Positions 1-59,919 of a stretch of DNA of 59,919 nt are shown one piece after another. Both the position numbers and the translations under genes were made by a program. Where the stretch lies: UHGV virus genome UHGV-0342645; one strand, 5' to 3'. Within the stretch, counting starts at the first letter, position 1. Every line of letters starts with the position of its first letter. The notes under the pieces were generated by a model. That model had not been told where the DNA came from. It searched no databases and saw only the letters and a list, made by a program, of their open reading frames with translations. The DNA comes from a virus.

Positions 1-29
1 ACACTAATAGCTACAGAACTCTTTTTCAT
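1..29 (-). CDS. 5' end of head scaffolding-like protein gene split by the window boundary (continues at 59919 downward)
   Basis: ATG at 29..27 with GGAGA Shine-Dalgarno at 37..33. Reading past position 1 joins in frame to 59919 and runs into the 59076..59876 ORF, whose track start is only an internal GTG. Confidence 0.6.
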
Positions 30-124
30 TTCTTATCTCCGTTGTCACCCGTGTGACGTTTTTGGGGCTGAGCCGTCCCAGCCCCGTGTTCGTTAATATA
101 AACCAATCAATTTGGAAGTTGCAA

Positions 125-1621
125 CTATTCTTTATCGGAAGCGTCGTCTTCCTTAGGATCTTTGTTTACTTGCTGCTCTGCGTTTAAATCAGCTTTAGCA
201 TCATCGGGCAGAGGCCACTTCTTAAGCTCTTCTTCAAGAATTGCCATTTCTTCTTCAAAGCTTAGTGTGGTCAAGCCCTGATCAACAAGCCAGCCATGAA
301 TAGACTGCAAGCTGATCGGAGCCTTAAGGTTGCGTGCAGTAATAATTTGAACAAAGTCCTGACCGTTAAACATGCTCTTGGTAAATTCAAGATTAGGCTT
401 AACCACAACCTTCTCTGGATCAGCACCCATCCATTTAGCACAAACCTTCAGCAAGTTTTCCAAACCTGCCGCACCAGTATACGCAATTCGAATCAGGCTA
501 GCGGTACGCGCAGCAATACGCGTTTTCATAGCTTCGCCCGATTCCTGCGTGCTCTTGGTGTTGTTTACCATCTGCCCGGCTTTAATCTGAGCTTCTTGCT
601 TATCCGCTGCTAATGCGAGGCGTTGCTCGGACAAACCGTCACCGCTAACGCCTACATATTTAGCGTCACCACCAATAGCAACGTTAATGACCGCTCCAGG
701 ACCGATGCGCTGAGGGGCTTTATCTCCATTCTCCCCAGTACCGCCAACAACAACTAATGTGTCCTGCCCCTGCATATGCAGACTCTGACGGTAATCAGCA
801 TCACTTCGGTACATGCTTAGGCAGATGTTAGCTAGCCCCAATAATGGTGGCGCTTCCGGTGCTGGGGTAATATCTGTCGTATTAACAAACTGGAAAGGTA
901 TTTCGTCCAGCGTGTTACCTTTATAATAAGGAGCAATCATTTGCCCTTCATCATAATTGGTATTGTTGATAAACAAATGCTGGGAGTAGACCGCCCCACC
1001 TGCAACTTCATCTGTGTCCATCGGGCCTAATTGCAGGACGCGATAACGCTTCTCTTCTTTCCAGTCAAACTGATTGACACGTACAGGACCGCTTTCATCC
1101 AGAACAACCATGTTCAAGTTGATATTGCCTAATTCATCTTTACCATCATCCCAGTTGATAATGGATAAAGCATCATAAACGCTAATATAAGGTCTGTTAT
1201 TTACATCCTCACCTTTCGGCAAGTCCAGCAGCAGGCCCAAACGTCCATTTTTTAACTGCATTTCGTTGATGCGACGTAGCAGAGCAATAATGTCTTCACC
1301 GTCCGCAGTACACAGCTCCCGCATGTACTCCATTTCAGGAGGAAGCTGGATTGTAGGAGGCTTCTGGTGCAACAGACCTAAATTGTTTGTGACCGCACTT
1401 GAATAATCGTCAGGGAAGTTAGCACGCAGACGATAAGCAAGCCAACGTTGAAAGCCCAAATCATTAGGATTATTCATCCCATCAATAATCATGGAAGCTA
1501 AAGGTGGTAGATATTTAACACCTTCTTCCTTAATTTTATCTTCACCCTCATAGCAGTCGTTGCACTTAACCCATGCATCCTTCCACTTGTCATATAGCGG
1601 GTGAGTTGCATCAATACCCAT
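125..1621 (-). CDS. portal protein
   Basis: 498 aa ORF directly downstream of the terminase large subunit and upstream of scaffold/capsid genes. Size, order and acidic C-terminus are typical of siphovirus portals. Confidence 0.75.
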   Translation of the reverse strand: MGIDATHPLYDKWKDAWVKCNDCYEGEDKIKEEGVKYLPPLASMIIDGMNNPNDLGFQRWLAYRLRANFPDDYSSAVTNNLGLLHQKPPTIQLPPEMEYMRELCTADGEDIIALLRRINEMQLKNGRLGLLLDLPKGEDVNNRPYISVYDALSIINWDDGKDELGNINLNMVVLDESGPVRVNQFDWKEEKRYRVLQLGPMDTDEVAGGAVYSQHLFINNTNYDEGQMIAPYYKGNTLDEIPFQFVNTTDITPAPEAPPLLGLANICLSMYRSDADYRQSLHMQGQDTLVVVGGTGENGDKAPQRIGPGAVINVAIGGDAKYVGVSGDGLSEQRLALAADKQEAQIKAGQMVNNTKSTQESGEAMKTRIAARTASLIRIAYTGAAGLENLLKVCAKWMGADPEKVVVKPNLEFTKSMFNGQDFVQIITARNLKAPISLQSIHGWLVDQGLTTLSFEEEMAILEEELKKWPLPDDAKADLNAEQQVNKDPKEDDASDKE

Positions 1622-1632
1622 ATACCCTCCAG

Positions 1633-3192
1633 TTAAATACCGATAGTTTTACCAACACCTGTATAAACAGCTTGATCCAGAACCATATAACGTACTTCAT
1701 CCCCCATATGGTCTTCGCATTCCGTATCAACGTCGTCCTGATCTACTTCATCGCGCGGAAGACTTGGAACCAGCTCAAAGAAATAATTGCAATTATCGAA
1801 AACATACATTGCTGGATTTTCACGTGGTCCCGGCAAAGGTTTACCGTTTGCATCTTCCCGCAACGCGGCTTTAAGAAACTCACGCATTTTCTGCCATCCG
1901 CGTTTACGCGACCCAGCAGATTTATCACTTCTCTTCCAATGGATGCCGTTATACAGCTTGCCGTTGAGACGGATTTTCTTCGCCATTGTTGCAGCGGTGG
2001 AGTTATTGTTCTCCAGATCCCAAATAGAATTATCCGCAGGTCCAGGAACTACACGGTCGTGTATGCCCCAGGCCAATTCCCGCTCCAGTATACCGCTTGC
2101 AATCTCTGAGTCCAGCAAATGTAGACCTTCGTTTGTTTTACCGTTAGTGCCGTACCATTCGTTAATACGGAACAAGTCACCGCGTACAGTAGAGAATGTA
2201 GTACCGTCCTCACGTACAACATCCGAACCGTCACTAATAGCCCACCAGCCAACGGAGAATGGTTTTGAAGAACCCCAGTCGAAAGAACGTGTAATCTTCC
2301 AGCTTGATGGGATTGGGAATGGGCGTATTTTATGAACAGTGCTACGCCACAGATCATCGAACATACCGCCGGAGGTGATATCCCAGCTACCGCCTAACCA
2401 TGCAGCTCGTTTGTTCGGATCTGTGATGGACATAAGCTCTGCAATATATTTCGGGCTCAGGTTTTTGTTCTCGCGGTAAGATCCGAAGATATGGCATTGC
2501 GTCGTAACCACATCTTCCTCTTTCTGCGTCCGCGGGTTAAACACTCGCGTAGTTTTCCTGAGTATCTTACCCATCGGTGCAGCATCAATGAAGCGTTTCT
2601 TAACCCAGTTATGCCCCGCACCAAACGGGTTACTGGTAGCAAATACTTCCAGAGGAATGTCTGGTAAATATGTGACAGTACCGTCCGGATCGATAATTGG
2701 ATTATCTTCGGGTAGGAAGGATGAACGGTTACAGGACATCATTGCTTCAAACAAACGCCCGTCCGGATACTTTGTTAATTCGTTCCATCCGATAAACGGG
2801 TATTCGTGACCATGATAAGACCAATAATCCTTTTCTTTGCAAGCAACACGGAACAGCAATTCTTCCCCAGTGGGCCAAACCCATTTATAATCAGACTTCG
2901 AGCTAAGGAATTTAGCACCATCTTTAAATTCAGGGAACCAACGCTGTGATTTGGTTACAAGGTCATCAAGGTTTTTATATTCACGATCGAATATAATACC
3001 CTTCCAGAATTTACCGTACCCTACGCCAACATTCTTACGGAAACGCATAAGCTGGCAGTCCGTCTTTCCAGGACCGCGAGTACCGTGGTATAAAATGATA
3101 TCAGCAGGACAGGATAGAGCGAGTGTCTGTGAACCTGGATGTGGCTTCCAGACTACTCGCGGCATGTTATCAGGTTGTCGGTTTAGCTCCAT
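1633..3192 (-). CDS. terL: terminase large subunit
   Basis: 519 aa. N-terminal ATPase with P-loop-like HGTRGPGKTD and a C-terminal nuclease-sized domain. Overlaps the upstream small-subunit-like ORF by 23 nt. Confidence 0.85.
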   Translation of the reverse strand: MELNRQPDNMPRVVWKPHPGSQTLALSCPADIILYHGTRGPGKTDCQLMRFRKNVGVGYGKFWKGIIFDREYKNLDDLVTKSQRWFPEFKDGAKFLSSKSDYKWVWPTGEELLFRVACKEKDYWSYHGHEYPFIGWNELTKYPDGRLFEAMMSCNRSSFLPEDNPIIDPDGTVTYLPDIPLEVFATSNPFGAGHNWVKKRFIDAAPMGKILRKTTRVFNPRTQKEEDVVTTQCHIFGSYRENKNLSPKYIAELMSITDPNKRAAWLGGSWDITSGGMFDDLWRSTVHKIRPFPIPSSWKITRSFDWGSSKPFSVGWWAISDGSDVVREDGTTFSTVRGDLFRINEWYGTNGKTNEGLHLLDSEIASGILERELAWGIHDRVVPGPADNSIWDLENNNSTAATMAKKIRLNGKLYNGIHWKRSDKSAGSRKRGWQKMREFLKAALREDANGKPLPGPRENPAMYVFDNCNYFFELVPSLPRDEVDQDDVDTECEDHMGDEVRYMVLDQAVYTGVGKTIGI

Positions 3193-3727
3193 CTTCAGTC
3201 TCTTTAACTAGTCGTTGTTGAGACTCGGATGCAGTTTTTTCCCATTCGTCAATATTTGCTACAGCAGGGACTATCATTACGCCGCCTCTGTTAGTAACAT
3301 CAATTTTAGCCTTCTTGGGAGCATCCAAATCATAAATTTGTGCAAGCTTGCCCAATGCGGCTACTCTAGCAGCTTGAGAAGATCCCGGTCCTGTATAATG
3401 AGCTTCACGTTTTAATGCTTCAATGATATGCTGACGCTCTAGGTCTGCTTCAATGTTAGCTTGCTCAGAAGTACGTTGAACACGGGATCTTTCAATCTCC
3501 TTGAGCTTCCATCGAACGTAACAGTCCGTGGCAAAGCGTTGGCCAAGCTCCTGTGCAAACATAGCATTGAACCCGCATCTCATGCAAGCGTTAGTCCAAT
3601 TGTAGTCGAACATATACTCAGCAACAACTTTGTCACGTATTGCCATCTCGTCAGCGGACAAGCTATTTGCATACTGGATATAGTTCGTCCAGTCACGATC
3701 ATATTGCTCTTGACTTGCCCCGTTCAT
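3170..3727 (-). CDS. terS: putative terminase small subunit
   Basis: 185 aa ORF with GGGGAG SD, immediately upstream of and overlapping terL. Call rests on position and size only. Confidence 0.5.
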   Translation of the reverse strand: MNGASQEQYDRDWTNYIQYANSLSADEMAIRDKVVAEYMFDYNWTNACMRCGFNAMFAQELGQRFATDCYVRWKLKEIERSRVQRTSEQANIEADLERQHIIEALKREAHYTGPGSSQAARVAALGKLAQIYDLDAPKKAKIDVTNRGGVMIVPAVANIDEWEKTASESQQRLVKETEDGAKPTT

Positions 3728-3747
3728 GGAAGCTCCCCTTCTTATTG

Positions 3748-4053
3748 CTATTTAGGCTGAATATAATTGCTTGATCCTACAAAATCAAGCGAAACATTTT
3801 CAGCTTCATAGCGTATGATTTCCTTAACCCTTAGCTTACATTCGGTCAGAGCAGTTTCTGTATCCTGTAAACGTCGGATAATATCTCTTGTGTAAACCAA
3901 AGGAATTTTCTCAACTTCCCGACATTCCACCAGTAGATGCGCGGGTAGTCTTACCTTCACTATCTGTGGAGCTGGGGGAGGTTGAGTCTGCGTCGAGCAA
4001 CCTGCGCAAATCATCAGGAATACGCTCGTTAAGATAAGCTTTGACGTCAGCAT
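3748..4053 (-). CDS. Rz1: o-spanin (Rz1-like outer-membrane lipoprotein)
   Basis: Internal ATG at 4053 gives MLTSKLILTSVFLMICAGC: signal peptide plus lipobox, then a Pro-rich mature N-terminus. Starts inside the 3' end of the i-spanin gene in another frame. Confidence 0.7.
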   Translation of the reverse strand: MLTSKLILTSVFLMICAGCSTQTQPPPAPQIVKVRLPAHLLVECREVEKIPLVYTRDIIRRLQDTETALTECKLRVKEIIRYEAENVSLDFVGSSNYIQPK

Positions 4054-4387
4054 TGCTTTTCTCCAGTGTCTGCAACTTGTCCTGAAGCAACTTGTGGTTA
4101 TGTTGTTCATCTTGAATTGCAGAAGTTAGTTTCTTGAAAGAGTCCGTGTCCTTCTCCCTTTGTGCAGCAAGAAATACAACAGCCTCGCCCAGCTTTGCAT
4201 TGTCTTTCTCCACAACGGTTAAACGTTCTTCAGCCAAACTTAAATTTGATTTGTTAAGCTCGTTCTGTGACCACAGGTAGGCAGCCACCCCGCATAAAAA
4301 CACCACCGCGCCAATCATCAGGTACTCGATAAATAGACGCGGTTTAGCTTTTATAAAACTGAAGAAGTTATTTAGAATCATTTTCAT
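3911..4387 (-). CDS. Rz: i-spanin (Rz-like)
   Basis: N-terminal TM helix (LFIEYLMIGAVVFLCGVAAYLW) followed by a coiled-coil-like periplasmic domain. Lies downstream of the holin and overlaps the o-spanin. Confidence 0.7.
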   Translation of the reverse strand: MKMILNNFFSFIKAKPRLFIEYLMIGAVVFLCGVAAYLWSQNELNKSNLSLAEERLTVVEKDNAKLGEAVVFLAAQREKDTDSFKKLTSAIQDEQHNHKLLQDKLQTLEKSNADVKAYLNERIPDDLRRLLDADSTSPSSTDSEGKTTRASTGGMSGS

Positions 4388-4712
4388 GTTTGCAGTCCTC
4401 TGAGTCGAGTTTGATCCCTGTCCGCGATGCTAGAAGCGACTTTAGAGCTTTTAGCGTAGCACGTGAACCCGCCCAAGCGAATAGGCCAGCAAGGCCAAAA
4501 GCGAACCAAAGGCTGATATTAAACTCCCTGTAGATCGCGTACATTATAACGCCGAAGAACGCGGCGGATAAGCCTTCAAGACATGCAATGCTTAACCGTA
4601 CTTTCTTACCAGCGTCAATTGTGCGCATGACGTAACCGAGAGCTCCCCCAATGAGGGAAATCAGAGCAAACCCCGCTAGAACTGCCCAATGTTCGTTTGA
4701 TGAGTTGAACAT
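4368..4712 (-). CDS. holin (three predicted TM helices)
   Basis: ATG 4712 with GGAGGG SD. 114 aa with three hydrophobic helices and a charged C-terminus. Lies between the endolysin-like gene and the spanins. Confidence 0.65.
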   Translation of the reverse strand: MFNSSNEHWAVLAGFALISLIGGALGYVMRTIDAGKKVRLSIACLEGLSAAFFGVIMYAIYREFNISLWFAFGLAGLFAWAGSRATLKALKSLLASRTGIKLDSEDCKHENDSK

Positions 4713-4721
4713 GTTCCCTCC

Positions 4722-4743
4722 AATAAAAAGGGGCTGACGCCCC
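4722..4743 (-). terminator. intrinsic terminator-like hairpin between endolysin-like gene and holin
   Basis: Minus strand GGGGC-gtca-GCCCC followed by TTTTTATT. Ends just before the holin SD. Confidence 0.55.
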
Positions 4744-4748
4744 ATCAG

Positions 4749-5186
4749 TTAAATTACCATTGCAATAGCGCGGTCGATCACGTCATCAGTATAAGGCATC
4801 ATGCCATTTTCATGACGAATGATTGCTTTCACCAAACCTGACATTATCGTCTTGTCGAAGACATTAATTGGATCGTTGGGTTGAACACCAATTGCTTTGG
4901 CAACAGAACGAATATACGCTTCCGTATCGTTTTCATTAGGCGGAGCCCAGCGAGCGATAATTTCACGTACAGTGTCGATGTTTCTCTTACCCACATTGGG
5001 CAAGCCTTCACGTTTGGTGTAGTTTGTCAGGACTTTCGCCAGAGCGCGGATGCCGTAGATCGGTTGCGTAAATTGCGCAAAAGATTTGTCGGTCCGCTTA
5101 TCAACAGGGACCAATCCCTGCCAATTATCACCCCAGCGAATATTACCTGGATTGTTATTACGAATACCACGAGGTTGAAGCGCCAT
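4749..5186 (-). CDS. putative endolysin (RNNNPGNIR-motif lysin / structural-protein-P5-like family)
   Basis: ATG 5186 with GGAGGA SD. The 235-aa track ORF overlaps the upstream gene and lacks an SD. 145 aa beginning MALQPRGIRNNNPGNIRWG. First gene of the lysis cassette. Confidence 0.5.
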   Translation of the reverse strand: MALQPRGIRNNNPGNIRWGDNWQGLVPVDKRTDKSFAQFTQPIYGIRALAKVLTNYTKREGLPNVGKRNIDTVREIIARWAPPNENDTEAYIRSVAKAIGVQPNDPINVFDKTIMSGLVKAIIRHENGMMPYTDDVIDRAIAMVI

Positions 5187-5268
5187 ATCGAGTTCCTCCG
5201 CTTGACATGAACCACTCAAGGGTAACAGAGAAACTTGATACGGCGCAAGGAGAATTGATCTAAGAAGA

Positions 5269-5529
5269 TTACCCGTCAAACCACTCGCCAATGTACCAGC
5301 TAACAAGACCTTTTCCACCTTTATCGACCCCGTAGCTGGAGTAAAAAGTGAAGTTATCGGGTTCGTGTTGCAGGATAACCATAAAGTCATGCTGAGTGTT
5401 GTCAATAATTGCAATAGCGATTTCCTCGTTATCTGTGATAAAGATTTCGCCACCAATTACAACATGCGTCCCGTGGTCAACTACCTTACTATGATAAGCA
5501 GGTGGGATCAGGTGACTGAATGTAGTCAT
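5269..5529 (-). CDS. hypothetical protein
   Basis: 86 aa with GAGGG SD. Abuts the upstream gene stop, in the same-strand operon. Confidence 0.6.
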   Translation of the reverse strand: MTTFSHLIPPAYHSKVVDHGTHVVIGGEIFITDNEEIAIAIIDNTQHDFMVILQHEPDNFTFYSSYGVDKGGKGLVSWYIGEWFDG

Positions 5530-5994
5530 TTAAAAACCCTCAAATGATATTGTATCAACTCCCAGGAATGCGCATGTGGTGTGTTTAATTGCTAACTCAA
5601 TAGCTTCGCTCGCACTTGCACCAGCAGCTAACGCGCCAGCAGCAAACACACAACCGCTACCCTCAGATCCCCATCCATCCAGCATGGGTTTGCTCAAAGT
5701 ACCATCATTATAAATAAAATGGCAAGTACCTTCCGGAGTAACCGCAAGACCGCAAGTTTGCCCGTAATCATCATCTTTGCTGTAAAGTTTAATATCAGGG
5801 AACTTAACAGGTTCCGCGCTATTAAAATAACGCAACACCTGATCGGTAAATGCTGTAAGGCCGCACAATCCCAGTAAAAACCGTCCACGATGTCCATTTA
5901 CGCTATGAACTTTCTTATAAGCAGTCACAGCTTCCCCGCGCATAACTCCACGGTCCGCAGCTAATACTTTTCCATCAAACGCAATTGTGGTCAT
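5530..5994 (-). CDS. HslV / proteasome beta-like Ntn-hydrolase peptidase
   Basis: MTTIAFDGKVLAADRG (Thr exposed after Met removal), a YKKV lysine at the HslV K33-like position, and GSGCVFAAGALAAGASASEAIELA matching the HslV GSG...A motif region. Confidence 0.7.
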   Translation of the reverse strand: MTTIAFDGKVLAADRGVMRGEAVTAYKKVHSVNGHRGRFLLGLCGLTAFTDQVLRYFNSAEPVKFPDIKLYSKDDDYGQTCGLAVTPEGTCHFIYNDGTLSKPMLDGWGSEGSGCVFAAGALAAGASASEAIELAIKHTTCAFLGVDTISFEGF

Positions 5995-6176
5995 TTAATT
6001 TTCCTTTGGTCTTGGATAATAACAATGCATAAAACAAATAGAATAAGACAGATACAAAGCCCTGTACTTGCAAAGATTCGGATAACCGTGGAAGGTTGTT
6101 CGACTACTGTATAGGTATAAAGCCCAGCGAACATTAACGTCGCAAATAAAAACAATCCGGCGTATAGTTTGGTCAT
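5991..6176 (-). CDS. small membrane protein (2 TM)
   Basis: 61 aa with two hydrophobic helices and a GGGG SD. 4-nt overlap with the downstream gene. Confidence 0.55.
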   Translation of the reverse strand: MTKLYAGLFLFATLMFAGLYTYTVVEQPSTVIRIFASTGLCICLILFVLCIVIIQDQRKIK

Positions 6177-6238
6177 TGTGTACCCCTCTTATTCGATGGG
6201 TACACAATACAATGAAGGGTTATGTGATAGCAAGGTTT

Positions 6239-6661
6239 TTAATTAAGCACAATCTCAACGTCTTTAACCCAAGTATGAATGATAAATGCTCCTGGCTGTT
6301 CAGGATCTTGATCCGGGCCAACGTAGAACTTTTTACCTTCCCAACCTTTAATTGGGTCATGTACAATAAACTTGTGATTAGTTGTATCGATCACAACCTG
6401 ATGCAGTGCTCCAGGAACATTGAGACTTGGGACAGTGCACAAAAACAAACCACCCATGTATATAGTCTCACGCCCACCGCCTACAGAACAGATGTGGTCA
6501 ACATTGTTTTGTACTAAATATTCGGAAATTGTTATTTCCCAGTTGTTGTAATATCGATCATGAAATTCCGCAATTACTTCTTCTACAGGTCTATTAAGGA
6601 TCATTGCTAGACACGCAGAAACGCATGTATTTAAAGAAGGTTGCTTGACGTGTTTAATCAT
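6239..6661 (-). CDS. papain-fold cysteine peptidase, C39-like
   Basis: N-terminal QPSLNTCVSACLAMIL (Q...C catalytic-Cys context of C39-type peptidases) and downstream HQVVID..HDP as candidate His/Asp. Confidence 0.5.
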   Translation of the reverse strand: MIKHVKQPSLNTCVSACLAMILNRPVEEVIAEFHDRYYNNWEITISEYLVQNNVDHICSVGGGRETIYMGGLFLCTVPSLNVPGALHQVVIDTTNHKFIVHDPIKGWEGKKFYVGPDQDPEQPGAFIIHTWVKDVEIVLN

Positions 6662-6662
6662 T

Positions 6663-7133
6663 TTACGCCTCGTATATGACTTCTGGCTCGTTATTATAAG
6701 GACGCAGCAGCAAACGCGCTACCAGCGACGTACGCTTGCTCAACCCTTGCGGATGCACAAACCCAACAAACTGGTAGTGACAACCGCGCAGGTGGTGCAA
6801 ACTCTTAGCACAATGACACGCTTCCAAACGAAGTGTCTCGCCCGACTGCCATTTAACCACAATAGTAGAGCCCGCGATCATGTTAATTTCTACGTCACCA
6901 ATATCTATTTGAAGACGTAAAAGATCTTCTACAACATTACGGACATAGACAAGGATCTGTGATGTGGGCATAACAATAAGCCCGTTCCAGTCTTTCCCGC
7001 GCCCCAAGCCGCAACGACGTGCGAATCTTGATATTAACTGAGTCTCTGTAACCTGTTTTACTTCAAACGACTTCTTCAGTTGGCAGTCTTTGGATTCGTC
7101 CATTGCATCAACAATAGTTTTAACGTCAGCCAT
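6663..7133 (-). CDS. hypothetical protein
   Basis: 156 aa with GGAG SD, tightly packed in the operon. Confidence 0.6.
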   Translation of the reverse strand: MADVKTIVDAMDESKDCQLKKSFEVKQVTETQLISRFARRCGLGRGKDWNGLIVMPTSQILVYVRNVVEDLLRLQIDIGDVEINMIAGSTIVVKWQSGETLRLEACHCAKSLHHLRGCHYQFVGFVHPQGLSKRTSLVARLLLRPYNNEPEVIYEA

Positions 7134-7136
7134 TAT

Positions 7137-7529
7137 TTACTCCGCTAATGTGTAAGGAATACCGGATGCTTTAATCTGTCTGTACATGTCCATAGTACCA
7201 GCTCCGCCCGGAAACACAATAGCGTGATCTGGTTTGGGATCAGTATCCAGCATTAATTGATTGCGGTAAGCGCCAGCTTGTGCATTATAAGCACCTCTGG
7301 CGTTATACCGTATCTTAGTATTCGGTAAGGAAAGATTGTCCCACGGCGCAGGAAACGCCTCCGTCTTAATACCGTTCCGCTCCGCCCAATGTGCGCAAAT
7401 GCGGTCAACACCGTCAGCGTCACCGTGGCGAAGTGTGGTTATCCTTCTTTGCATATGCAGCTTATCCAATTGAGCATAGATATACTCCACATTCTTAAAA
7501 TTACGACCTCCGGTAACAACTAATAGCAT
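7137..7529 (-). CDS. SLOG-superfamily DUF2493-like protein
   Basis: MLLVVTGGRNF...HGDADGVD...IVFPGGAGT. Rossmann-like GG / GDxxGxD / PGG pattern typical of DUF2493 (YspA-related SLOG). Confidence 0.55.
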   Translation of the reverse strand: MLLVVTGGRNFKNVEYIYAQLDKLHMQRRITTLRHGDADGVDRICAHWAERNGIKTEAFPAPWDNLSLPNTKIRYNARGAYNAQAGAYRNQLMLDTDPKPDHAIVFPGGAGTMDMYRQIKASGIPYTLAE

Positions 7530-7592
7530 TATTTCTTCTCCAATGGTTTCAACATTTCGTCAATAAAACCTTTCCAATATTTGATATTTTCT

Positions 7593-8066
7593 TCAATCAA
7601 CAATAATCTCCTTAAAACGGTTATACAAATCACGATAGAACAAAGGACCATTAGCATTGCGACGCAGGAAGTCCTTTGCTACAGCTTCCAGAGCTTCGCA
7701 GCGATCACGCAACTCTTGAGCCTTCTTCTCGGTATGCGCCCACACCTCTTCGCTGGTCACACCCGGCGGATTCATTGCACCAACAATTTGACGCAAACGA
7801 ATATAAGAATCGGATAAAGCGTGTTCAGCAGCACGCATGTCGACAAGGTTAGTTTCAGCATTTTCGGCACGTTCTTCCTGAGCTCGCCATTCTGCTTCTA
7901 GCTGGTCAATGCGCATATCACGATAACCCAGTTCCGCAGCAATATCACCTTTGCTGTGCAAACCTTCGGATGTCATTGCCATAACATGACGGGAGTAATA
8001 ACCTCCAGCTTGATCCAGTTCCCAAGCGTCGCGTTCTAAATCATAGCATTTATTTTTCTGTGACAT
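7593..8066 (-). CDS. hypothetical protein (possibly Ea22/Ead-like)
   Basis: 157 aa with GGAGA SD. The MAMTSEGLHSKGDIAAELGYRD segment recalls Ead/Ea22-like prophage proteins, from weak recollection only. Confidence 0.55.
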   Translation of the reverse strand: MSQKNKCYDLERDAWELDQAGGYYSRHVMAMTSEGLHSKGDIAAELGYRDMRIDQLEAEWRAQEERAENAETNLVDMRAAEHALSDSYIRLRQIVGAMNPPGVTSEEVWAHTEKKAQELRDRCEALEAVAKDFLRRNANGPLFYRDLYNRFKEIIVD

Positions 8067-8352
8067 ATGTAGTAATCTCCTTCAGCGTATCGCGCCAGTC
8101 CGCACCTTCAAGGTCAACTTCACCGCAGTAGCGACACTTATCACCATCATACAGCCATTCTTTAAGTTGTTCATATGCTTTAGGCTTACTATTATAACAG
8201 TGGACAACACCGTTAGCATCCACTGCAATGTGAGTAGCCCAAGGTGCCACAGGGATTTCCTGACCAAAAAACAGGACTTTGATTGCAGTTTTAGAATCGA
8301 CCGCAGGGATATCCGGTTTTTCTCGATTTAAATCCATTCCTAAATAAAGCAT
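8050..8352 (-). CDS. hypothetical protein, member of a 3-copy paralogue family
   Basis: GGAGG SD. Shares VAPWATHIAVD...DLEGADWRDTLKEI with 8683..8934 and 29405..29659. Confidence 0.65.
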   Translation of the reverse strand: MLYLGMDLNREKPDIPAVDSKTAIKVLFFGQEIPVAPWATHIAVDANGVVHCYNSKPKAYEQLKEWLYDGDKCRYCGEVDLEGADWRDTLKEITTYVTEK

Positions 8353-8403
8353 AACAACCTCCAGATAATTAAGGGCTCCGTAGAGCCCATTATAGATTGA
8401 TAA

Positions 8404-8682
8404 TTACACTTCCTCCAGGAAATTGGCGCCTACAAGACCAGTATAACTGATTTCGTAAGCATCCTCTTCTTCATCGTATTCATCGCTACCCTGGCTAACA
8501 ATTACAGTATGGTTCCACTGCCCGAAAAGGCTATGCAGATCAAACACCACCTTATTAACAGTAACAATAGAACCAGCTTTCAGTTCCCGGAACTCAACAC
8601 CATCGCCCGGAGCATACCCAACACCGCCAATATCAGTCAGTAAACGATACTCTTTACCTTCAACAATCTCTTCTACACGCAT
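8404..8682 (-). CDS. hypothetical protein
   Basis: 92 aa with GGAGG SD. Start abuts the upstream stop. Confidence 0.6.
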   Translation of the reverse strand: MRVEEIVEGKEYRLLTDIGGVGYAPGDGVEFRELKAGSIVTVNKVVFDLHSLFGQWNHTVIVSQGSDEYDEEEDAYEISYTGLVGANFLEEV

Positions 8683-8934
8683 TTAAGCCTCCGAACTAAC
8701 ATTAACTAAAGAATTTACCCAACGACCTTCTTCGAAAGGAAACTCGCCAATAAAGACGGATTTACCCGTATCCTCATACCATCTGTCGTAATCGTCGTAT
8801 CCGTCTATATAAGGCTCATTTTCATAAGCATAGAGCTCTTCACACTTATCAACCGCGAGCCAGTTAGCCCAGACAGGCACTACAACCCGAGTCCCGAAAT
8901 AGTTAACAACCTTTTCATCATATTCTACACGCAT
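8683..8934 (-). CDS. hypothetical protein, paralogue family member
   Basis: ATG 8934 with GAGGAA SD preferred over track start 8964, which has no SD. The MRV... start aligns with paralogue 29405. Contains the VPVWANWLAVD motif. Confidence 0.55.
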   Translation of the reverse strand: MRVEYDEKVVNYFGTRVVVPVWANWLAVDKCEELYAYENEPYIDGYDDYDRWYEDTGKSVFIGEFPFEEGRWVNSLVNVSSEA

Positions 8935-8945
8935 TCTTCTTTCCT

Positions 8946-9302
8946 CTATATATTTTTCTGCCATTGACGAACAGTTTCTAACATAGATTTATAATCGTCA
9001 TCCCAATCATAATTCTCAACATCTTTTTGAAGTTTGGCGATCATTTCTTCAAGGCTGTTAGCTGGTAAGTAGCTTTCACCAAATGCAGCAAGACGTTTGT
9101 GATAATCGGGGCTTTGTTCATCCACCCAGCCAAATTCAGCTTCAAATGAATCACAACCCGAGCACGATCCATAAGAACCTTCACAAACCCCCAATACACC
9201 ATCTTTTCTTATCAGGGCAAGCCATTCACCCTGATAACAACCAAACTCAACAAAATCTAATACTTCGCATCCAGCAGCTTCTAATGCTAATTGATAAGAC
9301 AT
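8946..9302 (-). CDS. hypothetical protein
   Basis: 118 aa with GAGGAG SD and a Cys-rich central segment (SYGSCSGCDSF). Confidence 0.6.
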   Translation of the reverse strand: MSYQLALEAAGCEVLDFVEFGCYQGEWLALIRKDGVLGVCEGSYGSCSGCDSFEAEFGWVDEQSPDYHKRLAAFGESYLPANSLEEMIAKLQKDVENYDWDDDYKSMLETVRQWQKNI

Positions 9303-9544
9303 TCTTCTTGCTCCTCTACATATTTAGTGACACATTTTTGAAAATTAAGAACGATATTTTTCTCTTTTACGGAGTGAAATTTAACACGTTCCGGGCAGAT
9401 AATCCAGCCTTCAAAACGTTGAGTAGCGTCATTCCATGCAGCACGACCATAATAGCCGCGATATGGACCTAATCGCATTGCATTTACCTCTGTAACCACA
9501 TTGCTGGAGGTGCTGGGTGTAGCGCTTACACTGGAGTCGCACAT
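9287..9544 (-). CDS. hypothetical protein with HicB-like fold signature
   Basis: ATG 9544 with AGGAGG SD. GYYGRAAWNDATQRFEGWI...KFHSVKEKNIVLNFQKCVTKYVE resembles HicB-like antitoxin N-domains, from pattern recollection only. Confidence 0.5.
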   Translation of the reverse strand: MCDSSVSATPSTSSNVVTEVNAMRLGPYRGYYGRAAWNDATQRFEGWIICPERVKFHSVKEKNIVLNFQKCVTKYVEEQEECLIN

Positions 9545-9653
9545 AATACCTCCTTGATGCTCTAAAAACAGGTGTGAATTGATAGAAATTGCTTGCATCC
9601 GCTTAAAGATGGTAGCTATGGAGCAGCTACAAGACGAATTATACGTTGACGAC

Positions 9654-9878
9654 TCAGAATTTACTACCAAAATCCATATATTTGACGGTTATAGTGAATA
9701 TGCCATGTTTAATATTGTCCGTGAGATACAAATTACTATCCAATTCCTCTTTAGTGTACAGATAAGCATTACTTACTTCATCTGTAAGTCCTTGCATCGG
9801 AGCAAGCAGCCACCAACCCCTCCAGTCAAACATAGGCGATTTATCAGACACTCTTAATATATAACGTTTATTATTCAA
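9654..9878 (-). CDS. hypothetical protein
   Basis: 74 aa ORF with a TTG start and only a weak SD. Coding status is uncertain. Confidence 0.35.
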   Translation of the reverse strand: MNNKRYILRVSDKSPMFDWRGWWLLAPMQGLTDEVSNAYLYTKEELDSNLYLTDNIKHGIFTITVKYMDFGSKF

Positions 9879-9899
9879 ACCAATACCTTGTCACCAGAC

Positions 9900-9995
9900 T
9901 AATTTCGCATTGCTAGTACAACAATTAGCACCATTAACATTGCTCCAGCTACCATACCGAGCACAAATACACTAGCTAATCCGATTAAACTCATT
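9900..9995 (-). CDS. small hydrophobic peptide (31 aa, single TM)
   Basis: Not in the track (<60 aa). GGAGA SD 7 nt upstream of ATG 9995. Translation: MSLIGLASVFVLGMVAGAMLMVLIVVLAMRN. Confidence 0.4.
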
Positions 9996-10340
9996 TCAAT
10001 ATCTCCGATCAGTTTTATATCATCCATATTTTAACACTAAACCCAGTATATAGAAAGCGTGAAATACTCAAGGGTCCGTTTTTAAGGTAGGTGGGGTCAT
10101 GGATGTAGGTGGATAGTAAAGTGATGGGTGAGATTTAGACAAGGACTTACTATCAGGATGGACAGGGCACGCCCCAGCGCTCCAAGTACCTGGAAAAGGA
10201 TGGGTCGGGTTGCGCGGCTGGGCCTGCGTGGGTCGGTGTGCGCTGTGCGAGCTGTGCGCCACGCTGTGCGCCTGTTTCACCCGAGCTAATGCATTACCAT
10301 TGCCTATATGCATTAGCTCGCTAGCGTGGCGCTGTGTGTG

Positions 10341-10499
10341 TTATAGCGCCGCTCCTCCTTTGCGGGCTTTACGTGCTGCATAACGCTGTTCCCTTACTTC
10401 GTTGTATTGGCGATCCCATTTAGCATCCATTACTTCGGTTACGATCAGTGCTACCAGTGGACTTACTACTGCGATAACCATCATAATTAAAATTAACAT
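10341..10499 (-). CDS. small membrane protein (52 aa, N-terminal TM, basic C-terminus)
   Basis: Not in the track. GGAG SD then ATG 10499. Translation: MLILIMMVIAVVSPLVALIVTEVMDAKWDRQYNEVREQRYAARKARKGGAAL. Confidence 0.5.
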   Translation of the reverse strand: MLILIMMVIAVVSPLVALIVTEVMDAKWDRQYNEVREQRYAARKARKGGAAL

Positions 10500-10548
10500 T
10501 TTGTTTACTCCGTTATTTGGTTGATGTATGTAGTATCCACCAGACCGA

Positions 10549-10731
10549 TCACGATGTCCAGATGTTTTGGTCGATTAATTTTGCATAGAAGTCGCGCCCT
10601 GTCTGCATGGCTTGGGACCAGTTGGTTTCTTCCCATTCCATGCGCATAACCTGCAATAATAACGCGTGTTGTGCGCGGGTAAGTTTGTTTTTACTGGACA
10701 TAATATACCTCTGCATAGTTAAGTTAGCCAT
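10549..10731 (-). CDS. hypothetical protein (first gene of leftward arm)
   Basis: 60 aa with AGGGG SD, downstream of the leftward promoter. Confidence 0.55.
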   Translation of the reverse strand: MANLTMQRYIMSSKNKLTRAQHALLLQVMRMEWEETNWSQAMQTGRDFYAKLIDQNIWTS

Positions 10732-10782
10732 TTTGTGTACCCCTTTAAGTTAAGTTTTACTGTATTACCTTGCTATGTGTAT

Positions 10783-10811
10783 ATAGTAATGCTAGACCTA
10801 AAACTTGCCAA
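10783..10811 (-). promoter_or_regulatory. sigma70-like leftward promoter
   Basis: Minus strand TTGGCA (10811..10806), 17 nt spacer, TACTAT (10788..10783). The -35 overlaps the -35 of the rightward promoter. Confidence 0.55.
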
Positions 10812-10833
10812 GTGTTTTTGCACTTTTTATAAA
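10805..10833 (+). promoter_or_regulatory. sigma70-like rightward promoter
   Basis: TTGCCA (10805..10810), 17 nt spacer, TATAAA (10828..10833). The -10 lies within the 12-bp palindrome TTTTTATAAAAA. Confidence 0.55.
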
Positions 10834-11053
10834 AATATTTTGGCACCTTTTATGCCTGCGTGTGCGTGCCCGCGCGTATAGTGCAATTCGTGTGATGTTA
10901 GTTAGGCCGTTTGTGCTAAACATGCAGGGCAAGCATAATTTTCACTAGATGCAAAACAATATCAAAATAGCACTTTTGGCCTATTCAATATCACGATGCA
11001 AGGCTATTATTACTTCAACAAAGCAATACTGCTTAACCACATTAGGTAGCATC

Positions 11054-11206
11054 ATGGAATTCAAATTAGTGGGACTCGAGTCCGGTAAAATAGCTGGTTA
11101 TGTATCTGCTCCAAGCTGGGAAGAGGCCGAAATCTTCTTAATGGGTCAGTTCGATATGTACATTAGCGAAATTTACAAAGAATACGATTTAGTCCAAATT
11201 AAGTGA
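11054..11206 (+). CDS. hypothetical protein
   Basis: Internal ATG 11054 (MEFKLVGL...) with AGGTAG SD-like sequence. 50 aa. Confidence 0.4.
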   Translation: MEFKLVGLESGKIAGYVSAPSWEEAEIFLMGQFDMYISEIYKEYDLVQIK

Positions 11207-11274
11207 TTTATATCTTGCCTAGTTGATACGACTGGGCAATAATAAGTCAACTTAAACAAAACGAGGATTACATC

Positions 11275-11523
11275 ATGGCTACTTCTATCGTCACCAAATT
11301 TTTGGCACCAACTAACACCAAAGGCGCACGCATTGCAGTTAAAGGTTTTGGCAAGCGCAAAGTCTATAGCTGGGACTATGCACTCGACGTAACGCTTAAC
11401 CATAAAGCAGCGGTACAGCAGTTCCTCAAAGCGTTTAACGCCGAAAACGACACCGACTATGGCATCGTTGCTTTCGCAAGCATGGATATCGCAACCGCCG
11501 ATTTCGTAGCAATCGTGCAGTAA
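11275..11523 (+). CDS. hypothetical protein
   Basis: 82 aa with GAGGA SD. Confidence 0.6.
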   Translation: MATSIVTKFLAPTNTKGARIAVKGFGKRKVYSWDYALDVTLNHKAAVQQFLKAFNAENDTDYGIVAFASMDIATADFVAIVQ

Positions 11524-11596
11524 GTTTTCTTATACACTGCTCATCATTACGGTGGGCAGTAATAAGCAAACTAACATTAACGAAAGGAGATATACC

Positions 11597-12169
11597 ATGT
11601 CTAAAGTAACTCACCGCGAACAGGACAAAATGCGCTACACCATGAAAACGAATGCACGCCGCGCCCTTAAGACCCGTTGGGGCCAGGTTGCACGCGATGC
11701 ACACGAACAGTTAATCCATCAGGACGATATCGGTTTTTACATCGTCGAAAAGGAAGTCCTTCAGGTTCTGCGCGACCATGAAAAAGCTCAAAAGCCGGAG
11801 CAGAAAGTCCCAGCACCGACCGCCGCGCCAGCTGCCCGCGTCTCGGTACTGCGCCCGATGGTAAATCCGGAAATCGTCAAAAGCTGCCTCGAAGCTCTGG
11901 AGCAGGAGGAAGAGAAAGATATGAAACACGCAAAAGCTGCCGCACCAAAACAGGATGCAAAAGCTGCTCGCTGTGATTTCAAAAATGGCGCTCGCAAGCC
12001 GCTCAAAGGAAAAACTGCCGAAGTGTGGGCAATGGGTGACAAACTTCTGAAGGAACTGGGCCGCACGCCGGAGCTGAAAGAAATGAAAGCTGCAATGCCT
12101 TCTTACAACGGGACAACTGTTGCCATTCAGTTCTACGCCTGGCGCAAATATAACGACCTGGACGCATAA
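11597..12169 (+). CDS. hypothetical protein
   Basis: ATG 11597 with AAGGAG SD (MSKVTHREQ...). 190 aa, Lys/Ala/Glu-rich. Confidence 0.6.
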   Translation: MSKVTHREQDKMRYTMKTNARRALKTRWGQVARDAHEQLIHQDDIGFYIVEKEVLQVLRDHEKAQKPEQKVPAPTAAPAARVSVLRPMVNPEIVKSCLEALEQEEEKDMKHAKAAAPKQDAKAARCDFKNGARKPLKGKTAEVWAMGDKLLKELGRTPELKEMKAAMPSYNGTTVAIQFYAWRKYNDLDA

Positions 12170-12209
12170 TCTATAACCACACTGTTCACTGACGGCTTCT
12201 GCGGGAGCC

Positions 12210-12539
12210 CTATTTAAGATAAAGATTTTCAATCATATCGTTTTTCGGGTCGTTAATATACTTCCCGAAGACAGCTTTCTTACCCTGCGGCCCGTGGAAC
12301 ATTTCGTACACAATACGGGTCCGTAACACTTTACGGTTTTCCCCGCCACAAATTGGAGCAAGACTAATCCTAGCTTGCAGATGAGCAGCGCATATATCCT
12401 TAGCTTCGTCACCTTTAGTTATGCCATATTTTTTAAAAGACTTCTTCCAGAATAAATCCCCGTCGCGGTATTCAAAATATTTATTCCAATTAGGTTCCTT
12501 CTTCCACCAGTGCTTTTCATAATCCCATTCAAGGCTCAT
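12210..12539 (-). CDS. hypothetical protein, possibly a degenerate homing-endonuclease-like DNA-binding protein
   Basis: Lone minus-strand gene in the plus arm. ATG 12539 with GGAG SD. FEYRDGDLFWKK...RISL...RIVYEMFHG recalls N-terminal regions of phage HNH/AP2 endonucleases, but no HNH motif is present. Confidence 0.45.
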   Translation of the reverse strand: MSLEWDYEKHWWKKEPNWNKYFEYRDGDLFWKKSFKKYGITKGDEAKDICAAHLQARISLAPICGGENRKVLRTRIVYEMFHGPQGKKAVFGKYINDPKNDMIENLYLK

Positions 12540-12755
12540 AGTCACTCCTCTTGATGATTTAATTTGCGCGCGCTACGTAAGACAGCCTCCTTAGACTTGT
12601 TATCGCGGCTGCGGCTACCCGTGTTACCGGACCGCTGCAATAACTCCTCTCTGCCTTAACGCAGATTATAGCTTGATATACCTTCCGATCACAATAGTTC
12701 AATAAATTTGCCTCAAAAGCACTTGACTTCTCGTTTTTGATCTGCATCCGTTCAG

Positions 12756-13063
12756 GTTTATGAAAGTTTATAGAGTTTATATTGTGAAGTATAAACAATC
12801 ACATAATACCAATAGGTACTATATACATTAATAATAAATCCTTATTTTATATATATTTATAGTTATTATTAATATTAGTTTAATTTGGTTTATTTTAGTT
12901 AGTTGACTGAAAGTTTATAAGTTTATAGGGGTATACTCCCAACTTTTTTCAGATAATTAATAGTATAGTAGTGATAGTGGTTTTTGCACGTTTTCACTAC
13001 TACTACTAATTATTTGTTTGAAAAGGGGGTAATAAGGGGAAACCGTAAACTTATAAACTTTGC
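12756..13063. repeat. GTTTAT(A) iteron-like repeats
   Basis: GTTTAT at 12756, 12766 and 12775. AAAGTTTATAAGTTTATAGG at 12910..12929. Its inverted copy AAACTTATAAACTTTG at ~13048..13063. All lie in very AT-rich DNA. Confidence 0.6.
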
Positions 13064-13229
13064 TCTGTGTAAAAATAAAAAATTAGTGAATAGTGAGATA
13101 GTGGTTCATAGTGGCAAACTTTTACAAAGCGAGTAACGACGCACTATACACATTTTGCCCACTATGTACGCCACTAAGCACTATATTAAAACAATCCTTG
13201 CAAATAGCTAATGTCTGTTTTATAGTGGC
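12961..13229. repeat. ATAGTG(G) / CACTAT motif array
   Basis: ATAGTGG at 12974, 13098, 13108 and 13222. TAGTG at 13084 and 13091. Inverted CCACTAT/CACTAT at 13142, 13159 and 13179. Confidence 0.6.
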
Positions 13230-13253
13230 TTCACCAGTTGACTAGGAGGATTT

Positions 13254-13982
13254 ATGAGCGAAGAAACTATTACGTCTAAAACTGTGGTTAAAGATTTGTG
13301 CTATGTTGCATGGGTTGCTCAAGCTTGCTCGCAGTTGCGCGGTGCACCAACCAAATCACAGGCGCTTGCTATGGTGGAGAATTACTTCAACGATGATTTG
13401 GAACAGCCAGTTAAAAAATCTGTAAGACCGAAAGCGGGAAAGCTGGATGCAGAACGGGCGACTTTTCTTGCATGGGTTAGCGATAAGCTGGGCCATGAAC
13501 TGGATGCCAAAGAGCTTCGCAGCTATACGGGCAAATTCAATTACCACACGGGCAAGGGTAACGACCCATATGAAGAAGCATTTAAGGTGAAAGAAGATAA
13601 GGGTAAGGTAGGGCGCAAGGAAAACGTCGAGCTTAAAGCATGGATAGAGCGCCAAGCTTTGCTCAAAGGGGATTCTCTGACAGATAAGGAAGCGGATAAA
13701 TTGACACATCGTTGGTACAGGATGCGCCGGAGCGGCGATATCCAGGACTGGGATAATCGCGGTCGCTGGCCTACCTGTTCCCTGCACCATTACGAAACCG
13801 CTACCGCTATCCGTGTCAAGCTTGGCGCTCATTGGGTAGACCTTGCAATATACAAGGATGCTGAGCAGGCTAAAAATATTCTTCCGAACATTGATAATTG
13901 GCTTATTAGCTTAAGACAGGGAAGGGAACCACAGGACGTTATGTTAGAAGTTGGTAACCATATTATCACAACTCCGCACTAA
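13254..13982 (+). CDS. hypothetical protein (C-terminal AP2-like segment)
   Basis: 242 aa with AGGAGG SD. First gene after the iteron region. C-terminus AIRVKLGAHWVDLAIYKDAEQAKNIL. Confidence 0.65.
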   Translation: MSEETITSKTVVKDLCYVAWVAQACSQLRGAPTKSQALAMVENYFNDDLEQPVKKSVRPKAGKLDAERATFLAWVSDKLGHELDAKELRSYTGKFNYHTGKGNDPYEEAFKVKEDKGKVGRKENVELKAWIERQALLKGDSLTDKEADKLTHRWYRMRRSGDIQDWDNRGRWPTCSLHHYETATAIRVKLGAHWVDLAIYKDAEQAKNILPNIDNWLISLRQGREPQDVMLEVGNHIITTPH

Positions 13983-14047
13983 TGCAAAAATAGTTGCAAA
14001 GTAAGGCGTTACTGTGTATTGTGTGGACGGTTGTAACGGAGGGTATT

Positions 14048-14251
14048 ATGGATCACGAATCGGAATTTGATTTGAACTACATAACGGCGGCGGAAATCGA
14101 AGACCGTTATGGCATATCTAAGTTTAAGATGTCGCGCATACGTGATAGCATCCCGGGCGCTATCAGAATTGCTAACCAGTACATCTACAAACGTTCCTTA
14201 GCGGTGCCCGCCCTGGAAAAGATGCAAGGCGATAAGCGTCGGAGGTCATGA
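14048..14251 (+). CDS. small helix-turn-helix DNA-binding protein
   Basis: ATG 14048 with GGAGGG SD. ITAAEIEDRYGISKFKMSRIRD resembles AlpA/excisionase-type HTH. Confidence 0.45.
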   Translation: MDHESEFDLNYITAAEIEDRYGISKFKMSRIRDSIPGAIRIANQYIYKRSLAVPALEKMQGDKRRRS

Positions 14252-14463
14252 TGGTACTTAGTGAAGTTGGACAAAATAAGCTTCGGGAGCAGGGTTGGTT
14301 TATTGGGCATTACATGCATTACCGCACAGCTTATATTATGGTTGCTGGGACTATTGTTTACCTTGGACATTATGAGAGCTATCTGGATGCAGAGAAAGTC
14401 ATCAACAAGACTAAGGAGCACTTATTAGTCGCCATCGGTTGCGCAATGGTTAGTTCTCAGTAA
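14248..14463 (+). CDS. hypothetical protein (AP2-like segment)
   Basis: 71 aa with an ATGA overlap with the upstream gene. Contains GTIVYLGHYESYLDAEKVI. Confidence 0.55.
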   Translation: MMVLSEVGQNKLREQGWFIGHYMHYRTAYIMVAGTIVYLGHYESYLDAEKVINKTKEHLLVAIGCAMVSSQ

Positions 14464-14474
14464 AAGGATAAATC

Positions 14475-16817
14475 ATGGAACTGTTTCCCGCTGAAATTAA
14501 AGCTTTCCCACAATGGGCGGTCGCTGATGCGGATAAAAAGCCGCTTGTATGGGACAACGATATCGGACGTTTGATGGCGGCGGACGTTACCGATCCGGAT
14601 ATGCTAATGACGTTTGAAGCTGCCAAAGGTTGCGCTGCTCATTTCAATAAACCTTATATTGGCTTCGTGCTTACTGCGCAAGACCCGTTCACCTGCATCG
14701 ACCTGGATGTAAAGAACGCAACCAATGAACCTGATCCCAAGAAGCACACGACGCCGGAACAGTTGCGCCGCTTCGAACAGATTATGACCGCGTTCGATAC
14801 TTACACCGAAGTAAGTCGCTCAGGATTGGGCGTCCACCTGTGGTTAAGAGGTAACATCGGTAAAGGTCGTCGGCGTGATGGTGTCGAGGTTTATAGTCAG
14901 GAGCGTTTTATTATCTGCACGGGTAATCCTGTCTATAACAAACCAGTTGCAGAACGTGATCATTATCTTACTATGCTTGTGAATGAAATTGATCTTCAGC
15001 GCAAGACATATGAAATTGAACTGGTAGAAAAAGATCCGGTAGAAGACGACGCAACTATTCACCAGCGTGCGCTTGAAGCAGACAACGGCGATAAGTATGC
15101 ACGCCTCTTCAATGGTGAATGGGTTGAAATGGGATTCCCTTCCCAGTCTGAAGCAGATCTTGCCCTTATTTCCATGTATGCATTCTACACAGAAAGTAAT
15201 GAGCAATGTCGTCGTCTCTTCCGTTACAGTGCACTGGGCAAACGTGAGAAGGCTAATAAGAACAATGTTCATATTGACCGTTGTTTACGCATGTGTCGTG
15301 GTCGCATGGAACGTGAGCGCATTGCTCAGGAAAACGTAGCGGCGCTGGCGCGGGATTACGCTGCCCGTATGCAAGCCGCACACAGTGCAATGCAGCAGGT
15401 AACAGAAATGCCTGTAACCGTCGAAACAACACAGGGGCAGACAGTAGTTGCAGAAAGCACATCCGTTGATGCAACAGCTATTGAATGGCCGCCGGGGCTT
15501 GCTGGTGAGCTTGCTAAATATATATACAAAGCATCCGTCAGACCAGTGAAAGAAATCTCTATTGTTACCTCGCTCGGATTTATGGCTGGGGTATGCGGGA
15601 AAGTATGGCAGATCCCGCAATCCGGTCTTAATGGATATTTTGTCTTAATTGCTCGTTCTGGTGTTGGTAAAGAGACGTTGAACAGTGGGCTGTCTAATAT
15701 AGTTAGCCAGATTCAGGACCAGTTTCCGCAGATTCATAGCTTTGTATCTTTTGATAGATGCGCTTCTGGATCTGCACTGCGTAAATCTTTTGCAGACAAA
15801 CAATCTTTTATCAACCTGAATGGTGAGTTCGGTAAGATTATCAAAGCAATGGCAACGGCTCCAGCAGGCTCGCCGATGCAAAGTTTCAAGAATGACCTTA
15901 CCGATGTTTATCAAAAGTCCGGTCAGATGTCTATCGTTGGTGGTATGTCTTATTCTGATAAGGCTAATAATACTGAAGCTCAACAAGGTGTGGCATATAG
16001 CATCATGGGCGAAACGACACCGGATACGTTCTTTGAAGCATTAACCCGTGAAATGATGGAGGATGGATTCTTATCCCGTTTCCATGTTGTACGCTATGAA
16101 GGTGATCGACCGCCTTTAAACAAAAATCAGCAGACTACAATGGATCAGCATTTGAAGGACATGGTGTGCCATCTTGTTAACCACACTTTAGTAACAATGG
16201 CAAAGCATCAGAGTATTGAAGTACAGTTTAGCCCGGATGCGGAAGCATTATGCGATCAGTTTAACGATGAATGTGATCGCAATATTAACGCAACCAAAGA
16301 CGAAGCAATCCGTCAGCCGTGGAACCGTGCTCACCTGAAGGTCTTGCGACTTTCTGCCTTGTTAGCCGTGGGTGAGAACTGGATCAATCCGGTGGTACAA
16401 ACCTATCATGTGCAATGGGCTTTGGACTTCGTGCGTCATGGGCAGGATATTATTATGAAGGAATGGCATAGCGGAGGCATTGGGACTAATGATGAAGCTC
16501 GTATCCGTACTATGTGTCAGGTCTGTGTGAATTATCTAACTAAAGACTGGGTGAAAGTTAAACGTGTAGATTTGCGCAAAGAAGGTATTATCACGCGAGG
16601 GGATATTACTACGCGTCTTGCAAGTAAGTCCGCGTTTAAAAACTATCATCACGGATTATCCGCTGCAATCGAGTCTACAATCAAGGAGATGGTTGCTATG
16701 GGTGCACTTGTTCCGGTAACACGGGAGGAGACTATTAAACTGGGATTTACTGGGGTAGCTTGGCGCATTACGCAAGATGTTGAAGGAATTATGGCAAACT
16801 TAGGTGAAGAGGAATAA
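14475..16817 (+). CDS. bifunctional DNA primase-polymerase / helicase
   Basis: 780 aa. N-terminal AEP prim-pol signature (FTCIDLDVK, GVHLWLRG), PriCT-like SQSEADLALISMYAFYT, and a central P-loop ARSGVGKETL. Confidence 0.8.
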   Translation: MELFPAEIKAFPQWAVADADKKPLVWDNDIGRLMAADVTDPDMLMTFEAAKGCAAHFNKPYIGFVLTAQDPFTCIDLDVKNATNEPDPKKHTTPEQLRRFEQIMTAFDTYTEVSRSGLGVHLWLRGNIGKGRRRDGVEVYSQERFIICTGNPVYNKPVAERDHYLTMLVNEIDLQRKTYEIELVEKDPVEDDATIHQRALEADNGDKYARLFNGEWVEMGFPSQSEADLALISMYAFYTESNEQCRRLFRYSALGKREKANKNNVHIDRCLRMCRGRMERERIAQENVAALARDYAARMQAAHSAMQQVTEMPVTVETTQGQTVVAESTSVDATAIEWPPGLAGELAKYIYKASVRPVKEISIVTSLGFMAGVCGKVWQIPQSGLNGYFVLIARSGVGKETLNSGLSNIVSQIQDQFPQIHSFVSFDRCASGSALRKSFADKQSFINLNGEFGKIIKAMATAPAGSPMQSFKNDLTDVYQKSGQMSIVGGMSYSDKANNTEAQQGVAYSIMGETTPDTFFEALTREMMEDGFLSRFHVVRYEGDRPPLNKNQQTTMDQHLKDMVCHLVNHTLVTMAKHQSIEVQFSPDAEALCDQFNDECDRNINATKDEAIRQPWNRAHLKVLRLSALLAVGENWINPVVQTYHVQWALDFVRHGQDIIMKEWHSGGIGTNDEARIRTMCQVCVNYLTKDWVKVKRVDLRKEGIITRGDITTRLASKSAFKNYHHGLSAAIESTIKEMVAMGALVPVTREETIKLGFTGVAWRITQDVEGIMANLGEEE

Positions 16818-16818
16818 A

Positions 16819-16840
16819 TAAAGGGCCTTCCGGCCCTTTA
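16819..16840. terminator. bidirectional intrinsic terminator
   Basis: AAGGGCC-ttcc-GGCCCTT flanked by A-tract and T-tract. Lies between convergent genes 14475..16817 (+) and 16838..17068 (-). Confidence 0.7.
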
Positions 16841-17068
16841 TTGGTAGTTAAGATAGTAATCATGGATGTCGTACCTTGCCATAATTTCGGATGCTTCCGC
16901 CGCACTTTCCGCTTCTTCATAAGCTTGCTCAGCGTCGTCATAAGTACCGTAATACATCCAACCTTCACCCATTGGACGGATATATGCTTCAAATTTGCCA
17001 GTACGCGGGTGACGTACAACTTTATAATCTGCGCCCATTGTGCTATATACTTTATTCAGCATGACCAT
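16838..17068 (-). CDS. small AP2-like DNA-binding domain protein
   Basis: GGAGGA SD. HPRTGKFEAYIRPMGEGWMYYGTYDDAEQAYEEAESAA matches the AP2 pattern (GKW.A.I...lG.f.t.eeAa.AY). Minus-strand gene inside the plus arm. Confidence 0.55.
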   Translation of the reverse strand: MVMLNKVYSTMGADYKVVRHPRTGKFEAYIRPMGEGWMYYGTYDDAEQAYEEAESAAEASEIMARYDIHDYYLNYQ

Positions 17069-17171
17069 TTTGTAATCCTCCGTTTTGCTTATGAGTTAAT
17101 AGTACAGTTAGACTGATCAGATGTAAAGGCAAATCGTGCTATTTTATAGATGCATTTCAAGTCTAAAGTTG

Positions 17172-17199
17172 TTGCATACATCTCAAGTCCTGCTATACT
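17172..17199 (+). promoter_or_regulatory. sigma70-like promoter
   Basis: TTGCAT (17172..17177), 16 nt spacer, TATACT (17194..17199). Confidence 0.5.
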
Positions 17200-17226
17200 T
17201 ACAGCATAAAGTTAACGGAGGGAACA

Positions 17227-17301
17227 ATGTTCGAGCTTTTAAAATTATTTGCGGGTGCTATTTTCGTAGCTGGTTATTTCTGGTTTATGTATATATTATG
17301 A
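17227..17301 (+). CDS. micro-ORF, 24-aa hydrophobic peptide
   Basis: Not in the track. GGAGGG SD then ATG 17227. Translation: MFELLKLFAGAIFVAGYFWFMYIL. Confidence 0.4.
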   Translation: MFELLKLFAGAIFVAGYFWFMYIL

Positions 17302-17309
17302 GGTGTGAA

Positions 17310-17618
17310 ATGAAAAAGTTAACAACCGTATTAATGTTTACGACTGCTTTTATGTTTTCTGCTAGCTGCATTAGCGCAACTAAGGATTGCCAAAAAGCGG
17401 TCACTGAGTTTCAGTCAAAGTTGCAACTTAAACGAACTGAATTGCAGACTAGCAACGACATTGCATTTTGTACAACTATTCAGCGTAAAGCTCAGCACGC
17501 AACAGTTGATGAAATTATGGAACCATTGAAAAACTTTAAAAACCCGGAACGTAAGTACTATGTGTCTATTGCCACTTATGCTTTCGTAACACGGTCTTTA
17601 GCGGAGGATTTAAAATGA
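17310..17618 (+). CDS. secreted/periplasmic protein with signal peptide
   Basis: ATG 17310 with AGGTG SD. MKKLTTVLMFTTAFMFSASCISA signal-like N-terminus. 102 aa. Confidence 0.6.
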   Translation: MKKLTTVLMFTTAFMFSASCISATKDCQKAVTEFQSKLQLKRTELQTSNDIAFCTTIQRKAQHATVDEIMEPLKNFKNPERKYYVSIATYAFVTRSLAEDLK

Positions 17619-17920
17619 GCATTGTAAATACTATCTGCGAAGCAATCTATGCAGAGCTTATCCGTGAAAACGTAAATAATGAGGACAATAACCAAATCCA
17701 AAAGATTTTGGTTGATCATAAAACTTATGCAGAGATTCGTCACGACAATGCTTTTCCTCATTGGTGTCATATTTATTATCCGCGTCGTGAGGATGAATCT
17801 ATTGTACTTACAATCATGGGCTATGCTATTGTTCCAACTTATGAAGTACAAGGTTTTGAAATACTTCTAAGAGGTGGTACTTTAGCACCAAAAGCGGCAA
17901 AGGGAACCGCGCAAAATTGA
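17615..17920 (+). CDS. hypothetical protein
   Basis: 101 aa with an ATGA overlap with the upstream gene. Confidence 0.6.
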   Translation: MSIVNTICEAIYAELIRENVNNEDNNQIQKILVDHKTYAEIRHDNAFPHWCHIYYPRREDESIVLTIMGYAIVPTYEVQGFEILLRGGTLAPKAAKGTAQN

Positions 17921-17923
17921 AGC

Positions 17924-17952
17924 TTGCCATTCAAGACTGCATCCTTTAAGAT
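17924..17952 (+). promoter_or_regulatory. sigma70-like promoter of a non-coding unit
   Basis: TTGCCA (17924..17929), 17 nt spacer, TAAGAT (17947..17952). Confidence 0.5.
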
Positions 17953-17958
17953 AACCAC

Positions 17959-18263
17959 AGTTAACGAGGTTTAACAATTTAACAACATTAACTTAGTGAA
18001 CGATGCTTAACTCAAGCCCTTGAAAGTGGTAGCTGTACCTCCTTACAGCAACTACTTTCGCTGGGCTTCCTGGAGCGGACAGGGTAAACCCGCAACTTAC
18101 TGAACGATGTGAACGATGTTTAACGCGACGGCGCCAGATGTACCAAACCGTCACCAGCCTTTGGCGAGGCTGTACAAGTAGGCCAGGATAGACGAAGACG
18201 GCAGTCAAAGTAAGCTATCCGACAATCAAGAGAGCCCAGGAATCCTTATGCCTGGGCTTTTTT
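17959..18263 (+). ncRNA. candidate ~300-nt non-coding RNA (promoter-to-terminator unit without ORF)
   Basis: No SD-preceded ORF on either strand. Internal hairpins and repeats, bounded by promoter 17924..17952 and terminator 18233..18263. Confidence 0.45.
18233..18263 (+). terminator. intrinsic terminator
   Basis: AGCCCAGG, 10-nt loop, CCTGGGCT, followed by TTTTTT. Confidence 0.8.
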
Positions 18264-18337
18264 GTTCCTTGAGATCAACAGAACTTCAATATAAAATTCT
18301 TTATGAAGTGTTTTACATTAAAGTTATGGAGACAAAC

Positions 18338-18805
18338 ATGGCAGTAAATATTCGCGCTAAAGGTCAACGCGGTGAGCGGGAAGTATGCGATTTCTTTAAT
18401 GCAATTTATGCCGAAATCTACGCAGAGCTGGGGATGCAGTTACCGGAAAAACCTATTGCTCAGCGTAACCAGAATCAAAGTGCGGTCGGTGGTTGCGACA
18501 TTAGCAATACGTGTCACCATGCGGTTGAAGTAAAAAACCATGCTACGCCACAAGTAAACACATGGTGGAAGCAGACTGTTCAATCTGCTAAAGAACTTGG
18601 CAGATATCCAGTTCTCATGTATAAAATAGAACGGAAAGGATGGAAGGTTGTTCTACCGCTCAATCCAGTTGTCTTTAGCAATGGTGAGTGGCAGTGGTAC
18701 GAAGTTAAAGATTCCATCCGCGCGGAGATTAGTCTTGATGACTATCGCATTATTTTTAAAGCTCACGCGAAACAATGGTTAATTGATCGCGGTTCAATTC
18801 AATAA
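18338..18805 (+). CDS. PD-(D/E)XK nuclease, Holliday-junction-resolvase-like
   Basis: ATG 18338 with GGAGA SD. RAKGQRGEREVCDFF ... GGCDIS ... AVEVKN resembles the Hjc-type KG..ER / D / E.K motifs. Confidence 0.55.
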   Translation: MAVNIRAKGQRGEREVCDFFNAIYAEIYAELGMQLPEKPIAQRNQNQSAVGGCDISNTCHHAVEVKNHATPQVNTWWKQTVQSAKELGRYPVLMYKIERKGWKVVLPLNPVVFSNGEWQWYEVKDSIRAEISLDDYRIIFKAHAKQWLIDRGSIQ

Positions 18806-18814
18806 GGTGAAATT

Positions 18815-19417
18815 ATGACTGACGTATTAAATAACATGCACACTATTTCTATAACTGATTCTAGCGTAACTGATTCTAGCGTAACTGTTACACCCTTTGC
18901 GCCAACTCTTCTCGGGGTGAAGCGGTTAACTGATACGGCAATTCTACCAGCGTTCGCTACTGCTGGGGCAGCTTGCTTTGACCTGCACGCGGATCTCAAA
19001 AGTGAAGACGGTTGTGAACAAATCATTTTCTCTTACGAGCACATATTCCGCACAGGGTTGGCGTTTGATATCCCTAAAGGGTATGCGCTTATGGTCTATT
19101 CCCGTAGTGGACACGGATTCAAAAATGACGTGCGTTTGGCAAACTGCGTGGGCGTTATTGATAGCGATTACACTGGCGAAGTTAAAGTTAAGCTTACTAT
19201 TGATCATGATGGTAGTTTTACCGTTAGTCATGGTGATCGTATTGCGCAAGCTATGCTTATTAAGGTGCCTTGCGTGCAACTGGTAGAAGTAGACGAGCTT
19301 AAGACTACTGAGCGCGGTGCTAATGGCTTCGGGTCCACTGGTACGTCTGCCAATGTGGTTACAGCAGAGGAAGAAGCTGCTACGCATCCAATTATAACTT
19401 CCCGCTATTTGAAATAG
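18815..19417 (+). CDS. dut: dUTPase (trimeric type) with N- and C-terminal extensions
   Basis: Motifs AGAACFDL, SRSG, GVIDSDYTGEV, RIAQ and RGANGFGSTG. AAGGTG SD. Confidence 0.85.
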   Translation: MTDVLNNMHTISITDSSVTDSSVTVTPFAPTLLGVKRLTDTAILPAFATAGAACFDLHADLKSEDGCEQIIFSYEHIFRTGLAFDIPKGYALMVYSRSGHGFKNDVRLANCVGVIDSDYTGEVKVKLTIDHDGSFTVSHGDRIAQAMLIKVPCVQLVEVDELKTTERGANGFGSTGTSANVVTAEEEAATHPIITSRYLK

Positions 19418-19424
19418 GTTATTT

Positions 19425-19595
19425 ATGGGTAAACGGAAGAAAAAGTTATCAAAGCAAGTAATATCTGACATGGAACCCTATACACCTTGTCAGATACCTG
19501 AAGCGTATAAGCCTTCACCATTAATGGAGGATGCTGAATGGAGGAAGGTTGCTAGATTACTAATCCGTTTAAAAAGATTAATTGATACGAATTGA
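19425..19595 (+). CDS. small basic protein (56 aa)
   Basis: Not in the track. MGKRKKKLSKQ... fills the gap between dut and the next gene. Weak SD. Confidence 0.35.
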   Translation: MGKRKKKLSKQVISDMEPYTPCQIPEAYKPSPLMEDAEWRKVARLLIRLKRLIDTN

Positions 19596-19658
19596 GTCTT
19601 GCCCTGCCACATGGATGTGCTATTATACATACATCGAAACACAACAGAGGACAGAAAA

Positions 19659-20069
19659 ATGTTCGACGCAGATAAAGCAGTACAAGCAACAGAAGCAGAT
19701 GTAATTGAGTGGTATAAAACTAAAGCGGAATTGCAGAAGCTGCAAGCTCGTGAGCGAGCACTCCGTGATAAGATTATTAAGTCCTATTTTCCAGCGCCGT
19801 CTGAGGGGACTAATAAAGTTGAAATTACTGGCGGGGTTATGAAGATGACCCACAAGATTGATCGTAAGATTGATCTTCCAAGCCTTAACGGAATCCTGGG
19901 CGATCTGATTAAAGTTGGTGTTAACGTTGATCAGCTTGTGGAAAATAAACCTGTATTGAAAGTTGCAGCTTGGCGTAAACTTACAGCGGAGCAAGCCGCA
20001 GTCTTCAACCAGTGTGTTGAATCTAAAGTTGGATCTGCGTCACTGGAAATTGTTCCAAATAAAGCTTAA
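19659..20069 (+). CDS. hypothetical protein
   Basis: ATG 19659 with GAGGA SD. 136 aa. Confidence 0.6.
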   Translation: MFDADKAVQATEADVIEWYKTKAELQKLQARERALRDKIIKSYFPAPSEGTNKVEITGGVMKMTHKIDRKIDLPSLNGILGDLIKVGVNVDQLVENKPVLKVAAWRKLTAEQAAVFNQCVESKVGSASLEIVPNKA

Positions 20070-20110
20070 CCACATTAACGGGCGGTTGATCCGCCCGAGA
20101 GGAAACTAAA

Positions 20111-20902
20111 ATGCGTAAAGAATCTCAGAAAGCTTATCATGCCCTGTTAAAAGGTGTTGTAACTGTCAAAGTTAAGTTTGAAGCAGGTGGTCGTCTTTAT
20201 ACCTACCGTGCTTTGGAAAGCGACGAATTACAGCCGGGCGATACTGTTGTAATTCAATATAACGGCAAGTTCTTTACTACGGAAGTAGTAGAAGTGGATC
20301 AGTATCCGGACTTCAGCAAGGATGTTGAATATAAATGGATTGTGTGCAAAGTGGACGAAGAACGCTATGCCCACTTCCTGGAACAGGAACACATGTTCGA
20401 ACAACAGATGTTGGCTTTGTCCGCAAACAAAGAAGCAGAAGCGACCAAGAAAGAACTGATCGAGTTGTACGGTGAAGAAAATGTCGGTTATTTAGCAGGT
20501 ATTGCTCAGGGTAAAGTAATGGTCCCGACATTGAATGACGTTATTGAAACTATGCTACACAACTTTGCGGATGGTACAGATCTTAACGGTAGTGTTGTTG
20601 AGTTTAAAACCGGACCTTATAATGACGAAGCTGTACAACGTCAGAAAGATTTATATGTACAGGTGCTTGGTCGCGGCTTACGCACAATGGAAGGTCCGCG
20701 TGTAGACTGGGAAAGCCGTTACAATAAACACATTGCAAACATGTATACTCTGAACGGTTTCACATGGCATGACTTTATGGCACCGGGCGCAAATAAGGAG
20801 AATAAAGAGGAGGTGAAAGCTGCTAAGATTTTGTTTGATCGTTTCAAACGCAAACAGTACCCGATTGAGAAATATATCGAAGAGTTCAAAGACAAATTAT
20901 AA
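20111..20902 (+). CDS. hypothetical protein
   Basis: 263 aa with GAGAGGA SD. Confidence 0.65.
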   Translation: MRKESQKAYHALLKGVVTVKVKFEAGGRLYTYRALESDELQPGDTVVIQYNGKFFTTEVVEVDQYPDFSKDVEYKWIVCKVDEERYAHFLEQEHMFEQQMLALSANKEAEATKKELIELYGEENVGYLAGIAQGKVMVPTLNDVIETMLHNFADGTDLNGSVVEFKTGPYNDEAVQRQKDLYVQVLGRGLRTMEGPRVDWESRYNKHIANMYTLNGFTWHDFMAPGANKENKEEVKAAKILFDRFKRKQYPIEKYIEEFKDKL

Positions 20903-20908
20903 TAAACT

Positions 20909-20932
20909 AAAGGGGGAGCAAGCCCCCTTTTT
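20909..20932 (+). terminator. intrinsic terminator
   Basis: GGGGG-agcaag-CCCCC followed by TTTTT. Confidence 0.7.
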
Positions 20933-20945
20933 AACAGGAGTTATT

Positions 20946-21590
20946 ATGAGAGTAACAATTATTTCTGATGCAAGTTTTTGTCCAAATACAAAAGCCGCAG
21001 GCTATGGTGGATGGGTAGTTTGCAACCGCGGAAGTAATGCTAATGGTGGTCCATTACGCGGCGCTCCGGATAACAATGCAGCCGAAACAATGGCAATTTG
21101 CAATGTTATTTGGGAAGGATTCAAAGCTAACTTAATTCATTCTGGTGATCATTTAGTTGTCCAGACAGATTGTTCAACTGCTATTAAAGTGTACAAGGAA
21201 GCAAGTTGGAAAAGCGAGCAAGAAGGTGTCGCTTTCAAGTGGTTGAACGATCAACTTCGTAAATATAACCTTACTATTGAGTTTCGTCATGTTAAAGGTC
21301 ATACGAGTAATCAGGACCAACGTAGCAAAGCTCAAAGATTCTGCGATGAACGTGCGCGTTCTGCTATGCGGCTGGAAAGAAGCAAAATTCGTTTGCAGGA
21401 ATGCAAAGAGCTTATTTCCGAAGCAAAGAAAAAGGAAAATAGACCTAAAAAGGGCAGCGGGCATTTACGTCGCAATACTCGCCTAAACCAGAAAGCAGAA
21501 ACCGTTTGGCGGCGTTCTATGGGTAAAGGTATGGGTGTAAATTCAATTACAACTCGCTCGGACTGGTCAGACTTTGACTATGAAATGTAA
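20946..21590 (+). CDS. RNase H-like nuclease with basic C-terminal extension
   Basis: ATG 20946 with AGGAG SD. The ISDASF, NNAAE, VQTDCS, VKGHT series corresponds to the RNase HI D-E-D-H pattern. Confidence 0.6.
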   Translation: MRVTIISDASFCPNTKAAGYGGWVVCNRGSNANGGPLRGAPDNNAAETMAICNVIWEGFKANLIHSGDHLVVQTDCSTAIKVYKEASWKSEQEGVAFKWLNDQLRKYNLTIEFRHVKGHTSNQDQRSKAQRFCDERARSAMRLERSKIRLQECKELISEAKKKENRPKKGSGHLRRNTRLNQKAETVWRRSMGKGMGVNSITTRSDWSDFDYEM

Positions 21591-21599
21591 GGAGGGGAT

Positions 21600-22514
21600 A
21601 TGGCATTCAAGCCACATTTAGCAACTGACGCGGTTGAAGAAAAGATTAAGTTTCCGTGCTGCATACTGCCTAAAATCGACGGTGTGCGCGGTTTAAATCC
21701 GGATGGGCAAATAGTAGGGCGCAGCTTAAAGCTGTTTAAAAACCGCCATACAAGCGCAATTTTCAGCGGTCCTCAATACATGGGCTATGACGGTGAGCTT
21801 GCAGCAGGAGTTGAAACGGACCCGGATCTGTGCCGTAAAACAACCAGTGCGGTAAATACAATTGAAGGTGAGCCATTCCTGAAATGGCACATCTTTGATC
21901 TGTGCGCGGAAAGTGTTGCAGAGCTGGGCTATGAAGCACGCTACAACATGATGAAAGACTTTATAACCACACAGCACGCGAAAGGTGAACTGCTCGATCT
22001 GCAAGTTGTGCCGATGTATGTGGTTAAGTCTTTGCAAGAGCTGCTCTACTGGGAAAACATCTGGCTTGATATGGGCTATGAAGGTATTATTATCCGCGAT
22101 CCTGAAAAGCCTTATAAGCATGGGCGCGGTACAGTTCGTGAAGGCGGATATCTTCGTATTAAACGCTTTATTCAGGAAGACGCTATTGTCCTCGATATTA
22201 TTGAGGGTGAAACTAATCTTAATGAAGTTACTGTTAACGAGCTGGGAAGGACTACACGATCTTCACATCAGGAAAATAAAGTTCCTAACGGTATGATCGG
22301 GACGCTTGTTTGTAAAGACGTCAAGACTGGCAATACAATCAACGTTAGTCCTGGTAAACTAACGCAAGAGGATAAGATTTATTATTGGAATAACCCTGAC
22401 AAGATTAAAGGTCGGACTATTTCATATAAACACTTTCCTCATGGCGTTAAAGATAAACCGCGTTTTGCTAACTTTATGCATTTCCGCGATGAAACTGATC
22501 AGGCTTTAGATTAA
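21600..22514 (+). CDS. ATP-dependent DNA ligase
   Basis: Adenylation motif I KIDGVRG, plus EGIIIRD and LRIKRF motifs. 304 aa with AGGAGG SD. Confidence 0.85.
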   Translation: MAFKPHLATDAVEEKIKFPCCILPKIDGVRGLNPDGQIVGRSLKLFKNRHTSAIFSGPQYMGYDGELAAGVETDPDLCRKTTSAVNTIEGEPFLKWHIFDLCAESVAELGYEARYNMMKDFITTQHAKGELLDLQVVPMYVVKSLQELLYWENIWLDMGYEGIIIRDPEKPYKHGRGTVREGGYLRIKRFIQEDAIVLDIIEGETNLNEVTVNELGRTTRSSHQENKVPNGMIGTLVCKDVKTGNTINVSPGKLTQEDKIYYWNNPDKIKGRTISYKHFPHGVKDKPRFANFMHFRDETDQALD

Positions 22515-22579
22515 AAAGTAATTGAGGGTTCAAAGTATATTACGTTACAATGAGCACGAACTTAAAAGAGAGGCGTTAA

Positions 22580-23308
22580 ATGGCCATTGAAATTAAAATG
22601 TCTTCACAAGTAGTGCAAGACACAGGCGTTAAAATTCTGGTTTACGGTGAAGCGGGTATGGGTAAAACCAGCCTTGTAGCGACGCTACCTAAACCAATTT
22701 TGATCAGCGCAGAGTCCGGTCTGTTATCTATTGCAGCGGAAAACCTTAATCGCGTTTATGGTAACATGGGATTGCCGATCGTTTATGATATCCCAGTTAT
22801 TGAAGTTAAATGTCTGGAGAACGTTGAAGCTGCTTATCAGTGGTGTGTAACTCCAGCTAACCAGCAGTATTTCGATTCTATTGCGCTTGACAGCTTGAGC
22901 GAAATTGCTGAACAATGTTTAAATAATGCGAAAAAAGGAACAAAAGATCCTCGTCAAGCTTATGGTACTTTGCTTGAAAAGATGCAAGATCTGATCCGTA
23001 AATTTCGCGATATTCCTGGCAAACATGTTTATATGTCTGCTAAAATGGGCAAAGACAAAGATGAAGTCTCCGGTGTTACCGCGTATGCTCCATCTATGCC
23101 TGGGTCCAAATTGGGGCAAATGCTCCCTTATTTCTTCGACGAAGTGTTTCGTCTGAATGTAAATAAGGATCAGCAAGGTAACTCGTATCGTTACTTGCAA
23201 ACTCAACCGGACTTTAATACAATCGCTAAGGATCGTTCGGGACGTTTAGATGCGGTTGAAGTCCCACACTTAGGTTCTGTTATCAACAAAATGAAAGGTA
23301 TCAACTAA
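22580..23308 (+). CDS. Sak4-like RecA-fold ATPase (AAA_24-type recombination protein)
   Basis: Walker A GEAGMGKTS near the N-terminus. Size and position upstream of the DUF669 SSB and Cas4-like nuclease fit the family. Confidence 0.65.
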   Translation: MAIEIKMSSQVVQDTGVKILVYGEAGMGKTSLVATLPKPILISAESGLLSIAAENLNRVYGNMGLPIVYDIPVIEVKCLENVEAAYQWCVTPANQQYFDSIALDSLSEIAEQCLNNAKKGTKDPRQAYGTLLEKMQDLIRKFRDIPGKHVYMSAKMGKDKDEVSGVTAYAPSMPGSKLGQMLPYFFDEVFRLNVNKDQQGNSYRYLQTQPDFNTIAKDRSGRLDAVEVPHLGSVINKMKGIN

Positions 23309-24192
23309 TGACTATGCCAACTAATTTCCACTTTGACGCGAGCAGCTATCAAGCACCTTCTTACGGCGCATTGCCGAAAGGTTGGTATAAAGCAGTAATT
23401 GAAGCATCTGAATTTAAACCGACCAAAAATGGCGGTATGGCAATCCAGGTAACGTTTAGCATCATTGACGGTTTTGCTAAAGGTCGTAAAATCTTTGCTC
23501 GTTATAACGTCATTAACGACAACGAAGATACTGTACGCATCGCTTACGAGCAGTTGGGCGCTCTTTCCCACGCTGTAGGCGTAATTCGCTGGGATACTCC
23601 TGCTCAATTGCATAACATTCCGCTGAACCTGCGTCTGAAAGTTCGTTCTCAGGAAGGTTATGAAGACAGCAACGAGCCTAACGGTTACGCTAACATTAAC
23701 GATCCGGTTAAATATGCGGAAAAAGCAGCAGAGGCTCCATCAATGGGTGCTCCAGCAGTAGCTAACCCGTTTGGTGCAGGTGCGCCAGCACAGCAGCCAA
23801 CTTTCCCGGGCGCAGCGCCACAGCAGCCAGCAGCTAACCCGTTTGCTCAGCAACAGCAAGCACCTGTACAACAGCAAGCTCCGGTGCAGCAACAGCAGCC
23901 AGTTCAGCAGCCTGTGCAGCAGCAACCAGCACCGCAGCAGGGCACAGCAGCTCAACCGTGGCAGAATGCCGCACCGCAGCCGTGGGATAACCCTGCTCAA
24001 AACGCAGCGCTACAGCAGCCAGTTCAGCAAGCTCCGGTACAACAGCCAGTAGCGCCGGAAGCAGCTCAGCAACCGTGGGCGCAGCAGGTAGCGCAGCCGG
24101 GTCAGGCAGCGGCACCGCAGCAGCAAGCGCAGCCACAGCAGCAAGCTGAACCGCATCCGGCACAAGCCGCAGTCCCGCCGTGGCAGCAGTAA
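23308..24192 (+). CDS. DUF669-type single-stranded DNA-binding protein with long Q/P/A-rich tail
   Basis: N-terminal ALPKGWYKAVIEASEFKPTKNGG...GRKIF is the DUF669 pattern. The C-terminal ~150 aa is low complexity (QQPVQQ repeats). Confidence 0.6.
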   Translation: MTMPTNFHFDASSYQAPSYGALPKGWYKAVIEASEFKPTKNGGMAIQVTFSIIDGFAKGRKIFARYNVINDNEDTVRIAYEQLGALSHAVGVIRWDTPAQLHNIPLNLRLKVRSQEGYEDSNEPNGYANINDPVKYAEKAAEAPSMGAPAVANPFGAGAPAQQPTFPGAAPQQPAANPFAQQQQAPVQQQAPVQQQQPVQQPVQQQPAPQQGTAAQPWQNAAPQPWDNPAQNAALQQPVQQAPVQQPVAPEAAQQPWAQQVAQPGQAAAPQQQAQPQQQAEPHPAQAAVPPWQQ

Positions 24193-24218
24193 GTTAACCC
24201 TCCCTCTGTAGTGTCCCT

Positions 24219-24245
24219 AAGCCGTCGAAAGACGGCTTATTTTTC
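24219..24245 (+). terminator. intrinsic terminator
   Basis: AAGCCGTC-gaaa-GACGGCTT followed by ATTTTT. Confidence 0.75.
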
Positions 24246-24257
24246 TAAGGTACTCCA

Positions 24258-25166
24258 ATGGCTATTTATATTGCAGAAAAAACACTTCAAGCAATCAATG
24301 ACGGTGTGCAAAAAGATCAGGGCGGGACTTACCGTAAATATCTCGGCGTAGTTATTCCTACAATTGAAGACGCATATCGTCCTGAAAGCGGAAACCGCAG
24401 CCACTTAGGCGCTTCCCTTATTGGACAACAATGTGCTCGCAAGCTGTTCTACGGATATCGCTGGGCTACGCGTAAAGAGTTTGATGGACGCCAGCTTCGA
24501 TTGTTTAACCGCGGACATCTGGAAGAAGCGCGCTTTATTGCTATGCTTCTTGCGGCAGGTATGCAGGTCTACCAGCAGGATGAAAACGGACACCAGTTCC
24601 GTATTAGCGAAGCTGGCGGACACTTTGGTGGTTCCTGTGATGGTGTGGTTATAGGTTGTCCGGATGTTCAGCCTGGGATGCCTGTGCTTACTGAAATGAA
24701 GACCCACAACGATAAGTCTTTCAAGAAACTGAAAGCTAAAGGTGTCAAAGAAGCTAAACCTGAGCACTATGTGCAGATGAACGTGTATATGCGAAAGCTT
24801 GGACTTGGTGCAGCGTTATATCTTGCTGTAAACAAGAACGATGATGAAGTTTACGCAGAAATTATTCCATTTGATCCGGTCACTGCGGACATGTATATTG
24901 ATCGTGGTGTGCAGATTGCTATTGCTACGGATATTCCTGACCGTGCATTCAAAGACTCTACCTTCTTCGAATGCAAATGGTGCGACCACTCCTCATTGTG
25001 CTGGCGTAAAACTATGCCGGAAGTAAACTGTCGTACATGTCAATTTCTTGAGCCAAAAGATGATGGAACATGGTATTGCAATTTCCATTCCGTTGCAGTA
25101 GATACGCAGGGTCAAAAAGTTGGTTGTCAAAACTATCAAGTAGCTAACTATTACGGGAAAGATTGA
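24258..25166 (+). CDS. PD-(D/E)XK exonuclease, Cas4/RecB-like with C-terminal Cys cluster
   Basis: GSCDGV ... LTEMKTH (D...ExK) and C-terminal CKWCDHSSLC...CRTC cysteines, which may bind an Fe-S cluster. Confidence 0.65.
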   Translation: MAIYIAEKTLQAINDGVQKDQGGTYRKYLGVVIPTIEDAYRPESGNRSHLGASLIGQQCARKLFYGYRWATRKEFDGRQLRLFNRGHLEEARFIAMLLAAGMQVYQQDENGHQFRISEAGGHFGGSCDGVVIGCPDVQPGMPVLTEMKTHNDKSFKKLKAKGVKEAKPEHYVQMNVYMRKLGLGAALYLAVNKNDDEVYAEIIPFDPVTADMYIDRGVQIAIATDIPDRAFKDSTFFECKWCDHSSLCWRKTMPEVNCRTCQFLEPKDDGTWYCNFHSVAVDTQGQKVGCQNYQVANYYGKD

Positions 25167-25168
25167 TT

Positions 25169-27145
25169 ATGCATCTCCGCGATTATCAACAGGAAGCAGT
25201 TTATAGCGTATTCCGCTATTTTGATGCCGAAAAGGGTAACGCGGGGAACCCTTTGATCCTGTTACCAACAGGGACAGGAAAATCGCTCGTTATCGCGGGG
25301 TTCCTCGATCTGCTTTATAAATGGTATCCAAACCAGCGCGTAATGATGTTAACTCACGTCAAAGAGTTGATCGCGCAAAACTATGATAAATTAATGAAAG
25401 TCTGGCCTGAAGCGCCAGCAGGTATTTACAGCGCTGGTTTGAAGCGTAAAGAAGTTTATAATCTTATCACATTTGCGGGGGTTGCATCTGTTGCTAAGCA
25501 TCCTAAAAAGTTTGGCAAGGTTGATCTAATCTTTGTGGATGAAGCGCACCTTATTAGTCCTCGTGATGCAACAATGTATAAGAAGTTCTTTGCAGCATTG
25601 CGTGAAGTTAACCCGTATTTAAAAATTATCGGTCTTACCGCTACACCTTATCGACTGGGTTACGGCTCAATTGTTAAGGAAAACGAAGACGATGATGCTT
25701 TATTTGATAAAGTAACGTTTGATGCAACTACCCCTGAAGCCTTTAACTGGTTCCTGGAGCAAGGCTATTTGCTTCCGGTTGTGCCAAAGCGTACAAAGAT
25801 GGAACTGGACCTCAATGGTGTAGGGAAACGCGGCGGTGAGTTTATTCAGAGTGAGCTGCAAAGTGCGGTAAACCGCAACGACGCAACACTCCGCGCACTT
25901 GAGGAAGCCATTGAATGCGGTGAAGACCGTCAAAGCTGGCTTATATTTTGTTCTGGCATTGAACACGCTAAAGATGCGTGTGACATGCTGAACGATATGG
26001 GTATTAGTTGCGGATGTATTCACTCAAAGCTTGATGCAAAAGAGCGTGATGAAATTATTGAAAAGTTCAAGCGCGGGGAGTTTCGAGCATTAACGAACAA
26101 CAACGTCTTAACCACAGGTTTCGACCATCCGATGCTCGATCTAATTATTATGCTCCGCCCAACTGCCTCGGCGGTGCTATGGGTTCAGATGTTGGGTCGC
26201 GGTACGCGTCCGGTATACGCGGAAGGCTTTGATCTTTCCACGCAGGAAGGCCGCTTGCAAGCTATTGCAGCAAGCCCTAAGCAAAACTGTCTTGTACTGG
26301 ATTTCAGCGGTAATACGCGTCGTTTGGGCCCTATTAACGACCCTGTTAAACCCAAGCGCCCGGGCGAAAAAGGTGCTGGCACTGCTCCGGTTAAAGAATG
26401 CGATGTGTGCGGGTCGTATAATCATGCATCTGCTCGCTATTGCGGTGGCTTTGCACCAATTCCTATGGACAGCGTTACACAGGAACAAGTTCAACAATTA
26501 TATTTGAAGGGATTCAGACTACGTGGAACGGATTATGTTAAAGAAGGATTTTGCGGTCATGAGTTTAAGTTCCAGACCAAACTTAAAAAGGCAGCAAGTA
26601 CCGAAGCATTGATCAAGCAGGACATTCCTGTAGTTGAAGACTTTAAAGTTACGCATGTTACTTATGCGAAGCACACTAAACGCAATGACAGCTCTAAACC
26701 TCCAACAATGAAGGTGACTTATTATTGCGGTAGTAAAATATTCAGCGAATGGGTAGCTCTGCTTCATGGTGACTGGGCAGGTCGTAAAGCGGTTGCATGG
26801 TGGAAGAAAAGGACGCATCTACCTTTACCACAAACTATTGAAGAAGCTCTTGATGTTGCTGCAATGCTCAAAACGCCGAAATACATCAAAGTTCATACCA
26901 ATAAGAAATGGCCTGAGATATTGAACTATGATTATGATGGTACGTGTTTCGGTAAGTTTGAAGCACCACAGGAAGACGAAGCTATTCAAGTTAAAGTATA
27001 CGGGCAAGATGGAACAACCGAAGGTCCAAGCTATAACGATGATGTGAGCTGGGATGATATTGTTTCGCAGAATACGCAAGGTATAACAGTGAACAATGTG
27101 GTTAACCCTGTACAAGTAGATGATCCGGATTACGTTCCGTTCTAA
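25169..27145 (+). CDS. SF2 DEAH-box DNA helicase
   Basis: ATG 25169 (the track start is a TTG). Walker A LPTGTGKS, DEAH in FVDEAHL, motif VI QMLGRGTR. ~200-aa C-terminal extension. Confidence 0.8.
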   Translation: MHLRDYQQEAVYSVFRYFDAEKGNAGNPLILLPTGTGKSLVIAGFLDLLYKWYPNQRVMMLTHVKELIAQNYDKLMKVWPEAPAGIYSAGLKRKEVYNLITFAGVASVAKHPKKFGKVDLIFVDEAHLISPRDATMYKKFFAALREVNPYLKIIGLTATPYRLGYGSIVKENEDDDALFDKVTFDATTPEAFNWFLEQGYLLPVVPKRTKMELDLNGVGKRGGEFIQSELQSAVNRNDATLRALEEAIECGEDRQSWLIFCSGIEHAKDACDMLNDMGISCGCIHSKLDAKERDEIIEKFKRGEFRALTNNNVLTTGFDHPMLDLIIMLRPTASAVLWVQMLGRGTRPVYAEGFDLSTQEGRLQAIAASPKQNCLVLDFSGNTRRLGPINDPVKPKRPGEKGAGTAPVKECDVCGSYNHASARYCGGFAPIPMDSVTQEQVQQLYLKGFRLRGTDYVKEGFCGHEFKFQTKLKKAASTEALIKQDIPVVEDFKVTHVTYAKHTKRNDSSKPPTMKVTYYCGSKIFSEWVALLHGDWAGRKAVAWWKKRTHLPLPQTIEEALDVAAMLKTPKYIKVHTNKKWPEILNYDYDGTCFGKFEAPQEDEAIQVKVYGQDGTTEGPSYNDDVSWDDIVSQNTQGITVNNVVNPVQVDDPDYVPF

Positions 27146-27160
27146 TTGACTTCAACATCT

Positions 27161-27183
27161 AATGCCCCTACTATTGGGGCATT
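27161..27183 (+). terminator. terminator-like hairpin
   Basis: AATGCCCC-tactatt-GGGGCATT with a weak T-rich tail. Confidence 0.5.
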
Positions 27184-27204
27184 ACTTATTTATAGGGGAT
27201 TGCA

Positions 27205-27699
27205 ATGTACGTCCTGATTGATACAGATAAATTTGAACTCTTGGCAAAGCATCCCAATTGGCTGACACTACACCAACTTGGAATTATTTGTTGCCCTGAG
27301 TCAACACTGGTAACACCAGTAGACGATTTACACGATCTTGAAGATGTTGATCTTCAAATGCTTTATATTAACTTGACAGAAAACTTAGGAGCTGCACCTT
27401 ATGAACGGGAAATCGTTGAGCGCATTTTGTTTGATTACTTTACGCAACTTCCAGAAACAATCCTGGATCACGCCCAAATCAGCGCACAAGCCGAATTCTG
27501 TGTGGAATACGATATCCAAGGCTTTTGCTCACCTCAAATTGGGCAATACGTTCCGTCAATGGATGAAGGACTTTGGAAACCTGCCCGTGTCAAATACGAT
27601 GCTGAACGGGAGGGTGGTATTATTTCCGGTGCCAGGGTCGTTTGTGAGCAACCCGCATTGCAAGCTGCATGGACGCCGGGCAGAGGGGCAAAGAGCTAG
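27205..27699 (+). CDS. hypothetical protein
   Basis: 164 aa with AGGGG SD. Confidence 0.6.
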   Translation: MYVLIDTDKFELLAKHPNWLTLHQLGIICCPESTLVTPVDDLHDLEDVDLQMLYINLTENLGAAPYEREIVERILFDYFTQLPETILDHAQISAQAEFCVEYDIQGFCSPQIGQYVPSMDEGLWKPARVKYDAEREGGIISGARVVCEQPALQAAWTPGRGAKS

Positions 27700-27750
27700 T
27701 AAGTTCTAAGCTTGATCAAAAAATATTTTTAAAAATGTTCAGATAAGGGG

Positions 27751-27779
27751 TTGCGTGTCACAAAATCCTTTGGTACATT
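27751..27779 (+). promoter_or_regulatory. possible sigma70-like promoter
   Basis: TTGCGT, 17 nt spacer, TACATT, preceded by an A/T-rich palindrome AAAAATATTTTT. Confidence 0.35.
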
Positions 27780-27827
27780 TAACCCCGTTGGTAACAAACG
27801 AACCCATAACAATTCGGAGTGAAGAGA

Positions 27828-28628
27828 ATGAGCAACATTGAAGACAAAAAAGCTGCCGCCGCAGCCGCCGCTGCCGCTGCAAAATCTGCTAAACCTGCAA
27901 AGAAAGAAGCTACTGTGAATGATGCAGAAGCTAAGAAAGCCGCTGCCGCTGAAGCTGCACGCGTAGCAAAAGAGAAAAAAGAAGCAGAGAAAAAAGCTGC
28001 CGCTGAAAAGAAACAAGCTGAAATCCGCACTGAAGCGGAAAACAAATTTACCGCTCTTTCCCAGGCAGTTGAAACCGTGAAGTTTGCTTTATCTGGTATT
28101 ACCGATGAAAGCACTGTTGAACAGATTACGGAAGCAGAATCTAAGGGTTCTGAACAGCTGAAGCATTTAAAGAATGCTCTGAAAGAGCTGAAAGCAGTTG
28201 TTAAAAAATCCAAAGGTGAAGATCTGTCCGGTGCAGTGACTGCTGCTCAGAGCATGGTAGACGAACTGGATTCGTCTATTAAAGGCTTCAAAGACAAGAT
28301 CCGTGCTGCAAAACAGGCAGAAAAAGAAGCGGAAAAAGCACGCGCTAAAGAGCTCCGCGAGAAAGAAAAAGAAGCTAATCGTATGCCGGAACAGAACGGT
28401 GTTCGTCGTCCGCAACCGGAAACTTCCTGCGGTCGTGCCTGGGCTCTGATGGACCAGATTAGCGCTACGCTGGGTCAGCCTGCTCCGATCTCTTATGTTC
28501 TGAATCTGGCTGGTCGCCAGGGGCTGAACGAAGATACCGTTAAAACCCAGTATGCACGCTGGAAGAAATTTAATGGTGTAACTGGTCGCGTACCTGTACC
28601 AGTACCGGAAGCCCTGAACGGCTTGTAA
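27828..28628 (+). CDS. Ala/Lys/Glu-rich (histone-H1-like) protein with globular C-terminal domain
   Basis: ATG 27828 with GGAG SD. The N-terminal ~190 aa are AKE repeats (KKAAAAAAAAAAKSAKPAKKE...). The C-terminal ~70 aa are non-repetitive. Confidence 0.65.
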   Translation: MSNIEDKKAAAAAAAAAAKSAKPAKKEATVNDAEAKKAAAAEAARVAKEKKEAEKKAAAEKKQAEIRTEAENKFTALSQAVETVKFALSGITDESTVEQITEAESKGSEQLKHLKNALKELKAVVKKSKGEDLSGAVTAAQSMVDELDSSIKGFKDKIRAAKQAEKEAEKARAKELREKEKEANRMPEQNGVRRPQPETSCGRAWALMDQISATLGQPAPISYVLNLAGRQGLNEDTVKTQYARWKKFNGVTGRVPVPVPEALNGL

Positions 28629-28654
28629 TATCAAAACATATCACGTTATAATGA

Positions 28655-28682
28655 AGGCGCCCAATGAGGCGCTTTCTTTTTC
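28655..28682 (+). terminator. intrinsic terminator
   Basis: 7-bp GC-rich stem (AGGCGCC / GGCGCTT) with a 6-nt loop, followed by TTTCTTTTT. Confidence 0.65.
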
Positions 28683-28697
28683 ACTAGAGGATTTAAG

Positions 28698-29405
28698 ATG
28701 AATATTAATCAACAAGCTCCCGAGTCTCGTTCTAAAGAAAACGATATGTATTTAGACGTGCATTCGGTATTCTCTACCATTCAGGGTGAAGGTCCGTTCT
28801 GCGGCCAGCCTGCTGTATTTGTGCGCCTTGCTGGATGTAACCTGCAATGCCCAGGCTGCGACACGGATTATACTGTTGGTCGTTCTCTTTACCACATTGT
28901 TGATATCATGCGTTTAATCGAAAGCCGTAAGCTGGAATCAGGCAATAGCACCTCACTTGTGGTTATTACTGGGGGTGAACCGTTCCGTCAGCAAATTAAC
29001 CCGCTTATTGAACAACTGTTATCGCGGGGCTATTTGGTGCAAATCGAAACTAATGGGTCTATGCCTTTACCTAAGAACTTTTCCCAGTTGCCTGTGATTG
29101 TATGTAGCCCCAAGACCTCAAAGATTCATCCTTCTGTGCTTTACCGCGCTAATGCATTTAAATATGTACTTAAAGCGTGCTGTGTAAACGTGGAAGATGG
29201 TTTACCCCTTCAAGCATTAGATCATCAAGCTACGCCATTTATCGCTAGACCTCCGAAGGGGTTCAAGGGTAAGATATATTTACAGCCAATGGACGAGCAG
29301 GATGAAGACCTTAACCACAGTAACATCCAAGCGGTTGTCCAAAGCTGTATGAAACACGGATACACGTTGCAGCTTCAGGTTCACAAATATATCGGGGTGG
29401 AATAA
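28698..29405 (+). CDS. queE: 7-carboxy-7-deazaguanine synthase (radical SAM)
   Basis: TIQGEGPFCGQPAVFVRLAGCNLQCPGCDTDYT is the QueE CxxxCxxC cluster context. 235 aa. Confidence 0.85.
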   Translation: MNINQQAPESRSKENDMYLDVHSVFSTIQGEGPFCGQPAVFVRLAGCNLQCPGCDTDYTVGRSLYHIVDIMRLIESRKLESGNSTSLVVITGGEPFRQQINPLIEQLLSRGYLVQIETNGSMPLPKNFSQLPVIVCSPKTSKIHPSVLYRANAFKYVLKACCVNVEDGLPLQALDHQATPFIARPPKGFKGKIYLQPMDEQDEDLNHSNIQAVVQSCMKHGYTLQLQVHKYIGVE

Positions 29406-29659
29406 TGCGTGTGTTAAGTCGGGTTGTGCATACTAAAGATGTTAATTTTTATGGTGTCACTTTAACCGTTCCAAGTCGAGTTGATTATCTGGCAGCTGAC
29501 AAGGATGGAAAGGTTTGTGGGTATGAAGTAGCTCCTCCAGAACTCAGTCATCGATTTGATAGATGGCTGCCAGCAGATCCGGGAGCTTACGAGTACGATG
29601 AAATAGCTTATGTAGACCTTGAAGGCTTAGACTGGACTCAAACATTAAGGGAGGTTTAA
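29405..29659 (+). CDS. hypothetical protein, third member of the paralogue family
   Basis: TAATG overlap with queE. VDYLAADKDGKV...VDLEGLDWTQTLREV matches 8050..8352 and 8683..8934. Confidence 0.65.
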   Translation: MRVLSRVVHTKDVNFYGVTLTVPSRVDYLAADKDGKVCGYEVAPPELSHRFDRWLPADPGAYEYDEIAYVDLEGLDWTQTLREV

Positions 29660-29872
29660 ATGATCACTTTAGAAGAAGCGAAACAGCATCAGGAAATGAT
29701 CACTGAGATTGTAGAAAAACTTAATTCTGCAATTGCTCACGCTACTATGCAGGGTGTACATGTTGAATTAGATATTAACCACGTTAGCACAATCGGAGCA
29801 CGCAATCATCCGATTGTGCTGTCAAATGTAACAATTAATCCTTGTGATATTAAAGGTGTAGAAGATGAATGA
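29660..29872 (+). CDS. hypothetical protein (tandem paralogue A)
   Basis: 70 aa. EKLNSAIAHATMQGVHVELDI aligns with DELNDAICRAASKNIHSELEI of the next ORF. Confidence 0.6.
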   Translation: MITLEEAKQHQEMITEIVEKLNSAIAHATMQGVHVELDINHVSTIGARNHPIVLSNVTINPCDIKGVEDE

Positions 29873-30053
29873 AGAAACTGTAATTCTTATGCAGAAAATT
29901 CAACGTTTACAGGACGAGTTGAATGACGCTATTTGCCGCGCTGCATCCAAGAACATACATTCGGAGCTTGAAATACACCAGCGTAAGGTAACATCTGAAG
30001 CGGTGGTGGAACAAGTAGTCATTAACCTCAATATTAGTCTTAAAGGTTTCTAA
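29865..30053 (+). CDS. hypothetical protein (tandem paralogue B)
   Basis: 62 aa with an 8-nt overlap with the upstream ORF. Ends 1 nt before queC. Confidence 0.6.
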   Translation: MNEETVILMQKIQRLQDELNDAICRAASKNIHSELEIHQRKVTSEAVVEQVVINLNISLKGF

Positions 30054-30054
30054 A

Positions 30055-30762
30055 ATGAATAAATTAGATAAACTGGTATTCCCTGTAAAAAATCATAACT
30101 CCGCCGTTGTAGTCCTGTCTGGCGGCCAGGACAGTGTGACCTGTTTAGGTCTTGCACTTAATAACTATGATAAGGTTTACGCTATTGGTTTTGCATACGG
30201 TCAACGTCATAACATTGAGCTGGCTTGTGCTAATCAAATTTGTAAAGAGCACGATGTCCCATTTGTTGTCTTTGAATTACCTGCTTTGAAACAGATTGGG
30301 AATAGCGCTTTAATCGGGGATGAAGGTGATGTTAACGAACATCACGAACAGCACAACAACCTTCCGGCAAGCTTTGTGCCAAACCGTAATGCTCTTTTCC
30401 TCACTACCGCGCACGCTTACGCACAGAAAGTTGGCGCTCGATATGTGGTTACGGGCGTTTGTGAAACAGACTATAGCGGTTATCCGGATTGCCGCCAGCA
30501 GTTTGTAAACTTGCTTGAAGCTACATTAAACGTTGGATATGAAACTGATATCCATTTTGTTACACCGCTTATGCGTTTAAATAAAGCGGAAACGTTTGAA
30601 CTGGCGGATAAGGTTGGTTTCTTAACCACAGTAATTGAACAGTCCCATACTTGCTATAACGGTGTCCGTCGCACTCTGCATGACTGGGGCTATGGTTGCG
30701 GTGAATGCCCTGCGTGCAAACTGCGTGCTAAAGGGTACAGCGAATTTATTAGCAAAGCTTAA
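30055..30762 (+). CDS. queC: 7-cyano-7-deazaguanine (preQ0) synthase, stand-alone form
   Basis: PP-loop VVLSGGQDS, C-terminal Zn-site cysteines (CYNG...CGECPAC). 235 aa with no fused amidotransferase domain. Confidence 0.85.
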   Translation: MNKLDKLVFPVKNHNSAVVVLSGGQDSVTCLGLALNNYDKVYAIGFAYGQRHNIELACANQICKEHDVPFVVFELPALKQIGNSALIGDEGDVNEHHEQHNNLPASFVPNRNALFLTTAHAYAQKVGARYVVTGVCETDYSGYPDCRQQFVNLLEATLNVGYETDIHFVTPLMRLNKAETFELADKVGFLTTVIEQSHTCYNGVRRTLHDWGYGCGECPACKLRAKGYSEFISKA

Positions 30763-30882
30763 TCTTACCGCGAAAACCGCACCGCTAGCGCATTGTTTAG
30801 GGTGCGGGAACCCAACTATACTACTAAAGCTTTTAAACCCAACAACCAGCGAATACCGCTGTTAAAACTGGAGAACAAAAGT

Positions 30883-31362
30883 ATGAAATTTATCGTCGCT
30901 TATTTGGCTGCAATTACATTCGTAAATCTGGGCTTTTCCTACCTCCCAATGCTTAACACGCCTCTTGGCGTAGTCCCCATGATGGCTTTCTTTGTAGGTA
31001 TTATCTTTGTGTTGCGTGACTACGCACAGCGTAACGCTGGCAAAGGCGTTATCCCTGCAATGATTGTGGGTTGCATCCTTAGCTGGGTATTTGGGGACCC
31101 TGCTGTTGTAGTTGCATCCGTTGCATCCTTTGCTCTTAGCGAGTTTGCGGACTATGCGGTATACACGATTACTAAGAAGCCGTTTCATCAACGTGTATTT
31201 ATCAGCTCTTTGGTAGCTGTACCAATTGACTCCATTGTGTTCTTAAGTATTATAGGTATTGTTAATCCGGGATCAATGGTAGCAATGAGCTTAAGTAAGT
31301 TCACAGCATCTGCCATCCTTTGGGTTGTTTACGAAGTTCATTCACGTACAGCGAGAGCGTAA
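30883..31362 (+). CDS. yhhQ: YhhQ/DUF165-like queuosine-precursor transporter (short form)
   Basis: ATG 30883 with GGAG SD. Polytopic membrane protein. VLRDYAQR, SEFADYAVY and PIDSIVF align with conserved YhhQ segments. Confidence 0.6.
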   Translation: MKFIVAYLAAITFVNLGFSYLPMLNTPLGVVPMMAFFVGIIFVLRDYAQRNAGKGVIPAMIVGCILSWVFGDPAVVVASVASFALSEFADYAVYTITKKPFHQRVFISSLVAVPIDSIVFLSIIGIVNPGSMVAMSLSKFTASAILWVVYEVHSRTARA

Positions 31363-31363
31363 A

Positions 31364-31954
31364 ATGAAAGATAATTTGAATAAAATTTGGCATCAACACG
31401 ACGGTAAAGGAATGCCTATTTTTCTTCGTAATGAGAAGTTTGAAGTTCGTTTGCGCAACGGCACACACGTTAAGAATCTATTACATGGATGGGATTGGGC
31501 TATGGAAGGGCGTTCAGCTATGGATGAGAATAGCCCTTATAAAGTTCAAGATATTATAGCCTGGCGATATATTGTTGCGGATGATTACGTCAAACAAGCC
31601 GGCGAAAACACTCGCTCCGGAGTGTGCCATCAATCTTCTTCTGGAATAAGCATAAGTAATACATTTAATGGTGCAGTTTTTACGAAATATGAACCATCTA
31701 AAATTCCCATGAATAAATATCAGAAAATTATTTATGGTAAAGATCAAAACGGCAATGTTGTAAAATGCATCGTGGACGTGTATGATGTCTTGGAAGCTTG
31801 GAAAACGACTAACCCAGCTTTACAACATTTGATTAAAAAGGCGTTGCAGCCTGGCGAACGCGGTCATAAAAGTCTGGTAGAAGACTTGAAAGATATTATT
31901 GCATCTGCACAGCGTGCGTTAGAAATTGAACAGTCTAAAGAGGTGTTAAAATGA
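31364..31954 (+). CDS. hypothetical protein with DUF3310-like C-terminus
   Basis: ATG 31364, 1 nt after the yhhQ-like stop. C-terminal VDVYDVLEAW...ALQHLIKKALQPGERGHKSLVEDLKDIIASAQRALE resembles DUF3310. Confidence 0.55.
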   Translation: MKDNLNKIWHQHDGKGMPIFLRNEKFEVRLRNGTHVKNLLHGWDWAMEGRSAMDENSPYKVQDIIAWRYIVADDYVKQAGENTRSGVCHQSSSGISISNTFNGAVFTKYEPSKIPMNKYQKIIYGKDQNGNVVKCIVDVYDVLEAWKTTNPALQHLIKKALQPGERGHKSLVEDLKDIIASAQRALEIEQSKEVLK

Positions 31955-32484
31955 GCTATACAGTAATTCGTTCACATGAAATTTGTGCTGGACATCGTGT
32001 TGTAGGACATGAAAGCAAGTGTCGTCATCTTCACGGTCACAACTATAAGTTTCACTTTAAGGTTGCACCGAAGCGCGTAGAAAGCGAAAACTACATCCCG
32101 GGCGCGAAAGGTTTCTCCGTTGAAGGTAAACTGGACGATGTCGGGCGCGTTATTGATTTTAGTGTGGTTAAGACTACGCTCTGTCAGTGGCTGGAAGACA
32201 ACTGGGATCACAAGTTCCTGCACTGGGAAAATGATCCTCTCATTAAAGGCCTCGATGCTCTTTTACGTCACGACGCTGCTATAGGGTATGACGTGGTAGA
32301 GCAAGAGGACGGATCCCATTTCTTTGACTCACTGGTAGCGCTACCGTTCAACCCAACTGCGGAGAACTTAGCTGCATATATGGTTAACGTAATTGGACCG
32401 CAACTACTTGACGGACATGGTGTTCAACTTGTAGAATGCACCATCGAAGAAACTTCGAAATGCCACGTAAATTATAGCCTGTAA
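31951..32484 (+). CDS. queD: 6-carboxy-5,6,7,8-tetrahydropterin synthase
   Basis: EICAGHRV...CRHLHGHNY (Cys/His zinc and catalytic motifs of QueD/PTPS). ATGA overlap with the upstream ORF. Confidence 0.85.
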   Translation: MSYTVIRSHEICAGHRVVGHESKCRHLHGHNYKFHFKVAPKRVESENYIPGAKGFSVEGKLDDVGRVIDFSVVKTTLCQWLEDNWDHKFLHWENDPLIKGLDALLRHDAAIGYDVVEQEDGSHFFDSLVALPFNPTAENLAAYMVNVIGPQLLDGHGVQLVECTIEETSKCHVNYSL

Positions 32485-32519
32485 TATGACCACATTAACA
32501 AACAAGGAAACTGCAAACC

Positions 32520-33101
32520 ATGCGTAAAGATACTGTAAAAATTGCTATTAGTTCATTACTTTTAAATATTGAAGGTTCAACAGAACTCCGTCCTGGGTTG
32601 GAAGAGACTCCTGAACGTGTCGCTAAAGCATACCAGACGTGGTTCGGCGGTTACGATGTAGATATCGCTGGATTGTTTAAAACCTTTGAGGATGGGGCTG
32701 AAAACACCAATGAAATGGTCATTGCCCGTGATATTCCTGTATACAGTCATTGTGAGCATCACATGGCTCCTATTATCGGTCATGCTGTTGTGGGTTATGT
32801 TCCCAATGGGAAGATCGTTGGGCTCAGTAAACTGTCTCGCGTAGTTGATGCTTTTAGCCGTCGCTTGCAAGTCCAAGAGCGTCTAACTAACCAGATTGCA
32901 GACGCTATCCAGGAGCATTTAAACCCGAAAGCTGTATGCGTTTATATTGACGCCAAACATATGTGCATGGAGTCGCGCGGTGTTAAGCAGGTATGCGGCA
33001 GCTCTACCATTACCAAAGCGTTCCGGGGCGCTACAGAACTGGAGCATGGTAGCGATATTGGTAAAGAATGGCGCCGGGAGTTCCTTGAAGCTTGTAAATA
33101 A
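32520..33101 (+). CDS. folE: GTP cyclohydrolase I
   Basis: YSHCEHHMAPIIG and QVQERLT motifs. 193 aa. Confidence 0.9.
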   Translation: MRKDTVKIAISSLLLNIEGSTELRPGLEETPERVAKAYQTWFGGYDVDIAGLFKTFEDGAENTNEMVIARDIPVYSHCEHHMAPIIGHAVVGYVPNGKIVGLSKLSRVVDAFSRRLQVQERLTNQIADAIQEHLNPKAVCVYIDAKHMCMESRGVKQVCGSSTITKAFRGATELEHGSDIGKEWRREFLEACK

Positions 33102-33119
33102 TAGATAGCTTTACAGATC

Positions 33120-33156
33120 AAGCCCATATCGGTCATAATACTGGTATGGGCTTTTT
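33120..33156 (+). terminator. intrinsic terminator after folE
   Basis: AAGCCCATA, 16-nt loop, TATGGGCTT, followed by TTTT. Confidence 0.55.
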
Positions 33157-33171
33157 AGTTGGTATAAGACA

Positions 33172-33729
33172 ATGGAAATTATCACAAGAGCTGAAGCAAA
33201 AGAAAGAGGTTTGAAATATTATTTTACTGGTAAGCCTTGTGCGAAAGGTCATCTTTCTGAAAGAAAGACTGTAGATGGCTATTGCATTACTTGTGACAGA
33301 GAAGCACGAAAGAAAAGAATGCGTATTTACAATAAAACAGAAGCTGCAAGGAATGCTATTAAGAGATATCATAAGTCACAGAAAGGAAAAGAAGCCCTTC
33401 AACGTTCAAAAGCTGCTTATAATTCTACTGAGAAAGGTAAAGAACAAAATAAAGAAAGGCTGAAACGCTGGGCTAAGACAGATTACGGTAAAGCTAGATC
33501 AAGATTACATTCCCTTGAAGTGCATAAGAAAAGGTCTTTAAGAATCCCTGCGTGGTCTGAAAAAGAACAAATTGAATTGTTCTACGCTAACTGCCCGGAT
33601 GGGATGGAGGTTGATCATATTATACCTCTTTGCGGTAAAAGAGTTAGTGGACTTCACGTCCTTAGTAACCTACAATACTTATCTATTGAAGAAAACAGAT
33701 CTAAGCGTAATAAATTTGAGGTGGAATAA
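33172..33729 (+). CDS. HNH homing-type endonuclease
   Basis: C-terminal EVDHIIPL...GLHVLSNLQYLSIEENRSKRN (H-N-H). N-terminal YYFTGKPCAKGH...CITC zinc-ribbon-like repeat. Confidence 0.8.
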   Translation: MEIITRAEAKERGLKYYFTGKPCAKGHLSERKTVDGYCITCDREARKKRMRIYNKTEAARNAIKRYHKSQKGKEALQRSKAAYNSTEKGKEQNKERLKRWAKTDYGKARSRLHSLEVHKKRSLRIPAWSEKEQIELFYANCPDGMEVDHIIPLCGKRVSGLHVLSNLQYLSIEENRSKRNKFEVE

Positions 33730-34649
33730 TGCATCTGTTTGTTGCTGCGGTATATACCAACGGCTATAAAGCTGGTCAACAACGATATGAAAAGTTAAAC
33801 GATCGGGAAAAGGACATCGTTAATAGCCTACCAAATATTTTGGAATCATACCACTACGTTGGACGTCAGAAGTATGTTGATCAAATGCGTGCGGACGGGG
33901 CTAAAGTGTTTCTCGACTCCGGAGCATTCTCCGCGCACTCGTTAGGTGCTCACATTGATATTGTCGAATATTGCGAATACATCAAACGCAATAAAGATAT
34001 CCTGCGCGTAGAAGATGGTGCTGTAATGGCGTCAGTGCTTGATGGTATCGGTGATCCACTGCAAACCTACCGTAACCAGCTTGAAATGGAAGCACGCGGT
34101 GCTAAACCGTTACCTTGCTTTCACTTTGGGGAGGACTTCCGCTATCTCGAATATTACATGAAGAACTACGAATATATCACCATCGGGGGCATGGTAGGGC
34201 GTTCCACGGACACGCTTAAAACTTGGCTTGACCGCATGTGGGATAAATATATTTGCGATGGTAGCGGTCGCCCTAAGATTAAGCTTCATGCATTTGGTAT
34301 TACGTCCACTACCATTATGGAACGTTACCCGTGGTATAGCTGTGACTCATCCTCCTGGATTCAAGCGGCAGCGTTTGGAAGTGTGGTTACTCCTCCGTGG
34401 GGCCCGATGCGCGTATCTGACAAGTCACCGGACCGACACCATTTCGGTAAGCACGTTTCAACGCTAACTGAAATTGAACAAGACGCTGTCCTTAAATACC
34501 TTGAGCAAAACGGTTTCACTTACGAACGTTTATCAACAATCTATGAATCACGTGCTGCCTTCAACTTATGGGCGTATGGTGTAATTGCTGCAAACATTAA
34601 CGCTACCCATGACGGCACATTCCGTGATCGTGTAATGGAGTTGTTCTGA
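33729..34649 (+). CDS. dpdA: DpdA-like DNA 7-deazaguanine transglycosylase (TGT superfamily)
   Basis: 306 aa. MHLFVAAVYTNG..., ILESYHY and FLDSGAFS (catalytic Asp context) resemble phage DpdA. Genetically linked to the preQ0 pathway. Confidence 0.7.
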   Translation: MHLFVAAVYTNGYKAGQQRYEKLNDREKDIVNSLPNILESYHYVGRQKYVDQMRADGAKVFLDSGAFSAHSLGAHIDIVEYCEYIKRNKDILRVEDGAVMASVLDGIGDPLQTYRNQLEMEARGAKPLPCFHFGEDFRYLEYYMKNYEYITIGGMVGRSTDTLKTWLDRMWDKYICDGSGRPKIKLHAFGITSTTIMERYPWYSCDSSSWIQAAAFGSVVTPPWGPMRVSDKSPDRHHFGKHVSTLTEIEQDAVLKYLEQNGFTYERLSTIYESRAAFNLWAYGVIAANINATHDGTFRDRVMELF

Positions 34650-34876
34650 TGGCTAACTTAAGAAGACCAAAAGGTAAACGTAAATATACTCACACAGGCG
34701 TAAGAATTAATTACTACGGTGAAAACAGAGTAGTATTCCTCCACAAGACACCTAAGCAGTGGCAGGATCCGTCAGGCACATGGTTTAATGCACAAGGGAA
34801 ACAAATGGGACTTTATGGATACCCTCCAACCTGTGAATTAGATTTAACCACAATTAGAGCAATCGAGGATCGCTAA
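34649..34876 (+). CDS. hypothetical protein
   Basis: 75 aa, basic N-terminus. Start and stop overlap the neighbouring genes. Confidence 0.55.
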   Translation: MANLRRPKGKRKYTHTGVRINYYGENRVVFLHKTPKQWQDPSGTWFNAQGKQMGLYGYPPTCELDLTTIRAIEDR

Positions 34877-35829
34877 TGTTAGACGCTCTTAAATTTGTTC
34901 AAGGCTCCGTTGCTAAAAAGGAACTGGTAGAAGGGCTTACCAGTTTTCTTATTCGTGACGGCCAAGTACAGGGCTTTAACGGTGTTATCGCACTGGGTAG
35001 CCCTATTGAGTTGGATATTGATTGCAAGCCCGAAGCTGGACCTATGATCAAAGCTATTTCAAACTGTGATGAAACAGTGCAGTTAACAATGATGGCTAAC
35101 GGTAAGCTGAATATCAAGTCAGGTCCGTTTCGTGTTGCTATACGCTGCATTGATAAAGAAACGCCGCACGTATTCCCTGAAGGCGATTTGTACGAAATAG
35201 ACGGTGCTCGCTTTGTTCATGGTGTGAAGTCCGTTGCTCCATTTGTAGGCTCCGATGCTTCCCGTCCGTGGGCTTGCGGTATCCTGATTAATAACGGTAG
35301 CCTGTTTGCTACAAATAACGTCACTATTGCGGAATACTGGTTTGGTAATCAATTCCCTATCGATTGCATAATACCTTCCGTTGCAATTAAAGAAATACTG
35401 CGTATTAAAGCTAACCCGACGCATATTCAGGTCAGTAAAAATAACGTAACGTTTCATTATTCGGAAGGTCGCTGGTTGCGCACACAGCTTATTGATGCAG
35501 AGTGGCCCGATATACGTCGTATTTTAAATGTTCAATGCAATGCACATCCTGTTGATCCAGGTCTTTTTGAAGGCTTGCATAAAATTAAACCGTTCGCAGA
35601 AGACCGACCGCGTGTATATATTGAAAACGGTCTAGCCCGTACTCACTATGATGATGCGGAAGGTGCAAGCTTTGTATTACAGGACCGCACAATAACGGGA
35701 GTGTACAATATTGACATCCTGCTATTGCTTGAAAATGTGGTTAAGACTGCGGACTTTAGTTTATATCCGCAACCTTGCGCATTCTTTGGGGAAAATCTTC
35801 GCGGTGTATTAATTGGAGAACGTGTCTAA
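34876..35829 (+). CDS. sliding-clamp (DnaN beta)-like protein
   Basis: 317 aa. LKFVQGSVAKKELVEGLTSFLIRDG...KLNIKSGPFRVAIRCIDKETPHVFP parallels the beta-clamp N-domain pattern. TAATG-coupled to the polymerase gene. Confidence 0.5.
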   Translation: MLDALKFVQGSVAKKELVEGLTSFLIRDGQVQGFNGVIALGSPIELDIDCKPEAGPMIKAISNCDETVQLTMMANGKLNIKSGPFRVAIRCIDKETPHVFPEGDLYEIDGARFVHGVKSVAPFVGSDASRPWACGILINNGSLFATNNVTIAEYWFGNQFPIDCIIPSVAIKEILRIKANPTHIQVSKNNVTFHYSEGRWLRTQLIDAEWPDIRRILNVQCNAHPVDPGLFEGLHKIKPFAEDRPRVYIENGLARTHYDDAEGASFVLQDRTITGVYNIDILLLLENVVKTADFSLYPQPCAFFGENLRGVLIGERV

Positions 35830-37814
35830 TGCGGACAGATGCTATTGGTTTCTTTTGGCAGGACTTACCGCCTGAGCCAAAAGCAAAGAAAGAAAAAGTT
35901 AAACGTTTACCGCCGGAGCGCACTTGGGAGCGCCCGGATTATTTGCCCAATCTTGAGGAAGCGCGGAACTTCCAATACAACCTGTATACGCAGGACGAAC
36001 TTATTCAAGCATGGATTAACCGCGAACCGCTTGTATACGATATTGAATGTTATCCAAATTATTTCTTAATCGCGTTTCGCGGAGTACGGACTAAGAAAGT
36101 CGTCTACTTCGAAATGTATCACGGTTGTAGTTTGAATTGCTTGTTACTTAACTGGGTAATGACAAACTTCCTTATCGTAAGCTTTAACGGTAACGGGTAC
36201 GATATGCCCATTGCTACGCTTGCGCTTAACGGCTGCTCTAATGCTCAGCTTAAAGATGCAACCGATAAAATAATCGTGGAAGACTGGCGACCTTCCGATG
36301 TGTTGAAGAGTTACCGGCTTAAGCGTATGCAGAATGTTAACCACATTGATATTATGGAAGTTCTGCCTGGGTCCGGTGGTTTGAAACAATATGGCGGACG
36401 TGTACATACTCGCCGTATGCAGGATTTACCATTTAAGCCAAATACAATGTTGACGCAGGACCAGATGTTGATTGTACGCTGGTACTGTATTAACGACCTT
36501 GTACAGACAGAAGAATGTTTTATCGCATTACAAGAACCTTTGCACCTTCGTGAAATTATGTCGCAAGAATACGGTGTGGATCTGCGTTCACGTTCCGATG
36601 CACAGATCGCAGAAGACGTAATTAAGCACGAAATCCAAGCGTTAACTGGTGTGCGTCCGCAGCGCCCCCAAGTTTATCCTGGAACAAAGTATGCATACAA
36701 CATACCGGACTTCATTCGTTTTCAAACACCTCTAATGAATAGTGTTTTGGATATTGTTCGGGACTGTCGTTTTATTGTTAGCGATAACGGTGGTGTTAGC
36801 CTACCCCCAGCGTTAACAGGGCTTGAGATTAAGATCGCGGACGGTGTCTACCGTATGGGTATTGGCGGTTTGCACAGCTCTGAAGAATGTGCTGGTCACG
36901 GTAAAGAGCCAGGTATTAAGAAGCGGGACATTGACGTAACGTCCTATTACCCTTCTATTATTCTTAATCAGGGCTTGTATCCTGAGCAGTTGGGGCCAGC
37001 GTTTCTTCGTGTTTATAAAAGCATTGTAGACCGACGTATTGCAGCTAAGCACTCAGGGGACAAGAACACAGCCAATACGCTGAAGATCGTAATCAACGGA
37101 TCGTTCGGTAAATTGGGCTCAATGTGGTCCGTACTGTACGCTCCGCAATTATTGATACAAGTTACATTAACTGGACAGTTATCACTGTTGATGCTTATTG
37201 AAGCGTTTGAACTGAACGGCGTTAAAGTAATTTCAGCTAACACGGATGGTATTGTGGTTAAGTACCCTGACCACATGCAGGACTTCGTTGATAACATGAT
37301 CAAGTGGTGGGAGTCCGTGACAGGCTTTGAAATGGAATCCAACTACTATGACAAGCTGTACAGTGCTAACGTCAATAACTATGTTGCAGTAAAAGAACCT
37401 GATGAGGAAGGAAATGTTGAAATCAAACGTAAAGGCTGGTTCGCAAAAACAGGGCTTCAAAAGAACTGTACTGGTGAAATTATTATGGAAGCTGTATGTG
37501 AATGTTTGGCCCACGGTACGCCTGTTTCTCGTACTATACGCAATTGCAACGATATTAGAAAATTCATTATCCTACGTGCGGTGAAAGGCGGCGCAGTATG
37601 GAATGGCGAATTTTTGGGTAAGGTTGTACGCTGGTACTTAAGCACTAATGAAGAAACACCTGAAATAATCTATGCTAACTCGGGCAACCGTGTAGCTGGT
37701 AGTGCTGGAGGCGTACCGATCATGACGTTACCGGATAAAGTGCCGGACGATATAGATTATGACGCTTACATAGCTAAGGCTGAAAAGTATCTCGAAGACA
37801 TGGGATACGCCTAA
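35829..37814 (+). CDS. family B DNA polymerase with 3'-5' exonuclease domain
   Basis: ATG 35829. Exo motifs YDIECYPNYF, FNGNGYDMPI and YCINDL. Pol motif A DVTSYYPSI, motif B KIVINGSFGKLG, motif C SANTDGIVV. Confidence 0.85.
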   Translation: MRTDAIGFFWQDLPPEPKAKKEKVKRLPPERTWERPDYLPNLEEARNFQYNLYTQDELIQAWINREPLVYDIECYPNYFLIAFRGVRTKKVVYFEMYHGCSLNCLLLNWVMTNFLIVSFNGNGYDMPIATLALNGCSNAQLKDATDKIIVEDWRPSDVLKSYRLKRMQNVNHIDIMEVLPGSGGLKQYGGRVHTRRMQDLPFKPNTMLTQDQMLIVRWYCINDLVQTEECFIALQEPLHLREIMSQEYGVDLRSRSDAQIAEDVIKHEIQALTGVRPQRPQVYPGTKYAYNIPDFIRFQTPLMNSVLDIVRDCRFIVSDNGGVSLPPALTGLEIKIADGVYRMGIGGLHSSEECAGHGKEPGIKKRDIDVTSYYPSIILNQGLYPEQLGPAFLRVYKSIVDRRIAAKHSGDKNTANTLKIVINGSFGKLGSMWSVLYAPQLLIQVTLTGQLSLLMLIEAFELNGVKVISANTDGIVVKYPDHMQDFVDNMIKWWESVTGFEMESNYYDKLYSANVNNYVAVKEPDEEGNVEIKRKGWFAKTGLQKNCTGEIIMEAVCECLAHGTPVSRTIRNCNDIRKFIILRAVKGGAVWNGEFLGKVVRWYLSTNEETPEIIYANSGNRVAGSAGGVPIMTLPDKVPDDIDYDAYIAKAEKYLEDMGYA

Positions 37815-37824
37815 ATTCTACTTG

Positions 37825-37848
37825 CAGACCCTTCGCGGGTCTGTTTTA
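37825..37848 (+). terminator. intrinsic terminator
   Basis: CAGACCC-ttcgc-GGGTCTG followed by TTTT. Confidence 0.75.
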
Positions 37849-37878
37849 ATATATGCATACAACAAGAGGAGATACAAA

Positions 37879-38163
37879 ATGAGCTTAGTAGACGATTACA
37901 ATAAAGGTAAAATTGATGCTGTGGAACTTAACCGTCAGCTTAATAAACAAAATGAAGAACGCAAACAAGGTAAATACCTTACAATGATTGTTGCGCTTAT
38001 CTTCACTGTTATTGGTGGATGTGTTTACGGCTACATTAACCACACTGTTGAAGTCGGCAACGAATGTCGCGCTAAATATCCAATTCACGTTGGTGTAACT
38101 CCACAGGAAGACATTGATGCGCTTCTTGAACTTCAAGCCTTATGTCGTAAAGGAAAAGCATAA
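37879..38163 (+). CDS. membrane protein (1 TM)
   Basis: ATG 37879 with GAGGAG SD. TM helix YLTMIVALIFTVIGGCVYGYI. Confidence 0.55.
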   Translation: MSLVDDYNKGKIDAVELNRQLNKQNEERKQGKYLTMIVALIFTVIGGCVYGYINHTVEVGNECRAKYPIHVGVTPQEDIDALLELQALCRKGKA

Positions 38164-38456
38164 TGAAACGTTTATTACTCGTAACTTTGATGATAGCGCC
38201 TACGGTCCAAGCTGTAGACTTAAAGGAAGCAACAAAGAAATTATGCCAAGACCATCCTATTAGGGTACAATGTGAACAACTTGTATCCAGTATGTTGACG
38301 CATTCTTACGTGATGGGTCAAACTCAAATTGGATGTGAGTTAGGTATTATTGATGCGTGCAAAGCGGCGCGTACCAATAAACATTTTGAAAAGAACGCAC
38401 GTTGGCTGGAGCAGCGCATTAGAGCCCTTGATCATAGGGGTACTTTTGGGGGTTAG
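38163..38456 (+). CDS. secreted protein with signal peptide
   Basis: MKRLLLVTLMIAPTVQA signal-like N-terminus. 97 aa with 4 Cys. Confidence 0.55.
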   Translation: MKRLLLVTLMIAPTVQAVDLKEATKKLCQDHPIRVQCEQLVSSMLTHSYVMGQTQIGCELGIIDACKAARTNKHFEKNARWLEQRIRALDHRGTFGG

Positions 38457-38488
38457 CCGCGTGTAAAACCTTAAAGGGGTACATTAGC

Positions 38489-38695
38489 ATGGCTGGTAAA
38501 GAAAAGAGCGTAGCAAGCGATTTAGGTGCGGATGTAGTAGGTCGCGAACCGTGGCAACATGGTGACAAACCAGTAGTTTACATTCACGTCTATTACTGGA
38601 ATAATATGACCGCGGAGCAACAAGAAGCGTTAAAGGTTTTAGCCGACGTTATTGTTGTTCCAGATGAGGTATCACCGGAAACACCGGAAGCGTAA
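38489..38695 (+). CDS. hypothetical protein
   Basis: 68 aa with AAGGGG SD. Confidence 0.5.
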   Translation: MAGKEKSVASDLGADVVGREPWQHGDKPVVYIHVYYWNNMTAEQQEALKVLADVIVVPDEVSPETPEA

Positions 38696-38702
38696 TAAAA
38701 TA

Positions 38703-38726
38703 ATACCCGCGTTCGCGCGGGTATTT
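38703..38726 (+). terminator. terminator-like hairpin
   Basis: ATACCCGCG-ttcg-CGCGGGTAT with a short T tail. Confidence 0.45.
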
Positions 38727-38737
38727 AAGGAGTGAAT

Positions 38738-38926
38738 ATGGCTAGAGCAGCAAAAGGTTACAGACAGACTTTTAAGCTAATTGGTGGACCGTGGGACGGG
38801 CAAAAGGTGCAACTATATAGCGCCGGAACGCTGGAGTTCTCAGTGAAAAGCTTCGATCCACGTCCAGGGCGCTATGTATCCGCGGGTAATGCTTATAATC
38901 TAATTTGGGAGTTTACCGATGAGTGA
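38738..38926 (+). CDS. hypothetical protein
   Basis: ATG 38738 with AAGGAG SD (the track start is a GTG inside the SD). 62 aa. Confidence 0.55.
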   Translation: MARAAKGYRQTFKLIGGPWDGQKVQLYSAGTLEFSVKSFDPRPGRYVSAGNAYNLIWEFTDE

Positions 38927-39125
38927 GTATGTGGTTATGTATTTTGTAATTGGCGCAATTGTTGCAGCAATGACTTATTGCTTCTGTTGGGATAACTATG
39001 ATTATGCAATAGCTCATAAGAAACGTTGGGAGAAGATTGTAAGTCTTCTATGTATACTCGCTTGCTGGCCGGTCACTATTATTGCGACTGCTTATGATCA
39101 ATACATGTACAGGAGACGCAAATGA
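38919..39125 (+). CDS. membrane protein (2 TM)
   Basis: 68 aa with two hydrophobic helices. Overlaps both neighbours. Confidence 0.55.
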   Translation: MSEYVVMYFVIGAIVAAMTYCFCWDNYDYAIAHKKRWEKIVSLLCILACWPVTIIATAYDQYMYRRRK

Positions 39126-39403
39126 TGGAATATCTATTAGTTGTCGTTGCGCTATTTCTAATCATTGTTGTTATAATGACCGGAGATAGTAATGAGAAGG
39201 GCTTTACAGCAATGAGCAGGGCGTTATTACGCGCCCTTGCTGTTGCACTGCTTGGGACAAGTTTTGCTATGGCGTTTGGGGTTGTGGAGATCCCTAGCAC
39301 CTATTACGGTTTTGTTAAAGTTCAACATCAACTCACTTATGCTACCGTCGTCGGATTGGGTGCTGTAACACTTGCAATCCTGTCAGCTTTTCATAAGCGT
39401 TAA
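39122..39403 (+). CDS. membrane protein (3 TM), last gene of rightward arm
   Basis: 93 aa with three hydrophobic helices. Confidence 0.55.
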   Translation: MMEYLLVVVALFLIIVVIMTGDSNEKGFTAMSRALLRALAVALLGTSFAMAFGVVEIPSTYYGFVKVQHQLTYATVVGLGAVTLAILSAFHKR

Positions 39404-39405
39404 AG

Positions 39406-39424
39406 AAAGGGCGTTTGCCCCTTT
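39406..39424. terminator. weak hairpin at the convergence point of the two arms
   Basis: AAAGGGC-gttt-GCCCCTTT in the 28-bp gap between convergent genes. The stem is short. Confidence 0.35.
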
Positions 39425-39431
39425 TCTCTTC

Positions 39432-39635
39432 TTAGAATATACGAAAGAAAGAACCGTATGGGTATACGCCAAAAGTATTGAAAACAGGCGGTGCAAAAGC
39501 ATTCACAAACACAGGAGTTGGCGCTACTGGTTGAAAAGTTTTGCAATTACACGCCGCTTGAGCCAATTGTCCCTGAAGTATACCTGCTTGTGTTGCAGGA
39601 CTGCCTAGACAGCAACGGTTAGTATTACCACACAT
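39432..39635 (-). CDS. small Cys-rich protein with aromatic C-terminus
   Basis: 67 aa: MCGNTNRCCLG...AACNCK...FGVYPYGSFFRIF. Last gene of the leftward arm. Confidence 0.5.
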   Translation of the reverse strand: MCGNTNRCCLGSPATQAGILQGQLAQAACNCKTFQPVAPTPVFVNAFAPPVFNTFGVYPYGSFFRIF

Positions 39636-39646
39636 AGTAGACCTCC

Positions 39647-39931
39647 TTAAAGGTCGCTTTCGTTATCCTGCTTGGAACTGGGCTTTTCAGATTCAATCAT
39701 TCCAAGTACCGCAATAACTTTAACAGCAATACGCTGAGCCAGACTGATTTGCTGCTGGGTTAATTTTCCGGTCGACACCACAGTCATTAACCCGCTCAAG
39801 TTTCCAAGAGACTTGAAATCGCTGAATGCTGATTTCATAATACTAAGTTGATCATGACCTTCATCAGCTATAACATGAGCACGAATAGAAAGTCCTTCAA
39901 CAACTTTATCAATACCTTCATTCTTCGTCAT
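39647..39931 (-). CDS. hypothetical protein
   Basis: 94 aa. Overlaps the upstream gene by 14 nt. Confidence 0.55.
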   Translation of the reverse strand: MTKNEGIDKVVEGLSIRAHVIADEGHDQLSIMKSAFSDFKSLGNLSGLMTVVSTGKLTQQQISLAQRIAVKVIAVLGMIESEKPSSKQDNESDL

Positions 39932-40448
39932 TTGGTTTTACCTTCTGCTCCGGTTTCTGAGGGACCGTTTGAGCGGTCTTTGGCTGCAACACTTCCTGAT
40001 CAATCATTGGTGGCCACGGACTAATATGTTCCCGGGCTTCTACAGGTTGCTCCGGTTGCACGCCAAGAAACTTATTAATAAAATCACCTGCAAAGTCTGT
40101 ACCATCGCTGACATAAACGTGCATACGATCAAGATCAGACTGACTAATGGAGTTTGGAGCGATCGTGATTTTAAACTGGTGGAAGCCGACATACATCACA
40201 TTCACGGGTCGTTCGATAGTGCCCGGCGTAGGCGGTATCACTCCCATAATCCAACAGTAATGAACCCTTCCATCACCCATAGGTTCACAGCCAGCATTAA
40301 GCCAGCTAACCTTCTGGTGTGGGAACATGGTAGTTGAATCGGTAGCGTCCCGACGTAACGTCCAATCAACACCGCCCATGTTGATGGAGTTTTTCGGTTT
40401 CATCCCGTTGAACTGGGTTACGCCCATTCCTGCGTTTACGTTTTGCAT
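39918..40448 (-). CDS. hypothetical protein
   Basis: 176 aa with AGGAAG SD-like sequence. Confidence 0.6.
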   Translation of the reverse strand: MQNVNAGMGVTQFNGMKPKNSINMGGVDWTLRRDATDSTTMFPHQKVSWLNAGCEPMGDGRVHYCWIMGVIPPTPGTIERPVNVMYVGFHQFKITIAPNSISQSDLDRMHVYVSDGTDFAGDFINKFLGVQPEQPVEAREHISPWPPMIDQEVLQPKTAQTVPQKPEQKVKPNDEE

Positions 40449-40463
40449 GTCGGCTTCCTATTA

Positions 40464-40832
40464 TTACATATCTTTCATTTTTTGAAGAGCGCAAGTACAA
40501 GCTGCGGCAAGATCAGTCAACTCTTTCATGATCCCTGCGCGGTCGCCTTCTTTCTTACACTCCATTAATTCGCGGTATTCCATTTCAACAATGGACATCA
40601 TACCGCCGGGCTTGTCGTGGTACGCCGCCCACGTATGCGGAGGTTCTTCCATCCGGTCAAGAACATTTGACATAGCTGCCATATGTTCATGATCTCGAGC
40701 ATAAGAGTGAGCATGTTTATATTCCTCTTTCTCATGTTCATGGTGGTGCTCACCTACGCTAATTCGAGGTAAAGCAACCTTAGGCAATTTGACCCGTGGC
40801 ATTCCCATCGTTGCAATTTTAATGTGGCTCAT
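40464..40832 (-). CDS. His-rich hypothetical protein
   Basis: 122 aa. GEHHHEHEKEEYKHAHSYARDHEH tract and a C-terminal helical segment with Cys residues. Confidence 0.6.
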   Translation of the reverse strand: MSHIKIATMGMPRVKLPKVALPRISVGEHHHEHEKEEYKHAHSYARDHEHMAAMSNVLDRMEEPPHTWAAYHDKPGGMMSIVEMEYRELMECKKEGDRAGIMKELTDLAAACTCALQKMKDM

Positions 40833-40903
40833 GATAGTACCTCTGTTAAAAGCGCCCCAAGCGGAGGAGCGAAAGGCGCTTTAGTTTAACCACACTTCAA
40901 CGA

Positions 40904-41611
40904 TTAGCAGCAGCCAGTCGGAGGAGTCGGAGGGGTTGGCAGCTTAAAATTGACCAGATCATAAACCTGATCAATTTCGCAGCGAAGCTTAGCGGTCTGT
41001 GCCAGCTGGGAGTTCTGGAAGCGCGATTCCTGCAACTGAGACTTCAGGTCGCAGATAAGAACTGCTTGCGCCTGTGCGTGCTGGTCACGGATCAGCGCAC
41101 GGGTAGCTTCAGCTTGACGCTCGATGTTCAGGTTGGTTTCGCAGCAACACTTCTGAGCTTCTAACTGTGCTTGGAAAGAACGGGTGATGTTAGCCGCTTC
41201 GTTGCTACACAGAGCCGCGAGCACTTGGCTGGTGCCACCCTGAATCTGAGTGTTCAGACCGGCAAAGCCCTGAACGGAAGCCAGCAGGTTCTGAGTGTTC
41301 TGCTGAGTGATGCCATTATAGGTAGAAGCAGCGGAGCGCTCAACAGTCAGGTTAGTACCGTTCTGCCCCTGAATGGTCTGAAGAATGCCGTTGTTGATAG
41401 CTTGCAGAATTGCGTTGGTGTCAACAGAAGCTTGCACTTCTACCGGACCAGCGAAGTTACCGCGACCACCCCAACCACCATTGCCACCCCAACCATTACC
41501 GATCCAGGAACCAATTAAGCCACCGATGGCGCCACCGATACCAGCCGCACCAGCTTCACCGCCGAAGCCATCGCCACCGAGATTAGTAGGTAAAAGAGTC
41601 ATGTCAGACAT
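40904..41611 (-). CDS. Gly-rich / Gln-Asn-rich / Cys-rich protein of unknown function
   Basis: ATG 41611 with GGAGA SD (the longer track ORF lacks an SD). N-terminus GGDGFGGEAGAAGIGGAIGG...GWGGNGGWGGRG, Q/N-rich middle, 8 Cys including CCC and a C-terminal PTPPTPPTGCC. Confidence 0.65.
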   Translation of the reverse strand: MSDMTLLPTNLGGDGFGGEAGAAGIGGAIGGLIGSWIGNGWGGNGGWGGRGNFAGPVEVQASVDTNAILQAINNGILQTIQGQNGTNLTVERSAASTYNGITQQNTQNLLASVQGFAGLNTQIQGGTSQVLAALCSNEAANITRSFQAQLEAQKCCCETNLNIERQAEATRALIRDQHAQAQAVLICDLKSQLQESRFQNSQLAQTAKLRCEIDQVYDLVNFKLPTPPTPPTGCC

Positions 41612-41740
41612 AGGAAAATCTCCATATATGGATTTGTTAAGCGGATGTAACCAACTGGTTACGAAGTAAAGCATACCCCTTAACATGCTTTTTACAATGA
41701 TCCATATGTAAAGATTTTGTAAATTAGGATTGACAGCCAA

Positions 41741-41765
41741 TAAAAAGCGCGCCCGAAGACGCGCT
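41741..41765 (-). terminator. intrinsic terminator after the tail spike gene
   Basis: Minus strand AGCGCGTC-ttcg-GGCGCGCT followed by TTTTTATT. Confidence 0.75.
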
Positions 41766-41782
41766 GTTGAAGTCAGATGTGG

Positions 41783-42763
41783 TTATGGGAGAAGTTGCTC
41801 CGGTTGCTTGTTAATGAGCGTTGCTACTAGTTTTTTAAGATCTTCAACTTCTGTCTCAAGCTTAGTAATGCGATCGTCAGTTTCACGACATACCTGAACA
41901 AGCAGACCAACAATACCAGAATAGTTAACGGTAAGATAACGCGTCCCTATTTCCTTATCTTCTTCAGTGTAAACTGTCATCCCACCAACTGCTTCCGGCA
42001 ATGCTTCCATAACCTCTTGTGCGATCACACCAGAATAAGGCATTCTATCAGATTTAAGGGTATATGTGTATCCGTACATCTTGCGCAGCTTTTCGGTGGC
42101 ATTAGCGATGATTTCAATATCGGTTTTCAAGTCTCGGTCAGATCCCGCACTTACGTTATTTGCTATAATATTTCCATTTACATGAAACTCTCTTGAATTA
42201 TCACTATTACGCTGCATATAGAAGCCATAACCATTACTCCAGCTGTATTCAAATACGTCCGCACGTGTCCCGGAACCCCACATATTCAAACGACCATCCA
42301 TTGACGCTGTGCCATCATTTGCAATACGAAAACGTCTTGTGCTAAGATTTTGTTTCGGCGGAATTACAATTTCGCCATTATCATTAAAATCGTAATATAT
42401 TGAGTCACCGGCAGCGTTAACAACATTAATACGCGCGTTTATAACTCCGTCAGATCTAACCCGCACCATTTCCAGTGACGAAGCATATGTTTTTCCATCA
42501 ATATCTATACCTTGAGAGATTAATTTATAACCTGTCCCGAAGTTGCTAGATGAATCGGTCTGCTGATTCTGCGGTCGCTGTGCTGTCCAATCAGTATTCA
42601 CAATCTCCCGTGTTTCCAAGTTACCAACTTCGGACTTTAGAGTTGACACATCGGACTTCAACGTGGAGGTATCTTGCGTTAATGTTGATACTTCTCCGTT
42701 TATTGCTTCAACGTCAGTTTTAAGTTTGGTTATATCTGTTGGTATAACGGTCTTAGTCACCAT
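41783..42763 (-). CDS. tail fibre/spike protein with C-terminal S74-type intramolecular chaperone domain
   Basis: C-terminus GSDRDLKTDIE...YTYTLK...GVIAQEV...NYSGIVGLLVQ plus a coiled coil is the endosialidase/T5 pb1-type autoprocessing chaperone signature. Confidence 0.7.
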   Translation of the reverse strand: MVTKTVIPTDITKLKTDVEAINGEVSTLTQDTSTLKSDVSTLKSEVGNLETREIVNTDWTAQRPQNQQTDSSSNFGTGYKLISQGIDIDGKTYASSLEMVRVRSDGVINARINVVNAAGDSIYYDFNDNGEIVIPPKQNLSTRRFRIANDGTASMDGRLNMWGSGTRADVFEYSWSNGYGFYMQRNSDNSREFHVNGNIIANNVSAGSDRDLKTDIEIIANATEKLRKMYGYTYTLKSDRMPYSGVIAQEVMEALPEAVGGMTVYTEEDKEIGTRYLTVNYSGIVGLLVQVCRETDDRITKLETEVEDLKKLVATLINKQPEQLLP

Positions 42764-42772
42764 AACTACTCC

Positions 42773-43048
42773 TTAAGCCCATTCTCTTAGAGGTTGATCA
42801 AGAATAACACTGTGGTTACTGTACTGGGTAAAATCAAATGAGTCATCAATAACTCTTACGTTTACATAATATCCTTCATTTTGAATATATGTTGGTTCGT
42901 CTGATAGACTTTCAACTTCTGTATAGGTGTAGCCTATTACGTCAAGTAAAATCTGGTTTTGCAAAGTTTCATTGTATTCCCAATCAATAACCACAAGGAA
43001 ATCTTCAAATGCTTTCTTATCCTTAAATTTCATCGTTAAGTCTTTCAT
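42773..43048 (-). CDS. hypothetical protein (between the two fibre genes)
   Basis: 91 aa with a 4-nt overlap with the upstream fibre gene. Confidence 0.55.
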   Translation of the reverse strand: MKDLTMKFKDKKAFEDFLVVIDWEYNETLQNQILLDVIGYTYTEVESLSDEPTYIQNEGYYVNVRVIDDSFDFTQYSNHSVILDQPLREWA

Positions 43049-45183
43049 ACAGACTCCTTCATTTGACGATCTGTTAATTCTTTATGCCAGATTCTAAAGT
43101 TACGAATGTGACCGAAAAGATGACGTAGGCCGCTATTATTCTGCCCGCCAATCCTGAAGAAATAACCAGATTTAACACCGACATGATCCGTGGTTTTAGG
43201 AGTCCCATGCTGGGCATTGCTAACGAAATGCACATTACCAGATTCATTTAAAACAAATCCAAGAACAGATTTTTGTTCAAATAATACTGGCGATACGGCA
43301 ACTACTGTACTACCGTCTTTATTGTACATCGTAACACTAGGAAATAATGTTGAACTAATAGCAACACTTATATATTGACCCGGAGTTGTGCTCCCACCAC
43401 TGGTATCAAAAATTCGTGGTGCTGCATTTGGCGTTTCGTTCCAGTTTGTATGAACTTCAGCTAGAAATGTTAAAGGTGGTGTACCGATATTGTTATTTGT
43501 TGGTATATTCACCATATCACTGGCTCTTGTGACTGGCGTTTCCTCAGTAATAATAAACGAAGAAGCGCACGAACCGCCTTCGAGCTGAGGAGTTGCAACA
43601 TAAATATAATCATCTGCGCCAGTGCTTCCCCCTTTTGGTGGTGCATATTGCACCATCGCACCGATCATATTTTCTGTATCAAGTGCCTTAATTGTTGCCT
43701 CAAAGAAAATCCATTTGCTTGCTTCATTTTTAACAGCCCTTGCAGTAATACGACTTGCATCGCCGCCAGTTTTATCAATCGATAAATCTGTCATATTTAA
43801 GAAAGCATCACCCACGAATTTGTGGGTAGATCCATCATATTCTTCAAATCGTAATCGACATCTTAAATTTGGAGTCCCACTTTGTACCCTGCATGAGATA
43901 GTTACATACTTTTCATCGCCGGTAACATCATATCCTTTGCTTCCAGATACTGTGACAATAGAAAGGGATGAGGTTTGCCCCACCATTTCTGGTTTTAATG
44001 TGAATTTTGCGTACTGGAAACCAAAATCATCTACACCTGATGTATTTAAAATCATATTTGATGACTTGTTCCACTTTGATGGATTTGTGCTATTTATTAA
44101 CAGGTTTGTACGCTGCCCTTCAATCAGCAATCCATACTTTTCAAAGCGAGGTTCATCGATTGCAGCCTCTGTCAGCACACCAGATTTATTAATGTAAGTT
44201 GCTTTTGATGCACGTTTAAACTTAACAATCTTGTCACCAGGCATTGTAATTTCATCGTCATCAATTACAATCTTTTTATATGAAGGCGAAAAGCCCGTAA
44301 TCATATCTAGAGAATCGTTAAACGGTATCCACACATCAGGTAACGGCTGAATTTCTGGTGCATTGTTGGCAGCAGATTCCGCACGGTCAGCTTCCGTCTT
44401 TGCACGGTCCGCGTCGTTTTTAGCTGCGGTTGCGCTTGTGCTTGCGTTACCTGCTTGTTTTCCGGCTTCGGTAGCACTATTACCCGCTTCCGTAGCAGAA
44501 GCAGCGGCAGCGTCTTTTAAAGCGGTAGTTTCGGACACAGCGGCATCTTTAATTGCTTGCGTCTCACTTACTGCATTGTTCTTAATAGTCTGTGTATTGG
44601 ACTTTAACTTTTCAACATCCTTTTTGAGATTTGTTATTGTGGTTACAGCTTGTGTTGCAGTGTTGGCGGAACCAGCAGCACCTGCTTGTGCTTGTTTAGC
44701 TGCATCCGCGTTGGCCTTAGAATCATTCTTGTAAGTTAATGCTTGACTTGCTGAGGTTGCAGCCGCCGCTTTACTGTTACGTGCGTCCGTAGCGTCTGCG
44801 TTTGCTGCCGCAGCAGAACGTCCAGCTTGTAACGCATATTCCTCAGAGTTAGCCACAAGTCGCTGGACTTGCTTAATAACGTCCGGTGTCAACTGTTCCG
44901 GAGCCCAGTTAATCAAATAGCCGTTGAGCGAACCTTCAGGACTATCGCCATAAATAACAATTTCACCCGCTTTATAAGGCTCAATACCCTGCGGACCAAT
45001 GATCACCTTATAATGGCCTGTTTGTACGGTTACATTGTACGCACCTTCCCCGTCTGTGCGGAATATTGCTTCACTTCCGTTCAATACCGTAATTGTATTT
45101 CCTTTTGCAATAAGCGCAACCGTAGCGTTGATAATTGGCTTATTCAAACCATCCAGCAAGATACCGTGCAAGCGCGTAGCCAT
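43045..45183 (-). CDS. side tail fibre protein (lambda Stf-like N-terminus)
   Basis: ATG 45183 with GGAG SD. N-terminus MATRLHGILLDGLNKPIINATVALIAKGNT...GHYKVII resembles the prophage tail-fibre N-terminal domain of lambda Stf. Ala-rich coiled-coil segment. Confidence 0.7.
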   Translation of the reverse strand: MATRLHGILLDGLNKPIINATVALIAKGNTITVLNGSEAIFRTDGEGAYNVTVQTGHYKVIIGPQGIEPYKAGEIVIYGDSPEGSLNGYLINWAPEQLTPDVIKQVQRLVANSEEYALQAGRSAAAANADATDARNSKAAAATSASQALTYKNDSKANADAAKQAQAGAAGSANTATQAVTTITNLKKDVEKLKSNTQTIKNNAVSETQAIKDAAVSETTALKDAAAASATEAGNSATEAGKQAGNASTSATAAKNDADRAKTEADRAESAANNAPEIQPLPDVWIPFNDSLDMITGFSPSYKKIVIDDDEITMPGDKIVKFKRASKATYINKSGVLTEAAIDEPRFEKYGLLIEGQRTNLLINSTNPSKWNKSSNMILNTSGVDDFGFQYAKFTLKPEMVGQTSSLSIVTVSGSKGYDVTGDEKYVTISCRVQSGTPNLRCRLRFEEYDGSTHKFVGDAFLNMTDLSIDKTGGDASRITARAVKNEASKWIFFEATIKALDTENMIGAMVQYAPPKGGSTGADDYIYVATPQLEGGSCASSFIITEETPVTRASDMVNIPTNNNIGTPPLTFLAEVHTNWNETPNAAPRIFDTSGGSTTPGQYISVAISSTLFPSVTMYNKDGSTVVAVSPVLFEQKSVLGFVLNESGNVHFVSNAQHGTPKTTDHVGVKSGYFFRIGGQNNSGLRHLFGHIRNFRIWHKELTDRQMKESV

Positions 45184-45201
45184 AATTTCTCCCACATTTA
45201 A

Positions 45202-45229
45202 TTGACTTACTCAACCTAACAAGTATATT
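45202..45229 (+). promoter_or_regulatory. strong sigma70-like promoter of the lipoprotein cassette
   Basis: TTGACT (45202..45207), 16 nt spacer, TATATT (45224..45229). Confidence 0.6.
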
Positions 45230-45266
45230 AAACTTGAACCTTGACAACAACCTAAAAGGAGTCCCG

Positions 45267-45500
45267 ATGAAACGTTCTATTGTAATTTTAGCATTAACAT
45301 TTCTGTTAGCTGCTTGCGGTACTGGTCTGGACACAGGAAAGCCTAATTCCGGTGTTATTCCAAAACCTTTAGACCGTGACGGTAACGGTTCTTTAATCTA
45401 TGATACCGAAAAACTTCCAATGACTGGGCAATGGTGTCATGAGATTGATCACGAGTACCGACGAATTGGTAGTCCTTCCAACTGTGTTATAGATTACTAA
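45267..45500 (+). CDS. small outer-membrane-type lipoprotein, candidate superinfection-exclusion factor (Llp/Cor-like role)
   Basis: ATG 45267 with AGGAG SD. MKRSIVILALTFLLAACG has a signal peptide plus lipobox. 77 aa with two further Cys. Opposite strand, inside the tail module. Confidence 0.65.
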   Translation: MKRSIVILALTFLLAACGTGLDTGKPNSGVIPKPLDRDGNGSLIYDTEKLPMTGQWCHEIDHEYRRIGSPSNCVIDY

Positions 45501-45506
45501 AAATTA

Positions 45507-45530
45507 CCCCGCATTAGCGGGGTTTTGTTT
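45507..45530. terminator. bidirectional intrinsic terminator
   Basis: CCCCGC-atta-GCGGGG with TTTTGTTT on the plus side and TAATTTTT on the minus side. Serves the lipoprotein gene (+) and the J-like gene (-). Confidence 0.75.
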
Positions 45531-48492
45531 AACCAGTGAATGAACCGGATCCGTGCGAAACAATAATAGTAGGCGAGGCTATATACGCCCCTCTATTGTT
45601 CTGAGCGGAAATTGTAATTCTTACCGTAACGTTTGGACCAGTTACAACAGCAGAATGCATAATAAGTCGTTCTATATCCTGTACTCTGGAAGAGCCCTCA
45701 GATCCGTTAATATTTATCGTACCTGCACCATTCCCACTCACGTTTGCTATAACACAGACGTGTCTTGCGTGACCTGAGGAGGATGAATCTGTGTATGTCA
45801 TTACCTTTTCCAGTACACCGTTATTCGTTCGACTTACATTCGTCCCAGTATGCATGTTTGCAATATCGCCAATAAAGCTTTGAGCTTCAACAGTTCCGGT
45901 AAACTTACCATTAGTTGCATACACGGTCCCTCTAAACTCACCGTTGGTTGCGTAAATAGTCCCTCTTGCAATTATGTTGTTAACGTGGAAATAACCGTCT
46001 TTAGTAATTGCCCAACCTTGATCGTCACCGTTCCAGTTATAGGATTGAATAATATTACCAATTTTTGCGTTATTGATAGAACCGTCTTCAATGAAGCCTT
46101 CACGAATAAAGGTTTGACCGTTCTTAATAACAAACGCTAAGCTTGCAGCCCCCGCTACCGGATTATAAACAGCAAAGTTGTCCGCACTTACCATCCAGTA
46201 TGATTGATATTGCCCACCCTGCCCTTCCACGCCCATCTGCATACCAGCAACGTATTTATTTCCGTTGTTGTCAATCTGAACCTTCTGCCCCCATTGTGCG
46301 GATAATTTACCGTTTAAATCAGCAAACGCGGAAGCTTGTTGTTGTACAGTAGCGCTAACATTGCCCACACTGCTCTGGACTGAGTTGATCTGCTCCGTAT
46401 ATTTAGTGTCATTTTCCTCTATAGTTGTTTGAAGGGATGTCACACCATCTTCAACTTCTTTAACCGTTGCAACAAGATTTTTATATGATTCAGTTTGCGA
46501 TAACGTGTCTTCTACAAAGTCAATCAGCTGTCCAGTTTCTGCATGAACTACAGCCGCAACTTCCACGAATGCGGACGAACCAAATGCGTTTATCGAACGG
46601 ACGTACCAGTAATAAGTGTGGTCATTCTTAAGGTTTTGGTCGGTCCATGTTGTACCCATCCCTTTTCTTGTTGCTTGCGCTTCAACAATTTCGGTTGCAT
46701 AAGATGGTAATTTTGTTTCACCGGATGTCCAGAAATCAAATTGCGTACTAACGCTAGTCAAATCTTTAATACGCGGAATTAACGTTATAGCAAAATACCC
46801 ATTTTGGACTTCTACATTGGACGGAGGTGGCGGTGCCTGAATGTTAAATTCCAAATAGGCTTCAGGCGACACAGCACCATTATAGCCAACAGCTTGCACA
46901 TGAGCGGTATAACCGCCGCGCAATAGCCCAGTTACACGCACGTTCTGCCCAGGAACCTGTGCGGTCCATATCGTTTGCCCGTTCTGCTTAATTGCAACAC
47001 GGTTATATGAAAAAGATCCTATATTGCTCCACGTTAATACACCTTGTACAACGTCGCTAATCTGCAACACCTGATACTGCAAATTCTGAGGTTGGGGGAT
47101 TCCACCAGTAGGAAGATCGACAAGATCCGGACGCTCTATTGGTTTACCGATAGCATCATCCCACATCTCAAGGAAGTCCTGACGTAATGTAAGGTTAACA
47201 CCTCCTTTAGGATCAAAAGACCATTTAGTTACACGCATTTCAACATCGCGCATACCAATCTGTGGGATTGATACTTTTAAGTACATGCCTGGGCGGAATT
47301 TATACCCCTTCATATTACAAGGAATTTCAAGCGTTCTGCCTACACGTTTACGACGTAAAATAATATTTGCAAGACGCTGGGCTTGGTATGGACTTACAAC
47401 GAAGCGGTATTCCATATCCTGCGTGATTTCCCCTCCATCTTTCTCCACCCATTCCTTAACCACAACTGAGGGGAAGTCTGCTTCTGTATAGTTTTGTTCC
47501 GGATCGATGAATGTACCTGTGATGGTGTTAGTACGGTCTTTATATGATGTCTCCGGTACTATTTTAATATCACCAGCAATACAACTTTCGTCCAACGTCA
47601 TTGTTGCAGGGCCGTAATAAGCGCCAACAAGCAAGCCGTGTTTACCCCCAATATATGTTAGTTCACCGCCGCAAGCTTCCAGCATTGCATCGAGTATTTT
47701 GGACGGGGCCTCTTCAACCTCAAACTCGCCATTAATGCGATAGCGGCGTTCAGATGTACCATCTGCGTTATTTATGATTTCATCACAAATATTGGCAGCT
47801 TCAATAAACTGATCCCAGTTTATGCTGGAGTCTTTACGATTTAAGTACACACGAAAATAATCCAATATCACTAACGCAGCGTTATCGCTAAAGACTTCTG
47901 TCCCTGAACGCGGGTCGTACACCCTTCTACCTTTCTTTAAAACTTTAACGTTAGGTAAACCAGAAGGGAACTTTTCAGCATCAAACTTATAGGTCAGTCT
48001 TAGCCATGCTAAACCTTTACCAATCATGTCCTCCTTCCACGAAGGACAATTATTCAACATATAGGGGTCAACTGTTTGACGGTCGTTATGAAACTCCCAC
48101 GATACCAAATCCCCAAAAGTTTCAATAGCATCGTCGCCAAGCCATATTGGTCCTATCCCTTCTAGCCTATGGGATGCAAGGACAAGCACCATATTTAGAA
48201 TTTCTTTATCATCCTGATCACCAGCTTGTTCCTCTGCAAAGGATAATAGACCGGATGAAACAGTTGTACCGTAGACAACAACTCTTGAAGAGGCAGCGGA
48301 CCGCAAAACTTGTTTACGTTCTTGCTGACCTTTAAAGGCGTTGAAATCAAATTTAGGCGTTTTGGTAAGCAAAGCACCCGCTGCGGTTGCAGCCATGCCT
48401 ATCACTAAAGCGGTTGTAACGGAAATAATACTAGCAGCCGCGGCAGCGGACGCGCCTAGTGCAATTGCTGCTCCAATTATTGCTGGTGGCAT
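45529..48492 (-). CDS. tail tip / host-specificity protein (lambda J-like)
   Basis: 987 aa after the minor tail genes. Hydrophobic Ala/Gly-rich N-terminus, and central segments that look like fibronectin type III repeats. Call rests on position and size. Confidence 0.75.
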   Translation of the reverse strand: MPPAIIGAAIALGASAAAAASIISVTTALVIGMAATAAGALLTKTPKFDFNAFKGQQERKQVLRSAASSRVVVYGTTVSSGLLSFAEEQAGDQDDKEILNMVLVLASHRLEGIGPIWLGDDAIETFGDLVSWEFHNDRQTVDPYMLNNCPSWKEDMIGKGLAWLRLTYKFDAEKFPSGLPNVKVLKKGRRVYDPRSGTEVFSDNAALVILDYFRVYLNRKDSSINWDQFIEAANICDEIINNADGTSERRYRINGEFEVEEAPSKILDAMLEACGGELTYIGGKHGLLVGAYYGPATMTLDESCIAGDIKIVPETSYKDRTNTITGTFIDPEQNYTEADFPSVVVKEWVEKDGGEITQDMEYRFVVSPYQAQRLANIILRRKRVGRTLEIPCNMKGYKFRPGMYLKVSIPQIGMRDVEMRVTKWSFDPKGGVNLTLRQDFLEMWDDAIGKPIERPDLVDLPTGGIPQPQNLQYQVLQISDVVQGVLTWSNIGSFSYNRVAIKQNGQTIWTAQVPGQNVRVTGLLRGGYTAHVQAVGYNGAVSPEAYLEFNIQAPPPPSNVEVQNGYFAITLIPRIKDLTSVSTQFDFWTSGETKLPSYATEIVEAQATRKGMGTTWTDQNLKNDHTYYWYVRSINAFGSSAFVEVAAVVHAETGQLIDFVEDTLSQTESYKNLVATVKEVEDGVTSLQTTIEENDTKYTEQINSVQSSVGNVSATVQQQASAFADLNGKLSAQWGQKVQIDNNGNKYVAGMQMGVEGQGGQYQSYWMVSADNFAVYNPVAGAASLAFVIKNGQTFIREGFIEDGSINNAKIGNIIQSYNWNGDDQGWAITKDGYFHVNNIIARGTIYATNGEFRGTVYATNGKFTGTVEAQSFIGDIANMHTGTNVSRTNNGVLEKVMTYTDSSSSGHARHVCVIANVSGNGAGTININGSEGSSRVQDIERLIMHSAVVTGPNVTVRITISAQNNRGAYIASPTIIVSHGSGSFTG

Positions 48493-48909
48493 TTACATCC
48501 TCCAAATGTCGGTAATTTCAATCTTACTTAATGGAAAAGTTTCAACACCGTTTGGACCCATAGCCCAAACAACACCCGACCATAATACGCCAGCGGTTAA
48601 ACCTAAGTCACCATTAAATGTAACCACATCTCCGCGCTGCGCATATTTCTTATCGACACGCTGCGTGATGTATACATCCAACATTGTAGGCAAATACGTG
48701 CTCTTGGCTTTTTCCAGCATAAATCTCTTGCTTCCAAGCTCTGTGCTGTACTGACCAATTATCCCGTCTGCAATACTAGTCCCGTATTGTGCGTCTAAAC
48801 ATTTAGCGACAAATATACAGCAATCATTTTGCCCCCAAACAAAAGGGACTTCCTTTAGCTCGTTTACTGTGGTTAATAGGCGTGTCTGCCACCCTGCGGT
48901 TTTATTCAT
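48493..48909 (-). CDS. tail assembly protein with NlpC/P60-like Cys motif (gpK-like position)
   Basis: ATG 48909 (ATGAATAA overlap with the upstream stop). The 194-aa track form overlaps the upstream gene. Contains VWGQNDCCIFVAKC. Confidence 0.5.
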   Translation of the reverse strand: MNKTAGWQTRLLTTVNELKEVPFVWGQNDCCIFVAKCLDAQYGTSIADGIIGQYSTELGSKRFMLEKAKSTYLPTMLDVYITQRVDKKYAQRGDVVTFNGDLGLTAGVLWSGVVWAMGPNGVETFPLSKIEITDIWRM

Positions 48910-49486
48910 AGTAGAATCCCGGCGCATCTTTCTTACTTCCCCAAAAGATTGAACGTTCTGCCATTTGTGCAACATATCTAAAAAAGCGGTCCCCTGGATG
49001 TAACCGCTGTTGACTTTCATCCGTGTAGCGGTCAGGCAATCCCTGCGACCATCTTTCAAATACGTTAGCAACAACATAACTTAATGCGTTCTGTTGACCC
49101 GCTTGCATTGCAGTATCTGTAATAAAACCTTCAAAGAGAACGTTAGCACCAGTTACAACACCTTGACTATTTAATACCGCAATGTAGCATATAACTGTAC
49201 ATCCGATTACTTCTTCGTTCAACGTCTCACCAACAAGACTCATATCAAGTCCGTTAAGTGTCATAGACATGGTACTTGAACTTGTGCTGTTTTCTTCAGT
49301 AACCGAGCCAACGTCCCCTAACGTTCCAACTCCAAGAAACGTTTGACCGTCAATAACAACAACTCCGGTCCCTGTATGGACTCTAGTTATACCAGAAGGG
49401 AAATGTATTTCCGCAGCAAGGACAAGCTTAACATCCGGTTGATCCATGGCAGTTAAAACACTATTGCTAAAAGGGCTGAACAGCAT
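48902..49486 (-). CDS. minor tail protein (gpL-like position)
   Basis: 194 aa, TAATG-coupled to the upstream gene. Confidence 0.55.
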   Translation of the reverse strand: MLFSPFSNSVLTAMDQPDVKLVLAAEIHFPSGITRVHTGTGVVVIDGQTFLGVGTLGDVGSVTEENSTSSSTMSMTLNGLDMSLVGETLNEEVIGCTVICYIAVLNSQGVVTGANVLFEGFITDTAMQAGQQNALSYVVANVFERWSQGLPDRYTDESQQRLHPGDRFFRYVAQMAERSIFWGSKKDAPGFYYE

Positions 49487-50070
49487 TAGAAAGCCTCCGA
49501 AAACTTTAAAGTAAATGAGTTGTTGAAAGCTGGTTGACGTTTGACGCCGTTGGTATTGTCGGATAAGCGAAAGGCGCCTTGTGGTTTCTGCGTTTCAACT
49601 TTAGCACCATTGGGGGGAATAGTTCTCAGCATTGGCGCAATATTTAAGATAACGTTACCAGCACCATCGCTCCATGCGTCCTCAGTGACCATCTTTAACT
49701 CACCGTTCACGGTAATATAGTCCCCTTCCCATAAGACTTTTCTGTTAGGTGTCCAACCTTTAGTCGCCAATGTAGTTCCTGTGTTGCTTGCACCATTAAC
49801 CACAGGTGTTCCCATAGGAGGTCTGCCCCAACGTCCAAAATCTTGAAGCATAATACGACCAGATTTACCATCCAGCTTAACTAGAGTGGATTCTAATTTT
49901 CTAGATTGCCAATCGTTTAAATTGTTAAAAGATAAAGTTGCCTCCCATCTAGACCCAGGATAGGAGACAGTTTGTGTAGCCCCATTGAAGGGGCTAGTGA
50001 ATTCCACGGAGTTAGATACCAGATACCACTCCATCGAAGATGGTCTAAGTTCCTCAGGCCAGTCAAGCAT
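49486..50070 (-). CDS. minor / distal tail protein (gpM-like position)
   Basis: 194 aa, directly after the tape measure gene. Confidence 0.55.
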   Translation of the reverse strand: MLDWPEELRPSSMEWYLVSNSVEFTSPFNGATQTVSYPGSRWEATLSFNNLNDWQSRKLESTLVKLDGKSGRIMLQDFGRWGRPPMGTPVVNGASNTGTTLATKGWTPNRKVLWEGDYITVNGELKMVTEDAWSDGAGNVILNIAPMLRTIPPNGAKVETQKPQGAFRLSDNTNGVKRQPAFNNSFTLKFSEAF

Positions 50071-50073
50071 ATG

Positions 50074-53000
50074 TTACCCCATTGCAGTTCTACGAATTGT
50101 TCCTCGGGAAGCAAAGTCTGCAAGAACCTTGTTATATCCCTGCTCTGCACCATCACGAGCGGCTTGCTGCATTGCTTGCTTGAGCGCTGCATCGCCGTTC
50201 CCTTGTACAGTAATATTCTGAATAATGGTAACACCGCCTGACATATTCACGCCACCTTGTTGCGAAGCTTGGCTATCCAGGAAGCGATTTAACTTGTCAT
50301 TAGACGGAGCATTAAGCACACGTTCACCTTTATCCAATAACCATGTACCTTCGCGCGGAACATTATCAATACCGTCATGTGCCATACCAGCGATTGCTAA
50401 GCCACCCACGGTAGCGGCTGACGCATAACCCATAGCTTTCACTATACCCGCCATAGCTGCGCCCATTGTAGCACCGCCTTGCTGTGTACCCCACGCAAGC
50501 GCTGCTGATGCCGCTGTCTCCGTGTTAGCAAGGATTGATGGGATCTGCATTGCTTTCTGTGCTGCAAACATTGCCTTATAAATAAAGTTCTGTTTACTAA
50601 CACCTTCTTCCAGCCCTGACAAGATAATACCCAATGATTCCTGAGAAAAGGATATCATTCGGTTCATAAGAACTTTATCCAGGTTTTCCCTTTCCATGCT
50701 TGCTTTCTTCAGAACTTGAGTTTTGGCATCCTCATAAAGTTGATAATAAGCTAGGTCATCCGCTCGCTGTTTTGCATTAAGCTCTGTAATCTTTGTATTT
50801 TGCTCGTACGCGATTTTTTCATAGTCTGTCATACCTTCATCTAACAGACCCTCAGCAAACTTACGATTCTTCTTACGCTCGTCCAGTTTCTTTTGAGCTT
50901 CTTCTGCATCGTAAATTGCAGCAGCAAGACTAACGACTTCTGCTTTTTCCGCAGCAGTTGCAGACGCATTGAGCTTATTGAGGGCGGCAGCTTGGGCTTT
51001 CGCTTTGGCGTTTTCCTTAACCCCTGTGGTTACTTCGTTAAGCTTGTTTCGTAAATTGTCAATAACCTTAGCGTTTTGTTGATCCGCCCTAATAGCGTCT
51101 TTTGTAGCTTTGGTTCGGTTTCTCTCCGCTTCCTCAAGATCGTAGTTCTTGCCAAGAGCTTGGGCTAAATCTTGAGCATATTTAACAAGCTCTTTAGCGG
51201 ATTCGCTTGTTGCCTCTGAGCTAACGTCCTGACCCATAGCTACTTTGCGAATTAGACTTCCGTAGGTGTCCGCATCCTTACCTAAAGTTTGATACAACCC
51301 TTTAAGTATTTCAGCTTGACGCGCATTACCCGCACCTTTAACAGTATTAACATCAATTTCACGGTTAACGTCACCTAACTGGCCTTTAAAACGATCAAGG
51401 ACATTTTTGTCAATAATTGGTCCGGTGTTAACGTTAAGCACAGCCTTCATATCGGCAGCAAGCTGACGAGCTAACGGAATTATCTTCTCGATAGCGGGGC
51501 TTGTCATTTCCAATACGTTATTGTAACGACGTTGCGCTTCTTCCGCACGCTCAGCAGCAAGCTTGACATTATCCGTAGCAATTTGTAAGTTCTTCTCAGC
51601 ACTAGCAGTATCTCGACCGGATGCAGCTCGACGCTTCAATTGTGCTTCATAGAACTTCTGCGTTTCCGTTGCAGATTTAAGAGCGGTTTGCTCGCGCTTC
51701 ATTTGCTCTTCAAGTTCCGGAAGTATTGCTCTAGCTTTAACAGCATTAGCCGCAAGCTGAGCTTCCGTCATTTGCATCAATTTATCGCGTACTGTGTCAA
51801 CGCTATCTGCAAATTGATTATTTTCAGCACGACCCGCTTCCAGCGACGCTTTATAAGAGTAAATTGCACCCGCTGCCAGCATTGCTACACCAACAGGACC
51901 GCCAATTAACCCCATAGCACCGCGCAGCACGCTCATTGCTGTAGCTGCTCGGCTTGCGGCTGGTACAGTTGCGTTAAGCGCAGCATTGAGCGCTTGCCGC
52001 GCTTGCACGTCCGCCACAATTGCCGCAGAATGCGCACGGGTAGCATTGATAAGCGCAAGACGAGCACCTGCTTCCGCTGCCGTACCCTTAGCAACCGCTA
52101 AGGACCCTCGAGCAACCTGTAACGCTGCAAGCGAAGCCGCACGATCCGCAGCCGCTTTCTGTGCGGTAACGCCAATAGAGCTTCGCATCACCGCCGTAGT
52201 TGCCGCAGTTTGTGCAGCCTCCATCTGAGATGCTTTTGCAGCAGCTATAGACGCTTTAGTCTTAGCAAGCATTGCCGTAATGATACGGGCGGTGATTACT
52301 GTGGCTAAAGCTGAACTAACCGTTACAACCGTTCCTAAGTTTTCGGATAATGCAACAAACGTCTGCCCCAATGCAGCGACCGCACCTTGAGTCTTTTGGG
52401 ATTCGCCCATAAACTTAGTCAGGTTGTTTGTTGCGATCGTCCATTGCTGTTTGAACGTTGGCATAGTGCGGCTAAATTCTTTATCAATTGTATCCGCAGC
52501 AGCAGACAACGATTTGATAACCACATCGGCTGTTAACTTGCCGCTGTACGCCAGCTCACGCAATTGTCCAATGGTAACGCCTAAAGAATCGGACATGATT
52601 TGAGTTAAGCGCGGAGCTTGTTCTGCAACAGAGCGGAATTCATCCCCGCGCAAAACACCGGATGCCATCGCTTGCGAAAACTGAATAAGAGCAGCACTTG
52701 CTTCGTTGGACGTTGCACCAGAAACGATCATTGCTTTGTTAATTGTTTCCGTGATGCGCCCGAGCTCCATAGCTGTCATACCAGTATTCTTCATTACACG
52801 CTGGAGGCGGGAGTACAGAGTTGCAGTCGCTTCTAAGCTTGTACGTGACCGCTGGGCAATATCAAACACGCGTTGCTGCGCATCCGCAACGGTTTCATTA
52901 CCCGTACGAGCCAGTTCAAGTTTGTTGGTGAGGATAGTCCAGGAGTCCGATAGCGAAATAACACGGTTAATGGTGTCGACGCTAATCATTCCTACAATTG

Positions 53001-53190
53001 CAGCATCTAAACGACTTGTGACAGTTGCAAGTTCGTTAGATGTGTTAGACAATGTTTTATAGCTGGAGGTAACACGTTGAGCAGACCGCTCCGCTGTGTC
53101 ACCTGTACGCGCTAAGTTCCGCAACATAGAGTCCGCGGTACTAATCCCTCTCGCGTCAACTCTGATTACTAGCGAAGCGGTTTCGGCCAT
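50074..53190 (-). CDS. tape measure protein
   Basis: 1038 aa, Ala-rich helical protein with hydrophobic segments, directly after the frameshifted chaperone pair. Confidence 0.9.
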   Translation of the reverse strand: MAETASLVIRVDARGISTADSMLRNLARTGDTAERSAQRVTSSYKTLSNTSNELATVTSRLDAAIVGMISVDTINRVISLSDSWTILTNKLELARTGNETVADAQQRVFDIAQRSRTSLEATATLYSRLQRVMKNTGMTAMELGRITETINKAMIVSGATSNEASAALIQFSQAMASGVLRGDEFRSVAEQAPRLTQIMSDSLGVTIGQLRELAYSGKLTADVVIKSLSAAADTIDKEFSRTMPTFKQQWTIATNNLTKFMGESQKTQGAVAALGQTFVALSENLGTVVTVSSALATVITARIITAMLAKTKASIAAAKASQMEAAQTAATTAVMRSSIGVTAQKAAADRAASLAALQVARGSLAVAKGTAAEAGARLALINATRAHSAAIVADVQARQALNAALNATVPAASRAATAMSVLRGAMGLIGGPVGVAMLAAGAIYSYKASLEAGRAENNQFADSVDTVRDKLMQMTEAQLAANAVKARAILPELEEQMKREQTALKSATETQKFYEAQLKRRAASGRDTASAEKNLQIATDNVKLAAERAEEAQRRYNNVLEMTSPAIEKIIPLARQLAADMKAVLNVNTGPIIDKNVLDRFKGQLGDVNREIDVNTVKGAGNARQAEILKGLYQTLGKDADTYGSLIRKVAMGQDVSSEATSESAKELVKYAQDLAQALGKNYDLEEAERNRTKATKDAIRADQQNAKVIDNLRNKLNEVTTGVKENAKAKAQAAALNKLNASATAAEKAEVVSLAAAIYDAEEAQKKLDERKKNRKFAEGLLDEGMTDYEKIAYEQNTKITELNAKQRADDLAYYQLYEDAKTQVLKKASMERENLDKVLMNRMISFSQESLGIILSGLEEGVSKQNFIYKAMFAAQKAMQIPSILANTETAASAALAWGTQQGGATMGAAMAGIVKAMGYASAATVGGLAIAGMAHDGIDNVPREGTWLLDKGERVLNAPSNDKLNRFLDSQASQQGGVNMSGGVTIIQNITVQGNGDAALKQAMQQAARDGAEQGYNKVLADFASRGTIRRTAMG

Positions 53191-53995
53191 TATCTTCTCC
53201 TTTTTCTTCTACCTTTATTTTGATTTTGCATTTGACTTTCCATGAGTTTAGCATTTTGTTCAGCTTCTGACACGCGCTTTTCAAGCCATAGCTGCCGCAG
53301 TATTTCGCATTCGTACGGTTGAAGATGTAAGCCCATTGTCACTTGATAGCTGTGCAATTCTGTATAACTAAAATCTCCTCCAGTGTAGATATCATCAAAT
53401 AAAGTAGATAGATATTCGAAGCAAAGCGGTATTTCCTTTTCCCGATATTCTTTAAGCTTAGGTGGCGTCTTACCAGACTGTTCCTCAACCTTTTGCAGTT
53501 GCGATAATAAAGAAGATCCCCCGCCGGGGACTTTACTATTTAGTTCCCATTGGAGGATCTTCTTATCAATTAACTGTCTGCGCGCTTTTAGAAAAAATTA
53601 CTATCTTTAGCGGCAAATACGTTAAGGTCTTCTCGGACAGTTGGGTTCTCCGTTAAGAACTCAAACACGTTGTCAACGGTTGGAGGCTCGTCAAACGTCC
53701 AACCTGCTACAAGATTACACAGTGAACGGGTAAGGATGTCTTCCTTCATAGCATCCGTTACTTCCCCGTCTTTACCCTGCATAAGTGCCAACAGTTGACG
53801 TTGTGCTTTCAATTCTGCGTCACGATACTCTGTGCAGTAACGGCTACGAATGTAGAGTTTTTCGCCAGTGTCGCCTACACCAGGAATAACCACATTCATA
53901 GGCTTAGTGTTTGCCGGATCATTTGCCCGGCTCACAGTTTTAAAATCACGGAAGCTTTTAGCTACTGCAACTTTGGCTTTTTTGGTGTCGGTCAT
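53190..53995 (-). CDS. tail assembly chaperone, -1 frameshift fusion product (gpGT-like)
   Basis: Slippery heptamer T_TTT_TTC at 53597..53591, just before the stop of the 135-aa ORF. The -1 frame stays open for ~133 codons (LKARRQLIDKKILQWE...GRRKRRR) and stops at a TAATG overlapping the tape measure start. Confidence 0.7.
53588..53995 (-). CDS. tail assembly chaperone (gpG-like)
   Basis: 135 aa between the major tail and tape measure genes. Ends in the slippery sequence. Confidence 0.75.
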   Translation of the reverse strand: MTDTKKAKVAVAKSFRDFKTVSRANDPANTKPMNVVIPGVGDTGEKLYIRSRYCTEYRDAELKAQRQLLALMQGKDGEVTDAMKEDILTRSLCNLVAGWTFDEPPTVDNVFEFLTENPTVREDLNVFAAKDSNFF

Positions 53996-54004
53996 TTCTT
54001 ATCC

Positions 54005-54928
54005 TTATGCTCCCGCTAAAACGCGGGTAATTTTGATAGAACTTGCGCTTGTTGGGTCCAGCAATCCGCGGTAGCCCATATTAAGCATGATATCGCCTTC
54101 ACCGTCAATAGGACGCGGAGCCTCAGTGAATTTCACGCGAGGGATTTCCACAGTGTATTTTTGTTGCGGATTGCTTGGGTCAATCAGATCAAACTTGATT
54201 GAAGTTTCCACTTCATCCAGATACTTCTTACGCAGTTTGTTATCCAGGAAGTAAACGTTAGCTGTACCAGTTACAGCACGGCGACCAGCAGACGGTTCAA
54301 TGGAGAACTTCGAGCCAACAACGAAGCGCGGAGTGATATCGTTTTCAACGGTAAGACCGATTTCCGTAATAACGCTAATTTCCTGACCGCCTTCCAGCAA
54401 GCGACCGGAGAAGCCGTCCATCGGTGAAGAAGTTGTACGAGCTTTGATGGAAGCACCAGCAGGAAGTGATTCAGCAATTTCCATCGAGCGACCAACAATG
54501 CCGAACTCTACTGTGGTCATGTTTTCAGCAGACAATGAGAAAGTCATGCTGTTAACTTCACAACCGCGATAGATTGTGTATTTACCTGATGGCAGATCTG
54601 CGTTATAGTCTACAAAAGTAAATGACTGGCGAACAATACCACCTTTAAGGACGTTGTCCTGCCATTCACCGCGCAGTGCTGCCGCAATGAGGTCGTCAAA
54701 CGTACCGAAGGACATTTCGCCTGTTACCGTACCTTCAACGCTTCGAGCGCCAAGACGGAAGTCTGCGGTTTCTGCGTCATCACGCAGTTCTTCAGACTCC
54801 AGCGTCGCAATGTTAATATCCAGACCGGAACTCGTTACACGAAACGGGGTAAACTTCGCGCTTGCTGGAGTTGTGTTGCTCACATCTTCTTTGACGTAAT
54901 AACACGAATAACGTGAACCTGTAGCCAT
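54005..54928 (-). CDS. major tail protein
   Basis: 307 aa with GAGAGGA SD. Lies between the tail terminator-like and chaperone genes. Confidence 0.75.
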   Translation of the reverse strand: MATGSRYSCYYVKEDVSNTTPASAKFTPFRVTSSGLDINIATLESEELRDDAETADFRLGARSVEGTVTGEMSFGTFDDLIAAALRGEWQDNVLKGGIVRQSFTFVDYNADLPSGKYTIYRGCEVNSMTFSLSAENMTTVEFGIVGRSMEIAESLPAGASIKARTTSSPMDGFSGRLLEGGQEISVITEIGLTVENDITPRFVVGSKFSIEPSAGRRAVTGTANVYFLDNKLRKKYLDEVETSIKFDLIDPSNPQQKYTVEIPRVKFTEAPRPIDGEGDIMLNMGYRGLLDPTSASSIKITRVLAGA

Positions 54929-54942
54929 ATTTAGATCCTCTC

Positions 54943-55392
54943 TTACCTCGGCTCACGAGCCGACCAATAGATTGTAATAAAGTTAACGTCCCAGTTGTCT
55001 TCAACCCCGCCTCTGGTAAAATCATTCAGCGAAGTTTGTCCACCCTGCGAAAAGTCTAAGCTGACAATTCGTATCGTGTGGTCATCCGGGCACGGGATAC
55101 GCAAGCCCAGTTTAAACTTTTTCCGAATGGAATCCAAGATTTGATTCTGTTTAGACGTTCCAGTGTTTAACGGACTGTACACTGTAACTTGATAGAATCC
55201 TGGAATTTCATTCAGACCGTTGTCACCTAACGTTGCCGCGTATGTAGATGCAGGTGCATTGATTGCCTTTAACCACATCTGATTCGCTTTAGGTGTAAAC
55301 TTCTTGTTCTTCCACGCTATACCTATATCCGGTCCAACGGCTTCGCGTAGCATCTTATTAAATGCGTCATTGATAAAATCGTATCCCAGCAT
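54943..55392 (-). CDS. tail terminator / tail completion protein
   Basis: 149 aa. Call rests on position immediately upstream of the major tail gene. Confidence 0.5.
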   Translation of the reverse strand: MLGYDFINDAFNKMLREAVGPDIGIAWKNKKFTPKANQMWLKAINAPASTYAATLGDNGLNEIPGFYQVTVYSPLNTGTSKQNQILDSIRKKFKLGLRIPCPDDHTIRIVSLDFSQGGQTSLNDFTRGGVEDNWDVNFITIYWSAREPR

Positions 55393-55799
55393 TATAGTTT
55401 TCCTTCTACAATAGCTTGGCGTATCAACATTGGAAGCTTCGCTACGTTAATACGCACCATGCCATTTGGCGCTTGCTGCGACCAACCAAGATATTCAAGT
55501 TTCGGAGCATACGGGGTTAAATTGCTAAAGTAGAAAGTCCAGTCTTTATCATCTGGCAACTGTCTTATAATAACCCTAGCTTCCGCTTTAGCTAACTCCC
55601 CAGTAGGATCGAGGCGGATAGTTTCCGTCGCATATGGTGTACCAATGGATGAACGCCAACCGCCTTTTGTACGTCCGGTCTTAACAGGAGTATCCTGAAT
55701 TACATTCTCCGTGAACTTGACAACAACCTTTTTGGCTTGCTCCCCAGTCTGGACAAGCACCTTTTGACTTGCACGCCGTATATCCGCCCCGAATCCCAT
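55392..55799 (-). CDS. HK97 gp10-like neck/tail-component protein
   Basis: 135 aa. VIQDTPVKTGRTKGGWRSS matches the gp10-family DTP.dTG..r..W motif. Confidence 0.6.
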   Translation of the reverse strand: MGFGADIRRASQKVLVQTGEQAKKVVVKFTENVIQDTPVKTGRTKGGWRSSIGTPYATETIRLDPTGELAKAEARVIIRQLPDDKDWTFYFSNLTPYAPKLEYLGWSQQAPNGMVRINVAKLPMLIRQAIVEGKL

Positions 55800-56179
55800 T
55801 ATCGCGTCACCTTGAAAGTATAAAGAACAGAAACATTAGCAGGTCTTGTATCAACAAACTCATTTATGGTCCACACTTCCAACTCACCATCAGGAGACAT
55901 ACGCTCAATGCGTGCAGTCATTGCTTTATCTCGTGTCAATGGTGGAGTCATTGGATAGGTTAAGACTTTCAATTCGCCAGTAGCAACAAGGCTCCCACCG
56001 ATCATTTTTTCCTTCGGGGAAAGAAAAGCTCCGATAAATGGGTAGCGTTTTTCAACACTAGGATCGTCCCACTCATCTTGACCTTCTCCTTTTTCCATGA
56101 CCACAAGGGTACAGTTCACGCCAGCGTCGTTGATCATTTGCTTTGCAGCTTCAACTAACTGCTCATAAGGAAAGCTCAT
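55799..56179 (-). CDS. head closure / head-tail joining protein
   Basis: 126 aa. Call rests on position only. Confidence 0.5.
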   Translation of the reverse strand: MSFPYEQLVEAAKQMINDAGVNCTLVVMEKGEGQDEWDDPSVEKRYPFIGAFLSPKEKMIGGSLVATGELKVLTYPMTPPLTRDKAMTARIERMSPDGELEVWTINEFVDTRPANVSVLYTFKVTR

Positions 56180-56182
56180 AAC

Positions 56183-56689
56183 TCACCGTATTAATCTGTT
56201 ACCCATTTGATAACCCAGCAAAGGTGATAAAAACGTCATAGCTTTATCATATGTTTTTGCTGGACCTGACTGTGCTGTGCTACCAGTTGCATATTCAATC
56301 TCAAGACCTTCTACTTTAGTTCTTTTGACTGCATATGCAGTAGTTTTCCCATTAAGAGGACCGCCAGTAGCTGAGTCCGCTGTAAGCTGGCAAACAGCGT
56401 TTATAAGCGCCTTTGGCAAAGGGCTTTGGGGTAGCTCGAACCCATCCACAAACACCCCGTAGCGTGGCCAATTTAGGGGTTGCTGTGGGTCCATTTTATA
56501 ACCCTTAAACCGTTGGCCGTATCCTTCCACAAAATCCATAGCGTCGAAGATCTTTGTCTTTAGATCTTCATCTTCACTTGGAAGTACAATACCTCGCATT
56601 GCGGCATACATCCGGACTTGTTCAATGGTCACATAACTGTTGGCGTCCGGTACACCAGTACCATCTTCAACTATCAGTGGAATCTCCAT
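56183..56689 (-). CDS. head-tail adaptor (gp6-like connector)
   Basis: 168 aa. The N-terminus ...ANSYVTIEQVRMYAAMRG... is typical of phage head-tail connector family proteins. Confidence 0.55.
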   Translation of the reverse strand: MEIPLIVEDGTGVPDANSYVTIEQVRMYAAMRGIVLPSEDEDLKTKIFDAMDFVEGYGQRFKGYKMDPQQPLNWPRYGVFVDGFELPQSPLPKALINAVCQLTADSATGGPLNGKTTAYAVKRTKVEGLEIEYATGSTAQSGPAKTYDKAMTFLSPLLGYQMGNRLIR

Positions 56690-56742
56690 CTTTCTTCCTC
56701 ATTGCGATGGTTGTAGGGATAAGTGGCGGGAGCTCTTCTTCA

Positions 56743-56774
56743 GGAACAGAAACGGCGTCTTCTTGACGCCGTTT
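56743..56774 (-). terminator. terminator/attenuator hairpin
   Basis: Perfect 10-bp stem AAACGGCGTC / GACGCCGTTT with a 5-nt loop, followed on the minus strand by TCTGTTCC (the stem ends in TTT). Confidence 0.45.
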
Positions 56775-56827
56775 TCTATTACGTCGGAGGAGCCACAACA
56801 CATATTGTCTATGGCTCATTTCCATGA

Positions 56828-57481
56828 TTAACCTCGACGCATCATATTACGTGCAACCATACGGGCAACCGGATCGTCAATAGGGTTCTGGAAGCGATGG
56901 TCAGAAAGCATGTCTTCCGGTTTACGTTTTTTCTGCGCTTCAAGATACATCTGAGTTGCAGTAAGACCGGACTTAGGACGACGACTTTCCTGCTCAACAA
57001 TAATCTTATCCAGATCCGCTTGAACGTCTGCAATAGCAAGCTCCAGCGCGTGCTTAGTGTCAGCAATCTCTTTAACCACATTGCTAAGCTTTTCACGCTT
57101 CGCTTTCAGTTCTTCATCGGTTAAGCTGGAAGTGTCACCGATTTTTTCCGGCTCCAGAAGAGCACGCAGTGCTTCGCTAATCTTAACTTCGATTTGCATC
57201 GTTGCAACCGCGACTTTCTTTTGTTCTTCATGAGCTTTCTCCTGTTTGACAGCTTCATGTAAAACTGGATCAGCAGATTTAACAGGTTCCACTGGCTCTG
57301 GCTCTTCCAGCACGCGGTTATCGCGGGTAAACAGCGGAGCAGCAGTTGTAATATCGTCGCGGGTTAAAGACGGGTTAGCGGTAGCGAAACGCAGAGCGTC
57401 AACTTTAGGTAAGCCATCGCTGGTCCAATGATTCGGGTTATCCGGATCAAGTTCTAACAATGCTTCAATTAATGTCTTCAT
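56828..57481 (-). CDS. hypothetical head-module protein
   Basis: 217 aa, charged and helical, between the decoration-like and connector genes. Confidence 0.6.
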   Translation of the reverse strand: MKTLIEALLELDPDNPNHWTSDGLPKVDALRFATANPSLTRDDITTAAPLFTRDNRVLEEPEPVEPVKSADPVLHEAVKQEKAHEEQKKVAVATMQIEVKISEALRALLEPEKIGDTSSLTDEELKAKREKLSNVVKEIADTKHALELAIADVQADLDKIIVEQESRRPKSGLTATQMYLEAQKKRKPEDMLSDHRFQNPIDDPVARMVARNMMRRG

Positions 57482-57498
57482 TGTTTAATCCTTATTTT

Positions 57499-57822
57499 TT
57501 AGGTCACATTAATAACACATGTACCAGTAACACTATCCTTTGCCTTGGACGTTACTGTCAAGTTTGAAGTACCACTGCTTGCGGTTGTGGTCACGGTAAT
57601 TGTACCGTCCCCGTTGTCTTTAATTGTAGCAGAGGAACCGTCAACTGACGCGCTATACGCTTTGTTTGTAGTTCCGCCTGGGACAAAGTTTATTTTAACA
57701 GTAACCGTCTTTACTTCTGAAGTTGTGGTGTCAATCTTAGCAGGATCGAGAGTAATCGAAATTGGCTCCACCTGCAACGATTTTTCCATCAAGTCATGTC
57801 GTTCATAACGTTGATAACGCAT
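57499..57822 (-). CDS. Ig-like (Big_2-type) domain protein, probable capsid decoration
   Basis: 107 aa. KAYSASVDGSSATIKDNGDGTITVTTTASSGTSNLTVTSKAKDSVTGTCVINVT is a bacterial Ig-like pattern. Directly after the capsid gene. Confidence 0.6.
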   Translation of the reverse strand: MRYQRYERHDLMEKSLQVEPISITLDPAKIDTTTSEVKTVTVKINFVPGGTTNKAYSASVDGSSATIKDNGDGTITVTTTASSGTSNLTVTSKAKDSVTGTCVINVT

Positions 57823-57833
57823 GGTTGTTCTCC

Positions 57834-57860
57834 TAAAAAAGAGGGGACATAAATGTCCCC
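57834..57860 (-). terminator. intrinsic terminator after major capsid gene
   Basis: Minus strand GGGGACA-ttta-TGTCCCC followed by TCTTTTTT. Confidence 0.75.
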
Positions 57861-57891
57861 AAAATACTACAGCGCGGCGTTGAGTGAAGCC

Positions 57892-58953
57892 TTAGGAACC
57901 CTGATACTCACGAGTGATCAGGCGTGCGACTTTAAGCTGCTTGCGCTCAAGGAACGCACGACGCCAGGAATCTTCATGGGCCAGGTTGTTAGTGGTAGCA
58001 GCGTTAGACGGACCACCTTTAGCAGTTTGGGCAGCAGCCCAAGCATGACCGACCGGATGCAGAATCCATTCAACACGGTTGTGAAGAACTTCTTCACCAG
58101 CACCATTGTTAGCAGCTTCGTCACGAACCACAGCGGTCGGAACTTTTGGTGAACCAGCACCCATTGCAGTCGCGCCCGGGCCGAACAGCCAGCTTTCAAA
58201 GATACCAGTAGACGGATCGTGCGGCATGGAGTCGTCTTCAATAATACGCAAACCCTGATAATACTCGAACTGAGTTTCACCGCGAGCATCCGGAATGAAG
58301 TCGATCAGGTTCAGCTGACGCATACGATTACGAACGGTAGAGTGTACCATAATCATGGTCAGACCACGAGCAGCATCACCCATCGTTGCAGTTGCGTTGA
58401 TGAAGTTAGACGCGGTAAAGTTGGTCTGGTTGTTTACAAATGAAGAACCGGAAATATCGAACGTCAGATCGTCCGAATGGGATTTCTTGGCATTAGCAAA
58501 TACACCTTTCCAGGTTGCAATGTATGCAGCTTGCAGACGGCGAACCCACCACGCAGACACGCGATTACCGATAGCGGTCATTGGGTCGTTACCAATCAAA
58601 GCAGATACCAGATCCGCAGAACCCCAGGATTTTGAGCGACTCATACGAACCTGAACTTCAGATCCGGTAGTGATGTTTGACGGTTTGGACGGAGCACCTT
58701 TATCGATCGCAATATCTTCGTCTTCGTCTTTCAGGTCATTATAGAACGGCTCGTTAAAAGTCAAACCTGCACCAGCAAGGTTAGCAGATAAACGCTCGTC
58801 CATTACAACTGCACCGGATTGAATCAGAGCAGAAAGTTCAGCGGTCTGCGTCTGCACATAACCAGTGAAGATTTCAGGGACGATCACGTCAGCCAAACGA
58901 GTCAGGTCACTGTCACCACGACCAAATGGCAGAATAATTTTAGATTTAGACAT
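57892..58953 (-). CDS. major capsid protein
   Basis: 353 aa with AGGAGA-type SD, after the scaffold-like gene and followed by a strong terminator. Size and order fit HK97-fold capsid proteins. Confidence 0.8.
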   Translation of the reverse strand: MSKSKIILPFGRGDSDLTRLADVIVPEIFTGYVQTQTAELSALIQSGAVVMDERLSANLAGAGLTFNEPFYNDLKDEDEDIAIDKGAPSKPSNITTGSEVQVRMSRSKSWGSADLVSALIGNDPMTAIGNRVSAWWVRRLQAAYIATWKGVFANAKKSHSDDLTFDISGSSFVNNQTNFTASNFINATATMGDAARGLTMIMVHSTVRNRMRQLNLIDFIPDARGETQFEYYQGLRIIEDDSMPHDPSTGIFESWLFGPGATAMGAGSPKVPTAVVRDEAANNGAGEEVLHNRVEWILHPVGHAWAAAQTAKGGPSNAATTNNLAHEDSWRRAFLERKQLKVARLITREYQGS

Positions 58954-59075
58954 ACTTGTCTCCAGGAAAAGGATTGATTTGTTTACTGTTGGTAGCCTTT
59001 CCCCGTGGAAGGCTGTTTAGGAACCCGTGTCCCTGATGTGTTGAAACTTAACATCAGGGACGTCGGGATGTCAAC

Positions 59076-59919
59076 TTATTTCTTAGCAGGACGTACAGGC
59101 TTCAGTGGGTCTACGCCATTCTTTTCAGCTAAACGTTTAGCTAAAGATTGGTTAGTTTTCCAGAGATTCATCTGCTTAGAGATGTTCCAACCGTCGTGAC
59201 TGTATGGATCTTCACCGTGATGGCCACCCGCGCCCGGACCAGATGCACCACCACCAGCAGATCCTTCAACCCAGTGCGGACGTTTCGGAAGGATTTCGTT
59301 CAGCCAGTCCGCCGGAGTTAGGTAAGGAGTTACACCAGCCCCATCTTTCGTAACCACATTACCGTTCTCGTCGACAGTCATTTGCAACTGCGCATAAGTT
59401 ACAGCGTCTTCGATAGCAGATGGACGCAATTTAGCACCAGAAGCAGCGGCAATAACTGCATCTTTAATCTTCGCTTTAGTTTCGCGAGTGCGGTAGCCTT
59501 CAATTTCCTGCTTAACCGTGTCACGCTCGGCGATAACAGTTTGCAATTGACGCTCGAGCGGCGCAAGACGGGCTTTGACCATCTTCTCAATGTCTTCCGG
59601 ATTGCCTTTACCGTTAGCAGCAGCTTCCAGCTCAGGGATACGATCCAAATCCGCCAGGACTTCTTCAACTGGACGCCCCAGTGCGCTAATTTGTTGTTTC
59701 ACCTGACGATGATCGTTACGCTCTTTTGCTAACGCACTTTCCAGACGACGAACGCTATCAGCAGGTGCTACACCTTTGACTTTTGCAAGAACGTATTTAC
59801 CGCCCTGCTCTGCGTAAAGAGTTGCAAATTCCGCTGGGATTTCTTCCGCAGATGCGTACTCGTATTGTAATTCCACATCACCTTCACCGCGAGCGCGTGG
59901 ATTAATTAAAGCAAAACCA
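59076..59919 (-). CDS. head scaffolding-like protein (3' portion; true start at 29 across the window junction)
   Basis: Open frame continues upstream of the track GTG start to the window edge, with no SD before the GTG. Charged helical protein with a Gly-rich C-terminal region, between the portal and capsid genes. Confidence 0.65.
   Translation of the reverse strand, partial: GFALINPRARGEGDVELQYEYASAEEIPAEFATLYAEQGGKYVLAKVKGVAPADSVRRLESALAKERNDHRQVKQQISALGRPVEEVLADLDRIPELEAAANGKGNPEDIEKMVKARLAPLERQLQTVIAERDTVKQEIEGYRTRETKAKIKDAVIAAASGAKLRPSAIEDAVTYAQLQMTVDENGNVVTKDGAGVTPYLTPADWLNEILPKRPHWVEGSAGGGASGPGAGGHHGEDPYSHDGWNISKQMNLWKTNQSLAKRLAEKNGVDPLKPVRPAKK

Follow-up and report, generated by a model that had tools for sequence, protein, structure and literature searches.

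A PPH-family, proteasome-type Ntn hydrolase gene beside the lysis and packaging genes of a Seuratvirus-type Escherichia coli phage

Is the short HslV-like gene that precedes the lysis genes of a Seuratvirus-type phage a viral copy of HslV, made early to take over the host, or an enzyme of another kind that acts late in infection? The gene lies in the virus genome UHGV-0342645, and the whole stretch of 59,919 nucleotides that was analysed is called the window below. It is an open reading frame of 154 codons running from ATG to TAA, and the ORF and its translation contain no in-frame start further 5' of the ATG. A preliminary description, prepared from the sequence alone, had reported a 154-aa product with an MTTIAFDG start, a YKKV motif and a GSGG-like segment. 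All of these were recovered at 5530..5994 (-): the N-terminus is MTTIAFDG, YKKV forms residues 26-29 and GSGCVFAAGALAAGASASEAIELA forms residues 112-135. The gene and its ribosome-binding core are as follows.

5530..5994 (-): PPH-family gene
6002..6005 (-): AGGA ribosome-binding core, seven bases 5' of the PPH ATG, read directly from the sequence

The region shared 98.6% identity with Escherichia phage KS_W4 and ~93% with CAjan and Seurat (Queuovirinae, Seuratvirus); the window thus belongs to an E. coli phage of the Seuratvirus type. Comparison of the ORF with four related phages (7-35 synonymous and 1-5 non-synonymous differences) gave a dN/dS of 0.03-0.04, and it was therefore taken to be a real gene under purifying selection. 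Near-identical genomes (Seurat/CAjan-type phages) already carry an annotation for the gene, and its family has been described before; RefSeq/GenBank proteins with 99.4% identity to the product are labelled 'peptidase HslV family', 'putative protease' or similar.

Two irregularities were seen in the database records of this region. Those of Aeromonas phage SD04 (98.4%) and Cronobacter phage CSP1 (95.8%) were near-identical to E. coli Seuratviruses over positions 5000-6700, which was unexpected given such different stated hosts. In PQ202980.1 (Escherichia phage CSP1C), the product names seem displaced by one gene relative to the CAjan annotation: 'ATP-dependent protease subunit HslV' stands on the 86-aa gene, 'holin' on a spanin-sized gene and 'endolysin' on a holin-sized gene.

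In single-sequence scans, the product scored 15.4 bits against Pfam PF00227 (Proteasome), below the gathering cut-off of 22.4 bits, and neither the product nor its neighbours matched any NCBIfam or PADLOC model. A single-sequence search of the PDB with the product returned nothing meaningful, so that a family profile was needed. The product matched phrog_1040 ('peptidase HslV family') in PHROGs with an E-value of 1.3e-31, and a profile of 22 family sequences searched against the PDB retrieved HslV chains first (E 2.5e-9), then 20S beta subunits and BPH. The structure was modelled with AlphaFold2 from the same 22-sequence alignment (mean pLDDT 95.2), and the top 50 Foldseek matches of the model in the PDB were HslV, 20S beta and BPH chains only. 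The model terminates after the last core strand and carries neither the C-terminal S12/H5 elements nor a propeptide. The HslV/proteasome-beta-like Ntn hydrolase fold that had been proposed for the product is thus supported by the PHROG match, the family profile, and the AlphaFold2 and Foldseek results.

The PPH family has been presented as the first genuinely viral lineage of the proteasome family; its carriers are tailed phages and prophages, chiefly those of Proteobacteria, and its closest kin are HslV and BPH ('group I') (Fuchs et al., 2021; PMC8665760). Its members, represented by WP_042125023.1, have ~140 residues in a single domain without propeptide or C-terminal S12/H5 extension; they keep the Thr/Ser1-Asp17-Lys33 triad and the oxyanion Gly47, and PPH/RPC are the sole proteasome-family members without helix H2 (Fuchs et al., 2021; PMC8665760). 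The window protein shares the size class, the missing propeptide, the triad with Gly47, and the absence of H2 and of S12/H5, with no substantive difference. Its PPH membership rests on these defining features, and each one that could be assessed was found in the sequence or in the predicted structure. The product is a small, propeptide-free, proteasome-beta/HslV-type Ntn hydrolase of the PPH family.

Other identities were considered. That of a true HslV was rejected on the missed curated HslV and Proteasome thresholds, the absence of helix H2 and the lack of any recognised HslU-like gene among the neighbours scanned. A 20S proteasome beta subunit loses its propeptide autocatalytically and assembles with alpha subunits; this identity was rejected because the product has no propeptide and the scan of its neighbours revealed no further proteasome-like gene.

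For the assignment of catalytic residues, an alignment of 80 family sequences was compared with E. coli HslV by hhalign, after verification of the HslV sequence against PDB 5ji3 and 1e94; the two aligned with a probability of 96.9%. Conservation was scored in 167 sequences (the query, its first-round homologues and the best matches of an exhaustive profile search), with identities down to ~25-35%. The positions of interest are listed below.

5989..5991 (-): Thr2 codon, aligned to HslV Thr1; Thr in 157/167 sequences, Ser in 10/167
5953..5955 (-): Asp14 codon, aligned to HslV Asp17; Asp in 166/167
5911..5913 (-): Lys28 codon (second K of YKKV), aligned to HslV Lys33; Lys in 167/167
5860..5862 (-): Gly45 codon, aligned to the second Gly of HslV FAGG; Gly in 167/167
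5758..5820 (-): residues 59-79, a mostly non-helical loop with the conserved Pro66, replacing the H2 and pore-loop region of HslV (DSSP, hhalign)
5653..5661 (-): Gly112-Ser113-Gly114 codons, aligned to HslV IGSGG and equivalent to proteasome Gly128-Ser129-Gly130; Gly in 167/167, Ser in 143/167, Gly in 167/167

The preliminary description had made its reading depend on the conservation of the nucleophile and the lysine among homologues, and both were present throughout (Thr or Ser at position 2 in 167/167 sequences, Lys28 in 167/167). Asp147 was kept in 147/167 family sequences. The second Gly of HslV FAGG presumably corresponds, by its motif, to the oxyanion-hole Gly47 of the proteasome, which would make Gly45 its PPH counterpart. 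Compared with most family members, the window protein has small insertions at residues 33-36 and 71-78.

The loss of H2 was seen by two approaches. DSSP applied to the pLDDT-95 model assigned helix H1 to residues 47-58, followed by only a three-residue turn before the strand at residues 80-85, and hhalign found no confident counterpart of the HslV H2 segment in the family profile alignment. HslV (ClpQ) has the complete set of helices H1-H4, with a short pore loop after H2. The window protein is ~22 residues shorter, lacks H2 and the short pore loop, and is phage-encoded in a putative late operon with no adjacent hslU recognised. It is also unlike BPH, a chromosomal bacterial gene product of ~185-200 aa in which H2 is present and the acidic pore loop is long.

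These differences bear on whether the enzyme could work with the host unfoldase. The pore loop of HslV, which is formed after H1/H2, governs access and regulation (PMC8665760). As PPH has neither H2 nor an HslV-type pore loop on the face that contacts HslU in HslV, a stand-alone peptidase is favoured over an HslU core. Among the PPH neighbours scanned in the window and in relatives, no HslU-like gene was recognised. HslU activates HslV through its C-terminal tails. HslV Lys28 anchors the C-terminal tail of HslU, and family members differ at the PPH position aligned to this HslV residue. BPH, as close to PPH in structure as HslV is, has been described as not regulated by an unfoldase (PMC8665760). 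The identified PPH carriers infect Proteobacteria. These bacteria have HslU, so the host range allows a partnership, in which PPH rings would dock on host HslU hexamers and redirect the unfoldase to phage-chosen substrates. Such a hybrid protease seems unlikely to us, because helix H2 and the HslV-type pore-loop region, on the face where HslU docks, are missing and the curated HslV models failed to match; hijacking of the host HslU is somewhat disfavoured.

In the searchable literature, nothing usable was found on experimental work with PPH, on Seuratvirus proteomics or on the HslV residues that bind HslU. Beyond Fuchs et al. (2021), phage HslV-like genes were mentioned at the level of annotation only; examples were a jumbo phage that lacks HslU but carries two HslV-like genes, and a nucleus-localised 'HslVU family' accessory protein of Erwinia phage RAY.

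The genes around PPH were assigned from PHROG and Pfam matches and from the annotation of CAjan. On the (-) strand their order is: 130-aa YspA/SLOG, 156-aa, 140-aa and 61-aa genes, PPH, 86-aa gene, endolysin, holin, spanin, TerS, TerL and portal. After the portal gene, the order wraps to the end of the window.

7137-7529 (-): 130-aa protein, Pfam PF10686 (YspA, cpYpsA-related SLOG family; E 3.1e-18), 'GTP-binding domain' in PHROGs
6239..6661 (-): 140-aa neighbour, phrog_4049, with invariant Gln7, Cys13, His87 and Asp102 in Q-x5-C and H-x14-D spacings (alignment)
5991..6176 (-): upstream 61-aa gene with two hydrophobic segments (ORF and translation), phrog_22841, function unknown
5269..5529 (-): downstream 86-aa gene, phrog_23528, function unknown
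4749-5186 (-): endolysin (PHROG match, CAjan annotation)
4368-4745 (-): holin (PHROG match, CAjan annotation)
3911-4387 (-): Rz-like spanin (PHROG match, CAjan annotation)
3170-3727 (-): TerS (PHROG match, CAjan annotation)
1633-3192 (-): TerL (PHROG match)
125-1621 (-): portal (PHROG match)
57892-59876 (-): scaffold (phrog_206) and major head protein (phrog_247)

The 61-aa gene ends in a TGA that shares bases with the PPH start codon (ATGA), and the ATG of the 86-aa gene directly follows the PPH TAA, an arrangement that suggests translational coupling of PPH to both neighbours. Homologues of the 61-aa protein beside PPH were restricted to Seurat-type phages, and the 86-aa protein had one weak match only, adjoining PPH in Kpn2-P2 (E 1e-4).

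The 140-aa neighbour had no Pfam match, and the best hit of its profile in the PDB was a non-significant one (E 0.63) to the cysteine endoisopeptidase PeiR. Its Q-x5-C and H-x14-D spacing is what we take to be the signature of C39/papain-like cysteine peptidases, and the protein is possibly a peptidase of this type. In Nonagvirus JenK1 and Klebsiella phage Kpn2-P2, a homologue is encoded two genes 5' of PPH, and in one metagenomic locus (L069) a homologue immediately precedes a TerL-PPH-portal arrangement.

Among the lysis genes, an ORF at 3748-4110 (-), in another frame, overlaps the 3' end of the spanin gene (3911-4387 (-)). It contains MLTSKLILTSVFLMICAGCST, which resembles a lipoprotein signal with a lipobox, and this ORF may encode an overlapping Rz1-type outer-membrane spanin.

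The preliminary description had placed the gene in an 'early-left region'. This placement was not upheld, since PPH is co-directional with, and directly 5' of, the block of endolysin, holin, spanin, TerS, TerL and portal genes. From its position, PPH would head the late lysis and packaging block of the window. Scans for consensus promoters and terminators over positions 3000-12500 performed no better than on shuffled sequence (19 promoter-like sites found against 18.9 expected), and the timing of PPH was consequently read from gene order only.

The best sigma-70-like match in these scans (TTGACA, 16 bases, TATGGT; 10/12) was at 5378-5405 (-), within the 86-aa gene and ~190 bases 5' of the endolysin start; sites of this kind were altogether no more numerous than in shuffled sequence. 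A GC-rich hairpin, GGGCTCTACGGAGCCC, with an AT-rich tail was seen at 8373-8388 (-), where 52 bases separate two small genes. This hairpin may be a terminator for what lies upstream of the PPH-containing block; such structures were no more frequent than expected by chance.

The placement of PPH was then compared across 80 IMG/VR loci and three metagenomic loci, dereplicated to 71 groups, with neighbours defined by clustering all ORFs. Genes for TerS, TerL, portal, major head protein or connectors lay <=7 kb from PPH in 46/71 groups, and every one of these packaging, head and connector genes (122/122) was on the PPH strand. Relative to them, PPH was embedded in 11 groups, before them in 27 and after them in 8; DnaB/NinB genes were found near PPH in 14 groups, upstream only. 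The slots that recurred were TerL-PPH-(149 aa)-portal, portal-PPH, Ad1-PPH-Hc1-Neck1 and PPH-TerS-TerL, and a PHROG tally of the two genes 3' of PPH consisted mostly of terminase, portal and connector families. PPH had no universal partner gene, the largest neighbour cluster being present in 12/71 groups. PPH generally tracks the late packaging and head region, and its position within or abutting these modules in relatives is a second contradiction of the 'early' placement. Taken as a whole, the preliminary description was right on the Ntn fold and the conserved Thr and Lys, and wrong on the early-left location.

A general link between PPH and lysis genes was tried as an alternative and rejected. 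Two holin genes and an endolysin gene come after PPH in Jerseyvirus wksl3 and Kagunavirus RP180; in Nonagvirus JenK1 and Klebsiella phage Kpn2-P2, two small genes come first and then spanin, endolysin, holin and TerS. Among the metagenomic loci, no lysis family was present in the top 25 of the PHROG tally of downstream neighbours. In Vibrio phage K43b, PPH lies between a gp7-like head-morphogenesis gene and the Ad1/Hc1/Neck1 connector genes, and the lysis genes are found on the opposite strand at a distance of 20 kb. The adjacency in enterobacterial siphophages was attributed to the fact that these phages keep their lysis cassette at this place.

An Ntn enzyme of the same fold that is non-proteolytic or acts on small substrates was considered as an alternative, either a connectase-like ligase or transpeptidase, or an amidase of cell-wall peptides used in lysis. 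Connectase, an archaeal protein ligase, belongs to the same superfamily and has the same N-terminal Thr/Ser nucleophile, and the fold is not always that of a protease; the conserved triad alone is thus no proof of protease activity in PPH (PMC8665760). The helical insertion between S3 and S4, a signature element of connectase, is missing from PPH (Fuchs et al., 2021; PMC8665760), and the PPH sequence shows no signal peptide or membrane segment. As the lysis adjacency is not general (K43b again being the example) and few small membrane proteins flank PPH in the metagenomic loci, we regard a ligase or amidase as very improbable, and a peptidase remains the preferred reading.

The association with head genes raises the question of a morphogenetic function. 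Canonical prohead proteases (HK97 gp4 and T4 gp21, with the herpesvirus-protease fold, and the ClpP/S49-like enzymes), whose genes stand between those for portal and for scaffold or capsid, differ from PPH in fold and in catalytic type (Ser against Ntn Thr); they resemble it in being phage-encoded peptidases, and some PPH relatives occupy the slot just after the portal gene. A canonical prohead protease was rejected as the identity of the window protein because of its Ntn/proteasome fold and because lysis genes and terminase separate the gene from the portal-scaffold-major head protein genes. The earlier argument that the gene is not in the head module, and so is unlikely to be the prohead protease, proved weaker than it seemed: the window gene does lie outside the portal-scaffold-capsid block, but in some relatives PPH directly follows the portal gene or stands between connector genes. 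In the head module of the window (portal, scaffold phrog_206, major head protein phrog_247), no canonical prohead protease was recognised. Between portal and capsid, the sampled carriers encode gp7/MuF-like and scaffold-like proteins, and their matches to phrog_595 ('Head maturation protease') were weaker secondary ones beneath a stronger head-morphogenesis match.

PPH could be a morphogenetic or capsid-associated protease of those SPP1-type phages that have no canonical prohead protease. It would clear away or trim scaffold, gp7-like or head proteins, or would itself be packaged into the virion. It sits inside the packaging, head and connector modules of many relatives (TerL-PPH-portal, portal-PPH, Ad1-PPH-Hc1) and stays in the head module of K43b, where the lysis genes are far off; moreover, no clear canonical protease was seen between portal and major capsid protein in the window or in the sampled carriers, although scaffold and/or gp7-like genes are present. 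We nevertheless hold this to be rather unlikely. The slot of PPH is variable, unlike that of true morphogenetic genes, and in the window the lysis cassette and the terminase genes intervene between PPH and the head genes. PPH-like genes also occur in jumbo phages, which have their own gp21-type prohead protease, and heads of the SPP1, P22 and T7 types assemble without proteolysis; both points were counted against a morphogenetic role. In addition, no depositor name that was seen marks PPH as a virion protein. A further proposal is that, where SPP1-type phages have no canonical prohead protease, PPH is functionally tied to head assembly or packaging: it would clear away or trim scaffold, gp7-like or internal proteins, or would be packaged and delivered with the DNA. 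We consider this a little less likely still; if true, head-linked PPH would be a third, structurally unrelated class of phage morphogenetic protease.

The reading that we find probable is that PPH is a late-expressed, probably self-assembling, stand-alone peptidase with an N-terminal Thr nucleophile; its activity, oligomeric state, timing and independence of HslU are all inferred. Helices H3/H4 form the ring-ring contacts in the proteasome superfamily (Fuchs et al., 2021; PMC8665760), and PPH keeps them, from which it probably self-assembles. By analogy with the chemistry of the T1 family, Met1 would be removed by the host methionine aminopeptidase, and the free alpha-amino group and the hydroxyl of Thr2, together with Lys28 and Asp14, would attack the peptide bond. 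The backbone of Gly45 would stabilise the oxyanion, and Ser113 of the GSG motif would support the active site. The enzyme would then act, late in infection, on some phage or host protein.

The spread of the family was estimated by an exhaustive profile search of a library of 1.84 billion proteins, which returned 7,897 representatives (50%-identity clusters) at E <= 1e-10. The median family length was 148 aa, and the top 150 matches were nearly all of 140-160 aa and aligned from residue 1; at 154 aa, the window protein is at the long end of the range. The count published in 2021 was 324 nr90 sequences (Fuchs et al., 2021; PMC8665760), and the comparison of ~7,900 clusters at 50% identity with 324 nr90 sequences suggests that PPH is far more abundant, in metagenomes, than reported. 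By tblastn, a typical member matched 487/50,697 phage records, and relatives were located on 280 IMG/VR stretches. The tblastn carriers included Jerseyvirus, Kagunavirus, Seuratvirus, jumbo Salmonella phages, phiCbK-like Caulobacter phages, and Vibrio and Aeromonas phages. The window protein is 30-36% identical to Nonagvirus proteins, and the presence of PPH across Seuratvirus/Nonagvirus and Jerseyvirus/Kagunavirus indicates that the gene was kept through the divergence of these genera.

The earlier reading of the locus is therefore corrected: judged by gene order, PPH is a late gene linked to packaging and head modules, not an early gene of host takeover, and it is no plain copy of HslV. It provides a minimal proteasome-like enzyme in a virus, and since the Seuratvirus-type group infects E. 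coli K-12, its function should be easy to test. Its strong association with packaging and head modules offers a useful clue to that function.

Follow-up and report, generated by a model that had tools for sequence, protein, structure and literature searches.

The window analyzed here, the whole stretch of 59,919 nucleotides, is the genome of a Seuratvirus (Queuovirinae), whose relatives by BLAST include Seurat, CAjan, slur01 and the BASEL phages. Its genes are arranged in arms that diverge from a non-coding region, and the element that concerns us lies ~400 nt into the leftward arm, past the genes for a 60-aa and a 52-aa protein and between the divergent region and the remainder of the arm. 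The terminase genes are situated ~6.4 kb downstream of the element in the same arm.

125-1621, leftward arm: portal
1633-3192, minus strand: TerL, presumed to act at the end site
3170-3727, minus strand: TerS, presumed to act at the end site
10068-10313, minus strand: ORF of 81 aa
10341-10499, minus strand: small gene, 52 aa, inside the predicted terminal repeat
10549-10731, minus strand: small gene, 60 aa, inside the predicted terminal repeat
10,731 down to 125, minus strand, resuming at the window's far end: leftward arm, with TerS, TerL and portal on it
~10,732-10,948: divergent non-coding region
10,949 to ~37,800, plus strand: rightward early arm

The two small leftward genes belong to PHROG families phrog_7482 and phrog_37795. 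TerL has no solved relative by sequence, and since its one domain match (Terminase_6N) is weak, the packaging class cannot be read from this protein.

Two further features occur within the early arm. A non-coding, AT-rich stretch of ~470 bp (12,780-13,250; GC ~0.23) contains all six genome copies of ATAGTGG, within 12,974-13,228. The equivalent stretch of phage ECP2304 carries another repeated motif (TTATTCC / GGAATAA) and is also where the terminal repeat of that phage has its outer boundary; these repeats may be phage-specific iterons or operators, possibly an origin. At 18,852-18,887, a perfect 15-nt tandem duplication (TAACTGATTCTAGCG TAACTGATTCTAGCG...) is present within a plus-strand ORF.

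Composition, repeats and hairpin of the element

The original prediction described a GC-rich, G-skewed block of ~270 bp at this location, and the base composition bears it out. Positions 10068-10340 have G and C contents of 0.352 and 0.212 (GC 0.564, GC skew +0.25), compared with a GC content of 0.38 in the left flank and 0.444 in the whole window. The strand asymmetry is focused in 10084-10163 (G 0.375, C 0.075, skew +0.67), and 10164-10281 is simply GC-rich (0.686, skew +0.14). The direct and inverted repeats reported for the block are likewise all in place, and they are distributed over three modules as follows, with a caret marking a boundary between two bases.

10084-10163: 5' module, just outside the predicted terminal repeat and hence present once per virion DNA
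10087 and 10105: GTAGGTGG, the window's only two copies
10163^10164: predicted terminus, by homology to phages ECP2304 and yong3, with the repeat stopping at 10164 and 10163 lying just beyond it
10164-10285: type A GC-rich cassette, predicted terminal ~120 bp of the repeat
10201 and 10229: TGGGTCGG, the window's only two copies
10236: GTGTGCG, variant of CTGTGCG
10243, 10252 and 10264: CTGTGCG, direct repeat
10256-10265 and 10323-10332: outer inverted pair, 10 bp, perfect, GCGCCACGCT with AGCGTGGCGC
10282-10294 and 10308-10320: inner inverted repeat, 13 bp, perfect, CGAGCTAATGCAT with ATGCATTAGCTCG, 13-nt loop
10286-10345: 3' module, common to types A and B, TAATGCATTACCATT ... GCTGTGTG(C/T)GTTAT, also given as TAATGCATTACCATT ... 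GCTGTGTGCGTTAT

The short direct repeats are by themselves only marginally unusual, because a 7-mer occurring three times arose in 57 of 1000 random sequences (5.7%), and Tandem Repeats Finder detected no array. An inverted repeat of at least 12 bp was present in 0 of 500 composition-matched random sequences (maximum, 11), where the random controls were drawn from first-order Markov chains fitted to the dinucleotide transitions of the segment itself and are not exact shuffles. The local hairpin fold is far stabler than shuffles (z = -6.3), and its loop, ATTACCATTRCCT, is conserved.

On the plus strand, which is the template strand of the leftward arm, the sequence GGGTCGGGTTGCGCGGCTGGGCCTGCGTGGG (10202-10232) fits a four-tract G-quadruplex pattern that is not kept in yong3, STP-SP5 or the type B elements described below. 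A reading of the G-rich repeats as Chi sites was set aside: GCTGGTGG was not noticed on reading the element, and by our reasoning the polarity of the G-rich strand is wrong relative to the predicted end.

Conservation and modular structure

Across related phages, the element is a sharply bounded non-coding block (10084-10345) flanked by small genes that are mosaic from phage to phage. Among the 25 GenBank records holding most of it, identity is 91-97% in the closest 20 and 82-88% in the other five, and its right edge is in every case the stop codon of the small gene upstream, no matter which gene occupies that place. More distant full-length versions are found in Hafnia phage yong3 and Salmonella phage STP-SP5.

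The element occurs in two main forms. Type A, carried by this window, Seurat, CAjan, slur01, SD04 and others, has a GC-rich cassette containing AAGTACC (10184-10190), the two copies of TGGGTCGG and the (C/G)TGTGCG repeats (10236-10270). In type B, carried by SA126VB, Skure, GottfriedDienst and ECP2304, most of ~10164-10285 is swapped for an unrelated cassette that is ~140 nt longer. The type B cassette (~1290-1540 in loci L005, L010 and L011 from SA126VB, Skure and GottfriedDienst; 3378-3695 in locus L147 from ECP2304) contains several hairpins, such as GCTATAT..ATATAGC and CAGGCCGTACG..CGTACAGCCTG, whose variants are G-T changes that would form G-U wobbles only in plus-strand RNA, and its conserved ORFs do not exceed 43-65 aa.

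The 5' module is common to type A, type B, yong3 and STP-SP5. It contains two copies of GTAGGTGG, has a variable middle (~10097-10148), with indels of 1, 16, 20, 21, 28 and 31 nt, and it ends in ACTATCAGGATGGA (10149-10162). This terminal block, ACTATCAG(G/A)AT(G/A)GA, is the best-conserved stretch across all versions of the element; over 10118-10163 as a whole, identity goes down to 65-67% in several relatives. Individual changes to the module include a run of 13 G that replaces ~16 nt in WildeMaa (locus L006, ~1247-1270), a loss of ~21 nt in SA80RD and Skure, and a 31-nt insertion at the equivalent of window position 10117 in slur01, SeppeHuegi and two further loci (L137 and L144).

Conservation of the hairpins is uneven. 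The inner hairpin is mostly retained within type A (87.8% of cells paired in 18 sequences), and in STP-SP5 its stem is compensated, with GAGCTAGCCC and GGGCTAGCTC around a similar loop. In type B its left arm is lost or replaced, and the yong3 element has another hairpin. Only in this phage are the arms of the outer inverted pair perfectly complementary: its columns 9-78 pair in 1 of the 18 sequences, and the helix is 77.8% paired.

We considered the possibility that the type A or type B cassette co-varies with TerS, which is ruled out by the 99.5-100% identity of TerS between phages of the two types. The cassette therefore does not set TerS specificity, which must reside in the shared modules.

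HNH homing-endonuclease genes adjoin the element in WildeMaa (locus L006, 682-1155), Skure (locus L010, 682-1155) and SA80RD (locus L002, 673-1155), and in phage HdK1 an HNH gene lies 169 nt past the boundary of the terminal repeat (locus L150, 3536-4015), which suggests a recurrent insertion site for such genes beside conserved sequence. This phage has no HNH gene beside the element.

A scan of IMG/VR with 15-mers returned mostly chance hits; searching next with a structured pattern gave 3 viral and 10 metagenomic loci. Among the IMG/VR contigs whose ends were worked out, reasoning from locus coordinates, none ends at the site.

A terminal-repeat boundary within the element of two relatives

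The element coincides with a terminal-repeat boundary in two Seuratvirus records. In ECP2304, a linear GenBank record of 63,590 bp with a type B element, positions 1-3695 are 100% identical to 59,896-63,590, forming a terminal repeat of 3,695 bp. In yong3, a record of 62,823 bp with a divergent type A element, positions 1-3424 equal 59,400-62,823, an exact terminal repeat of 3,424 bp. The literature search yielded no paper describing either record, and their ends are as deposited.

In ECP2304, the record ends at the inner boundary of the repeat. This boundary falls within the element and reads, in window orientation, ...GGATGGAT^AAGGG (in longer form, ...TTACTATCAGGATGGAT^AAGGGCCC...). The inner boundary in yong3 reads ...GGATGGAC^ATCCC (elsewhere given as ...ACTATCAGGATGGAC^ATCCC). 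Both align to ACTATCAGGATGGAC^AGGGC in the window, which is 10163^10164, the identical nucleotide in each case. That elements so different share a boundary nucleotide argues that these are not two arbitrary assembly overlaps. The boundary adjoins the most conserved block, ACTATCAGGATGGA, and is also the exact point at which type A and type B diverge; the 5' module lies directly outside the repeat in both phages. Short direct repeats occur on both flanks of the predicted cut site, a layout like that of known packaging sites.

The original prediction had offered a physical genome terminus (cos or pac) as one reading of the element. A terminus is what the single-nucleotide boundary in ECP2304 and yong3 points to, but a cos site is excluded because the relatives have terminal repeats of 3.4-3.7 kb.

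The outer repeat boundaries behave differently from the inner ones. A search for a motif common to the left (outer) and right (inner) boundaries found none above shuffles, and the outer ends have none in common with one another. Since neither comparison yields a common motif, a single pac-like cut combined with a measured second end is possible. At the ends of the window itself, there is no internal repeat of 16 nt or more.

The corresponding end in the sister genus Nonagvirus

Read data exist for a phage of the sister genus. In phage 9g, a single read-start hot spot was reported at position 28,243, with 91 starts in one orientation against a mean of 2.6; about as many reads cross this position, which the authors took to reflect a terminal repeat (Kulikov et al. 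2014, PMC4276943). In HdK1 (Korf et al. 2019, PMC6563267), positions 1-3367 equal 60,693-64,059, an exact repeat of 3,367 bp, and its inner boundary, GGGGCGGCTC^TTAGATCTC, falls exactly at 9g position 28,243.

The likeness between these phages and Seuratvirus, which belong to the same subfamily, is one of layout. The end occupies the same map position, past the divergent promoters and at the start of the late arm, the interior of the molecule is on the promoter side, and the sequence on that side of the cut is GC-rich. The repeat of HdK1 (3,367 bp) is similar in size to the Seuratvirus repeats (3,424 and 3,695 bp), and the late-sense RNA of the 80 nt beyond it is rich in C and poor in G. Unlike the Seuratvirus site, which is preceded by two small genes, the Nonagvirus cut precedes all late-arm genes, being situated in the intergenic leader of the first. 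A search of the Seuratvirus element against the Nonagvirus boundary region gave no nhmmer hit at E <= 10, so that the support from Nonagvirus is positional and not sequence based. A resemblance of the 9g boundary region noted by eye (GGCAGGTGAGG ~76 nt from the cut, compared with GGTAGGTGGGG at 78 nt) was not taken as homology for want of an nhmmer hit.

Most of the Seuratvirus and Nonagvirus records examined open at terS and have no terminal repeat, which was found only in ECP2304 and yong3 (Seuratvirus) and HdK1 (Nonagvirus), a tally that leaves aside HdSG1, a record of similar length. The difference of ~3.4-3.7 kb in record lengths, which is independent of gene content, can be ascribed to the omission of the terminal repeat from most records.

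The element as a probable packaging end site

Taken with the boundaries in the relatives, the location and modular structure of the element indicate that it is probably the packaging end site of this Seuratvirus, where a long direct terminal repeat would have its sequence-specific inner boundary, at 10163^10164. From the homology of the element, we infer that this phage has the same end as its relatives. We also infer that terminase is the cutting enzyme, together with the bases that it recognizes: TerS and TerL would recognize the conserved core around ACTATCAGGATGGA(C/T)^A in replicated concatemers and cut there. The core around 10149-10170 is probably the site of both recognition and cutting, and would yield one end of the chromosome.

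Packaged in this way, the GC-rich repeat and hairpin cassette (10164-10345) would form the outermost ~180 bp of virion DNA at both ends, and the C-rich 5' module (10084-10163) would remain only beside the internal copy. Starting at the site, the repeat would take in the two small leftward genes, the divergent promoters and the first ~2 kb of the early arm, and extend to the AT-rich region at ~13 kb.

A headful mechanism has a real but small chance of being the correct one. It would make one precise initiation cut at 10163^10164, a pac site, with the other ends measured, giving a redundancy of ~5-6% and no exact repeat. The single hot spot in 9g, crossed by about as many reads as start there, is consistent with such a mechanism, as are the TerL similarity of Seurat, which pointed to headful packaging, the lack of conservation at the outer repeat boundaries, and a redundancy in ECP2304, yong3 and HdK1 that amounts to 5.5-6.2% of the unique length. 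However, exact repeats with defined outer ends are present in three records from at least two laboratories, and record lengths vary (62.8 to 64.1 kb) but do not show unique length being traded against repeat length, as expected under headful packaging. The site is also 6.4 kb from terS, unlike many pac sites.

Sites of terminase cleavage in other phages resemble the element in part. As in lambda cos and the pac sites of SPP1 and P22, the predicted cut site is flanked by short repeated boxes. In contrast to lambda, the relatives of this phage have repeats of 3.4-3.7 kb and no cohesive ends, and the IHF consensus WATCAANNNNTTR is absent from 10,000-10,500; the site is also neither in nor beside terS. 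T7 and T3 acquire their ends when a direct terminal repeat, which must be duplicated during packaging, is cut at its edge in a sequence-specific manner, and their concatemer junctions have short repeats and an inverted repeat nearby. The repeat considered here is ~20 times longer than theirs, the host RNA polymerase is presumably used, and the terminase has no close solved relative. In T5, the injection-stop region is close to the inner edge of the terminal repeat. The left terminal repeat of T5 includes an untranslated region, rich in repeats and palindromes, that constitutes the injection stop signal (Davison 2020, bioRxiv 10.1101/866236). The Seuratvirus element is likewise untranslated and abounds in repeats and palindromes, and would belong to a long terminal repeat, but it lacks the DnaA-box cluster that defines the T5 region, and nothing points to injection in two steps.

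Transcription across the element

The composition of the 5' module raises the prospect of a Rho-dependent (rut) checkpoint, at which Rho would load on the RNA from 10163 down to 10084 and stop the leftward transcript short of the remaining arm until this block is relieved. The leftward RNA of 10084-10163 is rut-like in composition (C 0.38, G 0.07) and weakly structured: the minimum free energy fold gives this stretch a single 9-bp stem and leaves ~30 nt at its end unpaired, and the centroid has a similar stem. In yong3, ECP2304, HdK1 and 9g, the 80 nt bordering the repeat on its outer side show the same bias of C over G (C 0.29-0.36, G 0.07-0.12), although these sequences are unrelated. A promoter and terminator scan of the element found no promoter-like site and no leftward (minus-strand) intrinsic terminator-like site, the only terminator-like match being a weak one on the plus strand at 10322-10334. 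However, the argument is one of composition, and the bias could equally reflect a strand-specific site of protein binding; moreover, the middle of the module tolerates indels of 16-31 nt. A checkpoint of this kind could coexist with the terminus, and we consider it unlikely, if plausible.

In T7, a transcription pause site at the concatemer junction is linked to DNA processing, and an analogous connection between the DNA end and transcription can be imagined here, though it is speculative. There would be two copies per virion of the leftward promoter, which would lie inside the repeat. Transcription from the copy at the end of the molecule would produce a short transcript of the two small genes and the GC-rich cassette, running off at 10164, and Rho, acting on the 80 C-rich nt that adjoin the repeat, would halt transcription from the internal copy at that position. 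This stop would have to be overcome for the late arm to be expressed, and perhaps also for terminase to cut, in the manner of the T7 concatemer junction, with the type A and type B cassettes serving as alternative terminal or 3'-end modules. That all of these steps hold jointly, making the element a combined DNA end and transcription checkpoint, is rather improbable.

An antitermination element of the nut/put kind, in which a stem-loop RNA modifies RNA polymerase so that it passes downstream terminators, would account for the stable hairpin, its conserved loop and the compensated stem in STP-SP5. But there is no boxA-like YGCTCTTTA within 10,000-10,800 (at most one mismatch), the search of Rfam gave no match, and the left arm of the hairpin is replaced in type B phages that are otherwise nearly identical; yong3 has a hairpin of its own, and the outer pair is not perfect elsewhere. 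Because boxA and an Rfam match are lacking and the hairpin is dispensable in type B, this reading is very unlikely.

Equally slim are the chances of an iteron-bearing replication origin. Such an origin might present a palindrome and short direct repeats in non-coding sequence, but DnaA boxes in 9.5-13.5 kb are limited to two isolated matches with a single mismatch, none of them in the element, and the repeat-bearing center is swapped in type B with no evident loss of function. A better iteron candidate is found at 12,974-13,228.

Coding and RNA-gene content

The 81-aa ORF had been regarded as doubtful from the outset for its lack of a Shine-Dalgarno sequence, and comparison among relatives strengthens that doubt. 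No AGGAGG-like sequence was seen by eye upstream of its ATG, and it matches no PHROG family. Variable sites are spread over the three codon positions in a ratio of 14/12/14, with no 3-nucleotide periodicity; indels of 1, 16, 20, 21, 28 and 31 nt, most of them frame-breaking, occur within the element, and the ORF is missing in yong3, STP-SP5 and two other loci (L026 and L146). There is no ORF common to all versions of the element, and annotators disagree about the block, having assigned it a minus-strand ORF, a plus-strand ORF, nothing or a "terminator."

The element is similarly devoid of global RNA structure. Folds of the whole element are no better than those of shuffles on either strand (z = -1.55 and -0.55), and a search of 9,000-11,500 against Rfam found nothing relevant. 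RNAalifold runs were uninformative, the sequences being too similar. The element is thus non-coding and is not a globally structured RNA. The high conservation of the block and the ORFs called here by several annotators could be taken to favor a small protein gene (the 81-aa ORF) or a structured non-coding RNA gene, but given the absence of codon periodicity, the broken frames and missing ORFs, and the lack of family matches and of folding beyond shuffles, such a gene is a very unlikely explanation.

Implications for Seuratvirus genomes

Our search of the literature found no description of Seuratvirus genome ends or termini data, the sole proposal being headful packaging, which the announcement of the Seurat genome based on TerL similarity. 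The boundary of a terminal repeat is a known type of element, and its Seuratvirus example is new. The conserved core of ~20 bp is a candidate for the sequence that terminase recognizes.

If the end is at the element, most records omit ~3-3.7 kb of virion DNA, corresponding to the second copy of the repeat, it would be known where the genome properly starts, and one could predict which DNA enters the cell first. These points would be relevant to the engineering of these phages, which are restriction-resistant and have 7-deazaguanine-modified DNA, to the calling of termini from reads, and to the separation of early and late transcription.

Follow-up and report, generated by a model that had tools for sequence, protein, structure and literature searches.

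Immediately upstream of its replication genes, the phage genome studied here carries a long, AT-rich intergenic stretch packed with short repeats, which raises the question of whether this locus is a replication origin, a set of operators or both. The window, i.e. the whole stretch of DNA that was analysed (59,919 nucleotides), is the complete 59.9-kb genome of an E. coli phage of the genus Seuratvirus (Queuovirinae). Queuovirinae include several phages of the BASEL collection, which is in wide use, and their DNA carries 7-deazaguanine modifications. The literature searched contained no experimental replication or binding data, origins or promoters of Queuovirinae phages. A first-pass annotation had proposed that both repeat arrays of the region act either as an origin or as operators. 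After comparison with about 20 relatives or loci, this proposal appears partly supported, as the two roles seem to be divided between the repeat families: co-variation, layout and promoter overlap favor an origin for family 1 (GTTTATA) only and operators for family 2 (ATAGTG) only. Judging from this comparison, we lean towards viewing 12665–13253 as a replication origin fused to the control region of the replication operon, with two separate protein-recognition systems.

The region 12546–13253 contains no credible gene. That it is the longest non-coding stretch of the window agrees with the annotated close relative KurtStettler, in which no intergenic gap is longer than the counterpart of this region. 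The ORF 13111–13245, annotated as bas22_0069 in KurtStettler, was discarded as a gene, as its substitutions are spread 3/5/3 over the codon positions and stops interrupt it in SA80RD, Greed and Dru_SM1. A minus-strand ORF (12559–12798) straddles the boundary of an HNH cassette. The region had been described as a single unit; this holds for 12665–13253, which is conserved and has a 590–830-bp counterpart in every relative, but not for 12546–12664, which belongs to a mobile element. Homology to KurtStettler and most relatives begins at 12665, and the cassette gene (12210–12545, minus strand), which matches PHROG 99 (HNH endonuclease), is common to the window, SLUR76, Dru_SM1 and L014. The left part of the region is organized as follows:

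12546..12664, minus strand: inserted HNH endonuclease cassette, its upstream (5') part, outside the conserved element
12665..12712, minus strand: Block I, near-invariant, with a leftward sigma-70-like site TTGTGA-18-TATAAT (12694 to 12665)
12713..12753, plus strand: conserved block with TTGACT and GATC

Block I is 96–98% identical in 7 of the 8 aligned relatives (the low value of Dru_SM1 reflects an inserted array) and is the only part kept in OddieOddie-type phages (97.7%). Its site is the only promoter-like site present in all four phages scanned, promoter-like sites being no commoner here than in shuffled sequence. The following block is 98–100% identical in the aligned relatives except Dru_SM1 and has no -10 hexamer at sigma-70 spacing. 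A tRNA search of the region found none, and an RNA gene was rejected, the Rfam search giving only a chance-level match (E 0.55). Consensus scans of 12546–13253 detected neither the exact DnaA box TTATNCACA nor the IHF consensus WATCAANNNNTTR; DnaA-like sites with one mismatch are only two in number (13066 and 13144). The cumulative GC skew reaches its minimum near 13 kb, a position confounded with a switch in transcription direction.

Family 1 and the AT-rich core comprise four features:

12756..12796: left cluster of GTTTAT(G/A), direct at 12756, 12766 and 12775, inverted at 12790–12796
12800..12900: AT-rich core, candidate DNA-unwinding element, overlapping the lowest-GC 100 bp of the genome
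12910..12925, plus strand: right doublet AAAGTTTATAAGTTTA, copies starting at 12913 and 12921, also the outer left arm of a palindrome
13046..13061, minus strand: inverted doublet TAAACTTATAAACTTT, perfect complement of 12910–12925

GTTTAT occurs 8 times in 12756–13061, within the range sought for short origin repeats (about 6–12 copies of 5–8 nt). The region holds 6 of the 20 genomic copies of GTTTATA (binomial P 3e-8) and 5 of the 8 copies of AGTTTATA, and an invariant GTTGACTGAAAG (12901–12914) precedes and overlaps the right doublet. Orientations are +,+,+,- on the left of the core and +,+ then -,- on its right, i.e. an AT-rich centre with at least two repeats per side in opposite orientations, as in origins of the SaPI or P4 type. 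The three GTTTAT units previously placed in 12756..12780 were found again at 12756, 12766 and 12775; the inverted copy at 12790–12796 had been missed. The doublet and its inverted partner also stand, but the partner, given as a 15-mer at ~13048..13063, is a perfect 16-mer (12910–12925 versus 13046–13061). The extreme AT richness noticed between the arrays is borne out, as no 100-bp window of the genome has a lower GC content than 12821–12920 (13%), and outside the region the minimum is 25%. Within class 1 of the relatives (see below), the core is 97–98% identical, and its first ~70 bp hardly vary from one class to another. The family-1 and family-2 clusters of this region (binomial P 1e-7 to 1e-11) have no equivalent elsewhere in the 60-kb genome: neither motif is present in any other intergenic region and there is no second cluster. 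The arrangement of family 1 around the core suggests a helicase-loaded origin.

The candidate partner of these repeats is encoded further downstream:

14475..16817, plus strand: primase-helicase gene, NrS-1-like prim-pol domain then DUF3987 helicase (PHROG 3022; Pfam DUF3987 / NrS1-1_pol-like_HBD)
16455–16814, plus strand: C-terminal ~120 residues of the primase-helicase, candidate family-1 binder, whose class co-segregates with the family-1 class

The family-1 repeats are conserved in relatives, a point that the first-pass annotation had proposed to check, in the sense that their layout is kept and their sequences fall into classes. Class 1 (GTTTATA) includes the window, KurtStettler, Seurat, CAjan, slur01, L010, L014, L015, L055 and L060, class 2 (GTTTTG(C/T)GA) SA80RD, Greed, L020, L021, OddieOddie and L035/L058, and class 3 (AATTTTATG) L012, L013 and L017. 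The class-1 pattern occurs in 5–9 copies per class-1 phage and in 0 copies in the other classes. The three classes share two or three direct copies and one inverted copy on the left of the core and, at its right edge, one or two direct copies; inverted copies located ~130 bp further right are found in most phages, classes 2 and 3 carrying versions with their own motif. Over about 20 loci, each repeat class goes without exception with one of three classes of primase-helicase C-terminus, the three repeat classes representing only about two independent swaps and class 3 being confounded with overall lineage divergence. From residue 661 to the end, the primase-helicase is 99–100% identical within a class and 37–45% between classes, whereas residues 1–350 are 88–100% identical throughout. 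Across classes, only the repeat patches of the intergenic region differ (40–51% identity; 51% for the left cluster compared with class-2 phages), the flanking blocks being 77–100% identical. Compared with OddieOddie, the divergent block stops at the primase stop codon and the next 500 bp are 97% identical; this DNA just 3' of the gene, 97% conserved between classes, contains no repeats. Co-selection is favored over hitch-hiking because two separated patches change together with conserved DNA between them. As far as comparison of relatives can test it, the pattern, with its sharp mosaic boundaries, is the one expected from a cognate specificity between the family-1 repeat and the helicase C-terminal domain. 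The primase-helicase had not been listed among the candidate binders of the repeats.

Homologues of the primase-helicase fusion are found in 283 phage records, from hosts of many genera. For the C-terminal 140–160 residues, a Pfam scan and a PDB profile search returned nothing meaningful and no similarity to the P4 origin-binding domain; a CBS-domain match in the PDB profile search was spurious. Among solved structures, the best sequence match of the whole protein is SaPI5 PriRep5 (7OLA), on the primase domain only. SaPI origins consist of short 5–7-nt repeats in 6–12 copies, split by a central AT-rich region and in opposite orientations on each side, and the recognition specificity of SaPI Rep lies in the C-terminal (winged helix) domain of a self-loading helicase that is sometimes fused to a primase (PMC9371898). 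The locus studied here shares with them the short repeats split by an AT-rich centre, the opposite orientations and the match to PriRep5. However, the SaPI ori lies directly downstream of rep whereas the element lies 1.2–3.7 kb upstream of the helicase gene, the match is limited to the primase domain and the helicase is of DUF3987 type. Furthermore, SaPIs are satellites, whereas this is a 60-kb virulent phage with a second, interleaved repeat family and its orphan protein. The origin of phage P4 carries short repeats in both orientations and needs a second cis region, crr, and the primase of its alpha protein is of DnaG type. In alpha, the primase and the SF3-type helicase reportedly belong to one polypeptide that ends in an origin-binding domain of winged-helix type (work attributed to Ziegelin et al. 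1993 and Yeo et al. 2002; structure 1KA8, cited in PMC2777425). The phage resembles P4 by its primase and helicase in one polypeptide, its candidate C-terminal origin-binding part and its short repeats in two orientations, but its primase belongs to the archaeo-eukaryotic prim-pol type, the searches revealed nothing similar in sequence to the P4 origin-binding domain and its genome has no second repeat cluster that could parallel crr.

The second repeat family lies nearer to the first gene of the operon:

13084..13114, plus strand: direct array of TAGTG units starting at 13084, 13091, 13099 and 13109
13142..13185, minus strand: inverted array of CACTAT/CCACTA units at 13142, 13159, 13171 and 13179
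13198..13228, plus strand: rightward promoter-like site TTGCAA-17-TATAGT, with its -10 inside the family-2 copy 13222–13228
13254..13982, plus strand: p242 gene, 242-aa orphan protein, candidate family-2 binder (PHROG 27223, annotated as of unknown function)
14048..14251, plus strand: p67 gene, 67-aa MerR/excisionase-like winged HTH protein

All 5 exact ATAGTGG/CCACTAT copies of the 59.9-kb window lie within 12974–13228 (P 9e-11), with a further ATAGTG at 13090. The TAGTG 5-mer is also present at 12969, 12995 (minus strand), 13084 and 13172 (minus strand), and 12 of its 69 genomic copies are in the region (P 4e-12). The first-pass annotation had counted at least 7 copies of ATAGTGG/CCACTAT; five are exact, but those at 13142 and 13179 match at only 6 of 7 positions (GCACTAT). 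The 7–10 bp spacing given for several copies is recovered in the direct run, whose units start 7, 8 and 10 bp apart.

Small proteins encoded nearby had been suggested as binders of the arrays. This fits p242, which co-varies and co-occurs with family 2, but not p67, which tracks neither family among relatives. Between the window and Seurat, the primase is 98% identical over all 780 residues and the left intergenic half 94–100% identical; p242 is only 42% identical, the right intergenic half is unalignable and ATAGGG (11–12 copies) replaces ATAGTG. In Seurat-type phages, ATAGGG units occupy the position of the direct array. L012 and L017, from another lineage that is more divergent, differ by the same two motif types, and each carries the p242 type that corresponds to its motif. 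OddieOddie-type phages, which retain p67, have neither p242 nor family-2 arrays. Identity clusters of p242 separate the motif classes only roughly (55–87% within a class versus 42–55% between classes). About 10 homologues of p242 were found in 5.8 billion proteins, all on Seuratvirus-like contigs, and a profile search of 1.8 billion representative proteins gave 3 matches, i.e. its own family and one weak repeat match. Pfam, NCBIfam and PHROGs provided no function; the protein has no sequence match in Pfam, NCBIfam or PDB, no fold match and no similarity to Rep-type (WH1-WH2) initiators. An AP2-like C-terminus, suspected by eye, was discarded after hhalign against the AP2-domain protein of OddieOddie (probability 0.1).

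The promoter-like site in front of the p242 gene, a weak consensus match (9/12 positions), has its -10 within a family-2 copy and is followed by a Shine-Dalgarno sequence AGGAGG (13244–13249) and the ATG at 13254. Seurat-type phages keep the -35 TTGCAA and have a family-2 copy of their own type over the -10 position; an analogous overlap exists in the SA80RD type, all these promoter-like sites being weak consensus matches that shuffled sequence yields just as often. The TTGACT at 12903 was rejected as a -35, the only conserved downstream hexamer (TATACT/TATACA) being 23 bp off in most phages examined, too far for sigma-70. Taken with the co-variation, these data suggest that family 2 may provide operators bound by the product of 13254–13982.

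The whole region could be devoted to transcription control, all arrays being operators of p242, p67 or other phage regulators, with replication initiated at another place or, through recombination for instance, at no fixed site. Such a role is rather unlikely, but several observations agree with it: family-2 copies overlap promoter-like sites in the window, Seurat and SA80RD types, class-2 family-1 copies are also found near the gene start, one of them overlapping a -35-like hexamer, and the MerR/excisionase-like fold of p67 is typical of regulators. Furthermore, in plasmid pRN1, the gene of the repressor ORF56, which binds upstream of its own operon, precedes that of ORF904 (prim-pol/SF3 helicase/winged helix), and the C-terminal DNA-binding domain of ORF904 was proposed to recognize the origin (PMC2777425). 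The phage likewise carries a small protein gene ahead of its prim-pol-helicase gene; however, pRN1 is an archaeal plasmid in which iterons were not found and whose origin is downstream of the gene, and p242 and p67 are unrelated to ORF56. Control alone would leave unexplained that family 1 tracks the helicase C-terminal part rather than any regulator, and that its sites lie on either side of 100 bp that are near-invariant and the richest in AT of the genome, 350–500 bp upstream of the gene start. A general regulator would also be expected to have other targets, yet the motifs are at no other intergenic region.

Alternatively, p242 could be the true initiator, with the ATAGTG arrays acting as iterons, as in iteron plasmids or P1 oriR, and p242 recruiting the primase-helicase. 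The succession of an AT-rich core, a direct run, an inverted run, a promoter and a gene is indeed reminiscent of iteron replicons, and p242 travels with its arrays as a single cassette among near-identical phages. Nevertheless, this appears unlikely: OddieOddie-type phages have neither p242 nor its arrays and yet retain the AT core along with family-1 sites and the primase-helicase; p242 has no similarity to Rep-type initiators or to any known family; and the region has no exact DnaA-box consensus. In iteron plasmids and P1 oriR, firing of the origin depends on direct repeats, and auto-repression on inverted repeats located over the rep promoter; in lambdoid phages, origin and initiator are exchanged between relatives as one specificity module. 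Like iteron replicons (P1 oriR, F, pSC101, R6K) and the lambda ori, the locus has an AT-rich region beside arrays of short repeats, inverted copies over a promoter-like site that may suggest auto-regulation and an apparent exchange of an origin/initiator module. It differs from them by the absence of a Rep-type or O-type initiator and of an exact DnaA box, by repeats of 6–9 bp instead of 17–22 bp and by its intergenic location, not inside the initiator gene.

The two families are interleaved in a structure that the first-pass annotation did not report:

12910..13061, 152 nt: nested imperfect palindrome, outer arms formed by the family-1 doublets and inner arms (12961–13008) by family-2-type units

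Both the GTTTAT doublet and its inverted counterpart belong to it, as does one copy of ATAGTGG, and it also contains a conserved GGGGTATAC (12928–12936) and GGGGG-N6-GGGG (13025–13039). Its folding z-score is -5.5 as DNA and -5.9 as RNA. The palindrome might act as a structure, either a regulatory RNA or an extruded DNA cruciform or hairpin, the repeats being merely its arms. Folding speaks for such a role, with z-scores ranging from -5.5 to -7.6 in the window and a long hairpin with a significant z-score predicted in most of the relatives folded, despite different arm sequences and a shape that is not uniformly kept. It is however quite improbable, as the region belongs to no Rfam family (the sole match being the chance-level one), RNAalifold on 10 relatives returned neither a consensus structure nor consensus pairs, the palindrome is not bracketed by a promoter-terminator pair and its inner part is quite different in OddieOddie. 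Moreover, the arm units also form non-palindromic direct runs elsewhere in the region, and a change in both arms is therefore expected from motif replacement alone. Finally, a packaging site (pac/cos) bound by the small terminase is extremely unlikely, since the repeats co-vary with replication proteins and not with the terminase and the phage's own small terminase is ~9 kb away, even if the fold of p67 also resembles small-terminase N-terminal DNA-binding domains and the SLUR76 record begins a few hundred bp upstream, record starts being uninformative because most are set at the terminase gene by convention.

Coming back to an origin fused to a control region, the following model can be proposed. 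The GTTTATA repeats on both sides of the AT core would probably be bound by the C-terminal domain of the primase-helicase. The helicase would then load itself at the origin, open the AT-rich core and prime synthesis, in a way likened to that of the P4 alpha protein and of the SaPI Rep/PriRep proteins. The ATAGTG repeats of the palindrome inner arms, of the direct run, of the inverted run and of the copy over the -10 would be probable p242 sites. By binding to them, p242 would set the expression of the operon p242, p67, p71 and primase-helicase, and might also modulate the firing of the origin.

If this model is correct, it provides a precise candidate origin for a subfamily for which the literature searched describes none, a likely recognition code in which three repeat classes are paired with three helicase C-terminal classes, and a candidate function for the orphan p242 family. 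It would also extend the logic of self-loading primase-helicases (P4, SaPI and, as proposed, pRN1) to virulent siphophages with prim-pol/DUF3987 fusions. A bolder proposal, tentative and rather doubtful, is that of a 'two-key' locus where the helicase C-terminus/family-1 pair and the p242/family-2 pair are swapped independently between near-identical phages, p242 being a sequence-specific DNA-binding protein of a novel type. Exchanges of this sort would speak for replication specificity being under diversifying selection, possibly driven by competition between co-infecting relatives, escape from origin-hijacking satellites or escape from initiator-sensing host defences.

Searches beyond the comparison set yielded few additional loci. 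A metagenome scan with Block I recovered 10 loci and no new class, and an IMG/VR protein scan for further motif classes gave 2 loci. The IMG/VR scan with an AT-core 20-mer returned 27 stretches, of which only 3 are from Seuratvirus, the rest belonging to an unrelated AT-rich prophage family. The Craquatrovirus PSTCR7 has no comparable element beside its primase gene.

The window covers essentially the whole genome of a virulent E. coli siphophage, a Seuratvirus (Queuovirinae); its orientation is the reverse of that of KurtStettler (Bas22), and neither a phage RNA polymerase gene nor a tRNA was found in it. The studied region and its flanks are ~92% identical to those of KurtStettler, the KS_A3/A8/S4 phages, SHIN8 and SLUR75, and 73–76% identical to those of more distant members. 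Every relative examined carries at the same position a 590–830-bp non-coding stretch, a patchwork of conserved and diverged blocks. The first-pass annotation had described 12546-13253 as the longest non-coding stretch; by the KurtStettler annotation it is indeed the genome's longest intergenic gap, but only 12665-13253 makes up the conserved element, 12546-12664 being the upstream part of an HNH cassette. This cassette is absent from KurtStettler and common to SLUR76, Dru_SM1 and the related locus L014; its gene likely starts with the ATG at 12540, which follows GAGGAG, and not with the GTG at 12545.

Features of the genome and of the conserved element (window coordinates)
1 to ~10.3 kb, minus strand: genes, structural at the window start
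~10.9 to 39 kb, plus strand: early and replication genes
After this plus-strand block, minus strand: structural genes again
12210-12545, minus strand: HNH homing-endonuclease gene (PHROG 99)
12210-12664, minus strand: HNH cassette, inserted flush against block I
12665-12712: block I, nearly invariant, with the leftward site TTGTGA-18-TATAAT
12713-12753: conserved block with TTGACT and GATC
12756-12796: family-1 left cluster, three direct copies and one inverted
12800-12900: AT-rich core
12901-12914: invariant GTTGACTGAAAG, overlapping the first bases of the family-1 doublet
12910-12925: family-1 doublet
12910-13061: nested imperfect palindrome
12961-13008: inner arms of the palindrome, family-2-type units
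13046-13061: outer right arm of the palindrome, the inverted family-1 doublet
13084-13114: direct run of four TAGTG units (family 2)
13142-13185: inverted run (family 2)
13198-13226, rightward: promoter-like TTGCAA-17-TATAGT, its -10 within a family-2 copy
13254: ATG preceded by a Shine-Dalgarno sequence, right end of the region

The repeats and other features named in that annotation were all found to within a few bases, and their clustering is far beyond chance (binomial P 1e-7 to 1e-11). The 589-bp conserved element holds 8 of the 24 genomic copies of ATAGTG, 12 of the 69 of TAGTG and 6 of the 20 of GTTTATA, and every one of the five exact ATAGTGG copies in the 59.9-kb window falls in 12974-13228; scanning the whole genome in 300-bp windows revealed no second cluster of either family that comes near it. 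The genome's lowest-GC 100 bp (13%) are at 12821-12920. The GTTTAT doublet, the inverted copy and one ATAGTGG, previously listed as separate items, are present but form a single nested imperfect palindrome (12910-13061). Two further motifs inside this palindrome lie outside both repeat families: GGGGTATAC (12928-12936), kept in family-1 classes 1 and 3, and GGGG-N5-7-GGGG (13025-13039), recognisable in most relatives. The AT-core 20-mer CCTTATTTTATATATATTTA matches exactly in intergenic DNA of 24 contigs (among the IMG/VR contigs L025-L051) from an unrelated AT-rich prophage family; this looks like a low-complexity coincidence, as the flanks are unrelated.

The two families diverge in different relatives. 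Identity to SA80RD and Greed is 98% in block I, 100% in the block after it and 93% in GTTGACTGAAAG, against just 40–51% in the family-1 patches. Identity to Seurat-type phages is 94–100% throughout the part left of 12945, except in the family-1 left cluster (74%), and falls to 30% in the family-2 arrays. Family 1 occurs in three classes (GTTTATA, GTTTTG(C/T)GA and AATTTTATG), defined by unbiased k-mer counts and class-specific patterns, and in all three the AT core keeps a cluster at either edge. The downstream operon ends with a 780-aa primase-helicase, which combines an NrS-1-like prim-pol domain with a DUF3987 helicase. Among the nine phages compared, its residues 1-350 are 88–100% identical, while from residue 661 onward the protein has three classes (99–100% identity within, 37–45% between) that match the family-1 classes exactly, with no exception in a wider table of ~20 loci. 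Compared with OddieOddie, unalignable DNA runs as far as the primase stop codon, beyond which 500 bp are 97% identical. Change is thus limited to two places separated by conserved DNA: the repeat patches and the 3' part of the helicase gene. Such a two-place pattern is what a candidate protein and its own binding sites would produce. Family 1 tracks the C-terminal part of the primase-helicase, the three classes representing only about two independent events and class 3 belonging to a lineage that is more diverged overall.

Family 2 follows p242, the protein encoded next to it. The primase-helicases of the window and Seurat are 98% identical over their full length, versus 42% for p242 (a 242-aa orphan protein) and 58% for p67 (a MerR/excisionase-like protein), and Seurat carries ATAGGG (11–12 copies, similarly arranged) in place of ATAGTG. 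In a second lineage, locus L012 combines ATAGTG arrays with a p242 65% identical to that of the window, and locus L017 ATAGGG arrays with one 44% identical; L014 has TAGGGGTA arrays and a further p242 variant. OddieOddie-type phages encode p67 and lack both p242 and the family-2 arrays, and the space is taken up by additional family-1 copies together with a third array (TTATTCC). Because of this co-variation and joint absence, p242 is the strongest candidate for binding family 2 and is dispensable for the core element. The earlier suggestion of operators for an adjacent small protein would fit p242 but not p67 (14048-14251), which does not follow the motif, that of L017 being closer to the p67 of ATAGTG phages. 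The p242 family is tiny, with ~10 homologues in a set of 5.8 billion proteins and 3 in a set of 1.8 billion representatives; its predicted model is helical, three strands plus a helix forming a C-terminal unit, and fold searches with it returned no convincing match. The third family, TTATTCC/GGAATAA, is found in phages without p242 (OddieOddie, L022: 2050-2100, 2340-2415, 2705-2720) and as an insertion in Dru_SM1 (L004); for the 95-aa gene beside it in OddieOddie, Pfam gives an AP2 domain below threshold (E 2e-4).

With moderate confidence, the most likely explanation of these sequence comparisons would be an origin that the helicase recognises, joined to an operator region at which the orphan protein acts. 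The main rival is a purely transcriptional role. The leftward block-I site is the only promoter-like site kept in all four phages scanned, with the HNH cassette directly downstream in matching orientation, and the rightward sites near the gene start vary by type, each overlapped by that type's repeats; all these sites are consensus matches only, no more numerous than in shuffled sequence. Neither a coding nor a known-RNA reading holds: substitutions in ORF 13111-13245 lack third-position bias and it is broken in three relatives, Rfam matches were only at chance level, and RNAalifold found no consensus structure in ten relatives.

A helicase-recognised origin has precedents. SaPI origins carry 6–12 iterons of five or six nucleotides, divided equally between the two sides of a central AT-rich region, with two or more on each side and in opposite directions; a self-loading helicase, fused to a primase in SaPI5, binds them through its winged-helix C-terminal domain (PMC9371898). 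Among solved structures, the window's primase-helicase matches this fusion protein (7OLA) best in sequence, over the primase domain only. P4 alpha and pRN1 ORF904 work on the same principle, and in pRN1 a small repressor gene precedes the replication gene (PMC2777425). The window element shares their layout and co-variation; however, it lies upstream rather than downstream, the helicase and primase types differ, and it bears a second, p242-linked array. In the Nonagvirus JenK1 (L062), ~1 kb of non-coding DNA (130-1165) precedes the replication operon, with an AT-rich part (760-1000) and several repeat families, including CTTTATAAAT, in three direct copies and further inverted ones, and GCAAAAACTTYGCA, present three times close to where the operon starts. 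As this region is analogous in design but unrelated in sequence, the design seems general in the subfamily.

Within the operon, the slot between the p67 and primase-helicase genes is variable (window 14248-14463, L002 5645-6169, L014 4564-5097): the window, KurtStettler, SLUR76 and L015 have a 71-aa gene there, part of whose product is faintly AP2-like; SA80RD, Dru_SM1 and L014 have an HNH endonuclease instead, and in Seurat and Greed the slot is empty. Finally, the 9-mer TTAACCACA/TGTGGTTAA has 24 genomic copies versus 0.74 expected (e.g. 399, 6853, 11033, 13283, 14839, 16177, 20066 ... 57072), on both strands, mostly intragenic and about one per 2.5 kb. Other Seuratvirus loci show an equal excess (23 copies in KurtStettler), Nonagvirus or Craquatrovirus loci do not, and the 9-mer differs from the DnaA box TTATCCACA at a single position. 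Every type of p242 gene has a copy 30 nt in, encoding an invariant VVK.

Follow-up and report, generated by a model that had tools for sequence, protein, structure and literature searches.

A conserved promoter-to-terminator unit in Seuratvirus phages as a candidate gene for a structured non-coding RNA

Introduction

The usual view of lytic coliphages is that they code almost only for protein, and a role is known for few structured phage RNAs. The window (the whole 59,919-nt stretch of DNA analysed here) is a Seuratvirus (Queuovirinae) genome, that of an E. coli phage, and contains an ORF-free gap of 417 nt (17921–18337). What does this gap hold? A first-pass annotation, which put its size at 327 bp (a value our measurement corrects), read it as a structured regulatory RNA or, alternatively, as a protein-binding site on helically phased repeats, such as a second origin or a packaging site. 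A search of the literature returned no report of the element and no expression data.

Results

The gap and its relatives

The gap is flanked by a 101-aa ORF on one side and by the gene of a “RusA-like” PDDEXK nuclease on the other, with a dUTPase gene following the latter. A primase-helicase gene, whose product matches an NrS-1-like HBD domain and DUF3987 in Pfam, lies approximately 1–1.1 kb upstream, and relatives encode an RNase H (PF00075) nearby; the unit sits inside the replication module, which makes the packaging site proposed earlier unlikely. The strand switch of the genome lies at approximately 12.5–13.25 kb, so that the unit, at 17.9 kb, is about 5 kb inside the early/middle block, and the late genes occupy the opposite strand. 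Judged by ORF size and position alone, the 7-deazaguanine genes are apparently some 10 kb distant.

The gene surroundings are changeable. Neither the 101-aa ORF nor the ORF preceding it has a Pfam match, and the upstream ORFs are mosaic: in most close relatives homology begins only at 17826, and Salmonella phage STP-SP5 aligns from 17752 on (76% identity) with an upstream ORF that is just 49% identical at the amino acid level. On the downstream side the neighbour is a PDDEXK nuclease gene, an HNH endonuclease gene or an extra 100-aa ORF, depending on the relative.

The gap itself was present in all 35 matching phage records, namely 34 close Seuratvirus records at 95.5–99.8% identity (five of which align only over the first 257 nt, positions 1–257) and STP-SP5 at 79%; carriers include the five BASEL phages Bas21–25 and CAjan. 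A further homologue, in Hafnia phage yong3, was reached via the RusA-like protein of that phage and found by covariance model (R2, 64.8 bits, E 7e-16), and was the sole distant recovery among the phages searched. With nhmmer and models R1 and R2, none was detected in Nonagvirus 9g, SE1Kor, Providencia PSTCR4, Vibrio 83AMN, Enterobacter EC151 or Klebsiella K4PH164, nor in Siara, Iggy or R7M.

Comparison with catalogued RNAs gave no relationship: Rfam 15 returned no match in the whole window at gathering thresholds, and at E ≤ 10 only noise for the element (the yong3 homologue had only sub-threshold matches, over its terminator region). ARAGORN found no tRNA or tmRNA gene in the window, and E. 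coli genomes, the rrnH operon and plasmids showed no similarity beyond chance. The element is a candidate new, uncatalogued RNA family. Two motif scans also produced matches that we rejected. A pseudoknot-motif scan of IMG/VR gave 11 extra matches, none with a complementary second stem, and these are attributed to chance; an 18-base P3-loop pattern gave 42 matches in 596 Gb of genomes, many in Mesorhizobium, which are not homologues because almost all match the pattern alone (two loci share at most 2–3 flanking bases).

Promoters, terminator and absence of a conserved reading frame

Three transcription signals delimit the unit:

17924–17952, + strand: promoter P1, with −35 TTGCCA (17924–17929), a 17-nt spacer and −10 TAAGAT (17947–17952)
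18227–18263, + strand: intrinsic terminator, with an 8-bp GC-rich stem (18233–18240/18251–18258), a 10-nt loop and U6
18269–18297, + strand: promoter P2, TTGAGA-17-TAAAAT (10 of 12 matches), serving the downstream genes

Promoter P1 and the strong closing terminator were both where the first-pass annotation had placed them (17924–17952 and 18233–18263). A single promoter-like match is not above chance (six in 3 kb, against 6.4 in shuffles); promoter P1 is credible because it is conserved in relatives. Its counterparts are TTGACA-17-TAATAT in STP-SP5 and TTGCAA-17-TAAGAT in yong3, and ECP2304 has TTGACA, such that hexamers and 17-nt spacer are either retained or brought nearer to consensus across three lineages. 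As expected of an sRNA gene, the unit therefore has, at the level of sequence, its own conserved sigma-70 promoter, from which transcription probably starts near 17959.

The terminator arms (AGCCCAGG, 18233–18240; CCTGGGCT, 18251–18258) are followed by T6 up to 18263, and the U tract has a potential pairing partner in an A/G-rich 5′ flank; a terminator scanner overlooked the structure because its loop is 10 nt long. In VogelGryff-type phages and yong3, a non-identical hairpin followed by a U run occupies the same place, so a Rho-independent terminator, as an sRNA gene would have, stands at the conserved 3′ end in all lineages. Promoter P2 lies outside the RNA and bounds the end of the unit. 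It is TTGCGA-16-TAACAT in STP-SP5, is exact in VogelGryff despite differing surroundings, and has a counterpart in yong3 (TTGCAA, then TATAAT).

Several records have an annotated minus-strand CDS at this place (bas21_0062, bas25_0058), and the interval holds ORFs of 21–71 codons, so it could encode one or more small proteins, for example from the 53-aa minus-strand or the 21–27-aa plus-strand ORFs. However, as stated in the first-pass annotation, none of these ORFs is preceded by a Shine–Dalgarno (SD) sequence, and no ORF or frame in the gap is conserved across the relatives, STP-SP5 and yong3 included. Every frame is shifted by indels in STP-SP5 while hairpins P3 and P4 (below) keep their nucleotides, and the minus-strand BASEL-annotated ORF is frameshifted there; the 21-codon plus-strand ORF changes frame across a nucleotide-identical stretch; and yong3 lacks a corresponding ORF. 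Furthermore, substitutions follow base pairing, not codons. We regard a coding function as very improbable, and the finding corrects spurious CDS calls in deposited genomes.

A folded body supported by covariation

We then considered the secondary structure of the unit, for which the first-pass annotation had proposed folding with covariation across relatives. The RNAalifold consensus of 14 distinct sequences contains 88 pairs. Thirteen pairs (pseudoknot included) carry double changes that preserve pairing, against 2.6 ± 1.4 in shuffles, none of 500 shuffles reaching 13; a control with the 3′ partners slid gave only 1–3. Overall, the compensatory events trace to no more than about four lineages, namely the E. 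coli clade (in two 3′ variants), STP-SP5, yong3 and one paralogous copy. The folding z-score was −3.43 on the + strand and −2.55 on the − strand. The folded elements are as follows:

18015–18067, + strand: hairpin P1, long and imperfect, approximately 21 bp, with the apical loop CCUCCU (18038–18043)
18068–18093, + strand: H-type pseudoknot, with stem S1 (18068–18072/18080–18084), stem S2 (18075–18078/18090–18093) and loop L3, UAAAC (18085–18089)
18127–18152, + strand: P3 hairpin, GACGG/CCGUC, with the 16-nt loop CGCCAGAUGUACCAAA (18132–18147)
18155–18172, + strand: P4 hairpin, CAGCCUU/GAGGCUG, with the 4-nt apical loop UGGC
18186–18220, + strand: P5, with outer stem GGAUAG/CUAUCC, inner stem GAC/GUC, and the internal loop GAA (18194–18196) opposite AGUA (18209–18212)

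Each of these five shows pairing-preserving double substitutions in at least one lineage. Hairpin P1 has six double-change pairs and three with G-U changes, and 99.3% of its cells are paired; with covariance model R1, the window scores 113.6 bits and STP-SP5 90.7 bits. The CCUCCU-loop hairpin (GCUGUA-CCUCCU-UACAGC, 18032–18049) and the CAGCC/GGCUG stem (18155–18172) had both been noted from the single sequence, and both were confirmed. In the pseudoknot, four of nine pairs, from both stems, changed in a compensatory manner (in STP-SP5 and in a diverged, paralogous second copy at 1213–1238 of metagenomic contig L021), and one S1 pair is polymorphic between U-G and U-A (7:7). Both hairpin P1 and the pseudoknot are absent from the yong3 homologue.

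Nearly all Seuratviruses share one and the same P3 loop and stem, the 79%-identical STP-SP5 included; a single loop change occurs in a metagenomic contig (L045), and in yong3 the stem is GAGGG/CCCUC (a compensatory change from C-G to G-C) and the loop has one change. P4 is paired in 100% of cells; yong3 has two compensatory pairs there and STP-SP5 one G-U, which brings P3 and P4 together to three compensated pairs of 12. UUUGGCG (18160–18166; the P4 loop and its two closing pairs) is complementary to CGCCAGA in the P3 loop, a candidate loop–loop contact read directly from the bases, of which 6 bp are kept in yong3. P5 has five compensated pairs in the VogelGryff/Dru_SM1 type (AAUAAGG/CCUUAUU), with GAAG and AAGUA unchanged, and yong3 retains GAAG...AAGUAAG; by the AGUA/GAA consensus, the internal loop is putatively loop-E/sarcin-ricin-like.

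Among the well-supported helices, eight pairs vary by one-sided changes that keep a G-U pair, and only two cells are broken; such one-sided changes favour G-U over A-C on the + strand. The gap thus combines a conserved secondary structure with a conserved promoter and terminator and no coding sequence. The covariation, the strand-specific G-U pairs and the promoter and terminator function kept in diverged relatives lend good support to the earlier suggestion of a structured RNA, and we consider it highly probable that the element is a functional structured RNA. We infer that it is transcribed as a discrete molecule.

A cis-acting leader or riboswitch?

The order of promoter, approximately 300 nt of structured sequence, terminator and genes, all on the same strand, is also that of a cis-acting leader, whose transcript would terminate unless antitermination, a ligand or a protein intervened, controlling entry into the downstream operon. 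Against this stands the conserved promoter P2, found in all lineages between the terminator and the next gene, as does the fact that the following gene differs between relatives. The one candidate antiterminator pairing examined (18061–18068/18231–18238, the 3′ strand of hairpin P1 with the 5′ arm of the terminator) is not kept in STP-SP5.

A small H-type pseudoknot in a phage that makes preQ0 does invite the idea of a riboswitch. The preQ1-I class (RF00522) is likewise a compact H-type pseudoknot of about 26–34 nt with an A-rich third loop, and we counted the production of 7-deazaguanine by this phage as a further likeness. The differences from preQ1-I are an L2 of 1 nt, a position that is not ahead of que genes and the absence of the pseudoknot from yong3. 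No preQ1 model (RF00522, RF01054, RF02680) or other riboswitch model reached E = 10, and the next genes encode a PDDEXK nuclease and a dUTPase; the 7-deazaguanine genes are apparently about 10 kb off, with the late genes on the other strand. We rejected a preQ1 riboswitch.

Lambda 6S RNA (PR′-tR′) and the put RNA of HK022 provide a comparable layout: a constitutive promoter, a short non-coding transcript and a terminator. The unit resembles them in placing promoter, transcript and terminator upstream of a gene block, but differs in having another conserved promoter behind the terminator, in leading into genes other than the late ones, and in an RNA with far more structure than lambda 6S is known to have. 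The two immediate upstream ORFs have no Pfam match, so that nothing Q-like is apparent, and with promoter P2 after the terminator the arrangement departs from that of PR′-6S-tR′. We judge a cis-acting leader improbable.

Repeat arrays and the possibility of a transcribed origin

The 5′ part of the unit and the segment between the pseudoknot and P3 contain repeats:

17960–18011, + strand: 5′ repeat array 1, six A/U-rich T[TG]AAC units at a spacing of 8–10 nt
18100–18124, + strand: repeat array 2, CUGAACGAUG-UGAACGAUG-UUUAAC, a 25-nt internal repeat of 17987–18011

Array 1 units start at 17961, 17971, 17979, 17988, 17997 and 18007, five of which (all but 17997) had been listed earlier as TTAAC pentamers. 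The genome holds no other such cluster: nine T[TG]AAC units fall in 170 nt, far beyond chance, against a maximum of four elsewhere, and the intervals with 5–9 units (170 of approximately 59,750 starts) all fit this one cluster. STP-SP5 has five units at 8–10 nt, and yong3 has eight [TG][TGA]AAC units, seven at 7–9 nt and the last 16 nt further. Across three lineages, 5–8 (U/G)(U/G/A)AAC units thus stand at the 5′ end, 7–10 nt apart except for the one 16-nt gap in yong3; they always lie downstream of the −10 element, and their spacing is kept while the spacer bases vary. This conservation in number and spacing of multiple short motifs is what would be expected of a protein-sequestering sRNA. 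Array 1 has no conserved pairing, and a predicted 5′ hairpin is lost in STP-SP5.

The 15-nt repeat reported at 17997–18011 and 18110–18124, and the third tandem copy at 18101, were likewise reproduced: TGAACGATG occurs at 17997, 18101 and 18110 (three copies against 0.45 expected, a number reached in 2 of 100 shuffles). Array 2 is kin to array 1, as seen in a self-match of model R2 at 17987–18047, and varies in copy number, Dru_SM1 having one extra 9-nt unit and contig L021 an insertion of approximately 100 nt at this place.

Such repeats keep the protein-binding site or second origin of the first-pass annotation a live rival, chiefly as a transcribed replication origin, in which a transcript from promoter P1 would open or prime the origin and the repeats would bind an initiator, for example the prim-pol/helicase. 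This is the main rival to a non-coding RNA gene, and we hold it possible, at clearly less than even chances. ColE1 RNA II and the PE1-T transcript of lactococcal phage c2 are models for a transcript that primes or opens an origin. In the replication module, 1.1 kb separates the unit from the primase-helicase gene upstream of it, RNase H (PF00075) is encoded nearby in relatives, and the unit combines near-helically spaced direct repeats with an A/T-rich 5′ part and a very highly conserved nucleotide sequence. Its layout, a region between two promoters (P1, 17924–17952; P2, 18269–18297) with no conserved ORF between them, is that of a c2-type origin: the ori of lactococcal phage c2 is non-coding and bounded by two early promoters, its transcript has no RBS or ORF, and the length and structure of the PE1 transcript were reported to be essential (PMC7150918). 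Both phages are lytic siphoviruses with a short non-coding transcript between two promoters.

The two differ in that there is no sequence relation, that divergent early and late blocks flank the c2 ori, the present unit being well inside the early/middle block, away from the divergence at 12.5–13.25 kb, and that the phage here has its own primase-helicase and a conserved intrinsic terminator to end the RNA. This terminator would release the RNA, while a primer would need to remain template-bound. Cumulative GC skew has its minimum at approximately 12 kb (the strand switch) and not at 17.9 kb, although this measure is confounded by transcription direction. Furthermore, the Queuovirinae K4PH164, EC151, L046, L047 and L049 have no gap at this position; the repeat motif is the same in the window and in STP-SP5, while their primases share just 37% identity in the C-terminal region; the 5–9 nt repeat cores are unlike typical 17–22-bp iterons; and there is no plasmid homologue.

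A related reading places the function in DNA alone, as a protein-binding region (operator array or iteron origin) whose RNA has no role and whose hairpins are DNA structures, e.g. single-strand initiation sites. The phased direct repeats are unique in the genome, nucleotide conservation is high, and hairpins could form on either strand (minus-strand z = −2.55). However, on the + strand one-sided changes prefer G-U over A-C, compensatory changes occur in both stems of the pseudoknot, promoter and terminator function is conserved even where the sequences are replaced, and the repeats always fall within the transcribed part. We think this reading quite improbable, slightly more so than a leader.

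A possible stand-alone RNA gene acting in trans

Our favoured explanation, to which we give about even chances, is a stand-alone structured ncRNA gene of approximately 305 nt (about 17959–18263, + strand) whose product acts in trans and binds protein; the trans action and protein binding are conjecture. Host sigma-70 RNA polymerase would initiate at promoter P1 and the intrinsic terminator would end the transcript, with read-through from the small upstream ORFs as a possible extra input and the downstream genes driven by promoter P2. The RNA would then consist of a single-stranded, A/U-rich 5′ arm with 5–8 evenly spaced (U/G)(U/G/A)AAC units and, in Seuratvirus, a compact 3′ body of hairpin P1, the H-type pseudoknot, P3 and P4 with near-invariant complementary loops, and P5. 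The repeat arm may serve as a multivalent platform on which an oligomeric RNA-binding protein, from the host or the phage, is bound or sequestered, and the folded body may confer stability and further contacts; in Seuratviruses the anti-SD-like loop could be an added module that touches GGAGG sites.

The protein-sequestering sRNAs CsrB/RsmZ (GGA motifs) and CrcZ (A-rich motifs) offer a precedent, with their own promoter, a Rho-independent terminator, a length of a few hundred nucleotides and many copies of a short motif, as here. Unlike in CsrB and CrcZ, the motif is (U/G)(U/G/A)AAC and is carried on a linear arm at a regular 7–10 nt instead of in hairpin loops, and there is no Rfam similarity. 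A CsrA-type GGA motif was considered and dropped, the key A being polymorphic with G in two motif copies; a group I intron, HEARO and retron were likewise rejected (no model match, no split host gene, no reverse transcriptase). Several observations count against an ncRNA gene: phylogenetic depth is shallow, the 8–10 nt phasing would equally suit a DNA-binding array, the position beside replication genes fits an origin, and the phage genome yielded no specific mRNA target.

A putative multi-domain RNA of approximately 300 nt with covariation in every helix is present in each Seuratvirus sequenced to date, the widely used BASEL phages and CAjan included. Because Bas21–25 and CAjan carry it, the element is amenable to deletion, mutation and probing in E. 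coli K-12, which could yield a new trans-acting phage RNA (sponge, decoy or regulator) or, alternatively, the first mapped transcript-dependent origin for Queuovirinae.

The anti-Shine–Dalgarno-like loop

The apical part of hairpin P1 includes ACCUCCUUA (18037–18045), which we take to be identical to the last nine nucleotides at the 3′ end of E. coli 16S rRNA. ACCUCCUUA, with its CCUCCU loop, is invariant within Seuratvirus while the hairpin stem covaries. The loop may, as the first-pass annotation proposed, pair with GGAGG ribosome-binding sites. The RNA could be a mimic of the anti-SD tail that competes with the 30S subunit for strong GGAGG sites, or a decoy for a host factor or defence nuclease that targets the 16S 3′ end; it would be made early and abundantly, and the repeat arm and P3/P4 body would recruit a protein partner. 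We consider this a long shot. Anti-SD pairing is not the core function of the family, because hairpin P1 is missing in yong3, and the same applies to the pseudoknot, which that homologue also lacks.

GGAGG ribosome-binding sites were described earlier as very frequent in this genome, which overstates their number (GGAGG-N3–9-ATG occurs 18 times, against approximately 9 in shuffles). Exact complementary 11–13-mers in the phage genome are at chance level, and the phage mRNAs show no complementarity beyond ordinary SD pairing and no specific target. The extended complementarity TAAGGAGGTA has five sites with ≤1 mismatch against 2.6 expected, two of which have start codons and are ordinary strong RBSs. 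A true mimic would mean a phage RNA that reprograms translation initiation through rRNA mimicry. Compared with S. aureus RNAIII and the Rsa RNAs, whose C-rich loops pair with SD sequences, the loop here equals the 16S 3′ end (ACCUCCUUA) and not a UCCC motif, and the module is missing in one family member (yong3), with no specific target found; as in those RNAs, a pyrimidine-rich loop complementary to GGAGG is conserved on a stem that covaries.

Genomic setting and motif content of the gap

The window, a complete or nearly complete genome, comes from a Seuratvirus (Queuovirinae) related to Seurat, CAjan, slur01 and BASEL Bas21-25; its plus-strand block of replication and nucleotide metabolism genes (~13.2-38 kb) has minus-strand genes on both flanks. 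The candidate RNA element (~17959-18263) occupies a gap 1.1 kb 3' of the gene for a prim-pol/helicase (780 aa; NrS-1 HBD and DUF3987 domains); the 101-aa ORF ending at 17920 gave no Pfam match. The gene 3' of the gap carries the RefSeq label 'RusA-like Holliday junction resolvase', and its product matched Pfam PDDEXK_15 (phage PDDEXK endonuclease, E = 1.5e-13) and not RusA.

Features of the gap and its borders
17921-18337: gap holding the candidate ncRNA, between the 101-aa ORF and the "RusA-like" gene
17924-17952, plus strand: promoter P1
18233-18263, plus strand: terminator
18269-18297, plus strand: promoter P2, 10/12 matches; kept in Salmonella phage STP-SP5 and in VogelGryff, equivalent form in Hafnia phage yong3
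18338-18805, plus strand: nuclease gene

Re-scanning the sequence located every motif position listed for the gap in the first-pass annotation, and the gap measures 417 nt, not 327. Promoter P1 is present as TTGCCA-17-TAAGAT, but as a lone match it is not significant (6 found versus 6.4 expected in 3 kb). The terminator was also found where proposed; an automated scanner passed over it because its loop is 10 nt. All three genome copies of TGAACGATG lie in the gap (0.45 expected), as do nine T[TG]AAC units within 170 nt, against a maximum of four elsewhere in the genome; the few scanning intervals with 5-9 units fit this single cluster. GGAGG ribosome-binding sites, described as very frequent, proved moderately common (18 GGAGG-N3-9-ATG versus ~9 in shuffles).

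Conservation without conserved coding

The gap was found in 35/35 phage records matching it, at 95.5-99.8% identity in 34 close records (five of which align over positions 1-257 only) and 79% in STP-SP5, and again in 3 IMG/VR and 8 metagenomic contigs. In most close relatives homology to the window starts only at 17826, so the upstream ORFs are mosaic while the element is constant. Between the window and STP-SP5, the upstream ORF shares 49% aa identity, the element 76-79% nt identity (varying with the span aligned), dUTPase 73% nt and the nuclease gene 84% nt.

Five phage records (VogelGryff, Dru_SM1 and 3 others) diverge strongly past 18177, and in the two whose annotation was inspected an HNH endonuclease gene lies between element and nuclease gene. 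In this HNH homing endonuclease sub-lineage (breakpoint at window 18177), the element's 3' third, comprising P5 and terminator, is much diverged with RNA pairing kept, and the nuclease product has diverged to 61% aa identity. The tract beside the HNH gene resembles one of homing-endonuclease co-conversion or immunity.

Loci in the HNH sub-lineage
L005 (VogelGryff), 2885-3397
L024 (Dru_SM1), 2894-3406
L044, 4511-4993
L045, 4523-5008

Either strand of the gap holds ORFs of 21-71 codons. Indels in STP-SP5 (+1, -2, -1 and -3 nt) shift every frame, and an ORF counterpart sought in the yong3 gap was absent. Across a segment 100% identical at nucleotide level in STP-SP5, the frame of a 21-codon plus-strand ORF (18116-18181) differs; therefore the nucleotides are conserved and the peptide is not. 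Several deposited genomes, some of them BASEL, annotate a 53-aa minus-strand hypothetical protein at 17993-18208, across P1-P4 (bas21_0062 in MZ501071; bas25_0058 in MZ501110). It is kept in neither STP-SP5 nor yong3, and is probably a spurious annotation.

Secondary structure and covariation

The plus strand folds at -96.9 kcal/mol (z = -3.43; minus strand, z = -2.55). We aligned 14 distinct sequences (alignment A2), obtained an RNAalifold consensus of 88 pairs, and added the second pseudoknot stem before counting pairs; 98.3% of cells were paired. Covariation across relatives, a check suggested at the outset, revealed both-sided changes at 13 pairs, versus 2.6±1.4 in column shuffles (0/500 as high) and only 1-3 when 3' partners were slid along. 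The covariation evidence as a whole stems from ~4 lineages. One-sided changes in well-supported helices kept G-U at 8 pairs and broke only 2 cells, a pattern more readily explained by plus-strand RNA than by duplex DNA or the minus strand.

Supported structures
18015-18067: P1 hairpin, 6 compensated pairs and 3 G-U switches
18068-18093: pseudoknot, stem S1 polymorphic (7:7 U-G/U-A), stem S2 C-G to U-A in STP-SP5
L021 1213-1238: second pseudoknot copy, compensation at one S1 pair and three in S2; GA, A and UAAAC loops retained
18186-18220: P5, five compensated pairs in the VogelGryff type; internal-loop GAAG and AAGUA fixed

One pair of the P1 hairpin was compensated independently in two lineages, and its CCUCCU loop and closing A-U pair do not vary in the alignment; ACCUCCUUA, which spans this loop, we take to be the E. 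coli 16S rRNA 3' end. The pseudoknot shows compensation at 4/9 pairs overall. Its second copy belongs to a partial tandem duplication (~100 nt) inside the element of metagenomic contig L021. The insertion there (1146-1238; ENA contig ERZ1026901 NODE-154) combines a GC-rich hairpin, CCCGCAU/AUGCGGG, with the diverged copy, and hints at an unsampled, more divergent RNA lineage. The P5 internal loop is presumably a loop-E-like motif. Two further helices, the predicted 5' hairpin and one pairing columns 51-55 with 235-239 at long range, gained no support from pair counts.

These comparisons, together with promoter and terminator function retained in relatives, indicate a genuine non-coding RNA unit, both structured and conserved. 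The first-pass observation holds, and its RNA reading is largely right.

A distant member defines the family core

Searching with the nuclease protein and fetching contigs led to Hafnia phage yong3 (nuclease 69% identical), where the corresponding gap measures 367 nt. Blastn did not connect this gap to Seuratvirus; covariance model R2 (repeat array 2, P3 and P4) matched it at 64.8 bits (E = 7e-16). The yong3 gap carries TTGCAA-17-TAAGAT, the counterpart of promoter P1, and eight [TG][TGA]AAC units, seven at 7-9 nt spacing and the eighth 16 nt beyond. P3 (window 18127-18152) and P4 (18155-18172) are 100% paired with three pairs compensated, and their loops are almost unchanged (CGCCAGAAGUACCAAA; CUUGGCG versus UUUGGCG in the window). 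GAAG...AAGUAAG, a distinct terminator hairpin with U run and a second promoter follow. Thus the family core consists of promoter, AAC-repeat arm, P3/P4, P5 and terminator. The yong3 gap lacks both the pseudoknot and the P1 hairpin bearing the anti-SD-like loop, which are therefore Seuratvirus modules; their place is taken by a GCCUAG/CUAGGC hairpin with a loop, CCAGAUUCUUACCAAAG, similar to that of P3. In both lineages the P3 loop CGCCAGA is complementary to the P4 apex UUUGGCG, making a P3-P4 loop-loop contact a candidate; both segments are invariant, so this is complementarity without covariation.

Neither nhmmer nor R1 (P1 hairpin and pseudoknot) nor R2 detected a homolog in loci of nine other phage genera. 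Rfam gave no match to the window or yong3 elements, E. coli genomes and plasmids none to the element, and the literature searched no report of it. Against the rrnH operon the best local score (23) fell below the shuffle mean (24). A genome scan with the 18-base P3-loop pattern GCGCCAGANGTACCAAACC returned ~20 Mesorhizobium genomes and ~20 unrelated MAGs, by pattern only (L052-L089); flanking matches were ≤2-3 bases in two loci and the P4 hairpin was not matched. We rejected these as homologs, presumably reflecting a conserved coding stretch plus chance. As judged by these searches, the RNA family is new and so far limited to Seuratvirus and yong3.

Transcription signals and candidate function

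Both hexamers and the 17-nt spacer of promoter P1 are retained in three lineages, STP-SP5 being nearer consensus. No terminator lies between the upstream stop (17920) and promoter P1, so read-through RNAs would end at the element's terminator too. At the sequence level, terminator function is retained while its sequences differ among lineages. A leader, antitermination or riboswitch role is weakened by promoter P2 lying after the terminator and by failure to find a conserved antiterminator; moreover, the gene after P2 varies (nuclease, HNH endonuclease or extra ORF), which, with the conserved signals, favours a self-contained unit.

We favour, as a functional conjecture, a trans-acting, protein-binding structured RNA, because the repeat arm is always within the predicted transcript with its spacing kept while spacer bases change, and because the terminator, itself conserved, would free a discrete product. 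The predicted RNA would bind protein in trans through the AAC-repeat arm. Anti-SD pairing by the CCUCCU loop is unproven and cannot be the family's core function. No specific base-pairing target was found within the phage genome.

The strongest rival is a transcribed replication origin. In lactococcal Ceduovirus, origins consist of non-coding sequence between promoters PE1 and PE2, where the length and structure of the PE1 transcript are reported to be essential (PMC7150918). The window element likewise has a promoter on each side, phased direct repeats and a place inside the replication module. However, its terminator would release the RNA, several relatives lack a gap here, the repeat motif is constant though the STP-SP5 primase C-terminus is just 37% identical, and the cumulative GC-skew minimum lies at ~12 kb, away from the element.

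Syntenic gaps and other intergenic sites

In Nonagviruses the corresponding position, 5' of the RusA-like gene, holds a shorter ORF-free unit of ~110 nt (L012 3840-3985, phage 9g; L027 3830-3985, SE1Kor; TTGCAA/TTGTAA), with a hairpin GCGAGAG...CUCUCGC (loop UACCCCUUUU), a strong terminator and folding z = -2.99; covariance models and nhmmer showed no relation to the Seuratvirus element. ORF-free syntenic gaps of ~470-490 nt with a strong terminator at the end occur in Providencia phage PSTCR4 (L014 3361-3830) and Vibrio phage 83AMN (L015 3513-3990). PSTCR4 and the window have a 12-mer, AACTTAGTGAAC, in common, and 6 T[TGA]AAC units fall within 120 nt in PSTCR4; 83AMN contains two hairpins, one with the loop CCUCCCUGA and one, GACGG/CCGUC, just after GAACGA. 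These gaps are possible analogs; no homology could be demonstrated.

At 16817-16842, immediately past the stop codon of the primase, a perfect 11-bp hairpin bordered on both sides by A and T runs looks like a bidirectional terminator common to the primase gene and a minus-strand ORF of 76 aa convergent with it; that ORF gave a weak AP2-domain match. Near the GC-skew minimum, the divergent intergenic region separating minus and plus gene blocks (12761-13061) contains a 12-nt direct repeat (12761, 12908) and a perfect 16-nt inverted repeat, AAAGTTTATAAGTTTA (12910-12925 / 13046-13061), and could serve as an operator or origin.
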